From Candidatus Cloacimonadales bacterium (GTDB lineage: Bacteria > Cloacimonadota > Cloacimonadia > Cloacimonadales > JAFGVF01): a stretch of 64,000 nt of DNA. Where the stretch lies: the NCBI GenBank assembly GCA_963677495.2, contig CAXXOU010000004.1, positions 352,001 through 416,000 of the forward strand, given 5' to 3'. The notes under the pieces were generated by a model, which had not been told where the DNA came from, made no database searches, and saw nothing but the letters and a program-made list of their open reading frames with translations. Below are positions 1 through 64,000 of the stretch, piece by piece (the stretch's first letter is position 1; the number at the start of each line of letters is the position of its first letter). The position numbers and the translations under genes are program-made.

Positions 1-431
1 GCCTTTCCCTCTGATAAACCAAATCCACTGTAGTCATACATAAACACCTGATATCCTTTCCTTACAAATGGCAACATTAGTTGATACTGTGAAATCAGGC
101 ATCCTGCATTTCCATGAAAATGTATAAGAGTTATTCTATTGAAACCAGAAATAGGCTTAATCATCCAACCGTTTAGCATGTTTCCACTACTACTTTCAAA
201 CATAGTGCTTTCGATTAGGTAAGAATCGTTAGATATTTCAATTCCATTTTTATAGAAATAAGGTTGCTTATTATCTCCAATAAAGCTTACAGCAAGACTA
301 TCAATACCCTTAACGTATGATATTCCTTTTGCATTACTATCTATCTTTGTTGGCCGTAAAAACTTGCTATCTAAGCTACATCCGGTGATAATAAGTACAA
401 CAATGTATATCGGTAACAAACTTCTTTTCAT
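1..431 (-). CDS. Alpha/beta hydrolase lipoprotein (YfhR/BEM46-like), partial; runs off the window start
   Basis: Not in the ORF track. Manual translation from ATG at 431: MKRSLLPIYIVVLIITGC (lipobox) ... FHGNAG ... GYQVFIYDYSGFGLSEG. AGAGGA RBS upstream. Confidence 0.8.
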   Translation of the reverse strand, partial: MKRSLLPIYIVVLIITGCSLDSKFLRPTKIDSNAKGISYVKGIDSLAVSFIGDNKQPYFYKNGIEISNDSYLIESTMFESSSGNMLNGWMIKPISGFNRITLIHFHGNAGCLISQYQLMLPFVRKGYQVFMYDYSGFGLSEGK

Positions 432-752
432 TTAGATTCCTCTTACATGATGATTCATGATTGAAATAAATAGTTTAAGCATTAATCTGTAAAGAAGGTT
501 CTTTATCATTGCTACTTTTATTTCCAATCTCTTTTAAGATTTTATCTACCATTTCACTGACGAACTCCTGATTTGGAAATGTACAATCTATTTCCGCAGG
601 CAAACATTATTTTACCCATGAGGGCACGACCAACAGTCCGGATTGTTGTAGTTTCAGATTTAAAGGTCATGGTTAGTACGCTGAAGAAGTATAGCGTCAT
701 AAATTAAGTGCTTTAATGGAAATCTTTAATAAAAACCCAAATGAGCCTGCTG

Positions 753-910
753 CATCCCTTCCAGTCCCGTGACTAAGACAAGTTTTCCATAAATATTTAA
801 GTTATCCACATCATGTGGATAAATCGAGGCATTGCACGAGAGGGTCACGAGAGGGTCACCTGTGGATTACCTTTGAAACACCTTTTTTAGTCAGGAGACT
901 GGAAGGGATG
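753..910 (+). repeat. Element A: inverted repeats enclosing an inverted DnaA-box pair and an 11-bp-period array
   Basis: IR 753-776 / 887-910 (22/24 match); TTATCCACA 802-810, TGTGGATAA 814-822; units CACGAGAGGGT x2, CACCTGTGGAT from 835. Confidence 0.85.
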
Positions 911-997
911 AAGAAGGGCAGATTTGGGGGAAATTTATTGCTGGGCTCATTGCGACCGGATGGGAGTTTGAGCAATAGCGAAATTTGGCAATACTCT

Positions 998-1148
998 ACC
1001 TTTTGCATGGTCCTTAGACCTTCGAAATGGTGCATTTGCAATGTGAAGTTTACTCCTTCGGGATTCACCATTTGCAAGGTTTACAACCATTCCAAAGGTG
1101 AGAGTTTGTGATCTACCTTTCGAATGGTCATCAGGTCTTCAAAATGGT
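998..1148. repeat. Cluster of three REP-like 33-34 bp units in alternating orientation
   Basis: 998-1031, 1067-1099 (reverse) and 1115-1148 resemble ACCTTTGGAATGGTCGAAGACCTTGCAAATGGT, which recurs at 62762-62930. Confidence 0.8.
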
Positions 1149-1195
1149 ACTCTTGTAATCTTAGGTTACAGTACAAGTCTGTAAGTTGATCCTAT

Positions 1196-1226
1196 AAAAA
1201 AAGCCCTTCCATAATCGGAAGGGCTT
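1196..1226 (-). terminator. Rho-independent terminator of the M16 peptidase operon
   Basis: AAGCCCTTCC-N6-GGAAGGGCTT hairpin followed by a T-run on the minus strand. Confidence 0.8.
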
Positions 1227-1242
1227 CAATCTTTATTTCTGA

Positions 1243-3330
1243 TTATTCAATACTGAAGATAGAATCATCTACATCTGGGTTCCACTGAATATCAGTGATT
1301 GTTGTTTTACCAACGAGGGTTCCATCTTCCATATATGACTCATCTTTAGTTTGGATTGTACCTGTTTTAGTAGTCTGAAGCTCAAGGAAGAGAGTATAAA
1401 TAACTGTTTGATCTTGCTTAGATATTCTACCTTTAAGCTCATTATTTTCATCAAGAAGTAACCAGTAGTCGGTTTCTTCTCTTCTAAGTCCAAGAGTTTT
1501 ATATGTAACACCATTGTAAACAGTATCTTCATCAAGATAAGGCGTATATTGGTCTCTGTATTTAGAAATCCAAAGAAGGTTCTGATAACTTTGTTTGAAG
1601 CTATCTTTAACCATAGAATCTTGCATTGGCATAGATTGGCCTGCAAGCTTTTGAACGCCTTTCTTACCATTAAATACCATATCAATCTTCATGCCTTGAG
1701 CTTCGATTGTACGTACTACTTTATCAGGATACTTTGTGACAACTGTATAGTCCATGGCAATCTCTTGTCCTTGAGCATACTGAGTTGATTTACCGGAAGT
1801 TCTAACAGTATTAACTTCTCTTGCATCGCCCATCTTCGTAAGTACATCAGCAAAGACAGTTGCACCTTGTGCAAGCATCTCATCAGTAACTTCTTTAAGT
1901 TTGTTACTTGGCTCCGGAATTGTAATATCGAGAGTGTTTACTTCACCATACTTTGAAAGAGGTGCGTCAAAACCTGTTTGGTCACCTAGAACAACCATTA
2001 TGAACTTGTCAGGGTGTAGGTACTGTTTTGCAACACGTTCAACGTCCTCTTTAGTAACTTTCTGAACACCTTCTTTAATCTTCTGCATGAAGTCAGTTGG
2101 GTAACCGAATAGGTCAAGTGTACGCATTGAGTTAACAATAGATTTCTTCTTAGCATATTTGAAAACATAAGAGTTAAGGAAACTTTCCTTTGCCTGATTA
2201 AGTTCTTCATCAGTAACAGGAATCGTTTTCATGCCTTCAATTTCAGCAATAAGCGCATCGATTGCTTCAGTTGTTTTCTCAGATTTAGTCTGAGACATAA
2301 CGTAAAAGACACCCGGAATCTCATAGTTAGTACTATAATATGCAGCAGGAGAGTAGGCAAGTCCCTTCTCGGTTCTTACACTTTTAAACACACGGCTACT
2401 AAAGCCTCCACCAAGAATTTGATTCATAACAATCATTGGGAAGTAGTCAGGGTGATCTTTAGTGAACTCTGTCATGTGCCCTAGAAGAATCCAAGATTGA
2501 GTTGCATCAGGTCTATCAATGTAGTTAACAGATGGATTCATCACAACAGGTACTTCATCTAAATCTAAGAAAGAACCTTGATCCATAGGAGTCCATTTTT
2601 CGAAATGCTCTCTCATCTTTGCAATCATCTCAGCAGTATCGAAGTCACCAACAATACTAACAGAGATTCTTGAAGGATGGATTACAACGCTATGGAAGCG
2701 AAGAAGGTCGATTCTTTCTATGTTGTTAACGTTATCATACTCGATTGTTCTGGCATAAGGACTATCAGCTCCATAGATTAACTTCTGATACTCACGGAAC
2801 ACTACTTCCTGGTCAGAGTCATTACGTCTGGCAATTCCTTCTTTAATCTGCATCTTGACTATGTCTAATTGTTCTTCGTCGAAGGCAGGCATCAAAAGAT
2901 TATCTCTTAAAATATCAAGAGCTAAATCCTCAGTCTCTTTGAGATAACTGATACTGTAATTACCGGTTCTTGCAGAGAAATCTGAATAGAACTGGATTGC
3001 GTTAAGATCAAGTAGCTGCTTTAATTCACTTGCAGGGTAATCTTTAGAACCACCCACAGTGAGCATGTTACCGATAATGTCAGATACACCATGTTTTGTA
3101 TATTCTTCATAAACAGCACCGCCATCAAACATCATGTCGATGTTTACAACAGGGAAAGACTTGTCTTCGCAGAGGAAGAGTTTCATACCATTATCTAATA
3201 CAACTTCTTCAACTTTAGGCATCTCGAAATTGCGTAATGGAGGGAACTTCATATCTTTAACGTTTTTGTTTGTAGCACAACCGGCTAAAAGGAGTAAGCC
3301 AACGATAAGTAATAGTATTGCTTTTTTCAT
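1243..3330 (-). CDS. M16B peptidase-like non-catalytic subunit; lipoprotein with an extra C-terminal domain
   Basis: Lipobox LLAGC; M16 motifs LDNGMKL and ILGGGFSSRVF..VR.EKGLAYS; no HxxEH; about 220-aa C-terminal extension. Confidence 0.85.
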   Translation of the reverse strand: MKKAILLLIVGLLLLAGCATNKNVKDMKFPPLRNFEMPKVEEVVLDNGMKLFLCEDKSFPVVNIDMMFDGGAVYEEYTKHGVSDIIGNMLTVGGSKDYPASELKQLLDLNAIQFYSDFSARTGNYSISYLKETEDLALDILRDNLLMPAFDEEQLDIVKMQIKEGIARRNDSDQEVVFREYQKLIYGADSPYARTIEYDNVNNIERIDLLRFHSVVIHPSRISVSIVGDFDTAEMIAKMREHFEKWTPMDQGSFLDLDEVPVVMNPSVNYIDRPDATQSWILLGHMTEFTKDHPDYFPMIVMNQILGGGFSSRVFKSVRTEKGLAYSPAAYYSTNYEIPGVFYVMSQTKSEKTTEAIDALIAEIEGMKTIPVTDEELNQAKESFLNSYVFKYAKKKSIVNSMRTLDLFGYPTDFMQKIKEGVQKVTKEDVERVAKQYLHPDKFIMVVLGDQTGFDAPLSKYGEVNTLDITIPEPSNKLKEVTDEMLAQGATVFADVLTKMGDAREVNTVRTSGKSTQYAQGQEIAMDYTVVTKYPDKVVRTIEAQGMKIDMVFNGKKGVQKLAGQSMPMQDSMVKDSFKQSYQNLLWISKYRDQYTPYLDEDTVYNGVTYKTLGLRREETDYWLLLDENNELKGRISKQDQTVIYTLFLELQTTKTGTIQTKDESYMEDGTLVGKTTITDIQWNPDVDDSIFSIE

Positions 3331-4818
3331 CTATTCTCCCTTCGGCATGAGTTTGCCAATAGTTCTATTTGTATTCACAAGATATTTGCTTGCAGCACGT
3401 TGAATATCTTCTTTAGTAAGTTGCTCTATCTCCTCAAGTGAAGAGAAAAGCTTTTCATAGCCATTGTTGTAAGCTTCAGAACGAGCTAAAAGGATAGGGA
3501 GGTATTGTCCACTATCAAGCTGCATAAGATATTGGCGTAACGCCCCCATCTTGTATGCTGTGAACTCTTCATCGGTGATGCCATCAGCGATAAACTTAGC
3601 AATCTCTTCATCGATTGCAGTCAGGTTATCATCAAAAGTAGAACTCTGAGCAGGAATTGCACCTACTAAGAAAAGGTTTGGGTAAAGAATCCCGGGATAG
3701 CCGTTGAAACTGAAGCCATACATAGCAGTTTTATCCTGCTCTACTAATCTTGTATATAATCTTGATGTCTGTTTTTGACCAAGAATAGAAGCTAAAGCAG
3801 TAATTGCTTGATTATCTTCATGAGTCTCTTCAGGGATATGATAACCAATCATTAAGAAAGGTTGAGATTTTTCCTCTAATACAAACTCTTTCTCTTCAGT
3901 TTGCTCAGGCTCGACTACAGGCCATTTAGGGGCTTTAGTTCCCGCAGGGATCTGTGTGAAATACTCTTCAGCAAGTTTTTTGACTTCCTCAGGATAGATG
4001 TCACCGGAGATAGCAAATACTAAATTGCTTGCTCCATAGTATTTTTCGAAGAATGCTTTTACATCACCTCTAGTCATCTCTTCAATGTCTTTTGCCCAAC
4101 CGATAACCGGTGTGTTATAAGGGTGTTTGGTGAATGCATTTCCGGCAAGCTCAGCCATAAGTTTGCTACTTGGGTTATTTTCGAGAGTCATGCGTCTCTC
4201 TTCAAGAATAACTTTGCGTTCTCTGTAAAACTCTCTGAAAACAGGATTAGTGAATCTATCTGATTCCATAGCCATCCAGAGTTCAAGTTTATTTGAAGGT
4301 ACACTTACTTGGTACATTGTGAAATCCTGACTTGTACCTGCATTGAGTCTTGAACCACCACGGTTTTCAAGAATAGTTGTGAACTCATTCTGTACAACAT
4401 ATTCAGATGCGGCATCTACAAGTGCATCAAGTTCGGCTTGTAAGGCATCAAGTTTTGCCTGATCTGCTGCTTCACCTTTAGCTTTCTCAGCGAGAATTTC
4501 ATCGAACTTAGCATCGGCTTTATCCATGATCTTCTTCTCTTTCTTGTAATTGGTTGTACCAATTGTTTCTGTGCCTTTGAAAGCAAGGTGCTCTAGGAAA
4601 TGAGCCATGCCTGTGTTGCCCTTATCTTCATTAACAGCACCTACACGTGCCAAAGTTATACAATGTGCAATTGGAACTTCGTGGTTCTCAAGCACTAGTA
4701 CAGTTGCTCCGTTAGGAAGAGTGAACTTCGTAACATTATCCACCATCTGCTCATAGTTACCGGCAAACAGGGATGTGAGCAATAAAGTAAATACCAATAC
4801 GATTAATACTTTACGCAT
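3331..4818 (-). CDS. M16B zinc peptidase, catalytic subunit (pitrilysin family)
   Basis: Signal peptide; GMAHFLEHLAFKGT (HxxEH); NAGTSQD; ERKVILEERR; GGAGG RBS. Confidence 0.92.
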   Translation of the reverse strand: MRKVLIVLVFTLLLTSLFAGNYEQMVDNVTKFTLPNGATVLVLENHEVPIAHCITLARVGAVNEDKGNTGMAHFLEHLAFKGTETIGTTNYKKEKKIMDKADAKFDEILAEKAKGEAADQAKLDALQAELDALVDAASEYVVQNEFTTILENRGGSRLNAGTSQDFTMYQVSVPSNKLELWMAMESDRFTNPVFREFYRERKVILEERRMTLENNPSSKLMAELAGNAFTKHPYNTPVIGWAKDIEEMTRGDVKAFFEKYYGASNLVFAISGDIYPEEVKKLAEEYFTQIPAGTKAPKWPVVEPEQTEEKEFVLEEKSQPFLMIGYHIPEETHEDNQAITALASILGQKQTSRLYTRLVEQDKTAMYGFSFNGYPGILYPNLFLVGAIPAQSSTFDDNLTAIDEEIAKFIADGITDEEFTAYKMGALRQYLMQLDSGQYLPILLARSEAYNNGYEKLFSSLEEIEQLTKEDIQRAASKYLVNTNRTIGKLMPKGE

Positions 4819-4967
4819 TTATCCTCCATCTCATTTATTTTCATTTCAGTCATCAAAATTAACATTGCCTTTAACGCAATAAAAAAAACGGGTTCGCCCC
4901 GTATTTACATTAATAATAAGCGAAAGGGGAGAGGTTACAGATTATATGTAATAGCTTGCCGCAATTA

Positions 4968-5005
4968 TGGAGTGCATCAACTATGTAGATGCATCTTGTC
5001 ACGTA
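4968..5005. repeat. Short palindromic repeat TGGAGTGCATC.ACT..GTAGATGC.TCTTGTCACGTA, copy 1
   Basis: Near-identical to 55052-55089; partial copy at 55595-55618. Confidence 0.75.
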
Positions 5006-5128
5006 TCTAATCTTTGCTATTTTTCGCTATTGTCAATGGCAGTGAGAAATGGTACACGATGGCAGTGAAAAGTGGTACAAAACTGCCAACCTTTAAAAAT
5101 GACTACTTCAAGACAGTTTGGAGTAGGT

Positions 5129-6604
5129 ATGATTGGAGTAGAAGTGTATCATTCAATAAAAACTATGCATAAGCAAGGGCATAGTCAGCGTAAGATCGCA
5201 GAGGAGTTGTCTCTATCAAAGACAACAGTAGGTAAATACATAAATATGACACTTGATGAGTTCATGGAACTAATAAACAATAGCATTCGTGAAAGCAGTT
5301 TTGCCATATGTGAGCAATATGTCCGCGAAAGGCTTAGCAAATATCCACGATTAAGAGCTAGTGTACTATATTTAGAAGTTAAGAAAAAGTTCCCTGAGAT
5401 AAAAGCAAAAGACAGAGCTTTCCGAGATTTTGTTCGTAAGCTAAAGCAGACTTATCCTGTCGATAAATACCGTAATTATGCAGTAATCGAGACGGCTCCC
5501 GGTGTTCAGGTTCAAGTTGATCCAGGTGAGATGAAAGTAGTTTTGGGTAATAAACGTCAAAGAGTTTATTTTATAGTTTTTGTGCTTTCCCACTCGCGTC
5601 AAAGCTATGTCCATTGGAGCACAACACCATATAACACATCAAGGTTTATTGAAGCTCATCGTGAAGCTTTTATCTATTTTGAAGGTATCCCTTCAGAGTG
5701 TGTTTACGACCAGACAAAGCTTGTAGTAATACAGGAACGCTATCGGGAAGTAATCTTAAATAATCAGTTCCATCAGTTTGCAGCAAAAACGGGCTTTCAT
5801 CCTCATGTATGCGAAGGCTATGATCCACAAAGCAAGGGTAAAGTAGAGCGTAATGTCTCAGAAGTAAAGCATGGCTTTATGTATGGCAAAGAGTTCAAAG
5901 ACCTGGCAGACCTGCGTTCACGCGGACTTGAGTGGCTTTTACACTTTAACGGCAGAACCCATGGCACAACCCGTAAAGTACCATCAGAAGTATGGCAAGA
6001 AGAGAGGTTAAAGCTAAAAGATATTCCAGAGTTTATCTTCACTTTAGAAGTTCGTAATGCAGATAAAACAGGCTTAATCTCGTATGAGGGTAATAAGTAC
6101 TCTGTTCCATTAGAGTATCAGCGAAAACAGGTATATGTGCAAAAAGAAAAGAGCACTTTAGTGGTGATGGATATTTATACAAGAAAGGAAATCTGCCAAC
6201 ATGAGCTATGCACAGAAAAAGGCAAAATCATCAAAAACACTAATCATTATCGGGATTTTACGGTAGTGCTACAAGAGCTTATTGAGCGAGTAAAGGATGA
6301 GATGAGTGAATATATCCAAGGAGAAGAACTAATCCAGAGGCTTGTTAATGATAACCCTAAAATAGCAAGGGATCAGTTGAGAGCCTTAAGCAAGTTTAAG
6401 CGTAACTATGAAACAGATGTATGGGAGTCAGTGCTTCCTGAGGTAATGACTCTTTCGCATGTAAAGGCAACAGCCATAGAGAAGCTTCTGAATGCAAAAG
6501 TAAGACAAATGAAGCTAAATGAATTATCAGAATCAGAACCACAACAAGACTCAGAGAGTTCATTAATAGAGCGCTCATTAGATGACTACATGAAGGTGTT
6601 ATAA
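5129..6604 (+). CDS. istA: IS21 transposase IstA
   Basis: N-terminal HTH; ETAPGVQVQVD, YDQTK, PQSKGKVER DDE motifs. Start moved to ATG 5129, which follows a GGAG RBS. Confidence 0.93.
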   Translation: MIGVEVYHSIKTMHKQGHSQRKIAEELSLSKTTVGKYINMTLDEFMELINNSIRESSFAICEQYVRERLSKYPRLRASVLYLEVKKKFPEIKAKDRAFRDFVRKLKQTYPVDKYRNYAVIETAPGVQVQVDPGEMKVVLGNKRQRVYFIVFVLSHSRQSYVHWSTTPYNTSRFIEAHREAFIYFEGIPSECVYDQTKLVVIQERYREVILNNQFHQFAAKTGFHPHVCEGYDPQSKGKVERNVSEVKHGFMYGKEFKDLADLRSRGLEWLLHFNGRTHGTTRKVPSEVWQEERLKLKDIPEFIFTLEVRNADKTGLISYEGNKYSVPLEYQRKQVYVQKEKSTLVVMDIYTRKEICQHELCTEKGKIIKNTNHYRDFTVVLQELIERVKDEMSEYIQGEELIQRLVNDNPKIARDQLRALSKFKRNYETDVWESVLPEVMTLSHVKATAIEKLLNAKVRQMKLNELSESEPQQDSESSLIERSLDDYMKVL

Positions 6605-6605
6605 G

Positions 6606-7337
6606 ATGATAGAGATAACTAAAACATACATCAAAAGGGCTCGTTGTACTCATATTTTGAATACTCTTGAAAGTGCAGTTTTAGAAGCAGAGAAACAGAA
6701 TATGACTTATCTGGAGTTCGTACATTATCTATTTGAAAAAGAGAACTCAGGAAGGAATCAAACCAATATCAACAGAAGACTTAAACAGGCTCACATCCCG
6801 ATAATAAAGACCTTTGATGAGTTCGACTATGCTTATCAACAAGTAATAACCAAAAGACAAGTAAAGGAGTGGAAGAACTTTGTCTGGCTGGAGCAGAGGA
6901 GGAATATAATTTTAATGGGACCTCCGGGAGTAGGTAAGACTCATGTTGCAACAGCACTCAGTTATGAAGCAATAAAGGCAGGCTATAAGGTGGTGTTTTA
7001 TAATCTGAACAACCTTATCGAAGAACTTGTACTAGCTGAAGCAGATAACAACATAGATAAATATCTAAGCAATATAGCCAAGAATGATCTGATAGTTATA
7101 GATGAGATGGGGTATCTTCCTCTCCAGACAAAGGCAGCTAATCTGTTCTTTAGACTCATCCATCTCTTATACGAATTTAGATCAGTAATCATAACATCGA
7201 ATAGGTTGTTTAATGAATGGGGAGCTATTTTTAACGACAATGTGATAGCAACTGCTATTCTTGATAGATTACTCCATCACTCACAACCAATTACAATGCT
7301 CGGAGATAGCTTTAGACTAAGGAATTTTCAAAAATGA
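6606..7337 (+). CDS. istB: IS21 helper ATPase IstB
   Basis: Walker A GPPGVGKT; Walker B LIVIDEMGY; ITSN; AILDRLLHH. Confidence 0.95.
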   Translation: MIEITKTYIKRARCTHILNTLESAVLEAEKQNMTYLEFVHYLFEKENSGRNQTNINRRLKQAHIPIIKTFDEFDYAYQQVITKRQVKEWKNFVWLEQRRNIILMGPPGVGKTHVATALSYEAIKAGYKVVFYNLNNLIEELVLAEADNNIDKYLSNIAKNDLIVIDEMGYLPLQTKAANLFFRLIHLLYEFRSVIITSNRLFNEWGAIFNDNVIATAILDRLLHHSQPITMLGDSFRLRNFQK

Positions 7338-7390
7338 AGACTGTACCATTTTTAAATGCCAAACTGTACCAATTTAAAATGCCATTGACA

Positions 7391-7623
7391 CGCTATTCAC
7401 CATCTCCCTTCGGTAGCTATTGCGACAGCTTTAGAATAGCATACACAGTGAGTTTTGCAACAACTTAGCTATACTTGCTGCCCTTTTTACTCCCTTTTAC
7501 TGTTCTATCCGCCCACGCACTGCGTACGCACTGTGTACCCACTGTGAAGGCACTGCCAACCCACTGTTTCACTGGGTGCACAGTGCGTGCACAGTGGGAA
7601 AACAGTGGGATGACTACGTTTTG
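7391..7623 (+). repeat. CACTG-array element copy 1 (left remnant at 5011-5030, split by IS21)
   Basis: CACTG at 7518/7529/7540/7551/7562 and CAGTG at 7581/7592/7603; homologous to 46919-47240 (reverse) and 55267-55589. Confidence 0.9.
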
Positions 7624-7760
7624 GTGGATAATGAAAAGGAAGTGTTAAGAAAAAGTGATGAATGTATAAAATGAAAAATGTAAGGTTCACACTTACTGAG
7701 ATGATAGTGCTGATTAGAATGGAATTTTTCGAACTCTCTTGATTTGAATATTTACTATAT

Positions 7761-7910
7761 GCAACCCCAACGATGTTGAAATTGTTATGTACCCCGATCA
7801 CTCCTGATCGGAATAGTTAGTATATTCAGCCACGATTGGGGTGGATTTGTTTGATTAGGATATTTAACCATGCATTTCATGGCTACTCACATTTTATCCC
7901 GTTGGGATAA
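7761..7910. repeat. Degenerate palindromic REP-like cluster
   Basis: CCGATCACTCCTGATCGG hairpin near 7794-7811 resembles 62720-62743; AACCCCAACG..TTGGGGT and TTATCCCGTTGGGATAA palindromes. Confidence 0.5.
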
Positions 7911-7912
7911 GC

Positions 7913-7942
7913 AAACAGGACAGCAAAAATGCTGTCCTGTTT
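7913..7942. terminator. Terminator-like hairpin downstream of the acyl-CoA dehydrogenase
   Basis: AAACAGGACAGCA-N4-TGCTGTCCTGTTT. Confidence 0.75.
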
Positions 7943-7987
7943 TAATATAATCTCTCACCTCAGAGATTACTAAATATATAGTTACTA

Positions 7988-8026
7988 CTAATACTCTTTC
8001 AAAAGGTTAGTAGCCACAATCTGTCT
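7988..8026 (-). repeat. Orphan duplicate of the last 12 codons and stop of the acyl-CoA dehydrogenase gene
   Basis: Encodes RQIVATNLLKEY*, the same peptide as 8086-8124; 33/39 nt identical, all differences synonymous. Confidence 0.9.
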
Positions 8027-8085
8027 TTTTAAAAGACAGTTGCTTGCTATGCAAGCGAAGTAAACTACTACTTCTCTTAAATGAT

Positions 8086-9231
8086 TTAATATTCTTTCAA
8101 TAAGTTAGTCGCAACAATCTGTCTTTGAATTTGATTAGTTCCCTCATAGATCTGGAGGATTTTTGCATCACGCATCATTTTCTCAACAGGATACTCTTTC
8201 ATATAGCCGTAACCACCGAGAACCTGAACTGCGTCAGTTGTAACTTTCATTGCAACATCAGATGCGAAGTATTTACACATAGCTGATTCTTTGCTGTACT
8301 TCTTGCAACCTGCATCAACCATACGTGCTGTTTGATAAACAAGAGCACGTGCAGCTTCAGTTTGAGTTGCCATATCAGCAAGCATGAACTGAACACCCTG
8401 GAATGATGAGATAGGTTTGCCGAACTGATGACGTTCTTTTGAATATTTAGCAGCGATATCAACAGCACCCTGTGCAAGTCCAACTGCCTGTGAGGCAACC
8501 ATAGGTCTTGATTTATCGAAAACTTTCATTGCAGTAATGAAACCGGTACCCTTACGGCCGATAAGGTTCTCTTTAGGGATTTTGCAGTCTTCAAATACAA
8601 GCTCTCTTGTAGCTGATGAACGGATTCCCATTTTGTCCTCTTTCTTACCGAATGAGAAACCGGGTGTTCCTTTCTCAACTACGAAACATGAACAACCACG
8701 TGCGCCTTTGCTGCGGTCTGTCATGGCGAAAACTGTATAAATCTCAGCTTCTCCACCATTGGTGATCCACTGTTTTGTACCGTTAAGGATGAAACCATCT
8801 TCAACTTCTTCTGCAGTAGTTTCAATAGCACCGGCATCTGAACCTGCATTAGCTTCAGTAAGAGCGAAAGCACAAAGTCTTTCACCTGCAGCGATTTGAG
8901 GAAGATACTTCTGTTTTTGCTCCTCGTTACCACTAATGAGTATTGGATACATCCCAAGTCCTGTAGCACCAAAAGCAAGAGCGATACCTGTATCTACTTT
9001 TGAGAGCTCTTCAGTAACGATTGCAAGGTCAACAACTTTACCACTAATCCCATCATACTCTTCCGGTACGAGAACTGCGAAAAGGTCTGATTGAGCCATA
9101 ATCTCAACGATATCCCAAGGGAAGATACCTTCTTCATCATATTTAGCAGAGAGAGGAGCAATCTTCTCAACTGCGATTTTGCGAGCTATTTCTTTCATTT
9201 CAAGCTGGTCTTCTGTTAAAAAGTAATCCAT
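8086..9231 (-). CDS. Acyl-CoA dehydrogenase (butyryl-CoA/short-chain type)
   Basis: FALTEANAGSDA; LNGTKQWITNG; KMGIRSS; QVLGGYGY; KILQIYEGTNQIQR. Confidence 0.95.
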   Translation of the reverse strand: MDYFLTEDQLEMKEIARKIAVEKIAPLSAKYDEEGIFPWDIVEIMAQSDLFAVLVPEEYDGISGKVVDLAIVTEELSKVDTGIALAFGATGLGMYPILISGNEEQKQKYLPQIAAGERLCAFALTEANAGSDAGAIETTAEEVEDGFILNGTKQWITNGGEAEIYTVFAMTDRSKGARGCSCFVVEKGTPGFSFGKKEDKMGIRSSATRELVFEDCKIPKENLIGRKGTGFITAMKVFDKSRPMVASQAVGLAQGAVDIAAKYSKERHQFGKPISSFQGVQFMLADMATQTEAARALVYQTARMVDAGCKKYSKESAMCKYFASDVAMKVTTDAVQVLGGYGYMKEYPVEKMMRDAKILQIYEGTNQIQRQIVATNLLKEY

Positions 9232-9378
9232 ACTTTTCCTCCTGATTTATTCACATAAGGTTTGTTTATCTAATCTTATATAAATCGTTTGAAACTTGCA
9301 TATAGGTCAAGGAATTTATTTCATAGTGAGATAAGTTTAAGTTAGTGTAATATTTATGATGAGGACAATTCATTAATG

Positions 9379-9408
9379 AAAAAGAGTCGGGAAAGGTAAT
9401 CCCGACTC
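9379..9408 (-). terminator. Rho-independent terminator
   Basis: GAGTCGGGA..TCCCGACTC hairpin with a T-run on the minus strand. Confidence 0.75.
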
Positions 9409-9432
9409 AATATAGATTGGTTGTTAATTAGT

Positions 9433-12400
9433 TTATTTCATCATAACAGCTTTTTCAACTGCAGTGAATCCGTTTGCTTCAACTTTAAAGAAGTAGATAC
9501 CACTACCTACACCTTCGCCATTCCAAGTTACAACATTGTTCTCTGATTCAGGAAAGTCTTTGTCTACAATAACAGACACAACTTCACCTTTTACGTTAAA
9601 GACAGTAACTTTAACATTTCCTGCTTTAGCAAGACTGAATGAAACAGATGTTGTAGGATTGAATGGGTTAGGGTAGATGCTATTGATTCTTGATGCAATC
9701 TGTGTATCAGGAACTTCGGGACCGTCACCATCTTCTGTAATCTCGATAGAGATAGGACCGTAGAATGAACTGATACCATCAATTGTCATACTTTCAAGCC
9801 AATAGTAGAAAGTTCCCATCTCGATAGCATCACTATCATCGTATGCGTAACTGTGAGTGCTTGATTGGTTGATTGCATTAATCATCTCACCATTAACCTG
9901 ATACTTATCTACTTCAGAGTCTGATTCAGCTCTGTAGATATTATAGCCGGCCATTGCAGATTCAGACTCAACAGTCCATTCAAGTCTAACAACTTTGTCA
10001 TCTTGAACTGTAAGAGTAGAAGCCGCAAATGCAGTAAGAGTTACTGGAAGAGGTTGGTAATCATTCTCATTTTCACCACCAGGTGTTGGGGATGGAACGA
10101 TTGTCCAATCGTTACTTACATTCTCTCCGGCATCTTTGTTTGTTCTTTCATAGATAGTACCGGCAATAGCACCACTAGTAGCTGAACCGAATTGGTCAAC
10201 AGTTCCCTTTGCAACACCATCGTCAAGAACTAACCATGAGCCATCAACTAGACTTGGTATAGGTAAAACAGATTGGAAATAAGTTCCTGTAAGCATTGGG
10301 TACATTAACTGCATTTCACCTTCAGTAACAGCACCAATAACCAAGTATTCACCTGGGTTAAGTGTCCCTGAAAGAGGAGATGGCATATCAGGTGCATATT
10401 GAATAAGATTCCAACCGGTTAAATCTTGTGCAGTATTACCTGCATTGTATAATTCAACATATTGTACAAGGTCTGTGCAAACTTCAGAGATAAAAACATC
10501 TGAATATGGTGCTTCTACGATGTCAGCAATGTTTCTTGCTGAAATGTATGCTCCATCAGTGCGTGAGTTCATGATACCTGTGATATTCATAGACTCAGAT
10601 GGGATAGCTGTTCCTATATATTCTACATCATAGAACGTTGTACGGAAATTATAACTATTAACTCCATCAGAAATAGCGTAAACAGTACCGTTTGCAAAAG
10701 AACCGGTATCTGAGAAAGTTACTCCATTAACAGTAACAACCTGAGCTTCATACATCTCAAAGTTAGCTGTAAGGTCAGCCAGAGTTACAACAGCAGGAGT
10801 AATTGAAAGACCTGTGTTTGAAGCTGCACCAGGATCTGAAACAGGAATAAACTGTAACATTCCACCGTATGAGCTAAGAGTACCACAAAGACCTGTGATA
10901 CCATCATTTACATTGTAGGCAGTTGTAATATTTCCACTATTATCATCAATAAGGATACCGGCTGTAGCATCTTGAACATACTTTTGACCACGATATGTTT
11001 GTTGATAAGTAAGAACAGCTTCACCTGTAAGACAGTAGATAGTACCATCTGTAGCACCTGTTCTAAGAGTAGCGATATCAGCTACATTTACTATATTTAC
11101 AACAGTGTAGTCATAAGTTGAACTTGTAGTTGTTGCAGGTTCAGCATTTGCATCTATTGCAACGATTTCATAATATACAGTAGTTCCACCAACTTGAGCA
11201 GGGATGTCTGCTTCATAAGTAGCTCTGCTAAGTGTCATTGCTACATTGTTAGTCATTGCATCAGAAGCGAGACCCCAGTTAAGAGTAGCAGAAGTTAAAC
11301 CATCATCATCTGTAATGTCAGCAGTAACTGTAACAATATCTGTGGCTTCCGGTGTTTCAGGAGTGTGAGCTATGTTAGCAATCACCGGAGCTGGGTTAGC
11401 TGCCGGTGGAGGTGTTGGCTGACCAAGATTAGAAATATCATCATTTGCCATAACAGTCCACTGTGAATCTGTAGCATTAGTACCTGATGAAGCTGCCCAA
11501 TCAGTGGTGGCTGCACCGGTAGTTTTACGAAGAAGTGTATGATTTGCAGTTGCATCAGTTTCACCTGCAACATCCCAACCTGAACCCGGGTCTGCACCTT
11601 CATCACCAACAACATCAACGAGAGTGCCATTGTACACAAGACCCATTGCATCGTCACCATTAAAGTAACAAACAGAAGTTCCAACTAAGTCTGAAAGTGC
11701 TTGAATCTCTGCACTTGCACTTGAGTTACAAACAACATATACATCTCCCGGTGCTAATGTCCCGGATAATGTTACAGCATTTCCCGAACCTTCAACAGCC
11801 CAGTCACCACCATTCGAAATACGCCAGAACTCTACGAAACCAAGGTTCACATTTGTCTCACCGGCATTATAAATTTCAATAGCTTTGTTGTTTGAAGAGC
11901 CTTCAATGTACTCACTGATATAAATATCAGCAGGGCCGGCAACTGAGAAGTCATACAATTCAGTTGCTATTGAACTAGTGTGATAATTTGTAAGATAAGC
12001 AATAGCTTTAACAGTTGTTGTGGTATCGATATTTAGAGCTACTGAATATGGAGTAGAAGCATCTGTTGGGTCTGTTCCATCTAATGTATAATAAATAGAT
12101 GCACCGGCAGTAGAACAACTGATTTCAACAGTTTGAGCAGTATCAAAGATTCCACCTTCAGGTGAAATTGAAGGAGTTGCTACTGTAGGCATTACTACAT
12201 CATAGTTTCTCTCTGAGCTTTCTTCCGTATTGGTATCATTATCAGTTGCAGAAACAGTATAATATACAGTAGCACCATCAGCTTGAGCAGGAATAGTTCC
12301 AGCATATACATCACCTGCATCGATAGACATTGACACTTCATTAGTTAAAGAACCGGTAGAAAGTCCCCAATTGATTTTAGCTGAAGTGATAGTTCCTTCA

Positions 12401-13032
12401 TCAGTGATTGTAGCAGAGACAACAACATCATCCATTTGTGTTGGATTTGTAGGAAGGTGTGAAACACCTGAGATCACAGGGGTAGTAGAAGCACCACCAC
12501 TATAATCCGTTACAGTCATGTCATCGATTAAAAGTCTTTCCTTATCTTGAATATTTCTGATTCTAAAGAAAATATCATCACCTGAGATATTAGCTGTTTC
12601 TGAATACTCAACATAAGTTGTAGAAGTTGGGAATACAGAAGAACCGATCGCTGTCCAATCGCCTGCTGTTCCACCAATTTGATATTCTACGATAAACTCG
12701 ATAGGTTCACTTGGAACGTTTCCGTCCCAATGTCTGTACCAGAATGAGATAGTTCCAATACCACCATCTTTACCGTTTCCATCCAAACCTTTGAAAAGAA
12801 GGTATTCCATAGTAGAACTTGAATCATCATTAAATCTAACTGCGTTGCCGGAACGTGCATAAGTAGAATGCACCATAGCATTATTGTTTTCCCAATGTCC
12901 GACACCCGTGTGTTCATAAGTTACAACACCGGCATAAGAACCATCAGACCAGCCATCAAAATTCTCAGTGAAGTCTGCAAACAGAGCTAAACTGAAAACT
13001 GTAATTACTAAAAGAAATAAGATTTTCTTCAT
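9433..13032 (-). CDS. Secreted multidomain protein: shared N-terminal domain, Ig-like and chitobiase-C-like modules, two lamin-tail domains, OB-fold-like region, FlgD/T9SS-type CTD
   Basis: Signal peptide; IYYTLDGTDP; ISEYIEGSSNNKAIEIYN; FISEV..YVELYN; PVTLTAFAA; IYPNPFNPTT..SGIYF..KAVMMK. Confidence 0.85.
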   Translation of the reverse strand: MKKILFLLVITVFSLALFADFTENFDGWSDGSYAGVVTYEHTGVGHWENNNAMVHSTYARSGNAVRFNDDSSSTMEYLLFKGLDGNGKDGGIGTISFWYRHWDGNVPSEPIEFIVEYQIGGTAGDWTAIGSSVFPTSTTYVEYSETANISGDDIFFRIRNIQDKERLLIDDMTVTDYSGGASTTPVISGVSHLPTNPTQMDDVVVSATITDEGTITSAKINWGLSTGSLTNEVSMSIDAGDVYAGTIPAQADGATVYYTVSATDNDTNTEESSERNYDVVMPTVATPSISPEGGIFDTAQTVEISCSTAGASIYYTLDGTDPTDASTPYSVALNIDTTTTVKAIAYLTNYHTSSIATELYDFSVAGPADIYISEYIEGSSNNKAIEIYNAGETNVNLGFVEFWRISNGGDWAVEGSGNAVTLSGTLAPGDVYVVCNSSASAEIQALSDLVGTSVCYFNGDDAMGLVYNGTLVDVVGDEGADPGSGWDVAGETDATANHTLLRKTTGAATTDWAASSGTNATDSQWTVMANDDISNLGQPTPPPAANPAPVIANIAHTPETPEATDIVTVTADITDDDGLTSATLNWGLASDAMTNNVAMTLSRATYEADIPAQVGGTTVYYEIVAIDANAEPATTTSSTYDYTVVNIVNVADIATLRTGATDGTIYCLTGEAVLTYQQTYRGQKYVQDATAGILIDDNSGNITTAYNVNDGITGLCGTLSSYGGMLQFIPVSDPGAASNTGLSITPAVVTLADLTANFEMYEAQVVTVNGVTFSDTGSFANGTVYAISDGVNSYNFRTTFYDVEYIGTAIPSESMNITGIMNSRTDGAYISARNIADIVEAPYSDVFISEVCTDLVQYVELYNAGNTAQDLTGWNLIQYAPDMPSPLSGTLNPGEYLVIGAVTEGEMQLMYPMLTGTYFQSVLPIPSLVDGSWLVLDDGVAKGTVDQFGSATSGAIAGTIYERTNKDAGENVSNDWTIVPSPTPGGENENDYQPLPVTLTAFAASTLTVQDDKVVRLEWTVESESAMAGYNIYRAESDSEVDKYQVNGEMINAINQSSTHSYAYDDSDAIEMGTFYYWLESMTIDGISSFYGPISIEITEDGDGPEVPDTQIASRINSIYPNPFNPTTSVSFSLAKAGNVKVTVFNVKGEVVSVIVDKDFPESENNVVTWNGEGVGSGIYFFKVEANGFTAVEKAVMMK

Positions 13033-13367
13033 AGAGTAAACTCCTTGTTTCTTAATATTTGTTTTTGATACACTTTATATACTTTTGTAGTGAACTTAAC
13101 ATGCCATTTTGAAGTCAAGTTAAAAGACTGTAAAGAGAAATATTGTAACTAGTTACATAGATTTAGCTAACAACACTTCTTAACCATACTCATTATAAGC
13201 CTGAATAGTTATTATAACTATGTTTCAGATTACCCCATGCTTAATTTGGAAGGTTAAATCAATTATTGAATGATAGAAGGTTTGCAAAACACACCAATCC
13301 TTCTTCGAAGATTACCCTCTAGGTTTTCTGTTAGTCTTTTTCTCTTTTCATTGTAGTTACTAATCGC

Positions 13368-13511
13368 TTACTGCTCCGCTTCAAGAACTTCTTTGCACCG
13401 TTAAGTAAGTTATGCACATGATGTGGATAACTTTAGGGGTTCATAGGGAGGGTCTAGGGAGGCTATAGGGAGGGACAAGCGAGATTCTAGGTTCTTGAAG
13501 CGGAGCAGTAA
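13368..13511 (+). repeat. Element B: perfect 21-bp inverted repeats enclosing a DnaA-box pair and an 11-bp array
   Basis: TTACTGCTCCGCTTCAAGAAC 13368-13388 and its reverse complement 13491-13511; TTATGCACA 13410-13418, TGTGGATAA 13422-13430; units ATAGGGAGGGT, CTAGGGAGGCT, ATAGGGAGGGA. Confidence 0.88.
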
Positions 13512-13563
13512 AGAGAAGAAGAGGATAAAAATATAGGATAAAGTATAAATGTAAGTATAGTAG

Positions 13564-13598
13564 AAAGAAAAAGAGGGGTCTGCCGAAGCAAACCCCTT
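13564..13598 (-). terminator. Rho-independent terminator
   Basis: AGGGGTTTGC-TTCG-GCAGACCCCT followed by a T-rich tail on the minus strand. Confidence 0.75.
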
Positions 13599-13638
13599 AC
13601 GGTCTTAGCTGCCTAAGCAACATGTACCAAGTTTTATG

Positions 13639-16600
13639 TTATTTCATTAACATCATTTTCTTCACTCTTGTTTTTGAATCTTGTTGTTTCAGACGAGCGA
13701 AGTAAACACCGGATGCAACACCCTTACCATTAGCATCTTTACCATTCCAAGTGATAGTATGATTACCAGGTTGCATATCATCATTAACGAGTGTATTTAT
13801 TTTCTGACCTCTGATATTGTAAAGAGATAATTCAACTTTACCTGCTTTCTTAACATTGAAAGCAATGTTTGTATCAGGGTTGAACGGATTTGGATAAATA
13901 GCGAACTTGTTAGCAATCTGTGGTGTATCATCGTTTCCAACTGTGTAGTTGTAAACCGTGATAGTTCCATAGATGTCACGAGTTGAAGTAGGTTGGTATG
14001 TGAAGCCTGTTTCATCGGTAATGAAGAAATCATCACCATTGATACTGATTTTCACAGTATAATCCATATTAAAGTTGCTGAAGTCAGGATAGAATTGAAT
14101 TGGGTCGGTAGAACCAAGTTTCAAGACATATTCCCAAGTCATCATTGTGTCTGCATCTGCATTAAATGGAACAGTTAACTCTCTCATCATAAACTCGAAA
14201 GGATAATCAGGTTGAGTGATTGTACTATGATAAAGAGCAAAGTCTAAGTGCTCAGGAATAGGTTTATTCTGAAGAGCAGGTATATCATACTCTAAATCAT
14301 AATCAGCTGTTGTTTCATAAGCAGATCCCAGCTCAATCATACTCATATCAATACCATTATCTGCAAATAGTTTTAAGTACCAAGTACTTGTGAGAGGTTG
14401 CTCCATAGGAAGTGCATCTCTATATGGATAGATACGGACTCCCGGATTTGCACTATTATCAGTGATGCAGAATAGGAAGAATGACTCGAAAGGCATTATC
14501 GATTCAACCTGTTGATAATGACCATCTCGATAAACAATCATGTTAGGGTTCAAGTTAATTTCATTAGTTGCTTCAGCAGCTGAGAACCAGACATTATTGA
14601 TTCTGAAAAGACAGTTTTGTAGTGTTATCTCAGCAGGATATGGATTAGGTAAGAAATTCCAACCATAATCTAAGTCGAATGTATCATATTCAGCTTGTAC
14701 AGCAGCAGAAATATTAGCAACATTGTCATTTGGAACTTTTGCCCAATACGCATCACCATATTCAAAACTAGTAGCCTGAACTAAATCCCATGCAGAATTG
14801 TATTCCCAGAGCTCAGCTCCAGTACCAAATGCTTCTGCATCAGTTAGAGTATTTGAAGGGAATGGAGAGCTGACAGTATACCAGCCGGCATCTTTATCAA
14901 TATCAATTGTTGAAGGTACAATACCTAATGTGTATGGAGAAACCTCTCTGATTCTTTCACCATCAAAAGCGATACCATCTACAACAAGGTGAAGGTTATG
15001 ATACTCGATACCATCTGGTACGTTCCAAATATAGAATTCATCACTATTCAATACATCATCAGCGATAAATACACTGTCAGTTTCTGATTGAGCTGATAAC
15101 TCTATATGGTCTAACAAGAAAGTTCTGTTGTTTTCCCAGTAGAGATCAGCAACCTGACCACCCTGGTAGATATGGTTTTGACGATTATTGATATCAAAGT
15201 AAGGGTTAATGTTTCCATAATAGATTCTCATATATCTATAGTTTGTATTAGTTACTTGGAATGTGTAATCACCTGTTAACAAATCAGTCCAGTTTTGAGT
15301 TCCTTCATCATAAACCCAAATCTTTTCAGTAGATCTGAAAGGAAGGAAATCTTCAAGACTTAAAGTTAAGTCCTGATTTGTTTGATTTGATTTTATGCGT
15401 AGTCTATAGTATTTATAATCATCAGTAGTATCGAAGAAGGCACGTAAATGCTGTTCCATCGTGATACCGTAGCTACTACCATTCCACCAATCCTCTTCAT
15501 AGAACCCGGCCCAGACATAGTTGCCTGAAGTACTAGAGCTCTTATCAATGTCATAATCATCATCATGACCATCAGTTGCACCAATATTCATACCGAAAAA
15601 GAGGTCAGTAGAGATATCATCTGCTTGGTTAGCGACATGGATTCTGTAAATGTCATAAGGTTGAGCTGAGAAAGAGTAGTGATGAATGAATTCATCATTA
15701 TCGTTATCTACAGCAGCAATCTTGTAGAAATATGTAACAGCATTAGATGCTGTATTATCTGTAAATGAGTAATTCGTATTGTTTGAGTTAGCAGCAACAA
15801 GTTCAGGGTTAAATGCCCAACCGGCTATTTCAGTATAGTTCTGATCATCTTCAGAGCGATAAACTCTATAGCCCTGCACATTGTTTTCGTATTGAGCATT
15901 CCATGAAAGCTCTACATAGTTATCTCTTCCAAAGGCTTCGGTGTATCTAATCTTTGAACAACCGGTGATAGCAGTAACTTCATTGGATTCTGCTGAAACA
16001 TTACCATTTTTGTCACGAGCTCTAATTTTAAAGTAGTACTGTTGGTCGTTGGTAAGTCCAGTAACATCAATGAGCTCATGACGCATGTCAGCTAATTCAT
16101 CAGCATTACCTCTATCAAAGACTGAATAGTTATCGGTTCCGATAGGTTCTGTAGCATAAAGAATCTCATAAGTTTCAAAGTCATAGTTTCTAACTTGTTC
16201 CCATTCAAGTGCTACATAGTTATATGAAGCAGTATGGACTGCGAGATTCTGAGGAACAGGGAGAAGCATGTTATCATTCATAGTGAAAGCATGGTCTAAC
16301 GCTAAAGCCATTTTCTCAATCCAATATGAATAGTATTCGAAAGTATGAGTGTAAATATTCTCTTTAATATATTTTTGTTGTACCGGATCCCAACCATAGA
16401 ACCACTTAAGGTTGTTATCTGTTTGGTCATATTGGTTAGGAAGCTCATCCATCTCAATATGCCAGAAGTTATCATAATGATCCCAGCTATTGAAAGTGTT
16501 GTCATTTGTGTATTGCATCTGACGGTTATACTTGTAACCAGGAAGATCTTGATCTGTATTAACTAAAATACTATCTCCATCATCAGTATAGAAATATCTG

Positions 16601-17586
16601 TCATAAACTGAGTTGTGGAAAGTATAATAGTCATTCAAAGTAACTTCTTCATGAATACCAATAGTATTAGCTGGGAAGATAACTTCATCACTAAGGTTGA
16701 TTAAATCAAGGTTACTGTTAGATAAATCTAGAGATGGAAGACCAAGAATCTCTTCATATTTTCCACCTGAGATCTGGTTGTTTGCATAACCGGGATGTCG
16801 AGTACCCCAGTCATAGCTATGCATCTGTGCACTGAACTCTTGTACTCCAAAGGTAGATCGGATATGATCACAGAACTCGATATAAGCTTTCTGGAAAACT
16901 GTGCTTTGATTTCGAGTAGGGTCACTCAGAGACTTACTATTGTAGTAATAGCCTTGGTTTGTCCATTCAGTTTCACGTCCTGCACCATTGATTAGAAGGA
17001 ACATTGCATCCCATTCTTTAAAGCATTCATAGCCAATAGGTGCGGTACAGAAATCATCAGTTGGATGAGGAACAGTAATTATAACAGGATTTGTAGCTAA
17101 TGGATTGAATAGGAATAATCCCCAACCTTTATCGAAGCTGCCTACAACATCATCGTCCGGGTCACTATCAATATTATCGTCAACATAGTTTAGATTCAAC
17201 TGCTCTCTTAGCATGAAGTACCTGGAACCGGTTTCAGAATCGGTGAACCTTACAACTTCGTATGGGTAACCACCATTATTAATTAGTGTTTCTGCCTGGT
17301 CGTAGTTACCGGCAGCAAACTCTTGAGCGATAGTTGTCCAATCATTCAATTCGTTTGTATTAGGCACATCAAAATCTCCAAACCCATTAGTTTGGGGATC
17401 AAAAGGAGCATATAAATTGTAGTCAGGATCAGCAATACCTTCTGCAATATGTGATACAAAGTCATCATAAGCAGCGTTAGGCTCTGAGCCATAGAGAAAG
17501 CCTTTAAAAGAACCGCTCTCTATAACTAATGCTGAAAGGTTAATAAACATGAATAAGCAAAGAAGCAATAATAGGATCCGTCTCAT
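13639..17586 (-). CDS. Large secreted protein with FN3 domains and FlgD/T9SS-type CTD; putative N-terminal metallohydrolase-like domain
   Basis: Signal peptide from ATG 17586 (AGGTGG RBS); FN3 motif YYFKIRARDKNGNVS; IYPNPFNPDT..SGVYF..KKMMLMK. Confidence 0.8.
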   Translation of the reverse strand: MRRILLLLLCLFMFINLSALVIESGSFKGFLYGSEPNAAYDDFVSHIAEGIADPDYNLYAPFDPQTNGFGDFDVPNTNELNDWTTIAQEFAAGNYDQAETLINNGGYPYEVVRFTDSETGSRYFMLREQLNLNYVDDNIDSDPDDDVVGSFDKGWGLFLFNPLATNPVIITVPHPTDDFCTAPIGYECFKEWDAMFLLINGAGRETEWTNQGYYYNSKSLSDPTRNQSTVFQKAYIEFCDHIRSTFGVQEFSAQMHSYDWGTRHPGYANNQISGGKYEEILGLPSLDLSNSNLDLINLSDEVIFPANTIGIHEEVTLNDYYTFHNSVYDRYFYTDDGDSILVNTDQDLPGYKYNRQMQYTNDNTFNSWDHYDNFWHIEMDELPNQYDQTDNNLKWFYGWDPVQQKYIKENIYTHTFEYYSYWIEKMALALDHAFTMNDNMLLPVPQNLAVHTASYNYVALEWEQVRNYDFETYEILYATEPIGTDNYSVFDRGNADELADMRHELIDVTGLTNDQQYYFKIRARDKNGNVSAESNEVTAITGCSKIRYTEAFGRDNYVELSWNAQYENNVQGYRVYRSEDDQNYTEIAGWAFNPELVAANSNNTNYSFTDNTASNAVTYFYKIAAVDNDNDEFIHHYSFSAQPYDIYRIHVANQADDISTDLFFGMNIGATDGHDDDYDIDKSSSTSGNYVWAGFYEEDWWNGSSYGITMEQHLRAFFDTTDDYKYYRLRIKSNQTNQDLTLSLEDFLPFRSTEKIWVYDEGTQNWTDLLTGDYTFQVTNTNYRYMRIYYGNINPYFDINNRQNHIYQGGQVADLYWENNRTFLLDHIELSAQSETDSVFIADDVLNSDEFYIWNVPDGIEYHNLHLVVDGIAFDGERIREVSPYTLGIVPSTIDIDKDAGWYTVSSPFPSNTLTDAEAFGTGAELWEYNSAWDLVQATSFEYGDAYWAKVPNDNVANISAAVQAEYDTFDLDYGWNFLPNPYPAEITLQNCLFRINNVWFSAAEATNEINLNPNMIVYRDGHYQQVESIMPFESFFLFCITDNSANPGVRIYPYRDALPMEQPLTSTWYLKLFADNGIDMSMIELGSAYETTADYDLEYDIPALQNKPIPEHLDFALYHSTITQPDYPFEFMMRELTVPFNADADTMMTWEYVLKLGSTDPIQFYPDFSNFNMDYTVKISINGDDFFITDETGFTYQPTSTRDIYGTITVYNYTVGNDDTPQIANKFAIYPNPFNPDTNIAFNVKKAGKVELSLYNIRGQKINTLVNDDMQPGNHTITWNGKDANGKGVASGVYFARLKQQDSKTRVKKMMLMK

Positions 17587-17602
17587 CTTTTCCACCTTTT
17601 CA

Positions 17603-18172
17603 TTAATTGTTTTTATTAATTTCTAATATTTCGTTCTTAATTTTATCACTAAATAGATTTGGATCAATCAGTCTGTAATGTGGATTGTAGTAGTCGTGAT
17701 ATTTTTTTGAGTGGTTAACTAGCAATACATGATTAAGAAAATCATCTTTAAGAGGTTGTATTTCAGCAACATTCAAGCTGTCGAGAAGAGAAAAGAATGT
17801 ATCTGAAGTATCTCTTTTAAAAGCCACCCAATTGTCTAAGTTAGTGCCAATACGAGCACAGGTTGCGAAGTGGACATCAGCGAATTTATCTATTGAGATA
17901 ATTCCTTGGTTTACAATAATTGTATTGACTCTCCATAATTCATGAAATCCGGATAGATCTACAATTACAGGGTAGTTGTTTTGAGGGTTATTCTGTATTT
18001 CATTCAAGAGGTAGTTATATGATTGTTTATTAAAAAAATGGTTAGGTCCATTGAAAGCCTGATAAATACTCTTATAATAATCAATAGCAATAGCCATAGG
18101 AAACATTTCATGCTCCTGCATTACCAATCTTTTAACTATCTCTTTATCAGAAGGCTTTAACCCATTTTTCAT
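17603..18172 (-). CDS. Hypothetical protein
   Basis: 189-aa ORF overlapping the upstream amidohydrolase and 16 bp from the next gene. Confidence 0.65.
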   Translation of the reverse strand: MKNGLKPSDKEIVKRLVMQEHEMFPMAIAIDYYKSIYQAFNGPNHFFNKQSYNYLLNEIQNNPQNNYPVIVDLSGFHELWRVNTIIVNQGIISIDKFADVHFATCARIGTNLDNWVAFKRDTSDTFFSLLDSLNVAEIQPLKDDFLNHVLLVNHSKKYHDYYNPHYRLIDPNLFSDKIKNEILEINKNN

Positions 18173-19622
18173 TTCTTATAATCCCGTTTGAACTAACCTT
18201 AGACAAATTATTCTCAATGAGGATATTATTGTCAAGGACTGTTAAGTTTGCTTTAAAACCTTTTGCTATCTTTCCTGAATTATCTTCATTGTGAGTAAGC
18301 CAAGCTGCGTTTTCAGTATAAATCTGAATCGCTTCTGCTATACTAAGTCTTTCATCAGGATTATGATGATTAACAGCTGCTTCAATTCCCATTAAGGGAG
18401 CTAAAGGAGTAATATACCAGTCAGAACTACCAACTACCCTTATACCATGCTTTAGCATTGTTTTTAATCTGTTACTTTTTAAAGCTCTTTCTTTGCCTAA
18501 TACTTTACTGTAAAACTGTGAATCCCCACCCCATAGCTTATCAAACATGGGTTGCATAACGCAAGCAATACCATATTCTGCAATTTCCGGGAGAATTGAA
18601 TCATCTACAAGTTCAGCATGGATAAGTTGATGTCTTAAATCTTTTCTTTCAACAATATTTGCATTTTTATAAGCGTTAAAAATCTGAGATACTGCTCTGT
18701 CGCCTAAACAGTGAACTCCTACCTGAAGGTTATTTATATGAGCTTCAAAGACAAACTTGTTCCAGAATTCATCACTTCGATAAAGAACTCCGTTTCCGGG
18801 TTCATCTACGTAATCATTGTAAATAGCAGCAGTATGAGAACCAAATGATCCATCCGCTAGAATACAACCACCAATACGTGAAGAATTAACACTCAGTGCT
18901 TTTTTTACACTAAACATCTGTGGATATGGAATAAACTCAACCCTAAAATCGTTTAAATGATTTTGTAGTAATTCAAAGTGTAGATAATCACTTTCAGCAT
19001 CGCCAAGCATAGTATGGATAGTTGTTACCCCATTATTAATCGCAATCTCTTCTGCTTTTTTATATGCTTTCAGAATAGTTTCATTATCTACATTACGGTG
19101 AAACCAGTGGGCAGCGAGGTCGTTCTCTTCCTTGCGTAACAAACCATTGAAGTCATTAGGCAAATCATTTGGGAATCCAATCTGTTTCGCAGCAATGCTA
19201 TTAATCACACATGAGTGACCATCAACTCGTCTTAACAATAGTGGGGTAGAGGGAAACAGTTTATCAAGTTCGACTAAAGAAGGGAATCTCTTCTCTTTGA
19301 TTCTATTTTCATCAAAGTTAAATCCAAATATCACCTTTTGCTGTCTGTCTGCTGTGTCAAGCATCTCAAGGACTTCACTAATTGAGCCAACTTCTCCTAA
19401 ATCAATTGAGAGTGCGTATAATCCCCCTTCAAAGCTATGTGTATGTGAATCCACAAGCCCGGGAATAAGATACTTGCCGTTTAGATTGATACATCTATCA
19501 GCATCAATTAGAAGGTCAGGTGCTATATCTACAATAATCCCATTTTGCACTAAAATATCTTGAGGAGTGAAAACACATTTATCTGAATTGTAAATATTGG
19601 CATGTCGAAGTATAGTTTTCAT
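18147..19622 (-). CDS. Amidohydrolase family 3 (YtcJ-like)
   Basis: PGLVDSHTH; ADGSFGSHTA; VHCLGDRA; HAEL; SSDW. Confidence 0.9.
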   Translation of the reverse strand: MKTILRHANIYNSDKCVFTPQDILVQNGIIVDIAPDLLIDADRCINLNGKYLIPGLVDSHTHSFEGGLYALSIDLGEVGSISEVLEMLDTADRQQKVIFGFNFDENRIKEKRFPSLVELDKLFPSTPLLLRRVDGHSCVINSIAAKQIGFPNDLPNDFNGLLRKEENDLAAHWFHRNVDNETILKAYKKAEEIAINNGVTTIHTMLGDAESDYLHFELLQNHLNDFRVEFIPYPQMFSVKKALSVNSSRIGGCILADGSFGSHTAAIYNDYVDEPGNGVLYRSDEFWNKFVFEAHINNLQVGVHCLGDRAVSQIFNAYKNANIVERKDLRHQLIHAELVDDSILPEIAEYGIACVMQPMFDKLWGGDSQFYSKVLGKERALKSNRLKTMLKHGIRVVGSSDWYITPLAPLMGIEAAVNHHNPDERLSIAEAIQIYTENAAWLTHNEDNSGKIAKGFKANLTVLDNNILIENNLSKVSSNGIIRNEKWVKAF

Positions 19623-20215
19623 TTTAGAATACCTTTCTCTTTCATAAGCTTCAAATTATCATAAAAAGTTGAGATCGGAAAACCCATAACATTGAAATAA
19701 CAGCCTGATATTTTCTTGATAAACTGACTGCCATAACCTTGGATGCCATAAGCTCCGGCCTTATCCATAGGTTCATTTGTTTTAATGTACTCCTCAATTT
19801 CATGCATATCTAGTTCTTTGAAACTAACGAGTGATTTAGCATAATCAGTCTTAGTATATGAACCCAATTTTATTGCAATGCCGGTGTATACGGAGTGTGA
19901 TGTCCCTGATAACCGAGTCAGGAAATCAGTAGCTTGTTCTATATCAACTGGTTTATTAAGTACTTCATTCTCATGGAAAACAATAGTATCAGCAGCAACT
20001 ATCATGCAACCTGAGTCAACTTTCCCGGCAATATGATTTGCTTTCATGAGTGCTAGCTCTTGGACTAGCTTATAGGGAGGAATATCCAGTACAGGTTCCT
20101 CAATATCAGAAGGGTACTGTAATGCTTTTATTCCAAAAAATTGAAAGATCTCTTTCCTGCGTGGAGAAGCAGAAGCCAATACTATTTTTTTGCGATTCAG
20201 TAACGAATGTATCAT
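19619..20215 (-). CDS. maf: Maf family nucleoside triphosphate pyrophosphatase
   Basis: LASASPRR; ADTIV; DKAGAYGIQG; NVMGFP. Confidence 0.93.
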   Translation of the reverse strand: MIHSLLNRKKIVLASASPRRKEIFQFFGIKALQYPSDIEEPVLDIPPYKLVQELALMKANHIAGKVDSGCMIVAADTIVFHENEVLNKPVDIEQATDFLTRLSGTSHSVYTGIAIKLGSYTKTDYAKSLVSFKELDMHEIEEYIKTNEPMDKAGAYGIQGYGSQFIKKISGCYFNVMGFPISTFYDNLKLMKEKGILK

Positions 20216-20540
20216 TTCTCACCTCAACAGGAATTTTCGAAAGTAATTACATTTAGTCAATAAAAAAGTGGGTAGACTATGTTATCATTTTTGTTAGGTA
20301 CTCTTGGGTGTAGGTTTAGTAACAAAATATAGAGAATTAACTCATAATACTATGATGTTGTAAATACAAAAGCTGTTATCAAATACACAAAGCTTTTATT
20401 GAGCTTAAGTTGTAACTCTAACAGCTAACAGAAACAAGGCATTAGCTATAGTTTGATCCATTAGTGTTGAAAAAGATTGACATTTAATCCTATTTAGGCA
20501 AGTAGGGCTTAAACTTACAAAAAAATACATTGGAGGAATA

Positions 20541-21788
20541 ATGGCTGAAAATTTAGTCTATGGAACAATTAGTTCTGAAAAAGCAATGGAATTAGAAGAT
20601 AAGTATGGTGCACATAACTACCATCCGCTACCTGTTGTGATTGCAAAAGGTGAGGGAGCTTATGTGTGGGATCCTGAAGGAAAGAAATATTATGATTTCC
20701 TTTCTGCTTATTCAGCAGTTAACCAGGGACATTGCCACCCAAAAATCATCAATGCATTGATTGAACAGGCAAAAGAACTTACACTTACTTCACGTGCTTT
20801 CTTTAACAACAAGCTTGGTGAATATGAGAAATTTGTAACTGAATATTTCGGTTTCGATAAAGTTCTCCCAATGAATAGTGGTGCTGAGGCTGTTGAAACA
20901 GCTATGAAACTTGCTCGTAAATGGGCTTATAAAGTGAAAGGTATTGCTGAAAATGAAGCTATTTTAGTGTTTGCCCATGGTAATTTCCATGGTCGTACTA
21001 TCGCTATCGTTTCTGCTTCAGATGATCCTGATTCATACGGTGATTATGGTCCGTTCGTTCCAGGTATCGAAGTTATCGATTATGATAGCCCTGAAGCTCT
21101 CCAAAAAGTGCTTGAAGAAAAAGCTGACAAGATTGCTGCGTTCATCGTTGAACCTATTCAAGGTGAAGCAGGTGTTTACGTACCACAAGATGGTTATGTA
21201 AAAAAATGTTACGACCTTTGTAAAAAACATAACGTTCTCTTTATCGCTGACGAAGTTCAGACAGGTATCGCTAGAACAGGTAAACTTCTTGCTACTATGT
21301 ATGATGATGTAAAGCCGGACGTTCTTATTCTTGGTAAAGCTATATCCGGTGGTGTTTTACCTGTATCTGCTGTTCTTGCAAATGACGATATCATGATGAC
21401 AATCAAACCTGGTGAGCATGGTTCTACTTTCGGTGGTTTCCCACTTGCTTGTACAGTTGCTAAAGCAGCTCTTGAAGTTGTTCAAGAAGAAAACCTTGTT
21501 GAAAAAGCTTATGAACTTGGTATGTATTTTAGAGAACAGCTTGCAACTATTGATAGTCCAAGACTTAAAACTATCCGTGGTCGTGGTCTTCTTAATGCTA
21601 TCATCGTTGAACCAAAAAATGGCGTGGAAGCTTGGGATGTATGCGTGATGCTTAAAGAGAAAGGTCTCCTTTGTAAACCTACTCATCAGCATATTATACG
21701 TTTTGCTCCTCCATTGGTTATTACTAAAGATGAGCTTGATGATTGTATCCGCATCATCAAAGAAGTATTTGCTGAGTTAGATGCTTAA
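20541..21788 (+). CDS. rocD: Ornithine--oxo-acid aminotransferase
   Basis: AHNYHPLPVV; DFLSAYSAVNQGHCHP; ADEVQTG; LGKAISGG; HGSTFGG. Confidence 0.95.
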   Translation: MAENLVYGTISSEKAMELEDKYGAHNYHPLPVVIAKGEGAYVWDPEGKKYYDFLSAYSAVNQGHCHPKIINALIEQAKELTLTSRAFFNNKLGEYEKFVTEYFGFDKVLPMNSGAEAVETAMKLARKWAYKVKGIAENEAILVFAHGNFHGRTIAIVSASDDPDSYGDYGPFVPGIEVIDYDSPEALQKVLEEKADKIAAFIVEPIQGEAGVYVPQDGYVKKCYDLCKKHNVLFIADEVQTGIARTGKLLATMYDDVKPDVLILGKAISGGVLPVSAVLANDDIMMTIKPGEHGSTFGGFPLACTVAKAALEVVQEENLVEKAYELGMYFREQLATIDSPRLKTIRGRGLLNAIIVEPKNGVEAWDVCVMLKEKGLLCKPTHQHIIRFAPPLVITKDELDDCIRIIKEVFAELDA

Positions 21789-21811
21789 CTGAAGCTATAA
21801 TCAATAGATAT

Positions 21812-21843
21812 AAAAGGTTCATGTGTTAGCATGAGCCTTTTTC
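21812..21843 (+). terminator. Terminator after rocD
   Basis: AAAAGGTTCATG..CATGAGCCTTTTT. Confidence 0.7.
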
Positions 21844-21965
21844 AATTATACTTTATAATCAGAGAAGAGATGGGTTTGACAGTATTATGACAGAAAATTC
21901 TTGACGGAATCAAGCTTGCTTAGGATTATTCATAAAAATAAACAGTTAATATTTTAGGAGATAAG

Positions 21966-22364
21966 ATGCTCAAAAATCAGAAAGGTTTTTCCATTTATGG
22001 TATTATCAGTATAGTTGCCTTTTTAGTTTTATTATTCATCCTTGCCTTACCAAGTATGTTTAACTTGAATGAAAGAGAGAATACAGATTTGTGTATTAAG
22101 CAGCAAGAACAACTCTATAAAGCGATCAAACAATATATGCTGGATCGTGAATCTGACTTTACCGGTGATGCGGTTGAACTTAAACGTACAGGTTATTTAA
22201 GGAGTACTTTTGAATGCCCTGAAAATGGTGTTGGAGATAAGTATCAAATGAGTGGCCAATACAATGGTGGGGATGTTAAAATTCATATTTCATGTCCAAA
22301 TCATGATGAGTTTCCTGGTCATGTTCTTCCAGAAGCATTCTTCCTTAGGATGCAGCAAGAATAA
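21966..22364 (+). CDS. Prepilin-like protein (type IV pilin/pseudopilin, ComGC-like)
   Basis: KNQKG|FSIYG class III-like leader, hydrophobic helix ending ALP, C-terminal CP..G..Y and CP.H motifs. Confidence 0.65.
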   Translation: MLKNQKGFSIYGIISIVAFLVLLFILALPSMFNLNERENTDLCIKQQEQLYKAIKQYMLDRESDFTGDAVELKRTGYLRSTFECPENGVGDKYQMSGQYNGGDVKIHISCPNHDEFPGHVLPEAFFLRMQQE

Positions 22365-22388
22365 ACCTTTTGGTTCTATAAATATTAT

Positions 22389-22414
22389 GGCACTACCGTT
22401 TGGTAGTGCCTTTT
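22389..22414 (+). terminator. Terminator after the prepilin-like gene
   Basis: GGCACTACC-GTTT-GGTAGTGCC-TTTT. Confidence 0.8.
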
Positions 22415-22565
22415 CTATTGTTGGATAGTTTGTCTGTGAATAACAATTACCTGTTTAAGTATAATAAACATGATTCATTCATGTTAGTAAAAGCAAAGAA
22501 ATTAACTACCTAACTCAAAGAACTTGAAAAGGGCATTTAATCAAGGATTTCTGTAGCTTCATAAT

Positions 22566-22750
22566 TACCTCCCAAATTCTGTGTCATCATAGTGCCCTAT
22601 TACTGCTCTTTATTAAGAACTTACTTCACACGTCACTGATGTTATGAACATGATGTGGATAACTTTGGCCTTCGCCAAGGAGGGTCCTTGGTGGCTCCTT
22701 GGTGGGTCCAATGTAATTCCATGTTTTAAATGGGGTAAATCATAGTCTGG
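22566..22750 (+). repeat. Element C: DnaA-box pair and 11-bp array; inverted copy of element D
   Basis: TTATGAACA-TGA-TGTGGATAA 22642-22662; units CCAAGGAGGGT, CCTTGGTGGCT, CCTTGGTGGGT from 22675; aligns over about 185 bp with the reverse complement of 34714-34903. Confidence 0.9.
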
Positions 22751-22876
22751 ATGGTGTGGCGAGTAATGGTGAGTAACTGGGAGGTAACCCTTTAAAGTAT
22801 CAAGTTTCTATGTAATAAAGCAAAGAGCTTGCTGGGAATAACAAGCTCTTAAACATAATTAAGTTAAATATTTATC

Positions 22877-25800
22877 TTATTTCATTAGAATGGCTTTTCT
22901 AGTTACTGCTTTGTTATTAGTAATCAGTTTAAAGAAATAGATACCTGAACCACATGGAGTTCGTTTAGAATCTTCTCCACTCCATTCGATAGAGTAATTA
23001 CCGGAAGGTAAATGACTATCAAGTAAAGTAACTACTTTCTGACCTTTCATGTTAAAAACAGAAATCTCAATATTTGTATCATTTTTAAGAGAATACTCTA
23101 TCGTTGTAGATGGGTTGAATGGATTTGGGAAAACTGAGTTTATTGAAGTCACTAACACTTCAACTTCAGGAGTATCTCCTCCATCAAATTCACCAACTTT
23201 AACATAAGCAGGGCCATAAAGATCTATTCCACCGGAGATTGAAACAGCTTCTATCCAATAGTAATAATCTATTCCAAGATACACTTCTGTATCTATAAAT
23301 GAATAATTGTTTCCACTAGTGCCATTTAATGCATCAATAGATGTGTTTAGTAGCGTTGCATCGATATAATTATCAGTTATGTTTCTGTAGATACGGAAAT
23401 GTGACAAATCACTCTCAGTTTCTGTCTTCCATTCAAGACCAACTGACTCTTCATTAATTGCTGTTGCTAGCATATAACTAAATACAACCGGTAGCGCATT
23501 TTGATCATTATTTAGAGGATTGAAGTTATCTTCAGAAGGTGTTCCTGTAGTGTCACCTGAAGCTTCAGCCCACTGAGTATCAATTTCTGAACCATCAGTA
23601 TCGGCATCAAGTCTCTCATAAACTTTATCTTTCTGGATTGTGTTTGTGGCTGAGCCCATTCTATCAACTATCGCTTTAGCTTGGTTATCATAAAGCTCAA
23701 AGTATTCTTCTCCATTAATTTGAGGTGCTCCAGCGCTGTTTGAACCATCAACAAAGTAGTTTCCGGTAAAAGCAGGGAATGTTGCTAACAAGTCAGATAA
23801 AGTTCCTCTTATTAATATGGCAAACTCTCCCGGTTGTAATGGATAATCACCAGTCATATTTGTTACTAAATCGGTATTAATAGTATCATCAAGGACTGTA
23901 GTTTGTGATGAATTATACTGTACAATTGACCAACCTCTTAGATTCTGAACCAGATTACCTGCATTATAGATTTCTATATAGCTTGCATTGTAATCTGCGG
24001 GATCACAGACTTCAGTGAAAATGACTTTAGATGCAACCTGCTGTTCTTCTGTTACTATGTATGATAATTCAGAGGAAACTGTTTCATCTGTATCATCATC
24101 AGTAGCTGAAACAACATAATAAACTGTTTCGTTTGCTACTTGAGCAGGTATGATCCCAGTAAATGTATCTCCTGTATCAATAGCCATAGAAACAGTATTG
24201 GTTAATGAACCAGATGTTAACCCCCACTGGATTTCTGCAATAGCAATTGTGCCATCAATATCAGTAATATCGGCACTAACTGTAACTGACTCTGTATTGT
24301 CAGGGTTTGTAGGAGAGTGTGATATGTTTACAATAGTTGGAGTTTGATTAGATGTAGGCTCTGAAACAGTTACTGTTGCAGTATCTGTATGAGTACCTCC
24401 ATCATTATCAGTGACACTCAACGTAACTGTAGTTGTTCCGAGAGGAAAGCTTCTTGTTATAGATTCACCACTAGCATTTTGTGCTACTTTTGTTGTTTTA
24501 GCTCCCATTGTGTGAGAACCGAGATATGTAGCAGTATCGGAGGCATATCCATCCCATTCTGCAGAAGGATCGAATGCATCTGAGCCATCAGAATCACCAG
24601 AAGTAACTGTTGATTTTCTTACTAAAGTTGCATCTGCTGTCCTTGTTGGAGAAATACCCCAAGCTGAACCCGGGTCAAAGCCTATTTGCCCAATGCAATC
24701 AATAAGCGTACCATTATTAAGAAGAGTGATAGTATCATCACCATTGAAATTAGTGACAGCTGATGTTTCATCGACAACAAAACCTGTTAATGCACCACTT
24801 GAGTTACCAATTATGTAAACAGTACCATCTGCAAGTGAACCGCTTAGGGATAAATTTTGACTTGGTGACAGAGCACCATTAGAGTATAAATGTACTGAAT
24901 ATGTAGAAAGATCTATAATACTACCTGTACCATTATAAATCTCAAGATATTTATTGTTTCCTGAACCTTCAACATATTCGCTAAAGAAAAGATCAGATGC
25001 TGCACCACCACCGGTTTGACCATCATCCCATGTCCATTCATAAGATACTATTGCACCATCAGAATCTGTAGAACCAGATGCATCAAGTGTAACATCTGCC
25101 CAACCGTCTAAATCAACGTCAATTGCCGAGTAGGAAGTACCTGCATCTGCAATTGGATCAACGTTTGGAGTAACGGGTTCAACTAAGTCTGCTTCATAAC
25201 GAGGATTAATATCGAAAACACTGTAGGAATAATTAACCACACCTGTTACTGAGCTAAAATCGTCACCAATCTGGGGATCAGGTGTAACCATATAGAAAAG
25301 ATCGTCTATTTCACACGCACCAGAACCGTCATTAACATCCCATTGGTTGTATCCATCAGGGATATCAGATACAGTAACATTTTGGACCTGAACAAGTACA
25401 CCTTCATACTGCTCTTCCAAAGCGTTAGTAGCAATAACCGTTGGAGAAGGTAGTGTATTACCAAAACTATCTACAGTATAAGCACTAACAGATGTAATTC
25501 TTGTGAAATTATAATATTCTTCTACAGTACCGGTAATTGAAACTTCATCACCTTCAGATGGTGAGTTGATTGCATCATCTACATAAACTCCGTTCCATGC
25601 TCCACCAACAGCACTACTAATGAAATATCCATCAGTGTTAGATGCTGTAACAATCCCGCTTGTAGATACTGTTTGACCTGCATATGGAGAAGCATCATTT
25701 GTGACAGGGTCAGATATATACTGTATATCATAAATTGTTACATCAGTTGCCGGTGCATCACCCCAAATAGTACTAACCCATTCCGGGTGATCTATGAAAG

Positions 25801-27268
25801 GATTTCTGTTACCTTGATAACCTTCGATTACATCATTTCTATTCAGTTCAAAACTATCAACCGGATCTTGTACGTGCCATAACAGCAGAGTTGAAAGCTT
25901 TCCATGTTCTCCGTAACCTGTGAGTCCATTATCATTATTTTCAGTATTAACTTGATCAACTATCTCTAAATCCGGTTCACCAACTTGCCCTGGGACATCT
26001 CCCTCATAACGAGTAGCCATATAGAAGATAATCCTAGCAATGTCACCTTTTACAGCGTCTCTTGGCTCCCAAGAATCGCTATCAGTATAGTTGCCGGGCG
26101 CATCAGTAACTTCAGTACCACCGTTATCAAAATCTTTATTGCTTCTGGTCGAATTAATATTAGACTGACAAGGTTTCAAATTGTGCATATCAGACCCTGC
26201 AGGAGCTGTAGTGCTGAACTCTCCATGTGATTTAGCCCAAACATGCTCTTTTGAGCTAACAGAATACTCTGAATCACCTGTATACACTTCAATAACTTTA
26301 CTGGAATTGTTAGGATCAGCATCACTTACCATAAGGTATGGATTAAGGCTTGTATAACTATAGGTTGAATGATTATCAATTAAATCATGCAATTGACTCT
26401 TAAGAGCTGAGCCTGTTGTTGCAGTGATTCCAGCATAGTAATCAGGATTAGCACTAACTGTAATATAATCAGTTTTTAGCTCAACATCCGCTGTACGCGC
26501 AGCTGAATCTGTAACAGTGAGTTTCACACTATATGTACCTTCAGAACTATATGTGAATGATGGATTCTGAGTGGTTGAATCATTTGTAGAATCATTCTCG
26601 AAATCCCAGGCATATGTATATGGAGGAGTACCACCGGATGTAGCATCAGTAAAGTTTACAGTTAAAGGAGCTGTACCTGTAGTAACGTTAGCACTGAAAG
26701 CAGCAGTAAGTGAGTTTCCACTACCACCAAAATCTGTAATTGAAATATCATCAATTAGCAGGCGTTCTTTATCTTGAACATTGCTGATTCGGATAAATAT
26801 ATCATCACCTGATAAATCTACAGCTTGAGAGTATTCTGTGTATGTTGTTGAAGTAACATTAACTGTTGAGCCGATAGCAGTCCAGCTACCTGTAGTACTA
26901 CCGATTTGGTATTCAACGGTAAACTCAATTGGTTCACTCGGGACATTACCGTCCCAATGCCTATACCAGAATGAGATTGTACCAATACCATTATCTTTAC
27001 CATTTCCATCCATACCTTTGTAAAGAAGATACTCTAAGGTAGAACTTGAATCATCATTAAACCTTATAGCATTCCCAGATCTGGCATAAGTTGAGTGACT
27101 CATAGCATTGTTATTTTCCCAATGTCCACTTGTAGGACTCTCATAAGTCACAATTCCACCATAACTTCCATCAGACCAGTCATCAAAATTCTCTGTTATT
27201 GATGCTAACATAATTGAACTTAAAATTACGAACAAAAGAATAGTTATAACTCTTTTCATCAATTTCAT
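22877..27268 (-). CDS. Secreted endonuclease I family nuclease (Bsn/EndA-like) with PKD, OB-like and lamin-tail domains and FlgD/T9SS-type CTD
   Basis: KEHVWAKSHG; DMHNLKP..INSTRSNKDFD; KGDIARIIFYMATRY; QGNRNPFIDHPEW; FPNPFNPST CTD. Confidence 0.9.
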   Translation of the reverse strand: MKLMKRVITILLFVILSSIMLASITENFDDWSDGSYGGIVTYESPTSGHWENNNAMSHSTYARSGNAIRFNDDSSSTLEYLLYKGMDGNGKDNGIGTISFWYRHWDGNVPSEPIEFTVEYQIGSTTGSWTAIGSTVNVTSTTYTEYSQAVDLSGDDIFIRISNVQDKERLLIDDISITDFGGSGNSLTAAFSANVTTGTAPLTVNFTDATSGGTPPYTYAWDFENDSTNDSTTQNPSFTYSSEGTYSVKLTVTDSAARTADVELKTDYITVSANPDYYAGITATTGSALKSQLHDLIDNHSTYSYTSLNPYLMVSDADPNNSSKVIEVYTGDSEYSVSSKEHVWAKSHGEFSTTAPAGSDMHNLKPCQSNINSTRSNKDFDNGGTEVTDAPGNYTDSDSWEPRDAVKGDIARIIFYMATRYEGDVPGQVGEPDLEIVDQVNTENNDNGLTGYGEHGKLSTLLLWHVQDPVDSFELNRNDVIEGYQGNRNPFIDHPEWVSTIWGDAPATDVTIYDIQYISDPVTNDASPYAGQTVSTSGIVTASNTDGYFISSAVGGAWNGVYVDDAINSPSEGDEVSITGTVEEYYNFTRITSVSAYTVDSFGNTLPSPTVIATNALEEQYEGVLVQVQNVTVSDIPDGYNQWDVNDGSGACEIDDLFYMVTPDPQIGDDFSSVTGVVNYSYSVFDINPRYEADLVEPVTPNVDPIADAGTSYSAIDVDLDGWADVTLDASGSTDSDGAIVSYEWTWDDGQTGGGAASDLFFSEYVEGSGNNKYLEIYNGTGSIIDLSTYSVHLYSNGALSPSQNLSLSGSLADGTVYIIGNSSGALTGFVVDETSAVTNFNGDDTITLLNNGTLIDCIGQIGFDPGSAWGISPTRTADATLVRKSTVTSGDSDGSDAFDPSAEWDGYASDTATYLGSHTMGAKTTKVAQNASGESITRSFPLGTTTVTLSVTDNDGGTHTDTATVTVSEPTSNQTPTIVNISHSPTNPDNTESVTVSADITDIDGTIAIAEIQWGLTSGSLTNTVSMAIDTGDTFTGIIPAQVANETVYYVVSATDDDTDETVSSELSYIVTEEQQVASKVIFTEVCDPADYNASYIEIYNAGNLVQNLRGWSIVQYNSSQTTVLDDTINTDLVTNMTGDYPLQPGEFAILIRGTLSDLLATFPAFTGNYFVDGSNSAGAPQINGEEYFELYDNQAKAIVDRMGSATNTIQKDKVYERLDADTDGSEIDTQWAEASGDTTGTPSEDNFNPLNNDQNALPVVFSYMLATAINEESVGLEWKTETESDLSHFRIYRNITDNYIDATLLNTSIDALNGTSGNNYSFIDTEVYLGIDYYYWIEAVSISGGIDLYGPAYVKVGEFDGGDTPEVEVLVTSINSVFPNPFNPSTTIEYSLKNDTNIEISVFNMKGQKVVTLLDSHLPSGNYSIEWSGEDSKRTPCGSGIYFFKLITNNKAVTRKAILMK

Positions 27269-27400
27269 TGCTCCTTCGTACTTAGATTAACATGCCTAAA
27301 CGCCAGAGAATTGGAAGAATGTCAAGAATTTGTAGGTTTGTAATGGAATCAAATCAAATGATAATAATGCAATCATATGGTATTGCGATAATTACAAAAT

Positions 27401-27436
27401 AAAAAAGTTTGTGTTAGGGGAACACAAACTTTTTTT
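27401..27436. terminator. Terminator hairpin with A/T runs on both sides
   Basis: AAAAAAGTTTGTGTT-AGGGG-AACACAAACTTTTTT. Confidence 0.75.
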
Positions 27437-27461
27437 GCTAAGTATATGAAGCGATTAGAGG

Positions 27462-30400
27462 CTATTTAAGAAGCATTGCCTTTTTGACATTGCTTGTTTT
27501 TCCTGCTTGCATACGGAATAGATATACTCCACTGGCCACAGGCTTGTTGTAAGAATCAGTGCCATCCCAGTAGACATAGTGATGACCGGCATCGAAACCT
27601 TGCTCAATAAGAGTTTTAAGCTTTTGCCCTTTCAAATTAAAGACATCAATTTTGACTTCCTCCGGATTCTTAACAGAGAAAGTTACTCGAGCAGTAGGAT
27701 TGAATGGATTGGGATAAACATTGCATAGTCCTGTAAACAGAGCTAGAGGTTGCTCTTCCAGAATATCATCATGGTCAATCACCACAACTGATGGTCCGTA
27801 GAATGTCGATTGTCCATCGATTTCTATAGTATTAATCCAGTAGAAATATTTGTTTCCAGGAAGCACTTCTTGGTCTAAGAAAGAATAATTACTTCCATTA
27901 GTATCATTACTTGCATTAATCATAGTATTGAATTGTTCTGCTGAAGATAAATCAGGATCAGACTCATCATCAATCCTCATTACTTGCCTCAAAATTCTAA
28001 ATCCTGAAAGGTCTTTTTCAGAGGCAGTTGTCCAGTTGATATTAATGAATAAATCTTCTGTAGATTCGCAATAGAAAGAGGCAAAAGTTACAGGTAAAAC
28101 TGATTGGTCATTATTGAGCAGTGTTTGATTCTCAGCACCAGGAGTACCTGTTGCATCTCCTCCTATATCACTCCAATCAGAGCTTAAGTTTGAGCCATCA
28201 GATTCTGCATCAATCCTCTCATATGTATGACTATTTAGAATTGTACTTGTAGAAGAACCTATGGCATCTGCTAGACCTTTACTATCGGTGCTGTCATATA
28301 ATTCATAATATTCACCACCATCGACATATGGTACTCCATCCGTGGTTGTTCCATCAACAATGTACTTTCCTGCGTAGGCACCATAATAACTTGAGAAATT
28401 ACTTAAAGTTCCATTTATTACAATCAGATATTCTCCGGGGAAAAGTGTAAAGTTCTCATCCATGTTTGTAACAATATTGTTATTTACATCAGGATTAAAA
28501 ACCGTTGATCTTTCTGAATTATATTGTCTAATCTCCCAATCAAGTAATGAAACGGGAGCACTACCGGCATTGAATAACTCTATAAATGCAGCATTACTTG
28601 TTGAAGGCTCAGTGATTTCAGAGAATATTATGTTTGAATCACCATAATAACCAATATCAACATACTGGACAGCTGTCTGAGCTTCGGCCGGTTCATCATT
28701 CTCGGCAATCACAGTAAAGAAAACTCTTGAGCCTGCAGTCTGACCATTAATTGTAGCCCGATATTCACCATTACCGATCAATTGCATAGGTACAACATTT
28801 GTCATTTGAGCAGCATTAAGTCCCCAATTGAGTTCAGAGTTTGTTATGTTTCGATTTTGATCTATATATGCTACGATAGTAATGTTCTGCCTATGTTTGG
28901 GAGATGCCGGATGGTATGAGACATCGTATATTACTGGTGGGTTAGATCCGTTACCTTCATTAATCATAACTCTTGTTGTGTCAACCGATGATGCACCATG
29001 ATTATCATAAACTGTAAGATATACGTTCGTAATTCCTAATGGAAAGTCATGAGTTATAGTTTCACCATATTCTTGAACAACTGTTCTCTTAACCCTTTTC
29101 GCTCCTATCGCATGATTCCCTAATGAACCAGGATTATCATAAATCCCTTCTTCCCATTCGTTTCCGTCATAAAGATTACTTCCATGATAAACTTCCGGTT
29201 TCCTTATCAATGAGATGTTTCGACCCCAATTCACATCACCATTGATACCAACAAAATCTATTGTTTCTCCTGTATCATTACGGATTAATCTAATTTGATC
29301 ATCTCCAGAAAAATACATCATATTATTGCTAGTTGGGAAATCCCAATCATATTCATATGCAAGATCGCTGTTACTTCCATTCCTGTCGTATACAATAACA
29401 AATGTTGAATATGGCATAACCTGACCTGTTAGATCAAGAGTATATCGGAAATTACCATTGCCTGAACCATCCCTTTCTAGAGTATAGTTGCTCAAATCTA
29501 TAACTGAAGTTGTTCCGTTGTACAACTCGATTGCTTTACGATATGAACTACCCTCATAATATTCAGAAATGAAAATTTCATCTACAGTTCCTGCGTTTAC
29601 ATTTTCTGTCCAAGACCACTCCCAGATACCAATCGAACCATCAGAATCATAACTTTGTGATCCGTTAAGTGTAATATTACACCAGCCATCTTCATCAGCA
29701 TCATAACATACGATATCATCACCTGCATTAGCAATTGGAGGATAATTTACAGCGTTTAATAAATCGTCTTCACTTCTAGGTGCTAAGTATGCTTGAACTC
29801 GATCATTAATATATACTGAGATTATTCCTTGATAAATATCTCCGGGATTTAACCCATGATTATAAAAGATGCTACCAATATAACCTGAGCCGGTTGAATC
29901 ACTTACAAAAACTAACCTATCTGAAAGATTATCATCAGGATTAACAGTAATGTCATTAATTTGAACTAGAGTTGACTCATATACTTCAGATAATTCAGCT
30001 AACGAAATTAGATAAGGGGAAATCGCATTGTTAGTTGATATAAGAGTGCTTTCAAAAATGTTAACTAAAGATGTTACACCATCTATTTCATCCACATAAG
30101 CAGTTATAATTAACTCATCTCCAACCGAATAACCTTGTAAATCAGTACTAACATATATACCTGACCAAGGACCTCCTGCAATATCCTGTAAATAGAAGCC
30201 ATTACTGTCTATAGCAGTAATGTAACCTTGTACTTTCACATATTGTCCCAACATGTCAGAAGCGTCATTATTGAAGTCTAATACCATTTGTATATTCATG
30301 ATTGAAGTAGTTGGAAAGAATATTGGTTCTACCCATTCAGGATGATCAATAAAAGGATTCCTATTGTTTTGGTAACTGTATATAACATTATTCCTTCTAA

Positions 30401-31814
30401 TTTCAAAATCATCCACAGGATCTTCAAGATGCCATTGAAGTAATGTTGAAAGTCTTCCATACTCTCCATAACCTGTGTCATCATTTCCATCAGTGTCCAA
30501 ATAATCTTTTAAAACTAAATTTGGCTCTCCAGAATAGTTTGTATGAACATCTCCGGCATATCTTACATCCATATAAAATAGAATTCTAGCAACATCACCT
30601 TTAACGGAATCATGTGGTTCAAAAGTATCTTTATTATCGTTTTTAAAGTTTCCAGGAGCATCTTCTAACTCGGAACCACCTTCATCAAAGTCATATCGAT
30701 CACCATTTTCTGACACATCTCTGTCAGCAGGTTTTAAATTGTGCAAATCTCCAAAAACAGGTTCATCATATTTGAAAGAACCATGATATTCATTCCATAC
30801 ACATTCAACATCATCATAGCTATCTGATTCAAGACCGGAATACATCTGCCTAATCATTCCTTCGCTATATGGTGATGCATCAGATAAAGCTAAAGCTTCA
30901 TCTATTTCATTATCATAATATGAGTATGAAGTGTGGTCATCTATAATATCATGAATCTGGTTCCTTAAATCCTCACCTTCAGTTGCTGTAACTGTAGCAT
31001 AATAATCTGAAACTAGTATATATTCTCTTTTAATTACTTCACTAGGTTCGTGACCGGAACTATCATTAACCAATAGCTTAACACTTTGATACCCTTCAGA
31101 GCTATATGAATAAACTGGATTATCAATTGAAGAATCAATAACGCCATCATTATTAAAATCCCAATGATATGAATAGGGTGGAACTCCTCCGGTGACATTA
31201 CTGCTGAACTGAATGAAATCCGATTGTGTTACCAAGTTTGAATTTGAGAAAAAATCTATTGATAATGGTGCAATACCACCACTGTAATCTGAAATTGACA
31301 TGTCATCAATGAAGAGCCTTTCCTTATCTTGAATTGTCCTTATTCTAATAAAAATATTATCCCCAGGTAAGTTTGCATTATAACTATACTCATGATAATT
31401 GGTATCATTGGATAAAACGACGGAATACCCTAACTGTGTCCAAGCACCATCTAAACTTTGGTATTGATATTCTACTACAAACTCTATAGGTTCTCTATAG
31501 TTGCCATCATAGTGTCGATACCAGAAACTGATAGTTCCAATGCCATTATCTTTACCCCCGTTATCCATCCCTCTATAAACTAGGAGTTCTTCGGTATTTG
31601 ATGAATCATCATTGAAATTAATGGCATTCCCTGATCTAGCTCTAGATGAACGACAGCGAGCGTTATGGGTATCCCAGAATCCGGTTTCGCTAGAATAGTA
31701 TTGTTTGTAGTTTCTATAACTACCATCATAAAAATCGTTAAAATCTTCAAATACGTCAGCAACTAAGAACATAGCATAAACAGCAAAAGTAATTAGCATT
31801 AGCTTCTTTTTCAT
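27462..31814 (-). CDS. Tandem paralog of 22877-27268 with a degenerate endonuclease I active site
   Basis: Same domain order; KGDVARILFYMDVRY and NNRNPFIDHPEW are kept, but EHVW reads ECVW and INSTRSN reads VSENGDR. Confidence 0.85.
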   Translation of the reverse strand: MKKKLMLITFAVYAMFLVADVFEDFNDFYDGSYRNYKQYYSSETGFWDTHNARCRSSRARSGNAINFNDDSSNTEELLVYRGMDNGGKDNGIGTISFWYRHYDGNYREPIEFVVEYQYQSLDGAWTQLGYSVVLSNDTNYHEYSYNANLPGDNIFIRIRTIQDKERLFIDDMSISDYSGGIAPLSIDFFSNSNLVTQSDFIQFSSNVTGGVPPYSYHWDFNNDGVIDSSIDNPVYSYSSEGYQSVKLLVNDSSGHEPSEVIKREYILVSDYYATVTATEGEDLRNQIHDIIDDHTSYSYYDNEIDEALALSDASPYSEGMIRQMYSGLESDSYDDVECVWNEYHGSFKYDEPVFGDLHNLKPADRDVSENGDRYDFDEGGSELEDAPGNFKNDNKDTFEPHDSVKGDVARILFYMDVRYAGDVHTNYSGEPNLVLKDYLDTDGNDDTGYGEYGRLSTLLQWHLEDPVDDFEIRRNNVIYSYQNNRNPFIDHPEWVEPIFFPTTSIMNIQMVLDFNNDASDMLGQYVKVQGYITAIDSNGFYLQDIAGGPWSGIYVSTDLQGYSVGDELIITAYVDEIDGVTSLVNIFESTLISTNNAISPYLISLAELSEVYESTLVQINDITVNPDDNLSDRLVFVSDSTGSGYIGSIFYNHGLNPGDIYQGIISVYINDRVQAYLAPRSEDDLLNAVNYPPIANAGDDIVCYDADEDGWCNITLNGSQSYDSDGSIGIWEWSWTENVNAGTVDEIFISEYYEGSSYRKAIELYNGTTSVIDLSNYTLERDGSGNGNFRYTLDLTGQVMPYSTFVIVYDRNGSNSDLAYEYDWDFPTSNNMMYFSGDDQIRLIRNDTGETIDFVGINGDVNWGRNISLIRKPEVYHGSNLYDGNEWEEGIYDNPGSLGNHAIGAKRVKRTVVQEYGETITHDFPLGITNVYLTVYDNHGASSVDTTRVMINEGNGSNPPVIYDVSYHPASPKHRQNITIVAYIDQNRNITNSELNWGLNAAQMTNVVPMQLIGNGEYRATINGQTAGSRVFFTVIAENDEPAEAQTAVQYVDIGYYGDSNIIFSEITEPSTSNAAFIELFNAGSAPVSLLDWEIRQYNSERSTVFNPDVNNNIVTNMDENFTLFPGEYLIVINGTLSNFSSYYGAYAGKYIVDGTTTDGVPYVDGGEYYELYDSTDSKGLADAIGSSTSTILNSHTYERIDAESDGSNLSSDWSDIGGDATGTPGAENQTLLNNDQSVLPVTFASFYCESTEDLFININWTTASEKDLSGFRILRQVMRIDDESDPDLSSAEQFNTMINASNDTNGSNYSFLDQEVLPGNKYFYWINTIEIDGQSTFYGPSVVVIDHDDILEEQPLALFTGLCNVYPNPFNPTARVTFSVKNPEEVKIDVFNLKGQKLKTLIEQGFDAGHHYVYWDGTDSYNKPVASGVYLFRMQAGKTSNVKKAMLLK

Positions 31815-32295
31815 TGTAGCCTCTATATAATATCATTTTTTTGCTTAATTAAATAATTTAATTTTTTCAATTACCAAACCGCAATCAATTTATGGATAAG
31901 GAGTTAGGATGTCAAAACAATTATTTCAATGAGTGACAAATTATTTTACAATCTTATATATATCATTATCTTAAGCATAATAACTTTTTTTGGCGATTGT
32001 TCCATTTGCGCTATTTTCAACTTTCCCTATTTTCCAAAATCTTTGTAAGTGCTAATGTTTAATAGGTAGGTGAACTTATTTTCGATAATGTTTTGAAGTA
32101 TTATTTCTATATTTCATATTTTCCAGCTTCTTATTTAGATAGTTTACTATAATTATACATCAGACAATTTGTTATATTACTATTTAATTTTATCACTCTT
32201 TATGAAAGGTATTGTCCTGATATTTAGCCTAAGCTTTATTGCGATCTTAGAAGGATTTCCTTTACAAAATCAGTTAATTTCACTTTGCTACAGCC

Positions 32296-32916
32296 ATGAA
32301 TCAAAAAGAAATTTGTTTAAATTATGTAAAAAAATGGCTTCCAAGAACTTCGGATACCGTAATACCTTTACTTGAAAGCTATCACGAACTACTTGTTGAA
32401 GTTAATAGTGTCATTAATGTTTATTCTCGTAAAATGGATACAGATGATATTTGGACACTTCATTTTCTTGATAGCCTACTTCTACTCCAAACACAGGTAA
32501 AATTATCAGGGAAAGTTCTTGATTTTGGTACTGGTGGAGGATTACCCGGTATTCCATTAAAGATATGTTTCCCTGATATAGATCTTAGCATGCTTGATGC
32601 ACGCAGAAAAAAGATCCAAGCGATTGATGAGATGGTTGAAGAGCTCCAGCTCAATAACGTTACAGGCATATGGTCAAGACTTGAAGATTACTGCAAATAT
32701 AGAAAAAATAGTTATGACTATATTGTATGCCGAAGCGTGAGGATAACTTCTGAGTTAAAACCATTACTTCTCAAATTGTTAAAACCCAATGGTAAAATTG
32801 TCCTTTACAAAAGTAAAAACTTAGATGACGTGGAACAGTTCAGTAATAAGAAAATATTGGACGTAAGTCAACCAGTACTGGGGACACGTAAATTAATTGT
32901 AATTGGAAATAAATAA
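32296..32916 (+). CDS. rsmG: 16S rRNA m7G527 methyltransferase
   Basis: HFLDSL; VLDFGTGGGLPGIPL; typical position upstream of parAB. Confidence 0.93.
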   Translation: MNQKEICLNYVKKWLPRTSDTVIPLLESYHELLVEVNSVINVYSRKMDTDDIWTLHFLDSLLLLQTQVKLSGKVLDFGTGGGLPGIPLKICFPDIDLSMLDARRKKIQAIDEMVEELQLNNVTGIWSRLEDYCKYRKNSYDYIVCRSVRITSELKPLLLKLLKPNGKIVLYKSKNLDDVEQFSNKKILDVSQPVLGTRKLIVIGNK

Positions 32917-32919
32917 TTA

Positions 32920-33678
32920 ATGGGAAAAATCATCGCAATTGCCAACCAAAAAGGTGGTGTAGGCAAAACAACAACGGCTGTTAATCTTGCTGCTGCTTTA
33001 AGTATACTAGAAAAAAAGACCTTACTTATTGATCTGGATCCACAAGGAAACACAACAAGTGCTTATGGGATTGATAAAGACAAACTTGATAGACATATCT
33101 ACCATTGTATAATTAATTATGAACCAATCATAAATATCATCAAAGATACTGATATTGAGTTTCTTAAGATTGCACCAACAAATGTACATCTCGCCGGAGC
33201 AGAAATAGAATTAGTTAAAGATTTCACCAGGGAGAAAAAACTGCGTGAAGTAATAGACCCTGTTAGAAACAGATATGATTATATAATTATTGATTGTCCC
33301 CCATCTCTTAATCTGTTAACTGTCAATGCACTTACTGCATGTACTGATGTGTTGATACCAATCCAATGTGAATATTATGCGTTGGAAGGAGTTAGTCAGT
33401 TGATGAATAGCCTTCGCATTATCCAACAAAGCTTAAATCCTAATCTAAATCTTTTCGGGGTTCTGCTTACAATGTATGATAGCAGACTCAATTTATCTAA
33501 ACAGGTTGCAAAAGAAGTTAGAAGGTACTTCAAAGAGAAAGTATTTGAAACAATCATTATCAGAAATGTAAAACTCAGTGAGGCTCCCGGTTTTGGAAAA
33601 CCTATCTTCCACTATGACATCAAGTCTACCGGGGCAAAAAATTACTTAAAATTTGCAATGGAACTAATTGAAAGATGA
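32920..33678 (+). CDS. parA: Chromosome partitioning ATPase ParA/Soj
   Basis: NQKGGVGKTTT; DLDPQGN; IDCPPSL; QCEYYALEG. Confidence 0.95.
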   Translation: MGKIIAIANQKGGVGKTTTAVNLAAALSILEKKTLLIDLDPQGNTTSAYGIDKDKLDRHIYHCIINYEPIINIIKDTDIEFLKIAPTNVHLAGAEIELVKDFTREKKLREVIDPVRNRYDYIIIDCPPSLNLLTVNALTACTDVLIPIQCEYYALEGVSQLMNSLRIIQQSLNPNLNLFGVLLTMYDSRLNLSKQVAKEVRRYFKEKVFETIIIRNVKLSEAPGFGKPIFHYDIKSTGAKNYLKFAMELIER

Positions 33679-34511
33679 AACAAAAACTCGGTAAAGGCTT
33701 AGACGTGCTACTACAGAATATCCCGGAAGCTACTAATGAAACTGCCGGCATAACTACTTTAAGAATTGAAATTGTTAAACCTAATCGTTATCAACCTAGA
33801 AAAGTATTCGATGAAGATAAGCTATCTAATTTAGCCGAATCCATCATAGAAAACGGTATTATTCAACCCATTATTGTTACTAAACGTGAAGACTCTGATT
33901 ATGAGCTCATTGCTGGTGAACGCAGATTAGAAGCTGCTAAAATGGCTGGATTGGAAAGAGTTCCGGTTATTATCAGAAGTGTTTCCAGAAGGGAGCAACT
34001 TCAATATGCTATTATTGAGAATATTCAACGTGAGCAGTTAAACCCTATTGAAGAGGCTCAAGCTTATCAGATGATGATTGATGACTTCAATTATACCCAC
34101 GAGCAACTTGCAATCTCAATGGGCAAAAGTAGATCCCTTGTAACTAATCTACTAAGACTTCTAAAGCTCCCTCAAAAGATTCATGAGTACATTGCAAACG
34201 GAGAGATTACAACTGGACACGCTAAGACTATTCTCTCTTTACCTGAGAATAAGCAATTAGATTTTGCTAACCTGATTATTGAGAAACATCTCTCTGTAAG
34301 ACAAGCTGAAGAGCTTGTTAAAGAGCAAAAGTCTGCACCAAAAGCAAAACCGATCTCAAAACATATTCGACACAAAAACTATGAGGAAAGCCTTAAGCAG
34401 ATTTATGGTGTTAAGATTCAAGTAGTTGAAAATGCCGGCAAAGGCAAAGTTGTTTTCCATTATAAGAACAAAGAAGAACTAACGAAACTCCTGGAAGGAT
34501 TACAGAAATAG
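33675..34511 (+). CDS. parB: Chromosome partitioning protein ParB/Spo0J
   Basis: LGKGL; YQPRK; GIIQPI; AGERR; ENIQREQLNPIEEA; HTH. Confidence 0.95.
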   Translation: MKQKLGKGLDVLLQNIPEATNETAGITTLRIEIVKPNRYQPRKVFDEDKLSNLAESIIENGIIQPIIVTKREDSDYELIAGERRLEAAKMAGLERVPVIIRSVSRREQLQYAIIENIQREQLNPIEEAQAYQMMIDDFNYTHEQLAISMGKSRSLVTNLLRLLKLPQKIHEYIANGEITTGHAKTILSLPENKQLDFANLIIEKHLSVRQAEELVKEQKSAPKAKPISKHIRHKNYEESLKQIYGVKIQVVENAGKGKVVFHYKNKEELTKLLEGLQK

Positions 34512-34557
34512 TTAATCTACTATCCAATAAAGCTTTTTCGTGTAATCCGCTTAAGCT

Positions 34558-34623
34558 ATGGACTTAAATGGACACTGTCAGTTAGCTTGTCCACTTAAGT
34601 CCACTATCATCCACTAAGTCCAT
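34558..34623. repeat. TGGAC/GTCCA short-period inverted repeat array
   Basis: TGGACTTAAATGGACA (34559-34574) vs TGTCCACTTAAGTCCA (34588-34603), a 15/16 IR; further TCCA units at 9-10 bp spacing. Confidence 0.7.
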
Positions 34624-34713
34624 GTATTTTTACTACTTTAAATCATGATGGGGAAGCACACAAAGTCCACATTGCTCATATTGATCCAATATTGACATCA
34701 TTCATCTCATTTC

Positions 34714-34903
34714 GTCCATGACTATGATTTGCCCCCCATTAAAAACATGGAACCAGTTAGGACCCACCAAGGAGCCACCAAGGACCCTCCTTGGCGAAGG
34801 TCAAAGTTATCCACACTATGTGTATAACTTCAGTCACGTGTGAAGTAAGTTTTTAATGAAGAGCTGTAATAGGGCAATATGATGACACAGAATTTGGAGG
34901 GTA
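34714..34903 (-). repeat. Element D: inverted copy of element C
   Basis: TTATCCACA 34807-34815, TGTGTATAA 34819-34827; 11-bp units at 34751-34794. Confidence 0.9.
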
Positions 34904-35111
34904 TGGTGGCGAGTATAAGATTTGCAGTAATTGGACAATAGAAACAATTACTACAGCAAATAATAACATTGGACAAATTTCACCTCATAGATTATGAATA
35001 GCGACAAATATAACAGTAATACTATCAAATAAAATTATTCAAAAAGTACTTGACGTTTAAACTTGAGTTCATTAAATCAGTAATGTTCTCTCGAACATTG
35101 GAGGTAATATT

Positions 35112-36167
35112 ATGAAAAAAGTATTGTTATGTATTGTCTTGTTCACATTCGTAAGTATGGTCGGATTGTTTGCCTATTCTGAAAATGAAAGCAATAATAC
35201 TCCAGCATCTGCAGATATGATACCTCGGGGGACACTAGCAAATGTAGTTTTATTCTCAGGGAACATTAACCAAGCAGGTGATGTTGATTGGGTAGGAATA
35301 CCATTGAATGATACGAATAATTGTACTATAGATTTTGTATCATTTGGGTCAGCAAATACTAGTGTTGATTTCTATTCAGATGTGCCACCTACAACAGTCG
35401 AAGGTACAGCAACAACAAGTTCCTCTTATACTTCTGCTGAAGTAAATCAAGGAGATGTTCATTATTACATCAGAATCTATGGTACAGCAGCAACTTATCC
35501 ATCCAGTTATCTGATTAGGATAACTAATGAAGATGATAATACTTTCTTAACTCCTGTAACTCTGTCATCATTTATGGCTGTATATACCAATAATGAAGTT
35601 GGAATTACCTGGGTAACCCAATCAGAGTCAAATCTTGCCGGATACAATGTAATACGGAGTGATTCACAAGATATGACAAAAGGTTTAAACGTAAATGGGG
35701 CTATAATCTATGCTCACAATAGTTCATCAATAACAACATACAATTTTAAAGATGAAGAGATTGAAGCTGGAGGCTCATACTATTATTGGCTTGAAGTAGT
35801 AGAGATTGATGGTGGAATTGATTATCACGGACCTGTAAATGTAGAGATAACAGAGGATGATCATGAAGAGGAGACACCTGACTTAGTATACAGAACCGGA
35901 ATAGTCAGTAGTTATCCAAATCCATTCTCACACAATATCGACTTGCAGGTTGAGATGTCAAAGCTAACTGCAATTGAGCTCTCAGTATATAACATTAAAG
36001 GTGAAAAAGTTGATGTCATTCATAATGGCGAACTAACAGAAGGTACTCACACCTTTAACTGGGATGGAAAAGATGTTCATGGCAGAAGTATAGCCAATGG
36101 TATCTATTTCTTCAGATTAGATAGTTATGAGGGTTCATACACTCGCAAAGTAACCTTCATAAAGTAG
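35112..36167 (+). CDS. Secreted protein with a PPC-like N-terminal module and FlgD/T9SS-type CTD
   Basis: Signal peptide; ENESNNT..GDVDW; PVTLSSFMA; SYPNPFS..NGIYF..RKVTFIK; GGAGG RBS. Confidence 0.8.
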   Translation: MKKVLLCIVLFTFVSMVGLFAYSENESNNTPASADMIPRGTLANVVLFSGNINQAGDVDWVGIPLNDTNNCTIDFVSFGSANTSVDFYSDVPPTTVEGTATTSSSYTSAEVNQGDVHYYIRIYGTAATYPSSYLIRITNEDDNTFLTPVTLSSFMAVYTNNEVGITWVTQSESNLAGYNVIRSDSQDMTKGLNVNGAIIYAHNSSSITTYNFKDEEIEAGGSYYYWLEVVEIDGGIDYHGPVNVEITEDDHEEETPDLVYRTGIVSSYPNPFSHNIDLQVEMSKLTAIELSVYNIKGEKVDVIHNGELTEGTHTFNWDGKDVHGRSIANGIYFFRLDSYEGSYTRKVTFIK

Positions 36168-36182
36168 TAACGATTAAGAGAG

Positions 36183-36218
36183 AACGAAAGGGGTGCTTTA
36201 ACAGTATCCCTTTTCGTT
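36183..36218 (+). terminator. Terminator
   Basis: AACGAAAGGGGTGCT..AGTATCCCTTTTCGTT hairpin. Confidence 0.65.
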
Positions 36219-36364
36219 TAGCAATTTAAGACTAGGTAGGTAGGCCAAGTACATTACTTACAGATATACAACCACTTGAAAGAATCGTAATAGAAAGTTA
36301 AGGATTATTTAAAAATTCTTATTGACAAGAACAGGACGATTGGAAACTTTAATCTCACATGTGA

Positions 36365-36440
36365 GCGGGAGTAGCTCAGCTGGTAGAGCGCCACCTTGCC
36401 AAGGTGGTTGTCGCGGGTTCGAATCCCGTCTCCCGCTCCA
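36365..36440 (+). tRNA. tRNA-Gly(GCC)
   Basis: GCGGGAG acceptor; anticodon loop TTGCCAA; GGTTCGAATCC; encoded CCA. Confidence 0.97.
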
Positions 36441-36448
36441 ATGTAGAA

Positions 36449-36522
36449 GGCGACATCGCCAAGTGGTAAGGCAGAGGTCTGCAAAATCTCCATCCCCGGT
36501 TCGAATCCGGGTGTCGCCTCCA
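36449..36522 (+). tRNA. tRNA-Cys(GCA)
   Basis: GGCGACA/TGTCGCC acceptor; CTGCAAA loop; CCA end. Confidence 0.97.
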
Positions 36523-36541
36523 CAGAATGTTAAAAAATAGT

Positions 36542-36629
36542 GCCGGAGTGGTGGAATTGGTAGACACAAGGGACTTAAAATCCCTCGAGATTCTATCTCG
36601 TGCCGGTTCAAGTCCGGCCTCTGGTACCA
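36542..36629 (+). tRNA. tRNA-Leu(TAA)
   Basis: CTTAAAA anticodon loop; long variable arm; GGTTCAAGTCC; CCA end. Confidence 0.96.
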
Positions 36630-36642
36630 ATAATAAAATCGA

Positions 36643-36718
36643 GCGGGAGTAGCTCAGCTGGTAGAGCGCCACCTTGCCAAGGTGGTTGTCGCGGGTTCGA
36701 ATCCCGTCTCCCGCTCCA
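36643..36718 (+). tRNA. tRNA-Gly(GCC), identical second copy
   Basis: Same sequence as 36365-36440. Confidence 0.97.
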
Positions 36719-36788
36719 TTTTTATCTCAGCACTAATCTTTAATTCTACTCAAATCAATCCAATCTCCCAAAACTTCATAGAATTCCT

Positions 36789-36817
36789 TGACACTCTCTA
36801 CCTTTTGGTTGATAATT
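36789..36817 (+). promoter_or_regulatory. Sigma70-type promoter for the UGPase-PhzF-MCE operon
   Basis: TTGACA-N17-GATAAT. Confidence 0.6.
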
Positions 36818-36846
36818 TCACTTAAATAAGATTACCAGAGGTAAGT

Positions 36847-38241
36847 ATGGATAAAGTTAAACTATTTATGCAGAAAATGGAAAGGGAACAGCTTGGCAAT
36901 GAAGTGGTTGAAACCTTTACTCAATATTTTAACAGTTTCGTTGCTGGTGATAGGGGTTTGTTAACCAATAAAACTATTTCAGCTCCAGAAGAGGGAGATG
37001 TGATTGACTTCATAACTTTGACCGAGAAAAAAAGCGAATACTTATCCAAACTTGCTATCTGTAAACTAAACGGTGGACTCGGAACTTCAATGGGTTTGAC
37101 TAAAGCAAAATCATTGCTCCCTGTGTTCAATACAAATGAAGGTGAAGAGCTTACCTTTCTTGATGTTACATTGAAGCAACTCGAGAGTTTAAGAAAAAAC
37201 GGTAGTTCAACTACATTCCTTTTGATGAATAGTTACAACACGGATGCAGATACAAAAGAAGCAATCTCTAAATACAATTGGTTAGATGAACAGAAGTTAG
37301 ATACATGTTTCATCCAGAATAAATATCCACGCATTAGAAAAGATGATTTTACACCATTAAACCTTGAAGATGAAGGAGCTAACTGGAATCCACCCGGACA
37401 TGGTGACATCTATACTGCACTTTCTGCTACCGGAATTCTTGATAAGCTGATAGCTGAAGGTATTGAGTACTTGTTTGTTTCAAATTCAGATAATCTTGGA
37501 GCAACTCCAGATATAAAGATATTAACTTATCTAATTGATAATAGTATCCCATTCTTGATGGAAGTATGCAGACGTACTGAGATGGATAAGAAAGGGGGAC
37601 ATTTAGCTAGAAGTAATACTGGTAACTTAGTTCTAAGAGAAGTTACTCAATGTCCTGAAGATGAGATTGGGGAGTTTCAGAATATAAACTTATACTCATT
37701 CTTCAACACAAACAGTTTATGGATTAATCTAAAAAGTTTGAAGCAGTTTATGATTGATAACGATGGAAAAATGAAACTACCATTAATTGTTAACCCGAAG
37801 AGTGTTGAAGGGGTTGATGTAATCCAACTTGAAACTGCTATGGGTGCAGCTATAAGTGTCTTTAATGGTGCTAAAGCTCTGGAAGTTCCACGTAGTAGAT
37901 TTATTCCTGTAAAGAAAACTAATGAACTACTTCTTCTATGGAGCGGGGTTTATATATTAAATGAACACTATGAAGTAGAACTCGCTTCTAAGTTCCGAAA
38001 AGCACCCATAATCCATTTAGATCAGAAATATTATAAAACGGTTGATGCATTAAGAGAGAAGATATGGAAACATAAGCCTGATATGAGTCGCTGTAGGTCA
38101 CTTCATATTGATGGAGATGTGTATATTGGAGAGAATATAGCATTTATAGGTGATGTGAGCATAAACGGCTGTGATAATAAGTATGTGATAAACAATCGAA
38201 GATTGGAAGGATTGACACTCTGTCATCCGGAGATGTTTTAG
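36847..38241 (+). CDS. UTP--glucose-1-phosphate uridylyltransferase, eukaryote-like UDPGP family
   Basis: KLNGGLGTSMG..AKS; WNPPGHGDIY; VSNSDNLGA; FNTN; QLETAMGAAI; RFIPVK. Confidence 0.9.
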   Translation: MDKVKLFMQKMEREQLGNEVVETFTQYFNSFVAGDRGLLTNKTISAPEEGDVIDFITLTEKKSEYLSKLAICKLNGGLGTSMGLTKAKSLLPVFNTNEGEELTFLDVTLKQLESLRKNGSSTTFLLMNSYNTDADTKEAISKYNWLDEQKLDTCFIQNKYPRIRKDDFTPLNLEDEGANWNPPGHGDIYTALSATGILDKLIAEGIEYLFVSNSDNLGATPDIKILTYLIDNSIPFLMEVCRRTEMDKKGGHLARSNTGNLVLREVTQCPEDEIGEFQNINLYSFFNTNSLWINLKSLKQFMIDNDGKMKLPLIVNPKSVEGVDVIQLETAMGAAISVFNGAKALEVPRSRFIPVKKTNELLLLWSGVYILNEHYEVELASKFRKAPIIHLDQKYYKTVDALREKIWKHKPDMSRCRSLHIDGDVYIGENIAFIGDVSINGCDNKYVINNRRLEGLTLCHPEMF

Positions 38242-39026
38242 TGACGCTTGACTTTTTTCTGGTAGATAGTTTTACAGAAGATGCTTTTAAAGGTAATCCT
38301 GCAGGTGTTGTTCTGCTTAAGGAAGAAATTGATGAATCAGTAATGCAAAGTATTGCTTCAGAAGTTAACCTCTCTGAGACAGCTTTTGTACTTAGAACAG
38401 ATGAAGGCAGATATAAAATCAGATGGTTTACGCCCACAACTGAAGTGAATCTATGCGGTCATGCAACTTTAGCGGTTGCAAAAGTATTAAACGATGTGTA
38501 TGGGATCTTGCAGTGTTTCTTTGATAGTCGTATGGATAATTTATTTACTAGGTGTAATGATGGTTTAATAGAGTTATTGTTTCCAACTGCACCTGCTGAA
38601 GTAGAATATAACAATAAAGAGTTACTTATGCAGCTACCAGATTTTCTATGTGCGAAGAAATCGGAGTTATTGGACTATGTCGTTGTTGAACTTGCTTCCA
38701 TAGATAGCTTATACAGTTATCAACCAGATAAGGATAGTTTGTTACAGGCTGATAAAATATCAGGTTTGATCTTGACTTGTAGAGATGAAGAATATGACTT
38801 TGTAAGTAGATTCTTTGACCCTTGGGAAGGTATTCTTGAAGATCCGGTAACAGGGTCTGCTCATTGTGTACTTACTCCATATTGGAGAGATAAGTTAGGG
38901 ATGAGGAAATTAAATGCATACCAAGCTTCAACTAGAGGTGGAAGCTTATTTTGTGAAGATAGGGGAGATGTCGTTTCCATTAAAGGAAATGCAAAGATAA
39001 TAATGAAAGGTAAAATAGAGTTTTAA
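38241..39026 (+). CDS. PhzF family epimerase/isomerase
   Basis: VDSFT..FKGNPAGV; LSETAF; EVNLCGHATLA; EDPVTGSAH. Confidence 0.93.
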   Translation: MTLDFFLVDSFTEDAFKGNPAGVVLLKEEIDESVMQSIASEVNLSETAFVLRTDEGRYKIRWFTPTTEVNLCGHATLAVAKVLNDVYGILQCFFDSRMDNLFTRCNDGLIELLFPTAPAEVEYNNKELLMQLPDFLCAKKSELLDYVVVELASIDSLYSYQPDKDSLLQADKISGLILTCRDEEYDFVSRFFDPWEGILEDPVTGSAHCVLTPYWRDKLGMRKLNAYQASTRGGSLFCEDRGDVVSIKGNAKIIMKGKIEF

Positions 39027-39036
39027 AGGACAGTTT

Positions 39037-39909
39037 ATGAGAGTAAGTAAGGCTCAAAAGATTAGATTAGGCGTTTTCATCTTTAGTGGTTTTCTGCTAA
39101 TTGCACTATTAGTTGTTATAGTTGCAGGAAACAAGTTGATGGAGAAGAGAGACATATACTATGTTGAGTATGAAGACTCCTCTGTTAATGGCTTATCCAC
39201 CGGTGGAGCTGTCAAATACCATGGTATTGATGTTGGACGAGTAGACAAGATAGAGATAAACCCGGAAGATATTACAAAGGTTATTGTTACAATAAGTGTG
39301 GAAAGTGGAACTCCTATAAAAGAGGACGTAGAAGCTACACTTGTGCCTGTAGGAATAACAGGTTTGAAATCAATCGAGTTAACCGGAGGGACAAATGAAG
39401 CGGATTTACTCCCGCCTTCTGCTAGTATTAAACCCGGCTTATCTACATTTGATAACTTAACAGGTAGAGCTGAATCAATTGCTGAAAAATTGGAACAACT
39501 AGTTAGTAATTTGAATGAACTAACTAATCCCCAAACCCAGAAAGATATAAGTCAGATTATAGAAAGTACTAATGAGATAGTTTCTAATAACAAAGAGTCT
39601 ATTAACAGTACTATTTCAAATCTTGAGAGCATTACTAATAATGCAGATATACTTGTTGAGAATCTCTCAACATTCTCTGACTCACTTGGTAACATTAAGA
39701 TCAGTGAGACTGTTTCAAAACTTAATACTACAATAGATAAATCGAATTTGGCAATAACCAACATTGATAGACTTGTTTCAAAAAATAGAGTTAACTTGGA
39801 TGAATCACTAGAAACTCTTAGAGAAACTCTTGAAAGTCTTAATGAGTTTGCAAGACAGATAAATGAAGATCCATCAGTACTACTTCGTGGTAGTTCAGTA
39901 GGGGAGTAG
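39037..39909 (+). CDS. MCE-domain protein (MlaD family) with a long helical C-terminus
   Basis: N-terminal TM; GLSTGGAVKYHGIDVGRV; GITGLKSIEL; coiled-coil tail ending PSVLLRG. Confidence 0.92.
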   Translation: MRVSKAQKIRLGVFIFSGFLLIALLVVIVAGNKLMEKRDIYYVEYEDSSVNGLSTGGAVKYHGIDVGRVDKIEINPEDITKVIVTISVESGTPIKEDVEATLVPVGITGLKSIELTGGTNEADLLPPSASIKPGLSTFDNLTGRAESIAEKLEQLVSNLNELTNPQTQKDISQIIESTNEIVSNNKESINSTISNLESITNNADILVENLSTFSDSLGNIKISETVSKLNTTIDKSNLAITNIDRLVSKNRVNLDESLETLRETLESLNEFARQINEDPSVLLRGSSVGE

Positions 39910-39912
39910 AAT

Positions 39913-42033
39913 ATGAACAAGATAAAATTGATCGCTTTACTTGTATTTACACTGACCTTAGTTGCATGTAGTTTCAACAGACAAATAGAGTCTACAAACT
40001 ATTACATACTTGATTATAATGGTTGTAATGAAGAGGAGAACCTTAAGCTTGAAAAGCCATTTGAATTCAGCGTACAAATAAACGAAACAAGGTTGCCAAG
40101 AACTTATGATAGGAATCAGATAGTATCCAAATATACTTTCAACCAGATATCCTACCTTAAACGCCACCTTTGGAGCTCAAAGCTCTATGATGCGATTCCC
40201 AATCTTATTTCACAAAGAATTAAGTGCTACAATATCTTTGAAAGAGTGGATAGAGAATCAACAGTTGAACTTCCTGATTTCTATATTGATACGAATGTCT
40301 CAAACATTGAGCAGTATTTAGATGAAGGTAAGCAGTTTGCACATCTGAAAATTGAGTTTATTCTAAGGAATGGGAATGATAATAAAGAGCTTTTCAATTA
40401 CAGCAATGATAGAACAAAACGAGTTTACTCTGATGGAATCGATGGTGTTGTAAGTACATTGAATGACTTGATCTTGGAAGAAACAAACACATTCAGTAGA
40501 TTGGTAGTAGGTTATTTAAGTAAAAAAGATATTCCAAGTTATGAATTAATATCCAAATTAGGTGAGGCCAATAAAGATTATGAAGAGATAAGTGGTGATA
40601 TAAACAATGTAGGCGAGCTTCTTGTGCCTGCGATTCATGATAGTGAAGTTGAACCTGAATATTACATCTACTCTAAAAGTGGGGACTTTATAGATGTTGG
40701 CGAGATGGGAAAAGTCATTCGATTACCAAAGGGTTTTTACCAGCTAAAGATTGGGACTGACCAAATGATAACTCAAGAAGTCGATGTACAACCGGGCTAT
40801 AGAAGAGTTGTCAAACCGACATGGGGTGTGCTTGATGTAAGTATAATAGATGAAGATAGAAATGACGTTAAAATGAGATATGAAATTTTCCAGGAAGATG
40901 AAGAACGTGTTAGGTCATTTGGTACTTACTATAGCTCAAGTGATAGAATAACTGAACCATCTGATGCTCATGTATTGCTTCCCGGTATGTATAAACTCAC
41001 TATTAATGGCCGTCCTTTCAATACATATATAGATTTTACTTCTGTTACTATTTCTGAAGATCAGACATATGAACTGACTTTAGTAGTCGAATCATTAGAC
41101 GAAAATGAAGTAACCGCTTCTCGAAAGCTTCTTGGTGCGGGTATTATTAGAGCTGAATCTGATCGCAGAGAGAATCAATATGGCAAATGGGATAATGCTG
41201 TTTACGTTATTGCAAACTTTAACTCTGACAACAAGACAGCAGAAGATGATCGTAAAACTTCAATGACTTTCATCGGTGAATTTGATAACCAGTTTGAATA
41301 CGAGAAGGGACCATTCCATTACAGTATGAAAAGCTTGTATAGTATTGAACTTAACTGGGAAACTGATGAAGACTTCAAAGTCAAGAATGATGATTATAAT
41401 CTTGAGAATACTGTAATCTACAATGTTATGGGTGATCTTGGTGTCTATGGTAGGGTGGATCTTGCCAGCCATTTCACTCCTACTTATGATTATATAAGTA
41501 GTGGTGAAACTCGTGATATTGAGATTAGAGATGTTGATAATGAAATGACAGAGTATTTGTCAGATAAGGATAAGTTCAAGTTTCAACCTATGTTCTTCCC
41601 GCTTGTGCTGAAAGAAGGTGCCGGTTTGAATTATAGATTGTTCCAAAACGTAAGTTCTCTTAAAATGAGTGTTAGAGGTGGTATTGGTTGGGAACAGGAG
41701 ATCTATCATGATACCTATACTCAGCAAAGCAACTCAGATACATTATATGTTTACCGTGAACAAGAAAATGATTTTACTACCGGTTTTGAGCTTTCAGCTT
41801 TAGGCACATTGTCAATGAAGAAACTACCTGTTGATTACACACTAAGTGCTGATTTTCTCTTCCCATTTGATGCTAATGATGAAGCTAAATATGACATTGA
41901 GAATATCCTCACACTGAATTTGATAAAGAATGTTTCCTGGGATATTAAAGCCACATTCACAAAGGGTGTACAAGGCAGAGATTACTGGGTTCTTGATTAC
42001 GGTACTTTCTTAAGATTGTCCCTATTCTACTAA
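39913..42033 (+). CDS. PqiC/ABC_trans_aux-like lipoprotein fused to a large C-terminal region resembling an outer-membrane beta-barrel
   Basis: Lipobox LVAC; NYYIL, YDRNQIV, HLWS typical of PqiC-like proteins; last ~280 aa have amphipathic strands ending FLRLSLFY. Confidence 0.7.
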   Translation: MNKIKLIALLVFTLTLVACSFNRQIESTNYYILDYNGCNEEENLKLEKPFEFSVQINETRLPRTYDRNQIVSKYTFNQISYLKRHLWSSKLYDAIPNLISQRIKCYNIFERVDRESTVELPDFYIDTNVSNIEQYLDEGKQFAHLKIEFILRNGNDNKELFNYSNDRTKRVYSDGIDGVVSTLNDLILEETNTFSRLVVGYLSKKDIPSYELISKLGEANKDYEEISGDINNVGELLVPAIHDSEVEPEYYIYSKSGDFIDVGEMGKVIRLPKGFYQLKIGTDQMITQEVDVQPGYRRVVKPTWGVLDVSIIDEDRNDVKMRYEIFQEDEERVRSFGTYYSSSDRITEPSDAHVLLPGMYKLTINGRPFNTYIDFTSVTISEDQTYELTLVVESLDENEVTASRKLLGAGIIRAESDRRENQYGKWDNAVYVIANFNSDNKTAEDDRKTSMTFIGEFDNQFEYEKGPFHYSMKSLYSIELNWETDEDFKVKNDDYNLENTVIYNVMGDLGVYGRVDLASHFTPTYDYISSGETRDIEIRDVDNEMTEYLSDKDKFKFQPMFFPLVLKEGAGLNYRLFQNVSSLKMSVRGGIGWEQEIYHDTYTQQSNSDTLYVYREQENDFTTGFELSALGTLSMKKLPVDYTLSADFLFPFDANDEAKYDIENILTLNLIKNVSWDIKATFTKGVQGRDYWVLDYGTFLRLSLFY

Positions 42034-42034
42034 T

Positions 42035-43096
42035 ATGCTTGATATTCAAGATAAAACTATACGTTTAAGTGAGAATCTGGACAGAAAAAATGTTCCGGAA
42101 TATTTCTCACAATTAGAAAAAATAAAGGTTATCCCTACTCAAGTTGATCTTTCTGGAGTAACTACTATTGATAGTTCGGGTGTAGCGTTCATAGATACTA
42201 TTATGGAAAGGTACCCCGATGTGATAATTATTGAAGGCAATGACAAAGTTAAGGAAGCTTTAAAGGTTTTCTCATTCACCGGTTATAATAGTGATGAAAC
42301 TATCCAGCGAGTTGGATTCTTTGAAAGGCTTGGAGCTAAGATATATGATACTAAGGAAGATGTTACTGATTTACTATTCCTTGCCTCGGATATAGTATTC
42401 TGGTCCTTCCACGATCTATTTAGCAAAAAAGGGCAACGTAAAGGTTCATTTACTCAGCAATGTCTTTTACTTGGATTGGATGCTGTAGGTATAATAAGCT
42501 TGTTATCAATGATTCTTGGTTTCATTATGGCTATTCAATCCGGTAATCAATTAAGACAGTTTGGAGCAAGTGTATTTCTTGCAGATATGCTTTCAGTTAC
42601 TCTTGTAAATGAGTTAGGTCCAATCTTGACTGCTATTATCATTGCCGGTAGAAGTGGTTCATCGATAGCATCTGAACTAGCTAGTATGCAGGTTATGGAG
42701 GAGATTGATGCTTTGAAGATAATGGCAATAAATCCGATCAGATTTGTGATAGTCCCTAAGTTTCATGCAATCACTGTGTGTATGCCAATTCTCCTCATGA
42801 TTAGTATAGTCGTATCTTTGGGTGCTGGACTTGTTGTCGGTATCACATTCTTAGGGTTGAGTCCGGTTACTTTCTTTGATCGGGCTATTGAGATCCTTGA
42901 TGTTAGAGATGTACTTGTAAGTTTTGTTAAAACAACTTTCTTTGCCTGGGTTATCGTTATTATTGGTAGCCATATGGGCTTGAAAGTTAAAGGTGGGGCA
43001 GAAGGTGTAGGAAAAGCAACAACTGATTCTGTTGTTACCTCCATTTTTGCTGTAATTGTGCTTGATGCACTATTTAGCTTTATATACTTAGTATGA
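42035..43096 (+). CDS. mlaE: MlaE family ABC permease with an N-terminal STAS domain
   Basis: DLSGVTTIDSSG (STAS); ELGPILTAIIIAGRSGS; EEIDAL; GGAEGVGKATT. Confidence 0.92.
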   Translation: MLDIQDKTIRLSENLDRKNVPEYFSQLEKIKVIPTQVDLSGVTTIDSSGVAFIDTIMERYPDVIIIEGNDKVKEALKVFSFTGYNSDETIQRVGFFERLGAKIYDTKEDVTDLLFLASDIVFWSFHDLFSKKGQRKGSFTQQCLLLGLDAVGIISLLSMILGFIMAIQSGNQLRQFGASVFLADMLSVTLVNELGPILTAIIIAGRSGSSIASELASMQVMEEIDALKIMAINPIRFVIVPKFHAITVCMPILLMISIVVSLGAGLVVGITFLGLSPVTFFDRAIEILDVRDVLVSFVKTTFFAWVIVIIGSHMGLKVKGGAEGVGKATTDSVVTSIFAVIVLDALFSFIYLV

Positions 43097-43839
43097 TGAA
43101 TAAACAACCAATAATAGAAGTAAAAGACTTAGTAGCCAAGTATGGTGAGAAAACAATTCTAGATGGAATTACTGTGAACTTCTACCCGAATGAAGTTACA
43201 GTTATACTTGGTGGTAGTGGCTGCGGAAAATCTACATTATTAAAAAACATTCTAAGAATGTATGAACCCCATAGTGGTAGCGTAAAGATGTTTGGAGAAG
43301 AAGTTACTCAACTAGAGACTGATGATTTCGAAAAGGTGCTTAAGCGAATTGGCATGCTTTTTCAATCGGGTTCACTTATAAACTCAATCCCGGTTTGGGA
43401 TAATCTGGCAATTCCATTAGAGCAACATACTAAGATACCTTTTACTGTTATGGATAAAATGATTCGTACAAAGCTTCACTTGGTTCACTTAGATCATGCT
43501 GTACAACTTTTGCCTTCTGAGCTTTCGGGTGGTATGATTAAAAGAGCAGGGCTAGCTCGTTCAATTATCCTTGATCCTGAAATCCTCTTTTGTGATGAAC
43601 CATCAGCCGGTCTTGATCCTCTAACTAGTGAATCTTTGGATAATCTAATCCTGGAACTTAAAAAGCAAATGAATATGAGTATCATTGTTGTTACACATGA
43701 GCTTGCTTCCATACACAGAATTGCAGATAAGGTAATCTTTCTTGATAAAGGTAAGATGTTGTTTCATGGTCCTCTTGAGGATGCAAAGAAAAGTGGTATC
43801 AAAGAAATTGAAACTTTCTTCAATGCCGGTAAATTCTAG
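43093..43839 (+). CDS. mlaF: MlaF family ABC ATPase
   Basis: GGSGCGKS; PSELSGGM; CDEPSAGLDP; VTHEL. Confidence 0.93.
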   Translation: MMNKQPIIEVKDLVAKYGEKTILDGITVNFYPNEVTVILGGSGCGKSTLLKNILRMYEPHSGSVKMFGEEVTQLETDDFEKVLKRIGMLFQSGSLINSIPVWDNLAIPLEQHTKIPFTVMDKMIRTKLHLVHLDHAVQLLPSELSGGMIKRAGLARSIILDPEILFCDEPSAGLDPLTSESLDNLILELKKQMNMSIIVVTHELASIHRIADKVIFLDKGKMLFHGPLEDAKKSGIKEIETFFNAGKF

Positions 43840-43852
43840 GTTAGCTGGTAAA

Positions 43853-44305
43853 CTAGATATTTTTTAAATCACCTAATAGATATTCCTTATCCTCAGCTTT
43901 ATCTATTGACTCAGCTTCTTTTTTACCTAAAGCAATATACTCATCTTTCTTAGTATTGTCACCAAGTACACTATATGCTCTTGCAACTGCTTCATATGCG
44001 AATGCTTTGTTAAAACCTGTCATATCATTGTCTACACAGATTTGTAAGGACCTTAAACCATGCTTTAATGCTGATTCACCCATCTTTGCGATTGCGTATA
44101 CTCTAGAAACCTGCCATTCTCCGGTATAAATCTGTGTTGGCCCTCCAATCTGCATCCAATGGTACAAAGATGCATGAGCCATGTGAATCATCTCTAAATC
44201 TTGTTCAGGAGTTCTATCTGTCTTATCGATATATTCCCAAGTTCCATTAAATAGATTAACTGCAAAATACTTATGAATTTTTTCCATTTTAGCTTTATCT
44301 GCCAT
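43853..44305 (-). CDS. Hypothetical helical protein
   Basis: 150 aa; GGAGG RBS; protein-like composition. Confidence 0.75.
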   Translation of the reverse strand: MADKAKMEKIHKYFAVNLFNGTWEYIDKTDRTPEQDLEMIHMAHASLYHWMQIGGPTQIYTGEWQVSRVYAIAKMGESALKHGLRSLQICVDNDMTGFNKAFAYEAVARAYSVLGDNTKKDEYIALGKKEAESIDKAEDKEYLLGDLKNI

Positions 44306-44401
44306 GTTTTCCTCCTATTAGGATTTCTTTATAACTTTATGTAAGTGTATCTGTTTGCACTTATTATAGTCATTATATTACAAGTTCAAGGAGAAATACA
44401 G

Positions 44402-44902
44402 TTATCTAAGATTCAGAATCTTCTCAACGACCCATTGAGCTATTTCTCCTGTTAAAACGGCACATTTATCACCAAGATTACATTTAAATTCTTTAGATTC
44501 CTCAGCGTTCCAGAAGCTCCATTTTTTTCCTGTGAATTCAGTTTGGTAATCATGACAAGAGTGGCCATTATAACGCTCATTGAAAGTGTCGTAAAGTTCC
44601 TTTGAGTATTGGAAACTCTTAAAGAACCTTCCAGAGCTAAACCCATTTTCTTCTCTTCCACGACCAAAATGAGCACCAAGAGCCAATTGCCCACCGGCCA
44701 GAGCTCCACATGTACCTGCTCCTGCAAGCCCACCTCCACCGGAAAGTGCATGTGCTGCCATAATAACAGTGTTATCTATTCCTCCCACAGTCTCTTGCAC
44801 AGCAGCAAGTACGCACTGTGGACAGCAACCGTATTTCAGATCATAATCATATGCTATCTTGTAGGCCTTTTTCGCCAATGCCTGCTTCTGTCCCTTTTCC
44901 AT
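44402..44902 (-). CDS. C-GCAxxG-C-C family putative redox-active protein
   Basis: GCCPQCVL; GTCGALAGG; GHSC; KC. Confidence 0.85.
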   Translation of the reverse strand: MEKGQKQALAKKAYKIAYDYDLKYGCCPQCVLAAVQETVGGIDNTVIMAAHALSGGGGLAGAGTCGALAGGQLALGAHFGRGREENGFSSGRFFKSFQYSKELYDTFNERYNGHSCHDYQTEFTGKKWSFWNAEESKEFKCNLGDKCAVLTGEIAQWVVEKILNLR

Positions 44903-45022
44903 CTGATACTCCTGTTTTTTTGTATTCCGAACAAATATCCAGATTCGTTAAATGTCAAGTTTACTTTGACAGAATTACATAACTATTATTAACTAAACTA
45001 AAATGTATTACGAGGAATTGAA

Positions 45023-45700
45023 ATGCTTAAACTAGCTTTAGATACAACTTCTTCATCCGGGAGTATTGCAATTGCGAAGGACGATAAGATAATATATGAG
45101 AAGTACTTTAACATAAACATTACTCATTCTGAAACACTAATGCCTAGTATTGATGCTGCTTTAACTGAACTAAAGCTGGCAAAAAAAGATATTGATGAAT
45201 TGATTGTATGTAAAGGTCCCGGTTCTTTCACAGGAATTCGAATTGGTATGGCTACAGCAAAAGGTATTGCATACGGTTTAAACTGTCCTGTAAAAGCTTT
45301 TACATCATTAGAACTTACAGCTGCAAACCTTATTAATAGTGATCTCCCTATTTTAAGTTTTATTGATGCGCGCATGAAAGAAGTCTATGCAGTACTTTAT
45401 GACAATGCATTGAAACCTATTATTGAACCCGGTTGCTACTTGCCGGCTGATATTATTAACAGAATAGATCAACCTGTTTATGTTGTTGGTAGTGGTGTTG
45501 AGCCATATGGAGAACTTTTGCTTGCGAATCTGAACATTAAACTAGCACCAATACATCTGCAAATTGCTCGGGCAAGTTCTCTCTTTACTCTGGATAAGTT
45601 GTTCCCGGAGACCGGTGATTATAATATCGAAAAGCTTTTCAAGTTAGAACCTGAATACATGCGATTATCACAAGCTGAGATGTCCAAGAAGAGCAAATGA
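45023..45700 (+). CDS. tsaB: tRNA threonylcarbamoyladenosine biosynthesis protein TsaB
   Basis: LALDTT; HSETLMP; GPGSFTGIRIG; DARMKEVY; LEPEYMR. Confidence 0.93.
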   Translation: MLKLALDTTSSSGSIAIAKDDKIIYEKYFNINITHSETLMPSIDAALTELKLAKKDIDELIVCKGPGSFTGIRIGMATAKGIAYGLNCPVKAFTSLELTAANLINSDLPILSFIDARMKEVYAVLYDNALKPIIEPGCYLPADIINRIDQPVYVVGSGVEPYGELLLANLNIKLAPIHLQIARASSLFTLDKLFPETGDYNIEKLFKLEPEYMRLSQAEMSKKSK

Positions 45701-46179
45701 AGCCAACTTTTGCAATCATTGTTGCTGTTGATAGAAACAACCTTATAGGTGACGGGCATTCAATGCCATGGAGTATTCCGGAAGATTTGGCATATTTCAA
45801 AAAGACTACAATGGGACATCCTATCGTTATGGGGCGTAAAACCTATGAATCTATCGGTAAACCACTTCCCGGCCGTAAAAATATAGTCTTAAGTTCTAAT
45901 ATTCCTCAAAAAAAGGGTTTTATCATTTGTAGAGCAATTGAAGATTTAGTTAGTTATGTTGAGCATGCTGATTTAGTTTTTATCATTGGTGGTGCATCCG
46001 TATATAATCAGTTTATTGAAAAGGCTGATTTACTATATATAACTCGTATTGATGCTGAGTTCGAAGGATCAGTTTTTTTCTCTAACATAAACTATGACAA
46101 TTGGATGTTAACATCTAAGAAAAATATAATTTCTAAATACCCTCTTAGTTTCGAAATCTATAGAAAGAGATGTAAATAA
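45697..46179 (+). CDS. folA: Dihydrofolate reductase
   Basis: MPW..PEDL..FK; MGRKTYESIGKPLPGRKN; IIGG. Confidence 0.95.
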   Translation: MKPTFAIIVAVDRNNLIGDGHSMPWSIPEDLAYFKKTTMGHPIVMGRKTYESIGKPLPGRKNIVLSSNIPQKKGFIICRAIEDLVSYVEHADLVFIIGGASVYNQFIEKADLLYITRIDAEFEGSVFFSNINYDNWMLTSKKNIISKYPLSFEIYRKRCK

Positions 46180-46282
46180 CATTGTCATTTAGTTTTATGT
46201 GGTGTAATCACTGTATACAGAAAAGCTATAAATGAAAAAAGGGAACCATTACCGGTTCCCAAATTAATTTTGACCTTCTCAA

Positions 46283-46639
46283 TTATTTAAGAATAACTGT
46301 CTTTTTCTTTGAAATATAACGCTGATTAAGTGTTACATTAACTTCATACTTACCGGCCGCAAGGTAACTACCATCTGAACCATAGCGGTCAAGCACAAAG
46401 ACCATCTCACCTTTTTGCACATCTCCTCTGTAGAATGAGTCAACTAAAACACCATCTTCATTGTACATATCTATTGAAGCATTACCAGCTTCGTTAAAGT
46501 CTACAATAAGTGTAGCAGTTGTTTTGTATTCCTCAGGTTGTACATAGATGCTGACGCCTTCGTTACTAAATGAGACAGCAAGCAAACTTGCTGCAATAGC
46601 AACTAATACCATGAATACGATTCGTTTACTCCAAGACAT
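46283..46639 (-). CDS. Small exported protein made of only a signal peptide and a divergent FlgD/T9SS-CTD-like domain
   Basis: IDMYNEDGVLV..DGSYLAAGKY..KKTVILK parallels the CTDs of the neighbouring secreted proteins; GGAG RBS; terminator hairpin at 46235-46260. Confidence 0.7.
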   Translation of the reverse strand: MSWSKRIVFMVLVAIAASLLAVSFSNEGVSIYVQPEEYKTTATLIVDFNEAGNASIDMYNEDGVLVDSFYRGDVQKGEMVFVLDRYGSDGSYLAAGKYEVNVTLNQRYISKKKTVILK

Positions 46640-46918
46640 CTTTATCTCCTTTATGTATCATCAATTTTTTCGCTTCACATATAATAATATGCAAGATATA
46701 TTCCAAGAAATAATAAAAGATTTCTATCCATATATCTCTTCTTACAAGACAATAATTATACAACTTACCAATTTTGGCAATAACTTTTTTCCAATTCAGC
46801 CAATTTTATTTTCTAAGCTAACCAAATACTCTATCGATTGAGCCAAGTTATTGTGCCTTAGTAGTATTACATTTTGTGGTTTATCAAGATTAGTTCGCAC
46901 TTTCTATACTCAAATCAA

Positions 46919-47240
46919 CAAAACGCAGTCATCCCACTGTTTTCCCACTGTGCACCCACTGTGCACCCACTGAAACAGTGGGTTGACAGTGCCTTCACAG
47001 TGCAGACACAGTGCAGGCACAGTGCGTTGATGGATAGAGTAGTTAAAGAGTGCAAAAAGGGCATTAAGTATAGCTAAGTAATTGTAAAATGCACTGTGTA
47101 TGTTTTTCTGGAGCTGTCGCAATAGCGACCGGAGGGAGATGGCGAATAGCGGAAATGGTGAATGTACATCACTATGAGTCAAATTCCCTTCGGTCGCTAT
47201 GACTCCAATGATGTAAGTCATTGCAAATTGCACTGCGTAT
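46919..47240 (-). repeat. CACTG-array element copy 2 (about 320 bp)
   Basis: Reverse complement aligns along its length with 55267-55589. Confidence 0.9.
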
Positions 47241-47353
47241 CATATTTAGAATCAGTTACCACTTCAGAACTGTAAAGAGTTTATAGTTCTAACCATTTTT
47301 GAGTATTTCAGAGGTATGAAAGAATAAAATTTTTGTTAATTTGAGGATTGACC

Positions 47354-47395
47354 TTGACACAGAAAGAGTGATATATATTTATACACTATAGTGTA
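47354..47395 (+). promoter_or_regulatory. TTGACA -35 box and a 14-bp perfect palindrome; candidate PadR operator
   Basis: TTGACA 47354-47359; TACACTATAGTGTA 47382-47395, just upstream of the PadR gene. Confidence 0.55.
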
Positions 47396-47406
47396 ATAAA
47401 CAGTAG

Positions 47407-47796
47407 TTGGAGAAAAAATTGAAATTGTATAAGAATGTTGAGAAGACGCTTGATAGTTGGGATAAAGAGTTCAAAAAAGGACTTACCTCTTATATGATTT
47501 TGTTGCTCTTAAGAAATGGTAAGATGTATGGTTATGAGATAAAACAGCAACTTTGCCATTCCACAGAGGATAAATTAGACTTCAATGAGAGTGCAATATA
47601 TCAGATTTTAAAGAAACTCCAATCAAAAGGTTTTATTGATTCCGAATGGGGTGTTGCCGAGAAAGGACCTAAACGGAAGTACTATTCAATCACCAAGTCC
47701 GGCTTACAGCTTGTTTCTGTATTTACTAGAAACTTTATAATCCCAATGCGTAAGTCACTTGAAACAATTATGCCAAAAGGAAACGAAGATGAATAA
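47407..47796 (+). CDS. PadR family transcriptional regulator
   Basis: KKGL..MILLLL; MYGYEI; IYQIL..L; GPKRKYYSITKSG. Confidence 0.9.
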   Translation: MEKKLKLYKNVEKTLDSWDKEFKKGLTSYMILLLLRNGKMYGYEIKQQLCHSTEDKLDFNESAIYQILKKLQSKGFIDSEWGVAEKGPKRKYYSITKSGLQLVSVFTRNFIIPMRKSLETIMPKGNEDE

Positions 47797-48904
47797 GATA
47801 AAGATGCCGGAATTAAAAATAGGCAATCTAGTTGCCAAAATACCAATTATTCAGGGTGGAATGGGAGTAGGAATATCTCTTTCCGGATTAGCCGCAGCAG
47901 TAGCTAATGAGGGAGGAATAGGTGTTATCTCAGCAGTTGGGCTAGGTATTGAGAAGTGTAAGTCAGTTATCAACTTCAGTGATTTAAACCAGAGATGTTT
48001 AAGAGAAGAAATTCGCAAAGCTCGAGATAAAAGCTCTGGTATAATCGGTGTTAATATCATGTATGCCCTCACAGACTTTGAAGATCTTATGAAAGTTAGC
48101 TTTGAAGAAGAGATAGACATTATCTTTATGGGAGCTGGTTTGCCGGTTGCTTTTCCTAAAGATATGGTTGAGAAGTATTTTTATTCAGATAAGACAAAAC
48201 TGGGTGTTATAGTATCTTCCGGTAGAGCTGCTAAACTGATTCTAAGAACCTGGTTAAGCAGATTTAACAGATTACCGGATGTAATTGTGGTTGAAGGTCC
48301 CCAAGCCGGTGGACACCTTGGTTTCAAGAAGGAACAAATTGATAATCCTGATTTTGCACTTGAAACTATTTTACCGGAAGTAATCAAGAATGTGAAAGAA
48401 TACAGTGCAAAGATAGGGAAAAAAATACCGGTTGTAGCTGGTGGTGGAGTTAATTCCGGAGAAGACATCTATAAAGTTATAGCACTTGGAGCCGATGGTG
48501 TTCAGATGGGTTCAAGATTTGTTGCAACAGATGAATGTGATGCAACTCAGGAGTTTAAAGAGCAATTTATCAGTTGCACGGAGGATGATATAGAGATTAT
48601 CAAGAGCCCTCTTGGTTTACCTGGTAGAGCAATTAAGAACAGTTTTCTGTCTGATGTTGCGTTAGGTAAAAAAGTTCCTTTCAAATGCCCATGGAAATGT
48701 TTGAAAACATGTGAGCTTGAAAAGGCTCCGTTCTGTATAGCTATGGCTCTAGCTAATGCTAAACTCGGAAGAATTAATCATGGTTTCGCTTTCTGTGGAG
48801 CTAAGACATACCTTATAAAGCAAATTCAATCTGTAAAGAGTCTCGTGTCAGACTTAGGTGATGGTTTTAGCAAGATCGTTAAAGAACTAGGCCCGATCAA
48901 GTAA
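47789..48904 (+). CDS. Nitronate monooxygenase/FabK superfamily flavoprotein with a C-terminal Cys cluster (FabX-like)
   Basis: PIIQGGMGVG; EGPQAGGHLG; GVQMGSRF; CPWKCLKTC..FCI. Start set to ATG 47789, overlapping the PadR stop. Confidence 0.85.
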   Translation: MNKIKMPELKIGNLVAKIPIIQGGMGVGISLSGLAAAVANEGGIGVISAVGLGIEKCKSVINFSDLNQRCLREEIRKARDKSSGIIGVNIMYALTDFEDLMKVSFEEEIDIIFMGAGLPVAFPKDMVEKYFYSDKTKLGVIVSSGRAAKLILRTWLSRFNRLPDVIVVEGPQAGGHLGFKKEQIDNPDFALETILPEVIKNVKEYSAKIGKKIPVVAGGGVNSGEDIYKVIALGADGVQMGSRFVATDECDATQEFKEQFISCTEDDIEIIKSPLGLPGRAIKNSFLSDVALGKKVPFKCPWKCLKTCELEKAPFCIAMALANAKLGRINHGFAFCGAKTYLIKQIQSVKSLVSDLGDGFSKIVKELGPIK

Positions 48905-48924
48905 TATTGAATATAAATTGTTTT

Positions 48925-48950
48925 AAAGGGAGTCGATTGACTCCCTTTTT
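48925..48950 (+). terminator. Terminator
   Basis: AAAGGGAGTC-GATT-GACTCCCTTTTT. Confidence 0.8.
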
Positions 48951-48959
48951 AACATGTCG

Positions 48960-49096
48960 TCGGTTCCGTTCATTTCGTTTCACTTTATTCAGCTTCTCTC
49001 AGGGTGACAAGATAATGCAACTTGCTTTTGCAAGTTCGGGTGCCCATACAGTCTTCCTGAGCGAAGTGAGTTTTGCGAACGTATCCGAAGGATCTT
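48960..49096. repeat. Degenerate REP-like inverted pair (GTCATCCTGAGCGAAG..GAAGGATCT type)
   Basis: CTCAGGGTGAC 48998-49008 inverted to GTCTTCCTGAG 49051-49061, followed by CGAAG...CGAAGGATCT. Confidence 0.5.
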
Positions 49097-49243
49097 GCCG
49101 ATAGCTTTAGCCTCCCAGTTACAGATTTACTTTAACTGATATTGTTTGAGCTAACAGCTAAAGTCACCATTTTATGATTAATTCCATTGACAGAAGAAAG
49201 CAATACTTAAGAAGTATTCAAAAAGCAACTAAGGAGATTTGGA

Positions 49244-49957
49244 ATGATAGCTTTAGGTGTAAACATTGACCATGTAGCAACAATTCGTCAAGCACGTCAG
49301 GGCATTGAACCTGAACCAATTTTTGCAGCACAGATTGCAGAGCAATCAGGTGCAGATCAGATTACTGTTCATCTTAGAGAAGATAGACGTCACATTCAAT
49401 ACCGAGATGTAAAGCTTCTAAGAGAACTTGTACAGACTAAACTAAATCTTGAAATGGCACCAACGATTGAGATGGTTACAATTGCAAAAGAATTGAAACC
49501 GGACACAGTTACTCTAGTTCCAGAGAAGAGGGAAGAAGTGACAACTGAAGGTGGACTTAACCTTGAAAAACCGGGATTAGATAAGGTTATCAACGATTTA
49601 AAAGAGGCCGGGATTGAAGTTAGTCTGTTTATCGAGCCTGATGTGAGTATGATTAAGCTTGGTGACAGATTAGGTGCAGATGCTATTGAGATTCATACTG
49701 GTGCATATGCAAATGCTAAATCTGACAATGATAGAAATGCAGAACTGCAGAGAATTAAGAAAGGTGCAAAGGTAGTAAAATCCAGTGGGATGCGTTGTGT
49801 TGCAGGGCATGGGATAAACTATAAGAATATCTATCCACTTTTGGATTTAGGAATATTTGAAGAATATAATATCGGTCATAGCATTATCTCAAGGGCTGTC
49901 TTCACAGGTTTGGAAGAAGCTGTGTCCGAAATGAAAGCTATAATTAATCAAGAATAA
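49244..49957 (+). CDS. pdxJ: Pyridoxine 5'-phosphate synthase
   Basis: LGVNIDHVATIRQAR; TVHLREDRRHI; VTTEGGL; AGHG; NIGHSII. Confidence 0.96.
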   Translation: MIALGVNIDHVATIRQARQGIEPEPIFAAQIAEQSGADQITVHLREDRRHIQYRDVKLLRELVQTKLNLEMAPTIEMVTIAKELKPDTVTLVPEKREEVTTEGGLNLEKPGLDKVINDLKEAGIEVSLFIEPDVSMIKLGDRLGADAIEIHTGAYANAKSDNDRNAELQRIKKGAKVVKSSGMRCVAGHGINYKNIYPLLDLGIFEEYNIGHSIISRAVFTGLEEAVSEMKAIINQE

Positions 49958-50027
49958 ATGATTCCTACTTGACTAATAATAAACAGAATTTTGATTGAAT
50001 TAAAATAAATACTCTTTGGAGGTTAGA

Positions 50028-51215
50028 ATGTTTGGAAAAATGAAAACTGATTTACGTACGACTCTCGATGGTCTTAAAGAAAAGGGACTCTATAAAGAGG
50101 AACGTATTATCACAAGCATGCAGCAGGCTGAGATTGAAGTTAATAATGACAAGAAAGTGCTTAACTTCTGCGCAAATAACTACCTCGGACTTGCTAACAA
50201 TCCTCAGGTTATTCAAGCTGCAAAAGATATGATGGATAGAAGAGGTTTCGGACTCTCTTCAGTTCGTTTTATTTGCGGTACACAGGATATACATCGTGAA
50301 CTCGAAAAGAAAGTTGCTACTTTCCTCGGACAAGAAGATGCAATTCTTTACGCTGCTTGCTTCGATGCAAACGGCGGTGTTTTTGAACCACTCTTAGAGA
50401 AAGATAGTGCTATAATCTCTGATGAACTTAACCACGCTTCTATTATCGATGGTGTTCGTCTTTGTAAAGCTCAGCGTTTCCGCTATAAACATGCTGATAT
50501 GGCTGACCTTGAACAGCAACTTATCGCTGCGAAAGATGCAACATATCGTATAGTTGTTACTGATGGTGTGTTCTCAATGGACGGAGATATGGCTAAGCTT
50601 GACCAGATCTGTGACCTTGCAGAGAAGTATGACGCGCTCGTGATGGTTGATGAATCTCATGCAACAGGTTACCTTGGTGCTACAGGTCGCGGTACTATTG
50701 AGCATTTCGGTGTGATGGATAGAGTTGATATTGTTACTACTACATTCGGTAAAGCTATGGGTGGCGGTAATGGTGGTTGCACAGCAGCCAGAAAAGAGAT
50801 TATTGAGATGCTTAGACAGCGTTCAAGACCTTATCTCTTCTCTAATACTCTCGCTCCTGCGATTGTTGGTGCTACTATGCAAGTTATCGATATGCTTGAA
50901 GCTTCAAGTGAACTTGTAAACAAAGTTAAAAGTAGTGCTGACTATTTCCGTACAGAGATGACAAAAGCAGGTTTTGACCTTGTTCCCGGTAACACAGCTA
51001 TCGTTTCTGTGATGTTCTACGATGAACCACTCGCTATCAAAGTTGCTGACCGTCTTCTTAAAGAAGGCATCTACGTTATCGGTTTCTGTTTCCCTGTTGT
51101 TCCAAGAGGAAAAGCAAGAATCCGTGTACAGATCTCAGCTGCTCATTCAAGAGAAGATATCCAGAAATGTATCGATGCATTTGTAAAAGTAAAAGCAGAG
51201 ATGGACGCAGAATAA
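50028..51215 (+). CDS. kbl: Glycine C-acetyltransferase (2-amino-3-ketobutyrate CoA ligase)
   Basis: [46 protein letters not shown] 50028 follows GGAGG. Confidence 0.95.
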
Positions 51216-51403
51216 GCTGATATCTTAAATACATTGAAACGGGCACGAGCGATCGTGCCCATTTTAACATAGATGATGTTTTCTCAAAATCACCTGCTTT
51301 TTGAAACGCTCTCCTCAGCTTTGAAGCTTTAATATGTAAAAAAGTACAATAGAAATAAACAACAGACGTAAGCTGGAATAGCTTTTAACTTCAAGTGTAG
51401 GCA

Positions 51404-51431
51404 CAAAAAAAGGACACCGTACGGTGTCCTA
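51404..51431 (-). terminator. Terminator
   Basis: AGGACACC-GTAC-GGTGTCCT with a T7 tail on the minus strand. Confidence 0.8.
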
Positions 51432-51451
51432 AATAAGAATCTAATCAGCCT

Positions 51452-52327
51452 TTATTTAACAAGGATAACTACATATTTGTTCTGAGCAAATGTCTCGAGG
51501 TCTGTTACTTTAAGAACAGATTCTGTTTCACTCATATCAGTGATAGCATAAGAAGCAGCGTTTTGGTCGGACATAACCTTAACTCTGTTCATAGTAGATG
51601 GAAGGATGATCTCATCACTATCAAGAAGGTTCATTTCTTGGAACATTGATGTGTCATAGTTCTTAGCTACGTCTGTAACTCTACCGAACCAAAGGAATCC
51701 ACCTTTCTTAGTTGCAAGACCTTTCTCAATAAGCTCTTTCTTTGTACCGATAACATAATAAACATTATATTTTGAACGGTGTTTACTTCTGATCTCTTCC
51801 TCTTTCTCAGAGATAGTTTTTTCTTTTGCTGCAATAGCAGTTTTGTGCTGAGCTCTTTCTGTCTGGATAGTAAGATTAAGCTTTTCAATCTGAGAGTTAA
51901 GCTCAATAATCATAGCTTCTTTCTCTTCGATTGTTTTCTGAAGTTGAGCAACCATTTTGTTCAATTTGTTGAAACGGATGTTCTTACCTTTAAGCTTCTT
52001 TTCAAGATCAGCAAGGTCTTTTTTGTAACCTTCGATCTGAGCATTGATGTCGCCGATAGCTTTCATCATGTGAGCTTTTCTTTCGCTTAAAGAAGCATCA
52101 CTAGGTACTTCAGTTTTCTTCATAATCTCTTTAACTGATTCAGGATTAATAGCATCCAGACTGCTCTGTATGTCACTGATAACAGTTGTAGCTTCTTCAT
52201 AAGAAGCGATGATTTGGTCTTTCTCTGCCATTACAGCAGTCTTTTCTTTCATTACGACTCCGAGATAAGCCCCGGCTGCAATTGTTGTGATTGCAAGGAT
52301 AATAGTTAAAACCTTGAATGCGTTCAT
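51452..52327 (-). CDS. Membrane-anchored coiled-coil protein (resembles Bacteroidota Cbp1-like conserved proteins)
   Basis: N-terminal TM; long heptad repeats; C-terminal YYVIGTKKEL..KG..KGGFL motif. Confidence 0.7.
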   Translation of the reverse strand: MNAFKVLTIILAITTIAAGAYLGVVMKEKTAVMAEKDQIIASYEEATTVISDIQSSLDAINPESVKEIMKKTEVPSDASLSERKAHMMKAIGDINAQIEGYKKDLADLEKKLKGKNIRFNKLNKMVAQLQKTIEEKEAMIIELNSQIEKLNLTIQTERAQHKTAIAAKEKTISEKEEEIRSKHRSKYNVYYVIGTKKELIEKGLATKKGGFLWFGRVTDVAKNYDTSMFQEMNLLDSDEIILPSTMNRVKVMSDQNAASYAITDMSETESVLKVTDLETFAQNKYVVILVK

Positions 52328-52613
52328 TGTGTTCTCCTTGATTAGTTATATTTTTATGTCCTAATAATATCGCCAATACTTATAATATACCATAAATCCT
52401 AATGTCAAGCAAAATCTCTTTTGATTATTACTGTGAGAGCTAAGATTATTTTCTTCACTTTTCTGTCAATCTAACACTGTAATGATCTTATCTGGTAAAG
52501 TTACTAACCAAAACAAACCAATATAATGCTAAATTCATTTAAGATGTTATACCATTTTATGCGAGATTGAACATGTCTTTTTTTCTATGAAATGTGGCAT
52601 ACCAATGGCATTC

Positions 52614-52700
52614 TTGACAACGGGTTGACCACGGGTAATCCACGGGTTGACCACGGCTTCTGTGGTTTGGGCGTGGATTACCCGTGGTTCAGCCGTGGTT
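52614..52700. repeat. CCACGG/CCGTGG 11-bp-period two-armed array
   Basis: TTGACAACGGG TTGACCACGGG TAATCCACGGG TTGACCACGGC, then GTGG at 52662/52673/52684/52695; perfect 17-bp IR 52628-52644 / 52672-52688. Confidence 0.88.
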
Positions 52701-52780
52701 AGATAACACATTCATGACAGTCTTGGCTCAGAGAAAATAGTTTCAATTGACATTTAATATGCCTAAATAAGTATGATTCC

Positions 52781-54217
52781 ATGAAATGGATATATTTAAA
52801 ACAATGGATAGATGAAATAGATTTACCTAAAACAGGACTTGAGAGTATTACTTCATTTGAAGACCAATACTTGATAAGCTTCAAGAAGCAAAAGAAACAG
52901 TTGCAGGTTAACCTTAACCAAGCTGATTGCTTTATCTTTCAAACAGAAAGGGCGGAGCTTCCGTTCAAGATTGACTCAAAGATAAATAACATATCACAAA
53001 TGCTACTCTCTGCTCGAATCGACTCAATTGAAATTGATGAGAATGACCGCATCATGAAGTTGCATTTCCTTAAACGTGACATTTATAATCAGACAACACA
53101 TTATGTGCTTGTTCTTGAGTTAATTCCTCGCTTTCAGAATATTGTACTCTGTCGGAAGGAGAACGAAAAGCTGATTATTGTTGAAGCTCTTAGGAAGTTT
53201 AGTCTCGCTGAGAATAGTCAACGGCAAATCCTTCTCAATATTGATTATCTTCAACCGGAAACGGACTTCAAAATTAGCAAAGATGTAGAAGAGGAACATA
53301 GTAACATTAACTCATGGTTTGAAAGCCTTTTCTATGATATTGAGTTGCAAAAAAGAGTTGGAAACCTAAAGAAGCAAAAAGTCAATTCTATAAAGCGAAC
53401 TATCAAGAAAACAGAGAAGAAGCTTTCAAAACAGGAAGCAGAGTTGAGCTCAGCAAATAGGCAAGAGGAGTGGCATCAAAAGGCGGAATTGCTAAAGTAC
53501 AGCCTACATTCTATCAAGCCCGGAGCAACTGAACTTGTAACTGTGAACTATTATTCTCCTAATCAGGATGAGATAACTATTAAGCTGTTCCCTGAGAAGA
53601 AACCGCAAGAGAACCTGCAATACTACCTCAAAAAGTATCGCAAAGCACGCTCTGGATTAGAGAGAATCAAGAACAATATCAAAGCTACAAAAGAGGAGAT
53701 TCAACAACTCCGACATGAGCATGAAAGAGTTATTAATATTGATTCCTATACAGAGATGCTGGAAATCTCCGGTAAACGGGGATCAAAGCATAAGAAGCAT
53801 CAACAATCCCTACCTTTCCGTCGTTTGAGAATCAATGCTGATTGGGAGATTATGATTGGTCGTAAAGCACGAGAAAATGATTTGCTTACAACTAGAGTTG
53901 CTAAGTCGAATGACTGGTGGTTCCATACGCGCATTTACCAAGGCACGCATGTTGTGCTCAGAAACTATTCAAAACTAAACCCACCAGATAACCTAATGGA
54001 ATTGTGCTGTCGTCTTGCTGCCTATTACAGTAAAGCTAAGACCTCTGTAAACGTACCTGTCGATTATACCCAAATCAGATATGTAACCAAACCTCGTGGT
54101 GCTGTTCCGGGTTATGTAATCTACAAGAACCAAAAGACAGTTTATGTAAATCCTCTGGATTTCAGAGATGCACGGTCGGCTCTAGAAAAACTAGGTTATA
54201 TAGCTCCTACTGAATAG
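52781..54217 (+). CDS. rqcH: RqcH/NFACT (FbpA-like) ribosome quality-control protein
   Basis: NDRI..; LVLEL...NIVL; coiled coil with ENLQYYLKKYRK; IGRKARENDLL; WFH..GTHVV; AAYYSKA; VDYT. Confidence 0.85.
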   Translation: MKWIYLKQWIDEIDLPKTGLESITSFEDQYLISFKKQKKQLQVNLNQADCFIFQTERAELPFKIDSKINNISQMLLSARIDSIEIDENDRIMKLHFLKRDIYNQTTHYVLVLELIPRFQNIVLCRKENEKLIIVEALRKFSLAENSQRQILLNIDYLQPETDFKISKDVEEEHSNINSWFESLFYDIELQKRVGNLKKQKVNSIKRTIKKTEKKLSKQEAELSSANRQEEWHQKAELLKYSLHSIKPGATELVTVNYYSPNQDEITIKLFPEKKPQENLQYYLKKYRKARSGLERIKNNIKATKEEIQQLRHEHERVINIDSYTEMLEISGKRGSKHKKHQQSLPFRRLRINADWEIMIGRKARENDLLTTRVAKSNDWWFHTRIYQGTHVVLRNYSKLNPPDNLMELCCRLAAYYSKAKTSVNVPVDYTQIRYVTKPRGAVPGYVIYKNQKTVYVNPLDFRDARSALEKLGYIAPTE

Positions 54218-54219
54218 AT

Positions 54220-54987
54220 ATGTCTCAGATCTCTACCAGATGCTTTGTTCTTAGACTCACGGATTACAGCGAGACCAGCTACGTTCTTCTTCTCTTAAGT
54301 AAAGAGCATGGTCTCTTTTCTGCTATAGCAAAGGGAGCTAAGCGTCCTAAGAATCGTTTTTCCTCTGTATTTGGGTTACTGAACGAATTTGACGGTGAGT
54401 TTTCGAAATCAGCTAACAGTGAACTCTGGACTGTTGTTGAAGCTAAACCTGTTGAATTTCATCTCTTAAAACAGAAGTATAGTACTGTTCAGCTACTTTC
54501 AGCTGCTGCCGAACTCTATCAACAAAGCATTATTCATGAAGATGAAGCAGGGGAGTTTTACGTTTTACTTGAAAAGTATCTCCGATTCTTACCAACAATC
54601 AAGAAGAATGGAATACTTATCTTTTGGAGGTTCCTGACCAGCTATCTAAAACTCAACGGTATTCCACTGAGTTTTGAAATATGCCCACATTGCAGTACAC
54701 CACTAACTGATAATCTTTGTTATTCCTACAGCCTTGGTGGTTTTGTCTGCCAAAAATGCAGACAGAATGATGGTATTGTCTCCGAACTTATGGGTGTAAG
54801 CTCAGAAGATTATCTATCTTCCATAGAAAGTGATATTCTTAAAAAGCTACCTACTATAGGAAACTACATTGATGAGATTTCTATCCCTCAATCATCAATT
54901 GACAGACTAAACAAACTGTTTCTACACTACATATCTTTCCATTTTCATAAGAAGTTTCATCTGAATAGCCTGAAAGGTTTTAGATAA
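54220..54987 (+). CDS. recO: DNA repair protein RecO
   Basis: VLR..DYSE; HG...AIAKGAKRPK; zinc finger CPHC...CQKC. Confidence 0.9.
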   Translation: MSQISTRCFVLRLTDYSETSYVLLLLSKEHGLFSAIAKGAKRPKNRFSSVFGLLNEFDGEFSKSANSELWTVVEAKPVEFHLLKQKYSTVQLLSAAAELYQQSIIHEDEAGEFYVLLEKYLRFLPTIKKNGILIFWRFLTSYLKLNGIPLSFEICPHCSTPLTDNLCYSYSLGGFVCQKCRQNDGIVSELMGVSSEDYLSSIESDILKKLPTIGNYIDEISIPQSSIDRLNKLFLHYISFHFHKKFHLNSLKGFR

Positions 54988-55051
54988 CAATAACTGCATT
55001 TCAGGGAGTTTGTCAGAGCGAATGTGAAAACGGACTTCTTGAATTGAACTT

Positions 55052-55089
55052 TGGAGTGCATCTACTGCGTAGATGCGTCTTGTCACGTA
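55052..55089. repeat. Short palindromic repeat, copy 2
   Basis: TGGAGTGCATCTACTGCGTAGATGCGTCTTGTCACGTA; compare 4968-5005 and 55595-55618. Confidence 0.75.
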
Positions 55090-55162
55090 ACCCACTTGAT
55101 GCGAGCTTGCGACTACGATGCCAAGCGAAATATAGCAGAATAATTTTTAGTCACTGAACTAG

Positions 55163-55253
55163 ATTTCGCAATTCCCCATACTCCCGTTGGTCGTACAGGT
55201 GACCTCTTCTGAATTTCGCATTTTCCCGAACTCCCGTTGGTCTAAATGGTGAC
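55163..55253 (+). repeat. Two-unit tandem repeat, 50-bp period
   Basis: ATTTCGCA..ACTCCCGTTGGTC..GGTGAC at 55163-55203 and 55213-55253. Confidence 0.75.
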
Positions 55254-55266
55254 TGCTACATAATTA

Positions 55267-55589
55267 CATACACAGTGCGATTACCAATAACTTACAACGT
55301 TGGAGTCATAACGAGTTTACGAGTTGGACTCATAGCGTTGTACCTTTGCCACTTTTCGCTATTCGCCCATCTCCCTTTGGTCGCTATTGCTACAGCTTCA
55401 GTTTACTCACACAGTGTCATTTGCAATAACTTAGCTACATTTCTTGCCCTTTTTACTCTCTTTCACTGCTCTATCCATCAACGCACTGTGCACGCACTGT
55501 GATACCACTGTGAAGGCACTGCCAACCCACTGTTTCACTGGGTGCACAGTGCGTGCACAGTGGGAAAACAGTGGGATGACTGCGTTTTG
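55267..55589 (+). repeat. CACTG-array element copy 3 (about 320 bp)
   Basis: Array almost identical to 7516-7623; left part homologous to 47040-47240 (reverse). Confidence 0.9.
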
Positions 55590-55737
55590 GTTTATGGATT
55601 GCATCAACTGCGTAGATGTAACAGACTATCTTTGCGATGTATGTCCGAGTTTAAATCATTTGACATAAAAATAATAGCTGGTAATAATCGTTCCTAGATC
55701 TTTAAACGTGATGCTTTCACAACTAACTTAGGAGGAT

Positions 55738-58416
55738 ATGATGACGAAAAGTTATCTGCTTCCATTGGTTATATCCCTTTTGTCGACAATACTAATGGCA
55801 GACGGAATACAACCAATCGGGGCCGGAACCGAGTCTGATCCCTATCAGGTGGAGATTCTGGATAATCTACTTTGGATTACCACAAATCCTGATTCTTGGG
55901 ACAGCCACTTTATACAAACAAATGATATTGATGCTATTACTACGCAAAACTGGTACGATGGTGATGGGTATAATCCAATCGGTGTACTTAATCTAACATC
56001 ATGGAATGTTGATTCCATTGTAACATCAGGAGTTCCTTTTACAGGCTCATACGATGGACAAGGATTTTCAATAAGTAATATTATATGCAACTCAAATCCT
56101 CAAGGTGATATAATTGCATTGTTTAGCTATACTGAAGATGCAACTATTAAAGATGTTCATATCAACTCATTAACAAATCAAACACACAAACAAACAGCCG
56201 GGATAGTTGGACATGCAATTGATTCCACAATTGAAGATTGCTCTTTTAGTGGATCTATGACTAAAACAGATAACAACAATATTGGATGTGCAGGTATTGT
56301 TTGGTTTGCTCAAAACAGTTTAATATCCAGATGTACGAATGATGGAGAGACTAATAGTCGTAGTTGGTATGGCATTTCTTACTACATTGACAATACTGAT
56401 ATTGAGTACTGCTCTGTGAATCTAAATATAGACACTCTAATGTCTTGCTATGGCTTTGTAGATCATTGCTTGAATTTAAGTACAATATCGTTTTGTGAAT
56501 CTACAGTAAACTCTAGTATTAGATTGTGGTATTATGCTGGCTTTGTTAATCTGTTAAACCATTCTAGAATAGAGGATTGTGTAATTAATTCGGGAGCTAT
56601 TGATTGTGCTGAAGGTGCTGGGATAGCCCTTACAATGACCAACCATTCAAGAGTTATTGATTGTACGAATAATGGAAATCTATACGGTGATCGTCGTTTA
56701 GCTGGAATCGCATCAAGGTGTTTCTTAAACAGTGTAATATCAAACTGTATTAATAATGGGGATCTTCTCCCATCTCAATATTCCTGGCTCGTAACAAGAG
56801 CGTCTGGTATTGCTATATCTGTATCTGATAGTAGAATTGATTACTGTACTAACAATGGGAATCTAAATTCTTATGAAGGAGCTGGAATTGTAAATGGAAT
56901 TACAAGTTATGGTATTATTGAAAATTGTGTAAACAATGGAGAAATTGTTGGTAGTACAGTAGGAGGTATAGTTAACAATTGTAATGTTTCCAATATACGT
57001 TATTGCGTAAACAATGGAAACATCATCTCTTACATCTCAGGAGGAGGTGTTTGCCAAACAGCAAGTGGAAGCAGTCATATAGAGGAATGTGTAAATTATG
57101 GGAATTTATCCCATTCCAATAATGGAGATTGGACTATTGAAGCATTAGGTGGTATAATATCAGTGATAGAAAATGGTGTTAGTATTACTAAATGTATCAA
57201 CTATGGAGATATTGCATCGTTGCTCAAAGGGGGAGCTTTGATAGGTTCGTTAAATGGTTATGATATTAACATATCTAACTCATACTATGGGAGAACTCAA
57301 AGCGAAGTAGTAGCTTCTGAACTATGTTTAATAGGAAGAACTGAAGACTATCTGTTTAGCGAATGGGAAGAAAACGGTTATTGCTTAAATCCTAGTGATT
57401 ATTTTCAGTTATCTGATGGTGACAGTTTTGTATTAAGTTGTCCGGATGATATCAGAAAACTATCAGTATTTTCAGAAGAGGGATATTCTTTTAGCATTTC
57501 AGAAGATATAGATTTATCTACTTTACCAGATACATTTCTTCCTTACTTCCAAGGAAAGATTGAAGGCAATGGTCGGAAAATCAGCAGTTTAAATATTGCG
57601 GATAACAGATATAACAATATAGGTTTCATAGGTATATTGAACCAAGCAGAGATTACCAAACTTGGAGTTACAGACTTTTTTTATCAAGGTAATAAGTACG
57701 CAGGTGGCTTTACATCAGTTTCATCAAATAGCATGATTGAGAATTGTTATGCCAAAGGTACAATTGACAGCACATTGGATGTTGGTGGTTTTGTATATAC
57801 TAACGCTTCAAGTGTCTCTAAATGCTACTCAGCATGCACATTGCCCATACTAGAAAATACATCTGGTTTTTGTCATTTAAACGATGGCACTATCACCAAC
57901 TCCTTCTGGGACATGGAAGTATCAGGGATAGATCATAGCGATGGAGGAGAGGGTAAAACCAATTTAGAGATGAGACAGTATAACACATATTTCTTATCAG
58001 GTTGGGATTTCACTAATGAAACTGTGAATGGAGAAGAGAATATCTGGTTCATTCATCCTCAAGTAAATGATGGATATCCTCATCATATAGTGCAAGAGGT
58101 TGTTTCAAATAATGAGCAAGTTCTCGAAACTACAAACAGAGCAACTCAACTAATAGGTAACTACCCGAATCCCTTTAATCCTGAAACTACTATCGAGTTT
58201 AACTCAGATAAGAATCAGCAGATAGAAATCACAGTTTATAACATAAAAGGTCAGAAAGTGAAAACAGTAACTGACCAGACTTTTGGAGAGGGTAAACATA
58301 AAGTAGTCTGGACCGGAATCGATGATTCCGGTCTCCCTGTTAGTAGTGGATACTATCTCTGCCGTCTTAAAAACAGAGATAGTACAGATCTTAAGAAACT
58401 TTTACTGATGCAGTAG
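55738..58416 (+). CDS. Secreted GLUG-like/beta-helix repeat protein with FlgD/T9SS-type CTD
   Basis: GAGTESDPYQV; FTGSYDGQG; many C.N.G repeats; GWDF; NYPNPFNPET..SSGYY..KKLLLMQ. Confidence 0.82.
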   Translation: MMTKSYLLPLVISLLSTILMADGIQPIGAGTESDPYQVEILDNLLWITTNPDSWDSHFIQTNDIDAITTQNWYDGDGYNPIGVLNLTSWNVDSIVTSGVPFTGSYDGQGFSISNIICNSNPQGDIIALFSYTEDATIKDVHINSLTNQTHKQTAGIVGHAIDSTIEDCSFSGSMTKTDNNNIGCAGIVWFAQNSLISRCTNDGETNSRSWYGISYYIDNTDIEYCSVNLNIDTLMSCYGFVDHCLNLSTISFCESTVNSSIRLWYYAGFVNLLNHSRIEDCVINSGAIDCAEGAGIALTMTNHSRVIDCTNNGNLYGDRRLAGIASRCFLNSVISNCINNGDLLPSQYSWLVTRASGIAISVSDSRIDYCTNNGNLNSYEGAGIVNGITSYGIIENCVNNGEIVGSTVGGIVNNCNVSNIRYCVNNGNIISYISGGGVCQTASGSSHIEECVNYGNLSHSNNGDWTIEALGGIISVIENGVSITKCINYGDIASLLKGGALIGSLNGYDINISNSYYGRTQSEVVASELCLIGRTEDYLFSEWEENGYCLNPSDYFQLSDGDSFVLSCPDDIRKLSVFSEEGYSFSISEDIDLSTLPDTFLPYFQGKIEGNGRKISSLNIADNRYNNIGFIGILNQAEITKLGVTDFFYQGNKYAGGFTSVSSNSMIENCYAKGTIDSTLDVGGFVYTNASSVSKCYSACTLPILENTSGFCHLNDGTITNSFWDMEVSGIDHSDGGEGKTNLEMRQYNTYFLSGWDFTNETVNGEENIWFIHPQVNDGYPHHIVQEVVSNNEQVLETTNRATQLIGNYPNPFNPETTIEFNSDKNQQIEITVYNIKGQKVKTVTDQTFGEGKHKVVWTGIDDSGLPVSSGYYLCRLKNRDSTDLKKLLLMQ

Positions 58417-58431
58417 CGGATCTACCTCATC

Positions 58432-58470
58432 AATCCACCTGGTAAGGGGTCGAGACTTATCAGGTGGATT
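58432..58470. repeat. Palindrome between convergent genes (REP-like or terminator)
   Basis: AATCCACCTGGTAAG-N9-CTTATCAGGTGGATT (14/15). Confidence 0.6.
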
Positions 58471-58588
58471 CCCAAATTTATCAATAAGAGATAGTTTGTC
58501 TGTTAGTACAATCTTTATGAAGTATGGCTACTTTAGGAAGTTATTCATTAAACAAGCTTCTCTTAAATATTGTAATATGTTCTACTAG

Positions 58589-60460
58589 CTATTTAATCTT
58601 CAAAATCCTTTTAGTAATATAATTATTTTCTGAAGTCATTTGAATAAAGTAATAACCGGTCTTTACTTCTATTCCATATTTATTCCTACCATCCCAATTT
58701 AGCATATAATCACCAGAAGAATATGTTGGAAAACTCATTACTTTCTGACCTCTTAAGTTATAAATAGAGATTTCTGCTTGGTCGTAGTCTGCGACTTTCA
58801 AACTAAACTGAAAATTCGAAGTAAATGGAGAAGGATATGGATTTGTAATATAAGATTTTGCACAAAGAGCAGGTTGCTCAATAACACCATTCGGAGTAAT
58901 CCCCCCAGTAGTGAAGTGCCATAAACCACCCCAGTACTCGTTTTCTGCACTAATTGCTTTAACTTTCCACCAGTATTCAGTATATGGCTGCAGTTCTAGT
59001 GGATAAATATATGTGTTTTCTATTACATTTTCTCCTATCCCAATATAGGCTAGACTATCTGCTGAATTACCTAGATAGATTTCATAAGTAGCAACAATGT
59101 CAAAGTTTCCGTACCAAGAAAGTGTTCTTCCTACTGGTACATTGACCTCATCTCTAAATGGAATTGGGTAACATGGTGCGAAGTAGTTTATATCATAATC
59201 ATAATGTAGATAGTTCCAGTTCCAATCGATAATATCGATGTGCTCATTCTGTGCTTCTAGAGAAAGTGGATTAGACTGCAAAGTAATTCTTGCATTAAAC
59301 AGCTCCTGATTTGAAGCAAGATATGAAATGTCAGTTATCTCATTATGATCTAAAAACAGCCAATTCAATTCTCCAAAATCTGACAAACACGATATATCTG
59401 ATATATTGTTTCCACGAAGATTCAAAGTACCAATATCTACGAAACCAGCTAAACATGAAATATCAGATATCTGATTGTAACTAAGTCCTAAATCTCTAGG
59501 ATCGGAAAGTTCGGATAGGAATGATATGTCATTTACATGATTATTATCTATTCTTAACGTACTTAACTCAGTCAGAACTGATAAACAAGACACATCTGTT
59601 AACTGATTATTTTGGAGAAATAAACTATGTAATTCAGAAAGATCTGTCAAACATGAGACATCTGATATCTGATTATTAGATATCCACAGTAGAGTTAGCT
59701 CATACAATGTAGATAAGGGAGTTACATCTGAAATTAAATTATCAGATAGCCATAATAAACTTAAGTTGGACATCCCAGAAAGAGGAGAAATGCTGGAGAT
59801 TAGATTATCTCGAAGATCTAATGTTCTTAAATTAGTTAAATATTGTAATGAGGAGATATCTTCAATTTGATTACTATTTAATTTGAGCCACTGCATATTG
59901 ACAAATGATGAGAGAATAGAGATATCTCTTATATAATTCTGAGTCAAAATAAGTTCCACGAGTTCAGTCATCCCCGATAAATAGAATATATCTGTTGTCC
60001 TGCTTCCACAAAAACCTGTTCTGTTCAAAGACAAACTTCGTAAATTAGTTAATCCGGAAAGGTATGAAAAATCCGTTATCTGACTCTCCGATATATTAAG
60101 GGTCTCAAGATTGACTAAAGATTCCAAAGGTGAAATATCAGATATATTATTTTGTTGAAGATCTAAATACTCTAGGTTTGTTAAGCCAGATAATGGTGAT
60201 ATATCGGAAATATCATTATCACCAAAGTATAAGTAAGTTACATTTATTAGGTACTGTGCTCCTTCAATTGATGATATATCTAAATCCCAACAATCTAAAT
60301 GACCTGCTAAAGAGTTTAAGTCAGTGATTGTAGGACTATAGTTATCGAGATGTCCTGTGGCGCGAGCTAAAAAGACTCTAAAATTCCTATCGGGCACTAT
60401 ATGAGAAAACAGATAAGAAGTGAACAGAATGCATATTAGAACGATTATTGTTTTCTTCAT
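58589..60460 (-). CDS. Internalin-like leucine-rich repeat protein with FN3-like module and FlgD/T9SS-type CTD
   Basis: Signal peptide; about 14 22-aa LRRs (L..L.L..N.ISDIS.L); YPSPF..TGYYF..KRILKIK. Confidence 0.88.
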   Translation of the reverse strand: MKKTIIVLICILFTSYLFSHIVPDRNFRVFLARATGHLDNYSPTITDLNSLAGHLDCWDLDISSIEGAQYLINVTYLYFGDNDISDISPLSGLTNLEYLDLQQNNISDISPLESLVNLETLNISESQITDFSYLSGLTNLRSLSLNRTGFCGSRTTDIFYLSGMTELVELILTQNYIRDISILSSFVNMQWLKLNSNQIEDISSLQYLTNLRTLDLRDNLISSISPLSGMSNLSLLWLSDNLISDVTPLSTLYELTLLWISNNQISDVSCLTDLSELHSLFLQNNQLTDVSCLSVLTELSTLRIDNNHVNDISFLSELSDPRDLGLSYNQISDISCLAGFVDIGTLNLRGNNISDISCLSDFGELNWLFLDHNEITDISYLASNQELFNARITLQSNPLSLEAQNEHIDIIDWNWNYLHYDYDINYFAPCYPIPFRDEVNVPVGRTLSWYGNFDIVATYEIYLGNSADSLAYIGIGENVIENTYIYPLELQPYTEYWWKVKAISAENEYWGGLWHFTTGGITPNGVIEQPALCAKSYITNPYPSPFTSNFQFSLKVADYDQAEISIYNLRGQKVMSFPTYSSGDYMLNWDGRNKYGIEVKTGYYFIQMTSENNYITKRILKIK

Positions 60461-60724
60461 GAGAAACCTCCAACTACTTCGGAATATAGTTAGATATTAT
60501 ATTATGTCAAGCATATTATTCAGTTAAGAATGTTACTATGATCCTAAGACCGAAATTGGATTATCTTATCTAATAAAATGAGTTTCGGCAAATAAATAGT
60601 AATTTATGTAATCAAAATGTACGAATGCATTTTCATATGTAGTAATGATACCCTTTTATTGCAAAATCCTTGCACAATCTGCAGTTAGTTTATTCTTGGT
60701 TCTAATCTTAGCAATGGAGAAGAT

Positions 60725-62716
60725 TTGAAAATGAAACCTGAATTATTATTACCTGCCGGAAACATAGAAGCTTTAGCTGCAGCCATCGATGGTGGTGCTG
60801 ATGCTGTATATCTTGGAATAGATAGATTTAATGCCAGAAACAGAGCTGTGAACTTTAAGCTCTTTGAATTAACATCACTCGTTGATTATGCCCATAAACA
60901 TAACACAAAAATATATCTTACACTCAATACCCTCATCAAAAACAATGAGTTGATGCAACTTGCCAACACTATACATATGTTAGGACAAACAGGTGTGGAT
61001 GCGTTCATTATTCAAGACTGGGCAGTGTATTCTCTTGCAAAAAGACTTACAGAGGTGGAGATACATGCCAGCACACAGATGGGTTTTCACAACTCTGCAG
61101 GTGCAAATCTTTGCGAAACTCTCAAAATGCCACGAGTGATTCTAGCTCGTGAGCTCACGATACCAGAGATGAAGGCAGTTAATGATGAATCTAACATAGA
61201 GCTTGAAACTTTTGTGCATGGTGCTCTATGCTATTCATTCTCAGGTAAATGTCTCTTTAGTAGTTATTGTGGTGGTATGAGTGCTAATCGTGGGCAGTGT
61301 CGACAGCCATGTCGTAGAATATACCAGAATAAGAAGGATAGTGCATATCTCTTTAGTTTGAAAGATTTGGAAGCAATTGAAATGGTCCCTAAACTCGCTG
61401 AGATTGGAGTCAAAAGCCTTAAGATCGAGGGGCGTATGAAACGTCCTGAATATGTGTATCGTGTTGCAAAAGCTTACCGTATGGTGATTGATGACCCTAC
61501 TAAGATAGAAGAAGCTAAGCTTATACTACAAGATGACTATGCACGTGAGAAAACAGGTTACTTCATGGGTGGAAACATCAAAGAAGCAATCGGCTCGGAA
61601 GTTTTTACAGGCAAACGAATTGGTGAAGTTACAGTTACAGGTAAGAAAGTTCTAACTATGGTTCTTGACTTCCCGCTCGAGAAGGGATCATTGATAAGGG
61701 TTAGACCGGTTGATGGTAGAGATGCTCCTCCAATCAAAGTGAAGCAGATGATTGATGCTGAAACCGGTGAAGTTACTGAATATGCTGGAGCCGGGGATCA
61801 GGTTTATATACCTGATATTGATATGTACGTTAGAAGAGGAGAGCAAATCTACCTTGTCTCCGATAACAGCTACAGACCTCCACGCATAAGAGTAAAGAAT
61901 AGTAAACGATTATCACAATTATCGCAAGAGGAGCAACGTAAACTTGTTTCAGATTTAAGATATAAAACTACAGGTATCCCCAAAGGTCTTTTTTTACGTA
62001 TAAATGATCAGAAATGGTTAGATGTACTGGATGTTCGTAAGTTTGCCGGTGTGATCATGAGAATTGAGTTTGATAAGACTCTCCAAGTTCCTCAGCTTAA
62101 ATCCAGTTTGCTGAAGAACATCTATCTGGAACTGCCATACTTTATACCTGAATATAACATAGAACAGGTAAAAGATGTATTGGAACAGCTTGTTTCTATG
62201 GGCTATTACAACTACTCACTAAGCAGTGTAAGCCAGAAAGAGCTTTTCCCGAATGAGAAAAGTCTTGTCTTCATAACTAACGAAAAAGAGTATTGCCTTA
62301 ACGATTTGAGTATTGATTTCTTACAACGTCAGAATATTGCTTCTGTGATTTACCCACTTGAAAACGATTTTCCGAATCTTTCTCAATACAAGCTTAAAAC
62401 AGGTATAGTACCAATCTATTTCTATCCTGAGCTTTTTGTGAGTAGAATGCCTGTTTACTCTGATGAGTTTAGGGATGAGGATAACAAGTACAATATCGAC
62501 CATAGAAGTGGTATTACCTACGTTTTACCTAAACACCCTGTGGCAGTATTCAATCTTAAGAAGAGACTCCAGGATAAGGGTTTTAGAAGCTTCCTGATTG
62601 ATCTGTCATACACTAAGCCGGGAAATAACCTGATTAAACAGCTACTTAACTTTTACGGCAAAGGAACTAACCCACCAAACACAACAAGGTTTAACTACAA
62701 AAAAGGACTTTGGTAA
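60725..62716 (+). CDS. U32 family protein (RlhA-like RNA hydroxylation protein)
   Basis: PELLLPAG; GADAVYLG; HASTQ; ETFVHGALC.SFSG.C..S; NRGQCRQPCR; LKIEGR. Start may be ATG 60731. Confidence 0.88.
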   Translation: MKMKPELLLPAGNIEALAAAIDGGADAVYLGIDRFNARNRAVNFKLFELTSLVDYAHKHNTKIYLTLNTLIKNNELMQLANTIHMLGQTGVDAFIIQDWAVYSLAKRLTEVEIHASTQMGFHNSAGANLCETLKMPRVILARELTIPEMKAVNDESNIELETFVHGALCYSFSGKCLFSSYCGGMSANRGQCRQPCRRIYQNKKDSAYLFSLKDLEAIEMVPKLAEIGVKSLKIEGRMKRPEYVYRVAKAYRMVIDDPTKIEEAKLILQDDYAREKTGYFMGGNIKEAIGSEVFTGKRIGEVTVTGKKVLTMVLDFPLEKGSLIRVRPVDGRDAPPIKVKQMIDAETGEVTEYAGAGDQVYIPDIDMYVRRGEQIYLVSDNSYRPPRIRVKNSKRLSQLSQEEQRKLVSDLRYKTTGIPKGLFLRINDQKWLDVLDVRKFAGVIMRIEFDKTLQVPQLKSSLLKNIYLELPYFIPEYNIEQVKDVLEQLVSMGYYNYSLSSVSQKELFPNEKSLVFITNEKEYCLNDLSIDFLQRQNIASVIYPLENDFPNLSQYKLKTGIVPIYFYPELFVSRMPVYSDEFRDEDNKYNIDHRSGITYVLPKHPVAVFNLKKRLQDKGFRSFLIDLSYTKPGNNLIKQLLNFYGKGTNPPNTTRFNYKKGLW

Positions 62717-62717
62717 T

Positions 62718-62977
62718 GTAGTCCGATCACCCTTGATCGGACTTAAGTTGCACTTCCACCCACCTTTGGAATGGTCGAAGACCTTGCAAATGGTGAGTTC
62801 GTAGGACACTCTGCCAGCTAGTCAGATTAGCGGAGCTAAGCAATTCCACGCTTAGAGGTATCGTTTTCACGACGAAGTGTTTCTTCCTTCGAAGTGTACC
62901 ATTTGCAAGGTCTTCGACCATTCCAAAGGTACGGATAAGCTGATCATGAGGACCGGGAAGCGGACAGGATGTCCGCG
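62718..62977. repeat. Composite REP/REPIN-like cluster between convergent genes
   Basis: GTAG-led hairpin AGTCCGATCA-CCCT-TGATCGGACT (62720-62743); perfect 33-bp IR 62762-62794 / 62898-62930; GCGGACAGGATGTCCGC hairpin near 62960-62976. Confidence 0.85.
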
Positions 62978-62990
62978 AACCCAGTTAAAG

Positions 62991-64000
62991 TTATTTCAAA
63001 AGAACCATCTTCTTAGATTTCGTATAAGATCCTGCTTTTAGCTTATAGAAATAAACACCTGATGCAGTTGCTTGGTTACTGCTATCAAGCCCATCCCAAG
63101 AAACACTGTGATTTCCTTGCGGTTTAACATCATTTACTAATGTTCTAACATGCTGACCACGAACATTAAATACTTCTAGAGAAACATTCTGTTGCTTATC
63201 AAGATAGAAGCTGATACCAGTGGTGGGATTGAAAGGATTAGGATAACAACCAATAAGCTTTGTATTTTTAATAGCTTGCTGGTTCTCATCATTAGATACA
63301 ACCCTTTGATCAAATGTACAATCATCAATTGCGAGGGCTATTGCATCCTCTGTTATGCAATTAATGGCAACTCTGACTCTCTGACCAATAAAGTCTGTAA
63401 GTGAGAAGGCGTATTCTGTCCACTGTTCAGGTGGCTCTAAATAGTCGCCTGAAGATAGTTGAACAAAGTCTTCCGGGTTAGTAGAACCAGTTGAAATCAT
63501 AACTCTGATTCTATCATTCCCATAGCTATCATCAATTGTCTTTGCGAAGAAGCTGAAGGCAGAGTTCTCAATAACATCATAGTTAGGTGAGATCAGCCAA
63601 TCATCATTGGTTGAACCATTACTGGAGTTAGCTGAGAAAGCAACCATCTCTTTTGCTCCACTATGTGGTGTCCAGTTACCTGAAAGGGGAGGTACAGTTG
63701 CAGATGGGTTGAACAATATGAAAGAGGTGGATGCACCATTACCGGGGAAGGTTACGTTCATAGGATAGTTCTGAGTCTGATCCAAGTCAGCACTATGCCA
63801 AGGGTAAAGGTCTTGCGTGAAATCAGTGTAAACTTCAAAATCATCAGTCCAAGGAGTAGGGCTGAGGTTAAAGTCAATATTAACAGTCTCAGTATTTGAT
63901 TGTTCTGATTCACCTTCGGCATATACAGATGTGACATAATATTCTTCAAGCCCCTCTTCAGGTCCAATCTCCAGATATGATGTCTGTTCCCAATCATCGA
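62991..64000 (-). CDS. Secreted protein with FN3-like and cleaved-adhesin (gingipain-type) domains and FlgD/T9SS-type CTD; partial, start lies beyond the window
   Basis: Frame is open from 63998 (DDWEQTSYLE..YYVTSVYAEGESEQSN..DDFEVY..) through NDDWLISP and CYPNPFNPTT..SGVYF..KKMVLLK. Confidence 0.85.
   Translation of the reverse strand, partial: DDWEQTSYLEIGPEEGLEEYYVTSVYAEGESEQSNTETVNIDFNLSPTPWTDDFEVYTDFTQDLYPWHSADLDQTQNYPMNVTFPGNGASTSFILFNPSATVPPLSGNWTPHSGAKEMVAFSANSSNGSTNDDWLISPNYDVIENSAFSFFAKTIDDSYGNDRIRVMISTGSTNPEDFVQLSSGDYLEPPEQWTEYAFSLTDFIGQRVRVAINCITEDAIALAIDDCTFDQRVVSNDENQQAIKNTKLIGCYPNPFNPTTGISFYLDKQQNVSLEVFNVRGQHVRTLVNDVKPQGNHSVSWDGLDSSNQATASGVYFYKLKAGSYTKSKKMVLLK

Follow-up and report, generated by a model that had tools for sequence, protein, structure and literature searches.

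The DnaA-binding sites known outside replication origins are either single loci (datA and the DARS) or one box in the end of a transposon. In the available portions of the published accounts, the DnaA box is a 9-mer with the consensus TTWTNCACA, DARS and datA are single loci at a conserved distance from oriC (PMC4585315), and boxes I and II of the DARS are 5 bp apart and accompanied by a third box (PMC6868365). Again as given in partial texts, ParR of R1 binds 11-bp repeats (PMC9426499), and REPIN-RAYT systems include several repeat populations per genome, each flanking one cognate gene and tracked phylogenetically (bioRxiv 10.1101/2021.07.10.451892). Against this background, a dispersed family with two boxes under selection, found in tens of copies and in all four examined genomes of a genus, was unexpected. 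A literature search (most subscription journals lay outside its coverage) found no description of such an element or of the gene-array pairing reported below, and the available part of PMC8542988 makes no mention of DnaA or such DNA repeats. No match to a known IS end or Rfam family was found using nhmmer and an Rfam scan, in agreement with the first-pass annotation, and we regard the box-pair module as previously undescribed.

The window, which is the whole 64,000-nt stretch of DNA analysed, belongs to the genome of an uncultured Cloacimonadota bacterium (G000; 3.41 Mb, four contigs), and its congeners are G001, G002 and G003. Four intergenic loci with an inverted pair of DnaA boxes had been reported, and all were confirmed, at 802–822, 13410–13430 and 22642–22662 (one mismatch) on the forward strand and at 34807–34827 on the reverse strand (copies A to D). 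The four matches with up to two mismatches compare with 0.07 expected, and none of 100 shuffles reached four. The reported geometry, a 12-bp gap followed by units of 11 bp, was likewise found at each locus, and further copies were found genome-wide and in the congeners. In G000, the box pair occurs 58, 75 and 81 times at zero, one and two mismatches, respectively, and a set of 78 copies, with additions from nhmmer and chance matches removed, fell into five subfamilies. Their 6-bp words are CACGAG (A, 24 copies), CTAGGG (B, 36 copies), CCAAGG/CCTTGG (C, six copies), ATCAAG (E, five copies) and AGTAAG (F, seven copies). The variable part of the unit is thus specific to the subfamily, five words serving 78 copies, and not to the locus as had been thought. 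A first unit ending in GAGGGT, thought to be universal, is found in 62 of the 78 copies and never in subfamilies E and F. All 78 copies are intergenic, apart from one inside a short doubtful ORF (custom ORF caller), and there is no bias in their orientation to genes (tandem 20 and 18, divergent 27, convergent 12). Contigs of DNA from the same sample span copies B and C, so these two are not an assembly artefact; the four sequencing runs represent one sample and hence are not independent support.

The order of the parts is left arm, AT-rich spacer, AG and the box pair, the reverse complement of the word, a 6-bp centre, approximately 4.5 units each best parsed as the 6-bp word and a 5-bp linker, and the right arm. 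The element is a dyad whose centre is formed by the final 6 bp of the '12-bp gap'. Each arm is about 52 bp away from this centre, and the median arm-to-arm length is 138–186 bp depending on the subfamily. Copy A (746–917, forward strand; subfamily A, word CACGAG) has 44-nt arms at 746–789 and 874–917 that are 80 % complementary, and an ssDNA fold z of −5.6. Its boxes (802–810 and 814–822) flank a 3-bp spacer, the 12-bp gap (823–834) is made up of the flipped word (823–828) and the dyad centre (829–834), and the track of about 4.5 units occupies 835–884. Copy B (13368–13511, forward strand; subfamily B, words CTAGGG/ATAGGG) has 21-nt arms at 13368–13388 and 13491–13511 that are 100 % complementary and copy-specific, and a track at 13443–13492. 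Copies C and D both belong to subfamily C, have about 70 bp of left flank in common, and have outer ends that are approximate (the family median for copy C). Copy C (22595–22749, forward strand) has its one mismatch in the left box, TTATGAACA, and a track at 22675–22724. Copy D (34720–34874, reverse strand) has boxes at 34819–34827 and 34807–34815 and a track at 34745–34794. It is located approximately 230 bp past parB, in a gidB-parA-parB group (32296–34511 in the window) that is found at about 385 kb on contig C4, distant from dnaA/oriC (C1:869 kb).

The two boxes are 3 bp apart in 77 of the 78 copies, and when spacings of 0–11 bp in either orientation were counted across G000, 75 pairs were found at 3 bp and at most one at any other spacing. 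The gap from box pair to track is 12 bp in all 78 copies, including the single copy with a 5-bp box spacer. The arms are the least conserved part of the element, being mosaic and partly copy-specific, and no short REP palindromes were seen in them by eye. In the CCCGAG array family, inverted words are found in G000 at the place that is occupied in G003 by a box pair, with the same spacing (counted by eye). From these sequences, the box pair appears to stand in for part of an inverted track.

Within subfamilies, the specified bases of the boxes vary in only 8 of 1200 cells (0.7 %), compared with 14 of 150 (9 %) for the free fifth base, 30 of 225 for the 3-bp spacer and 292 of 1425 for the AT spacer, and the first two words vary in 5 of 900 (75 of the 78 copies, leaving out three that are interrupted or gapped). 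In 56 of 77 copies the fifth bases of the two boxes could not pair with each other, so the constraint is not one of hairpin pairing. An exact TTATNCACA occurs at least once in 77 of the 78 copies and twice in 58. A mismatch in the right box is fixed in subfamilies E (all five copies) and F (all seven), and one box is mismatched in the main box-pair families of G001 and G003. The box variants are also those used at the host oriC, downstream of dnaA, in G000, G001 and G002, and the host DnaA retains the RKDHTT recognition motif of domain IV. In the sister genus, five of seven genomes have a single inverted pair of this kind, identically spaced, just upstream of a gene start; the gene is dnaA by Pfam in one of the five, and the other four have the same start. 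The elements probably carry genuine DnaA sites, and binding by the host DnaA is predicted to be likely.

Arrays with this period are a wider class. In G000, 283 arrays of period 11 were found, compared with 1–54 at other periods from 7 to 16, and the refined set contains 294 elements, namely the 78 with boxes, 205 in 13 box-less families and 11 singletons. In the window, the box-less members are three of the ACAGTG family, at 7514–7607 and 55481–55562 (both forward strand) and 46928–47002 (strand unassigned), and one of the ACCACG family at 52617–52699 (strand unassigned). The earlier interpretation of the whole as a DnaA-binding module is retained for the box pair, which is repeated, with conserved box bases and geometry. 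As the same tracks are found in about 205 box-less elements and arrays are paired with small paralogs, the array as part of a DnaA module is unsupported or unproven.

Five box-pair copies in G000 adjoin small look-alike genes, which are part of a family of approximately 150-aa paralogs with 24 members (22 full length and two fragments) located in repeat-rich islands. An array was present within 1.3 kb upstream of 14 of the 15 clade II genes and one of the seven clade I genes (Fisher P=6e-4), against a background of 17 % for all genes and 46 % for genes with a long upstream gap. The clade II proteins are basic (pI 7.7–9.7, one 5.8) and those of clade I are acidic (4.5–5.8). When a near-identical A pair was collapsed, 12 distinct array families were found upstream of the 13 independent genes (null mean 7.4, P=5e-4). 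A home gene could be assigned to each of subfamilies A, B, C and E, at a distance of 0.2–1.2 kb from the home copy (1.2 kb for B). The F array is the second one upstream of its nearest gene, where the nearest array is of the CATATA family, and there is no home gene for the TAACGG family, which has 21 copies. Many of the paralogs, whether of clade I or clade II, have a shared promoter-like motif, TATAAT/TATAGT then AGAGG, between the array and the gene (e.g. C4:23692 and C1:775689), and 11 of its 21 genome matches are upstream of these paralogs. No sigma-70 promoter was found between the C home copy and its gene.

In the congeners, an array was found upstream of 14 of 18 paralogs, six of these with a box pair (19 of 24 matches were examined, five fragments being left out, and one more had no upstream DNA). 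The four array-less paralogs belong to clades that are also array-less in G000. Box-pair elements of the B/C type are found throughout the clade (support 98/93) in which the B and C genes of G000, G001 and G002 group together. A CACTG track is common to the ACAGTG gene and its ortholog in G001, and the ACCCAAG subfamily is also kept. Protein similarity and array similarity are correlated (Mantel rho 0.36, P=2e-4), with a value of 0.11 for control DNA by the start codon (27 pairs). The paralog family is found in 28 of 41 genomes of the order Cloacimonadales. Forty paralog loci were sampled from its other families, and at 17 of them a flipping word track lies 80–375 bp upstream (by eye), each with its own word (7 of 10 in G013, 4 of 8 in G014, 4 of 6 in G025 and 1 of 2 in each of G026 and G037). 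This compares with a word track within 400 bp upstream of 9.6 % of G000 genes. The other 23 of the 40 have no clear word track, four scoring through low-complexity DNA only and the six from the sister genera having none (by eye). In the metagenome, 7 of 13 paralog loci reach the array threshold. Because a gene and its upstream array duplicate together, their phylogenies could agree without any function and kin are not independent, and co-duplication explains part of the pairing. Its persistence across families and the loss of the array alongside basic charge in clade I argue for function.

This pairing resembles both ParR-parC, the type II plasmid centromeres, in which direct repeats are located upstream of a small gene and cognate pairs are family-specific, and REPIN-RAYT, in which extragenic palindromic repeats of about 100–200 bp are found in tens of copies with inverted repeats around a spacer. 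The element studied here differs from parC in being chromosomal, multiplied far from the gene and a dyad with a flip, and no conserved ParM-like NTPase neighbour was seen by eye across the 24 paralogs. It differs from REPINs in that the cognate gene has no Y1 profile and is not a Y1/HUH transposase, and in that the conserved part is the interior, with its boxes and phased words, rather than short REP end hairpins.

Among cluster representatives, 365 relatives of the approximately 150-aa protein were found, and its neighbours in the Atlas are hypothetical proteins of Cloacimonadota. A set of 144 homologs gave no Pfam family and no consistent PHROG match, the Cox-like PHROG match of one of the 144 being put down to chance, and none of 37 candidates was a viral relative of the box-clade protein. 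The predicted structure (pLDDT 94.7) has a three-strand N-terminus followed by helices. A fold search gave no match at E≤0.001 in PDB or BFVD, the best Z being 4.0 among 48,161 chains, and the best E in a PDB sequence search was 0.15. Approximately 14 of the 50 weak fold matches are to what we take to be ribbon-helix-helix DNA binders (two titles say so), at Z 2.7–3.9, which is the noise level, with about 45–50 residues aligned at an rmsd of 1.8–3.9 over these short matches. As the fold matches are weak and non-significant, we only infer DNA binding by this protein. K2, G14, R33, Y72 and L109 are nearly invariant, and most clade II N-termini have a net charge of +3 to +12. A weak lead is a predicted-structure TM of 0.51 over 109 residues to a cluster with 30 % DUF6266 (PF19781), a domain of Bacteroidota to which the protein has a weak structural likeness and which has no Pfam match in the 144 members. 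The G-x-S-G-K start of the protein is, we assume, similar to that of DUF6266, which is not mentioned in the literature searched.

A scan of GTDB with the full pattern recovered 29 stretches, 28 of them from three Cloacimonadota records (22 from Ca. Zophobacter franzmannii) and the last a Streptococcus box pair without a track. At up to two mismatches, 21, 59 and 66 pairs were found in G001, G002 and G003, respectively, and six and two in two genomes from other families. In G001, 11 of 15 matches inspected were elements with a track and one more was a truncated copy. In G000, box-pair copies are rare near the skew-defined terminus, with 7 of 78 within 400 kb (23.5 % of the genome), compared with 57 of 205 other arrays (Fisher P=4e-4). 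This avoidance rests on families A and B and is also seen for the box-less CCCGAG family (0 of 19), while the ACAGTG and GGCCAAG array families favour the terminus region. In the complete congener G001 there is no origin-side bias, the copies being 0.5–1.5 Mb from dnaA. A bias that is driven by families and not replicated in G001 is not evidence for the titration role suggested earlier, and a datA-like reading is weakened. Outward spread from the home copy is significant for B (with both contig orders tried) and inconsistent in the other families. Like DARS1, DARS2 and datA, the elements are non-origin chromosomal loci with oppositely oriented DnaA boxes, but their positions vary by family and species, being terminus-poor in G000 and origin-distal in G001. 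The proposed likeness to the DARS was not borne out, given the 3-bp spacer and two boxes with no third consensus box.

Evidence of rearrangement was found in subfamily C of G001 (ten copies), where the core in L199 and L203 is inverted relative to L191, L194 and L201 within the same outer flanks of approximately 190 bp. Here the core has been turned over by way of its arms, and duplication of larger composites has also taken place. The simplest route of spread would be recombination, and we infer this route, like any physiological role, only tentatively. The home copy L209 shows an apparent flank swap relative to L208/L105, with a distal flank matching L064; either this is a genuine rearrangement or the assembly is chimeric across about 50 identical bases, and no weight is placed on it here. 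In G001, the gene ends by copies A, C and D are found without an element; the neighbouring genes differ there, and hence no element boundary can be read. One in-genome candidate for an empty site (from 78 copies) dissolved on alignment, the same-sample contigs contained no joint skipping B or C, and no copying intermediate was found in G000 or in these contigs.

The fixed geometry, the selection on boxes and words, the gene-array pairing and the core inversions are observed, and they indicate that the element is real, present throughout the genus and selected, that its boxes are probably DnaA sites and that the small proteins are probably its cognate readers. The explanation that we tentatively favour is a phased docking site for family-specific readers, with DnaA alongside in fixed phase and copies spread by recombination. 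Each element would be a double-stranded protein-docking site, its 11-bp track, with one word per helical turn and a flip at the 6-bp centre, being read cooperatively by the family-specific protein of approximately 150 aa. We consider the predicted binding of the track by its cognate protein to be rather likely. The home copy upstream of the reader gene would probably be an autoregulatory operator. In the A, B, C, E and F lineages, two real DnaA boxes would have replaced the left half of the dyad, and host DnaA and the reader protein would assemble side by side in fixed phase. The site and its home gene would most likely be coupled to the state of DnaA, with sequestration of DnaA by the 78 copies as a by-product. 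Copies would multiply within the chromosome by recombination via the inverted arms and be inherited vertically as populations in the manner of REPINs. By analogy, the system may combine the binding logic of ParR-parC with the population logic of RAYT-REPIN, with DnaA boxes borrowed as in the Tn5 end, although the element itself lies outside the definitions of the DARS, MITEs, REPINs and replication origins. A broader version, which we consider doubtful, is a new class of repeat reader in which a small protein with a new fold has a dozen specificities, each reading and propagating its own phased repeat, with one lineage wired to DnaA and acting on replication timing. Such a class might be a transposase-free counterpart of RAYT-REPIN or, alternatively, a set of chromosome-domain labels. 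On that reading, the one repeat family that accounts for some 40 % of the consensus initiator sites would influence replication timing. Whichever version applies, the box-pair family amounts to a natural experiment in titrating the initiator, the dozen or so repeat words, each matched to one of a dozen paralogs, offer a ready-made recognition code for a protein family without a known fold, and the paralogs are a candidate answer to what reads or spreads some 280 phased arrays.

That the elements are selfish and non-autonomous, of the MITE or REPIN type, with a transposase elsewhere, boxes that are host-factor sites and small genes that are merely hot-spot neighbours, appears unlikely. They are extragenic, randomly oriented to genes and bounded by terminal inverted arms, their number ranges from 12 to 78 between congeners, and the earlier suggestion of a non-autonomous element is upheld in that they are dispersed, mosaic and invertible. 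It is not upheld by any target-site duplication, empty site or linked transposase. Direct-repeat lengths at the arm ends equalled the control (78 copies; arm ends are approximate), and the arms are the least conserved part, unlike transposase-bound ends. Searches of one genome with nhmmer found only copies and related arrays, with no coding relative or autonomous element with the same ends, and on these grounds membership of the MITEs was rejected; the arms are present but variable and mosaic. There are 14 matches to Y1 transposases in G000, but a box-pair copy is found within 3 kb of only two; a RAYT link was rejected, the 14 loci having no consistent flanking and none being fused to a DnaA C-terminal domain (one PF08299 match only). 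The outside end of Tn5/IS50 is a precedent for a dispersed-element end with a DnaA site (the available part of PMC3347997), though it has one box in a transposase-bound end, compared with two interior boxes, no transposase and no target duplication here. Furthermore, hot spots would not be expected to give one array family per gene. That the small protein is itself the mobiliser we consider very unlikely. It would then be a compact recombinase or transposase with a new fold, forming a polymer along the track and inverting or copying the element, with DnaA setting the time of the reaction. This reading would fit the RAYT-like logic of a gene flanked by its own repeat family (bioRxiv 10.1101/2021.07.10.451892, in its available part), the core inversions in G001 and the 94–99 % conservation of K2, R33 and Y72 in 144 homologs. 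Against this, no HUH or recombinase profile or fold match was found, Y72 is within a helix, may be structural and is kept in the acidic array-less clade, and ordinary homologous recombination between 20–40-bp arms can explain the inversions.

A module for DnaA alone, in which the strong pair nucleates a DnaA-ATP filament on a track of weak boxes and the copies titrate or recycle DnaA, is distinctly unlikely. Units across 15 word families read N-G-W-G-N-N-T, which corresponds to G2, G4 and T7 of TGTGGATAA when read on the same strand as the adjacent box, and 135 of the genome's 322 TTATNCACA boxes (42 %) are inside box-pair elements, which avoid the terminus in G000. In E. coli oriC a strong box adjoins a low-affinity array of 9-mers that are 2 bp apart and so have an 11-bp period (the available part of PMC6070618), but here the words are family-specific and conserved, the 78 copies are dispersed and box-less tracks are found elsewhere. 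The units match the DnaA box at just 3.7–6.2 of nine bases, the G-W-G pattern is also present in box-less families (by eye), the first unit begins 16 bp from the strong box, and tightly conserved family-specific words are not a DnaA requirement. The distances from dnaA in G001 and the terminus-poor, box-less CCCGAG family also count against this explanation. The oriC region, which is conserved among G000, G001 and G002, has a run of TAG repeats; three TAG repeats within 110 bp are present at oriC and in none of the 78 copies, which thus have no run of DnaA-trios as described in the available part of PMC10316083. A family of structured RNA or ssDNA hairpins, with the boxes an incidental palindrome, is extremely improbable. 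Although the ssDNA folds are strong (z of −5.6 and −7.6) and arm pairing is copy-specific in A (P=0.025) and B (P=0.0009), in which self-complementarity of the arms exceeds cross-pairing, as it does not in C, E or F, there is no orientation bias to transcription, mismatches are fixed at the fifth box base and the helical phasing is strict. No Rfam covariance model matched at its gathering score, the window containing four tRNAs only.

A phage or plasmid origin was also rejected, six viral matches being plain DnaA-box clusters without a track. A scan of 39 proteins of the window, which did not extend to the gene on the left of copy A, found no Rep family. Two groups of phage contigs (L046–L051) have DnaA-box clusters that include the same inverted pair, in or adjoining genes before terminase-like ORFs (by eye).

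Several other features were observed. An IS21-family element is present at 5031–7390 in the window (istA 5072–6604, istB 6606–7337), with 17 genome copies by end count. Four of the copies are within or abut 11-bp arrays, and one of these interrupts a B copy inside its left DnaA box (C3:196549–198909). A separate repeat family with 33-bp perfect inverted arms (GACCTT...AATGGT type), found in the window at 1018–1150 and 62762–62930, often adjoins box-pair elements. The region 9433–31814 contains a cluster of genes for large secreted proteins with lamin-tail, endonuclease I, PKD and FlgD/Por C-terminal domains and near-duplicate segments. In G000, back-to-back pairs of the small paralogs always consist of one clade I and one clade II gene, around 5–6 kb of variable defence-like cargo (C4:777582–783021, C3:291418–297691, C4:1498358–1504076 and C1:774897–782346). 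A second unannotated paralog family of about 195 aa has seven copies, five of them convergent with and downstream of clade II genes within 3.3 kb (loci at C3:297731–298318, C4:1464993–1465571, C1:784049–784627 and C4:774532–775739). No Pfam match above the cut-off was found for three that were scanned, and a partnership with the clade II proteins is possible. The oriC is followed by a lipoprotein-like gene, not dnaN (L015:2027 onward), and a gene that we take by eye to resemble dnaN (G000 C4:783855) adjoins the clade I paralog at C4:782563.
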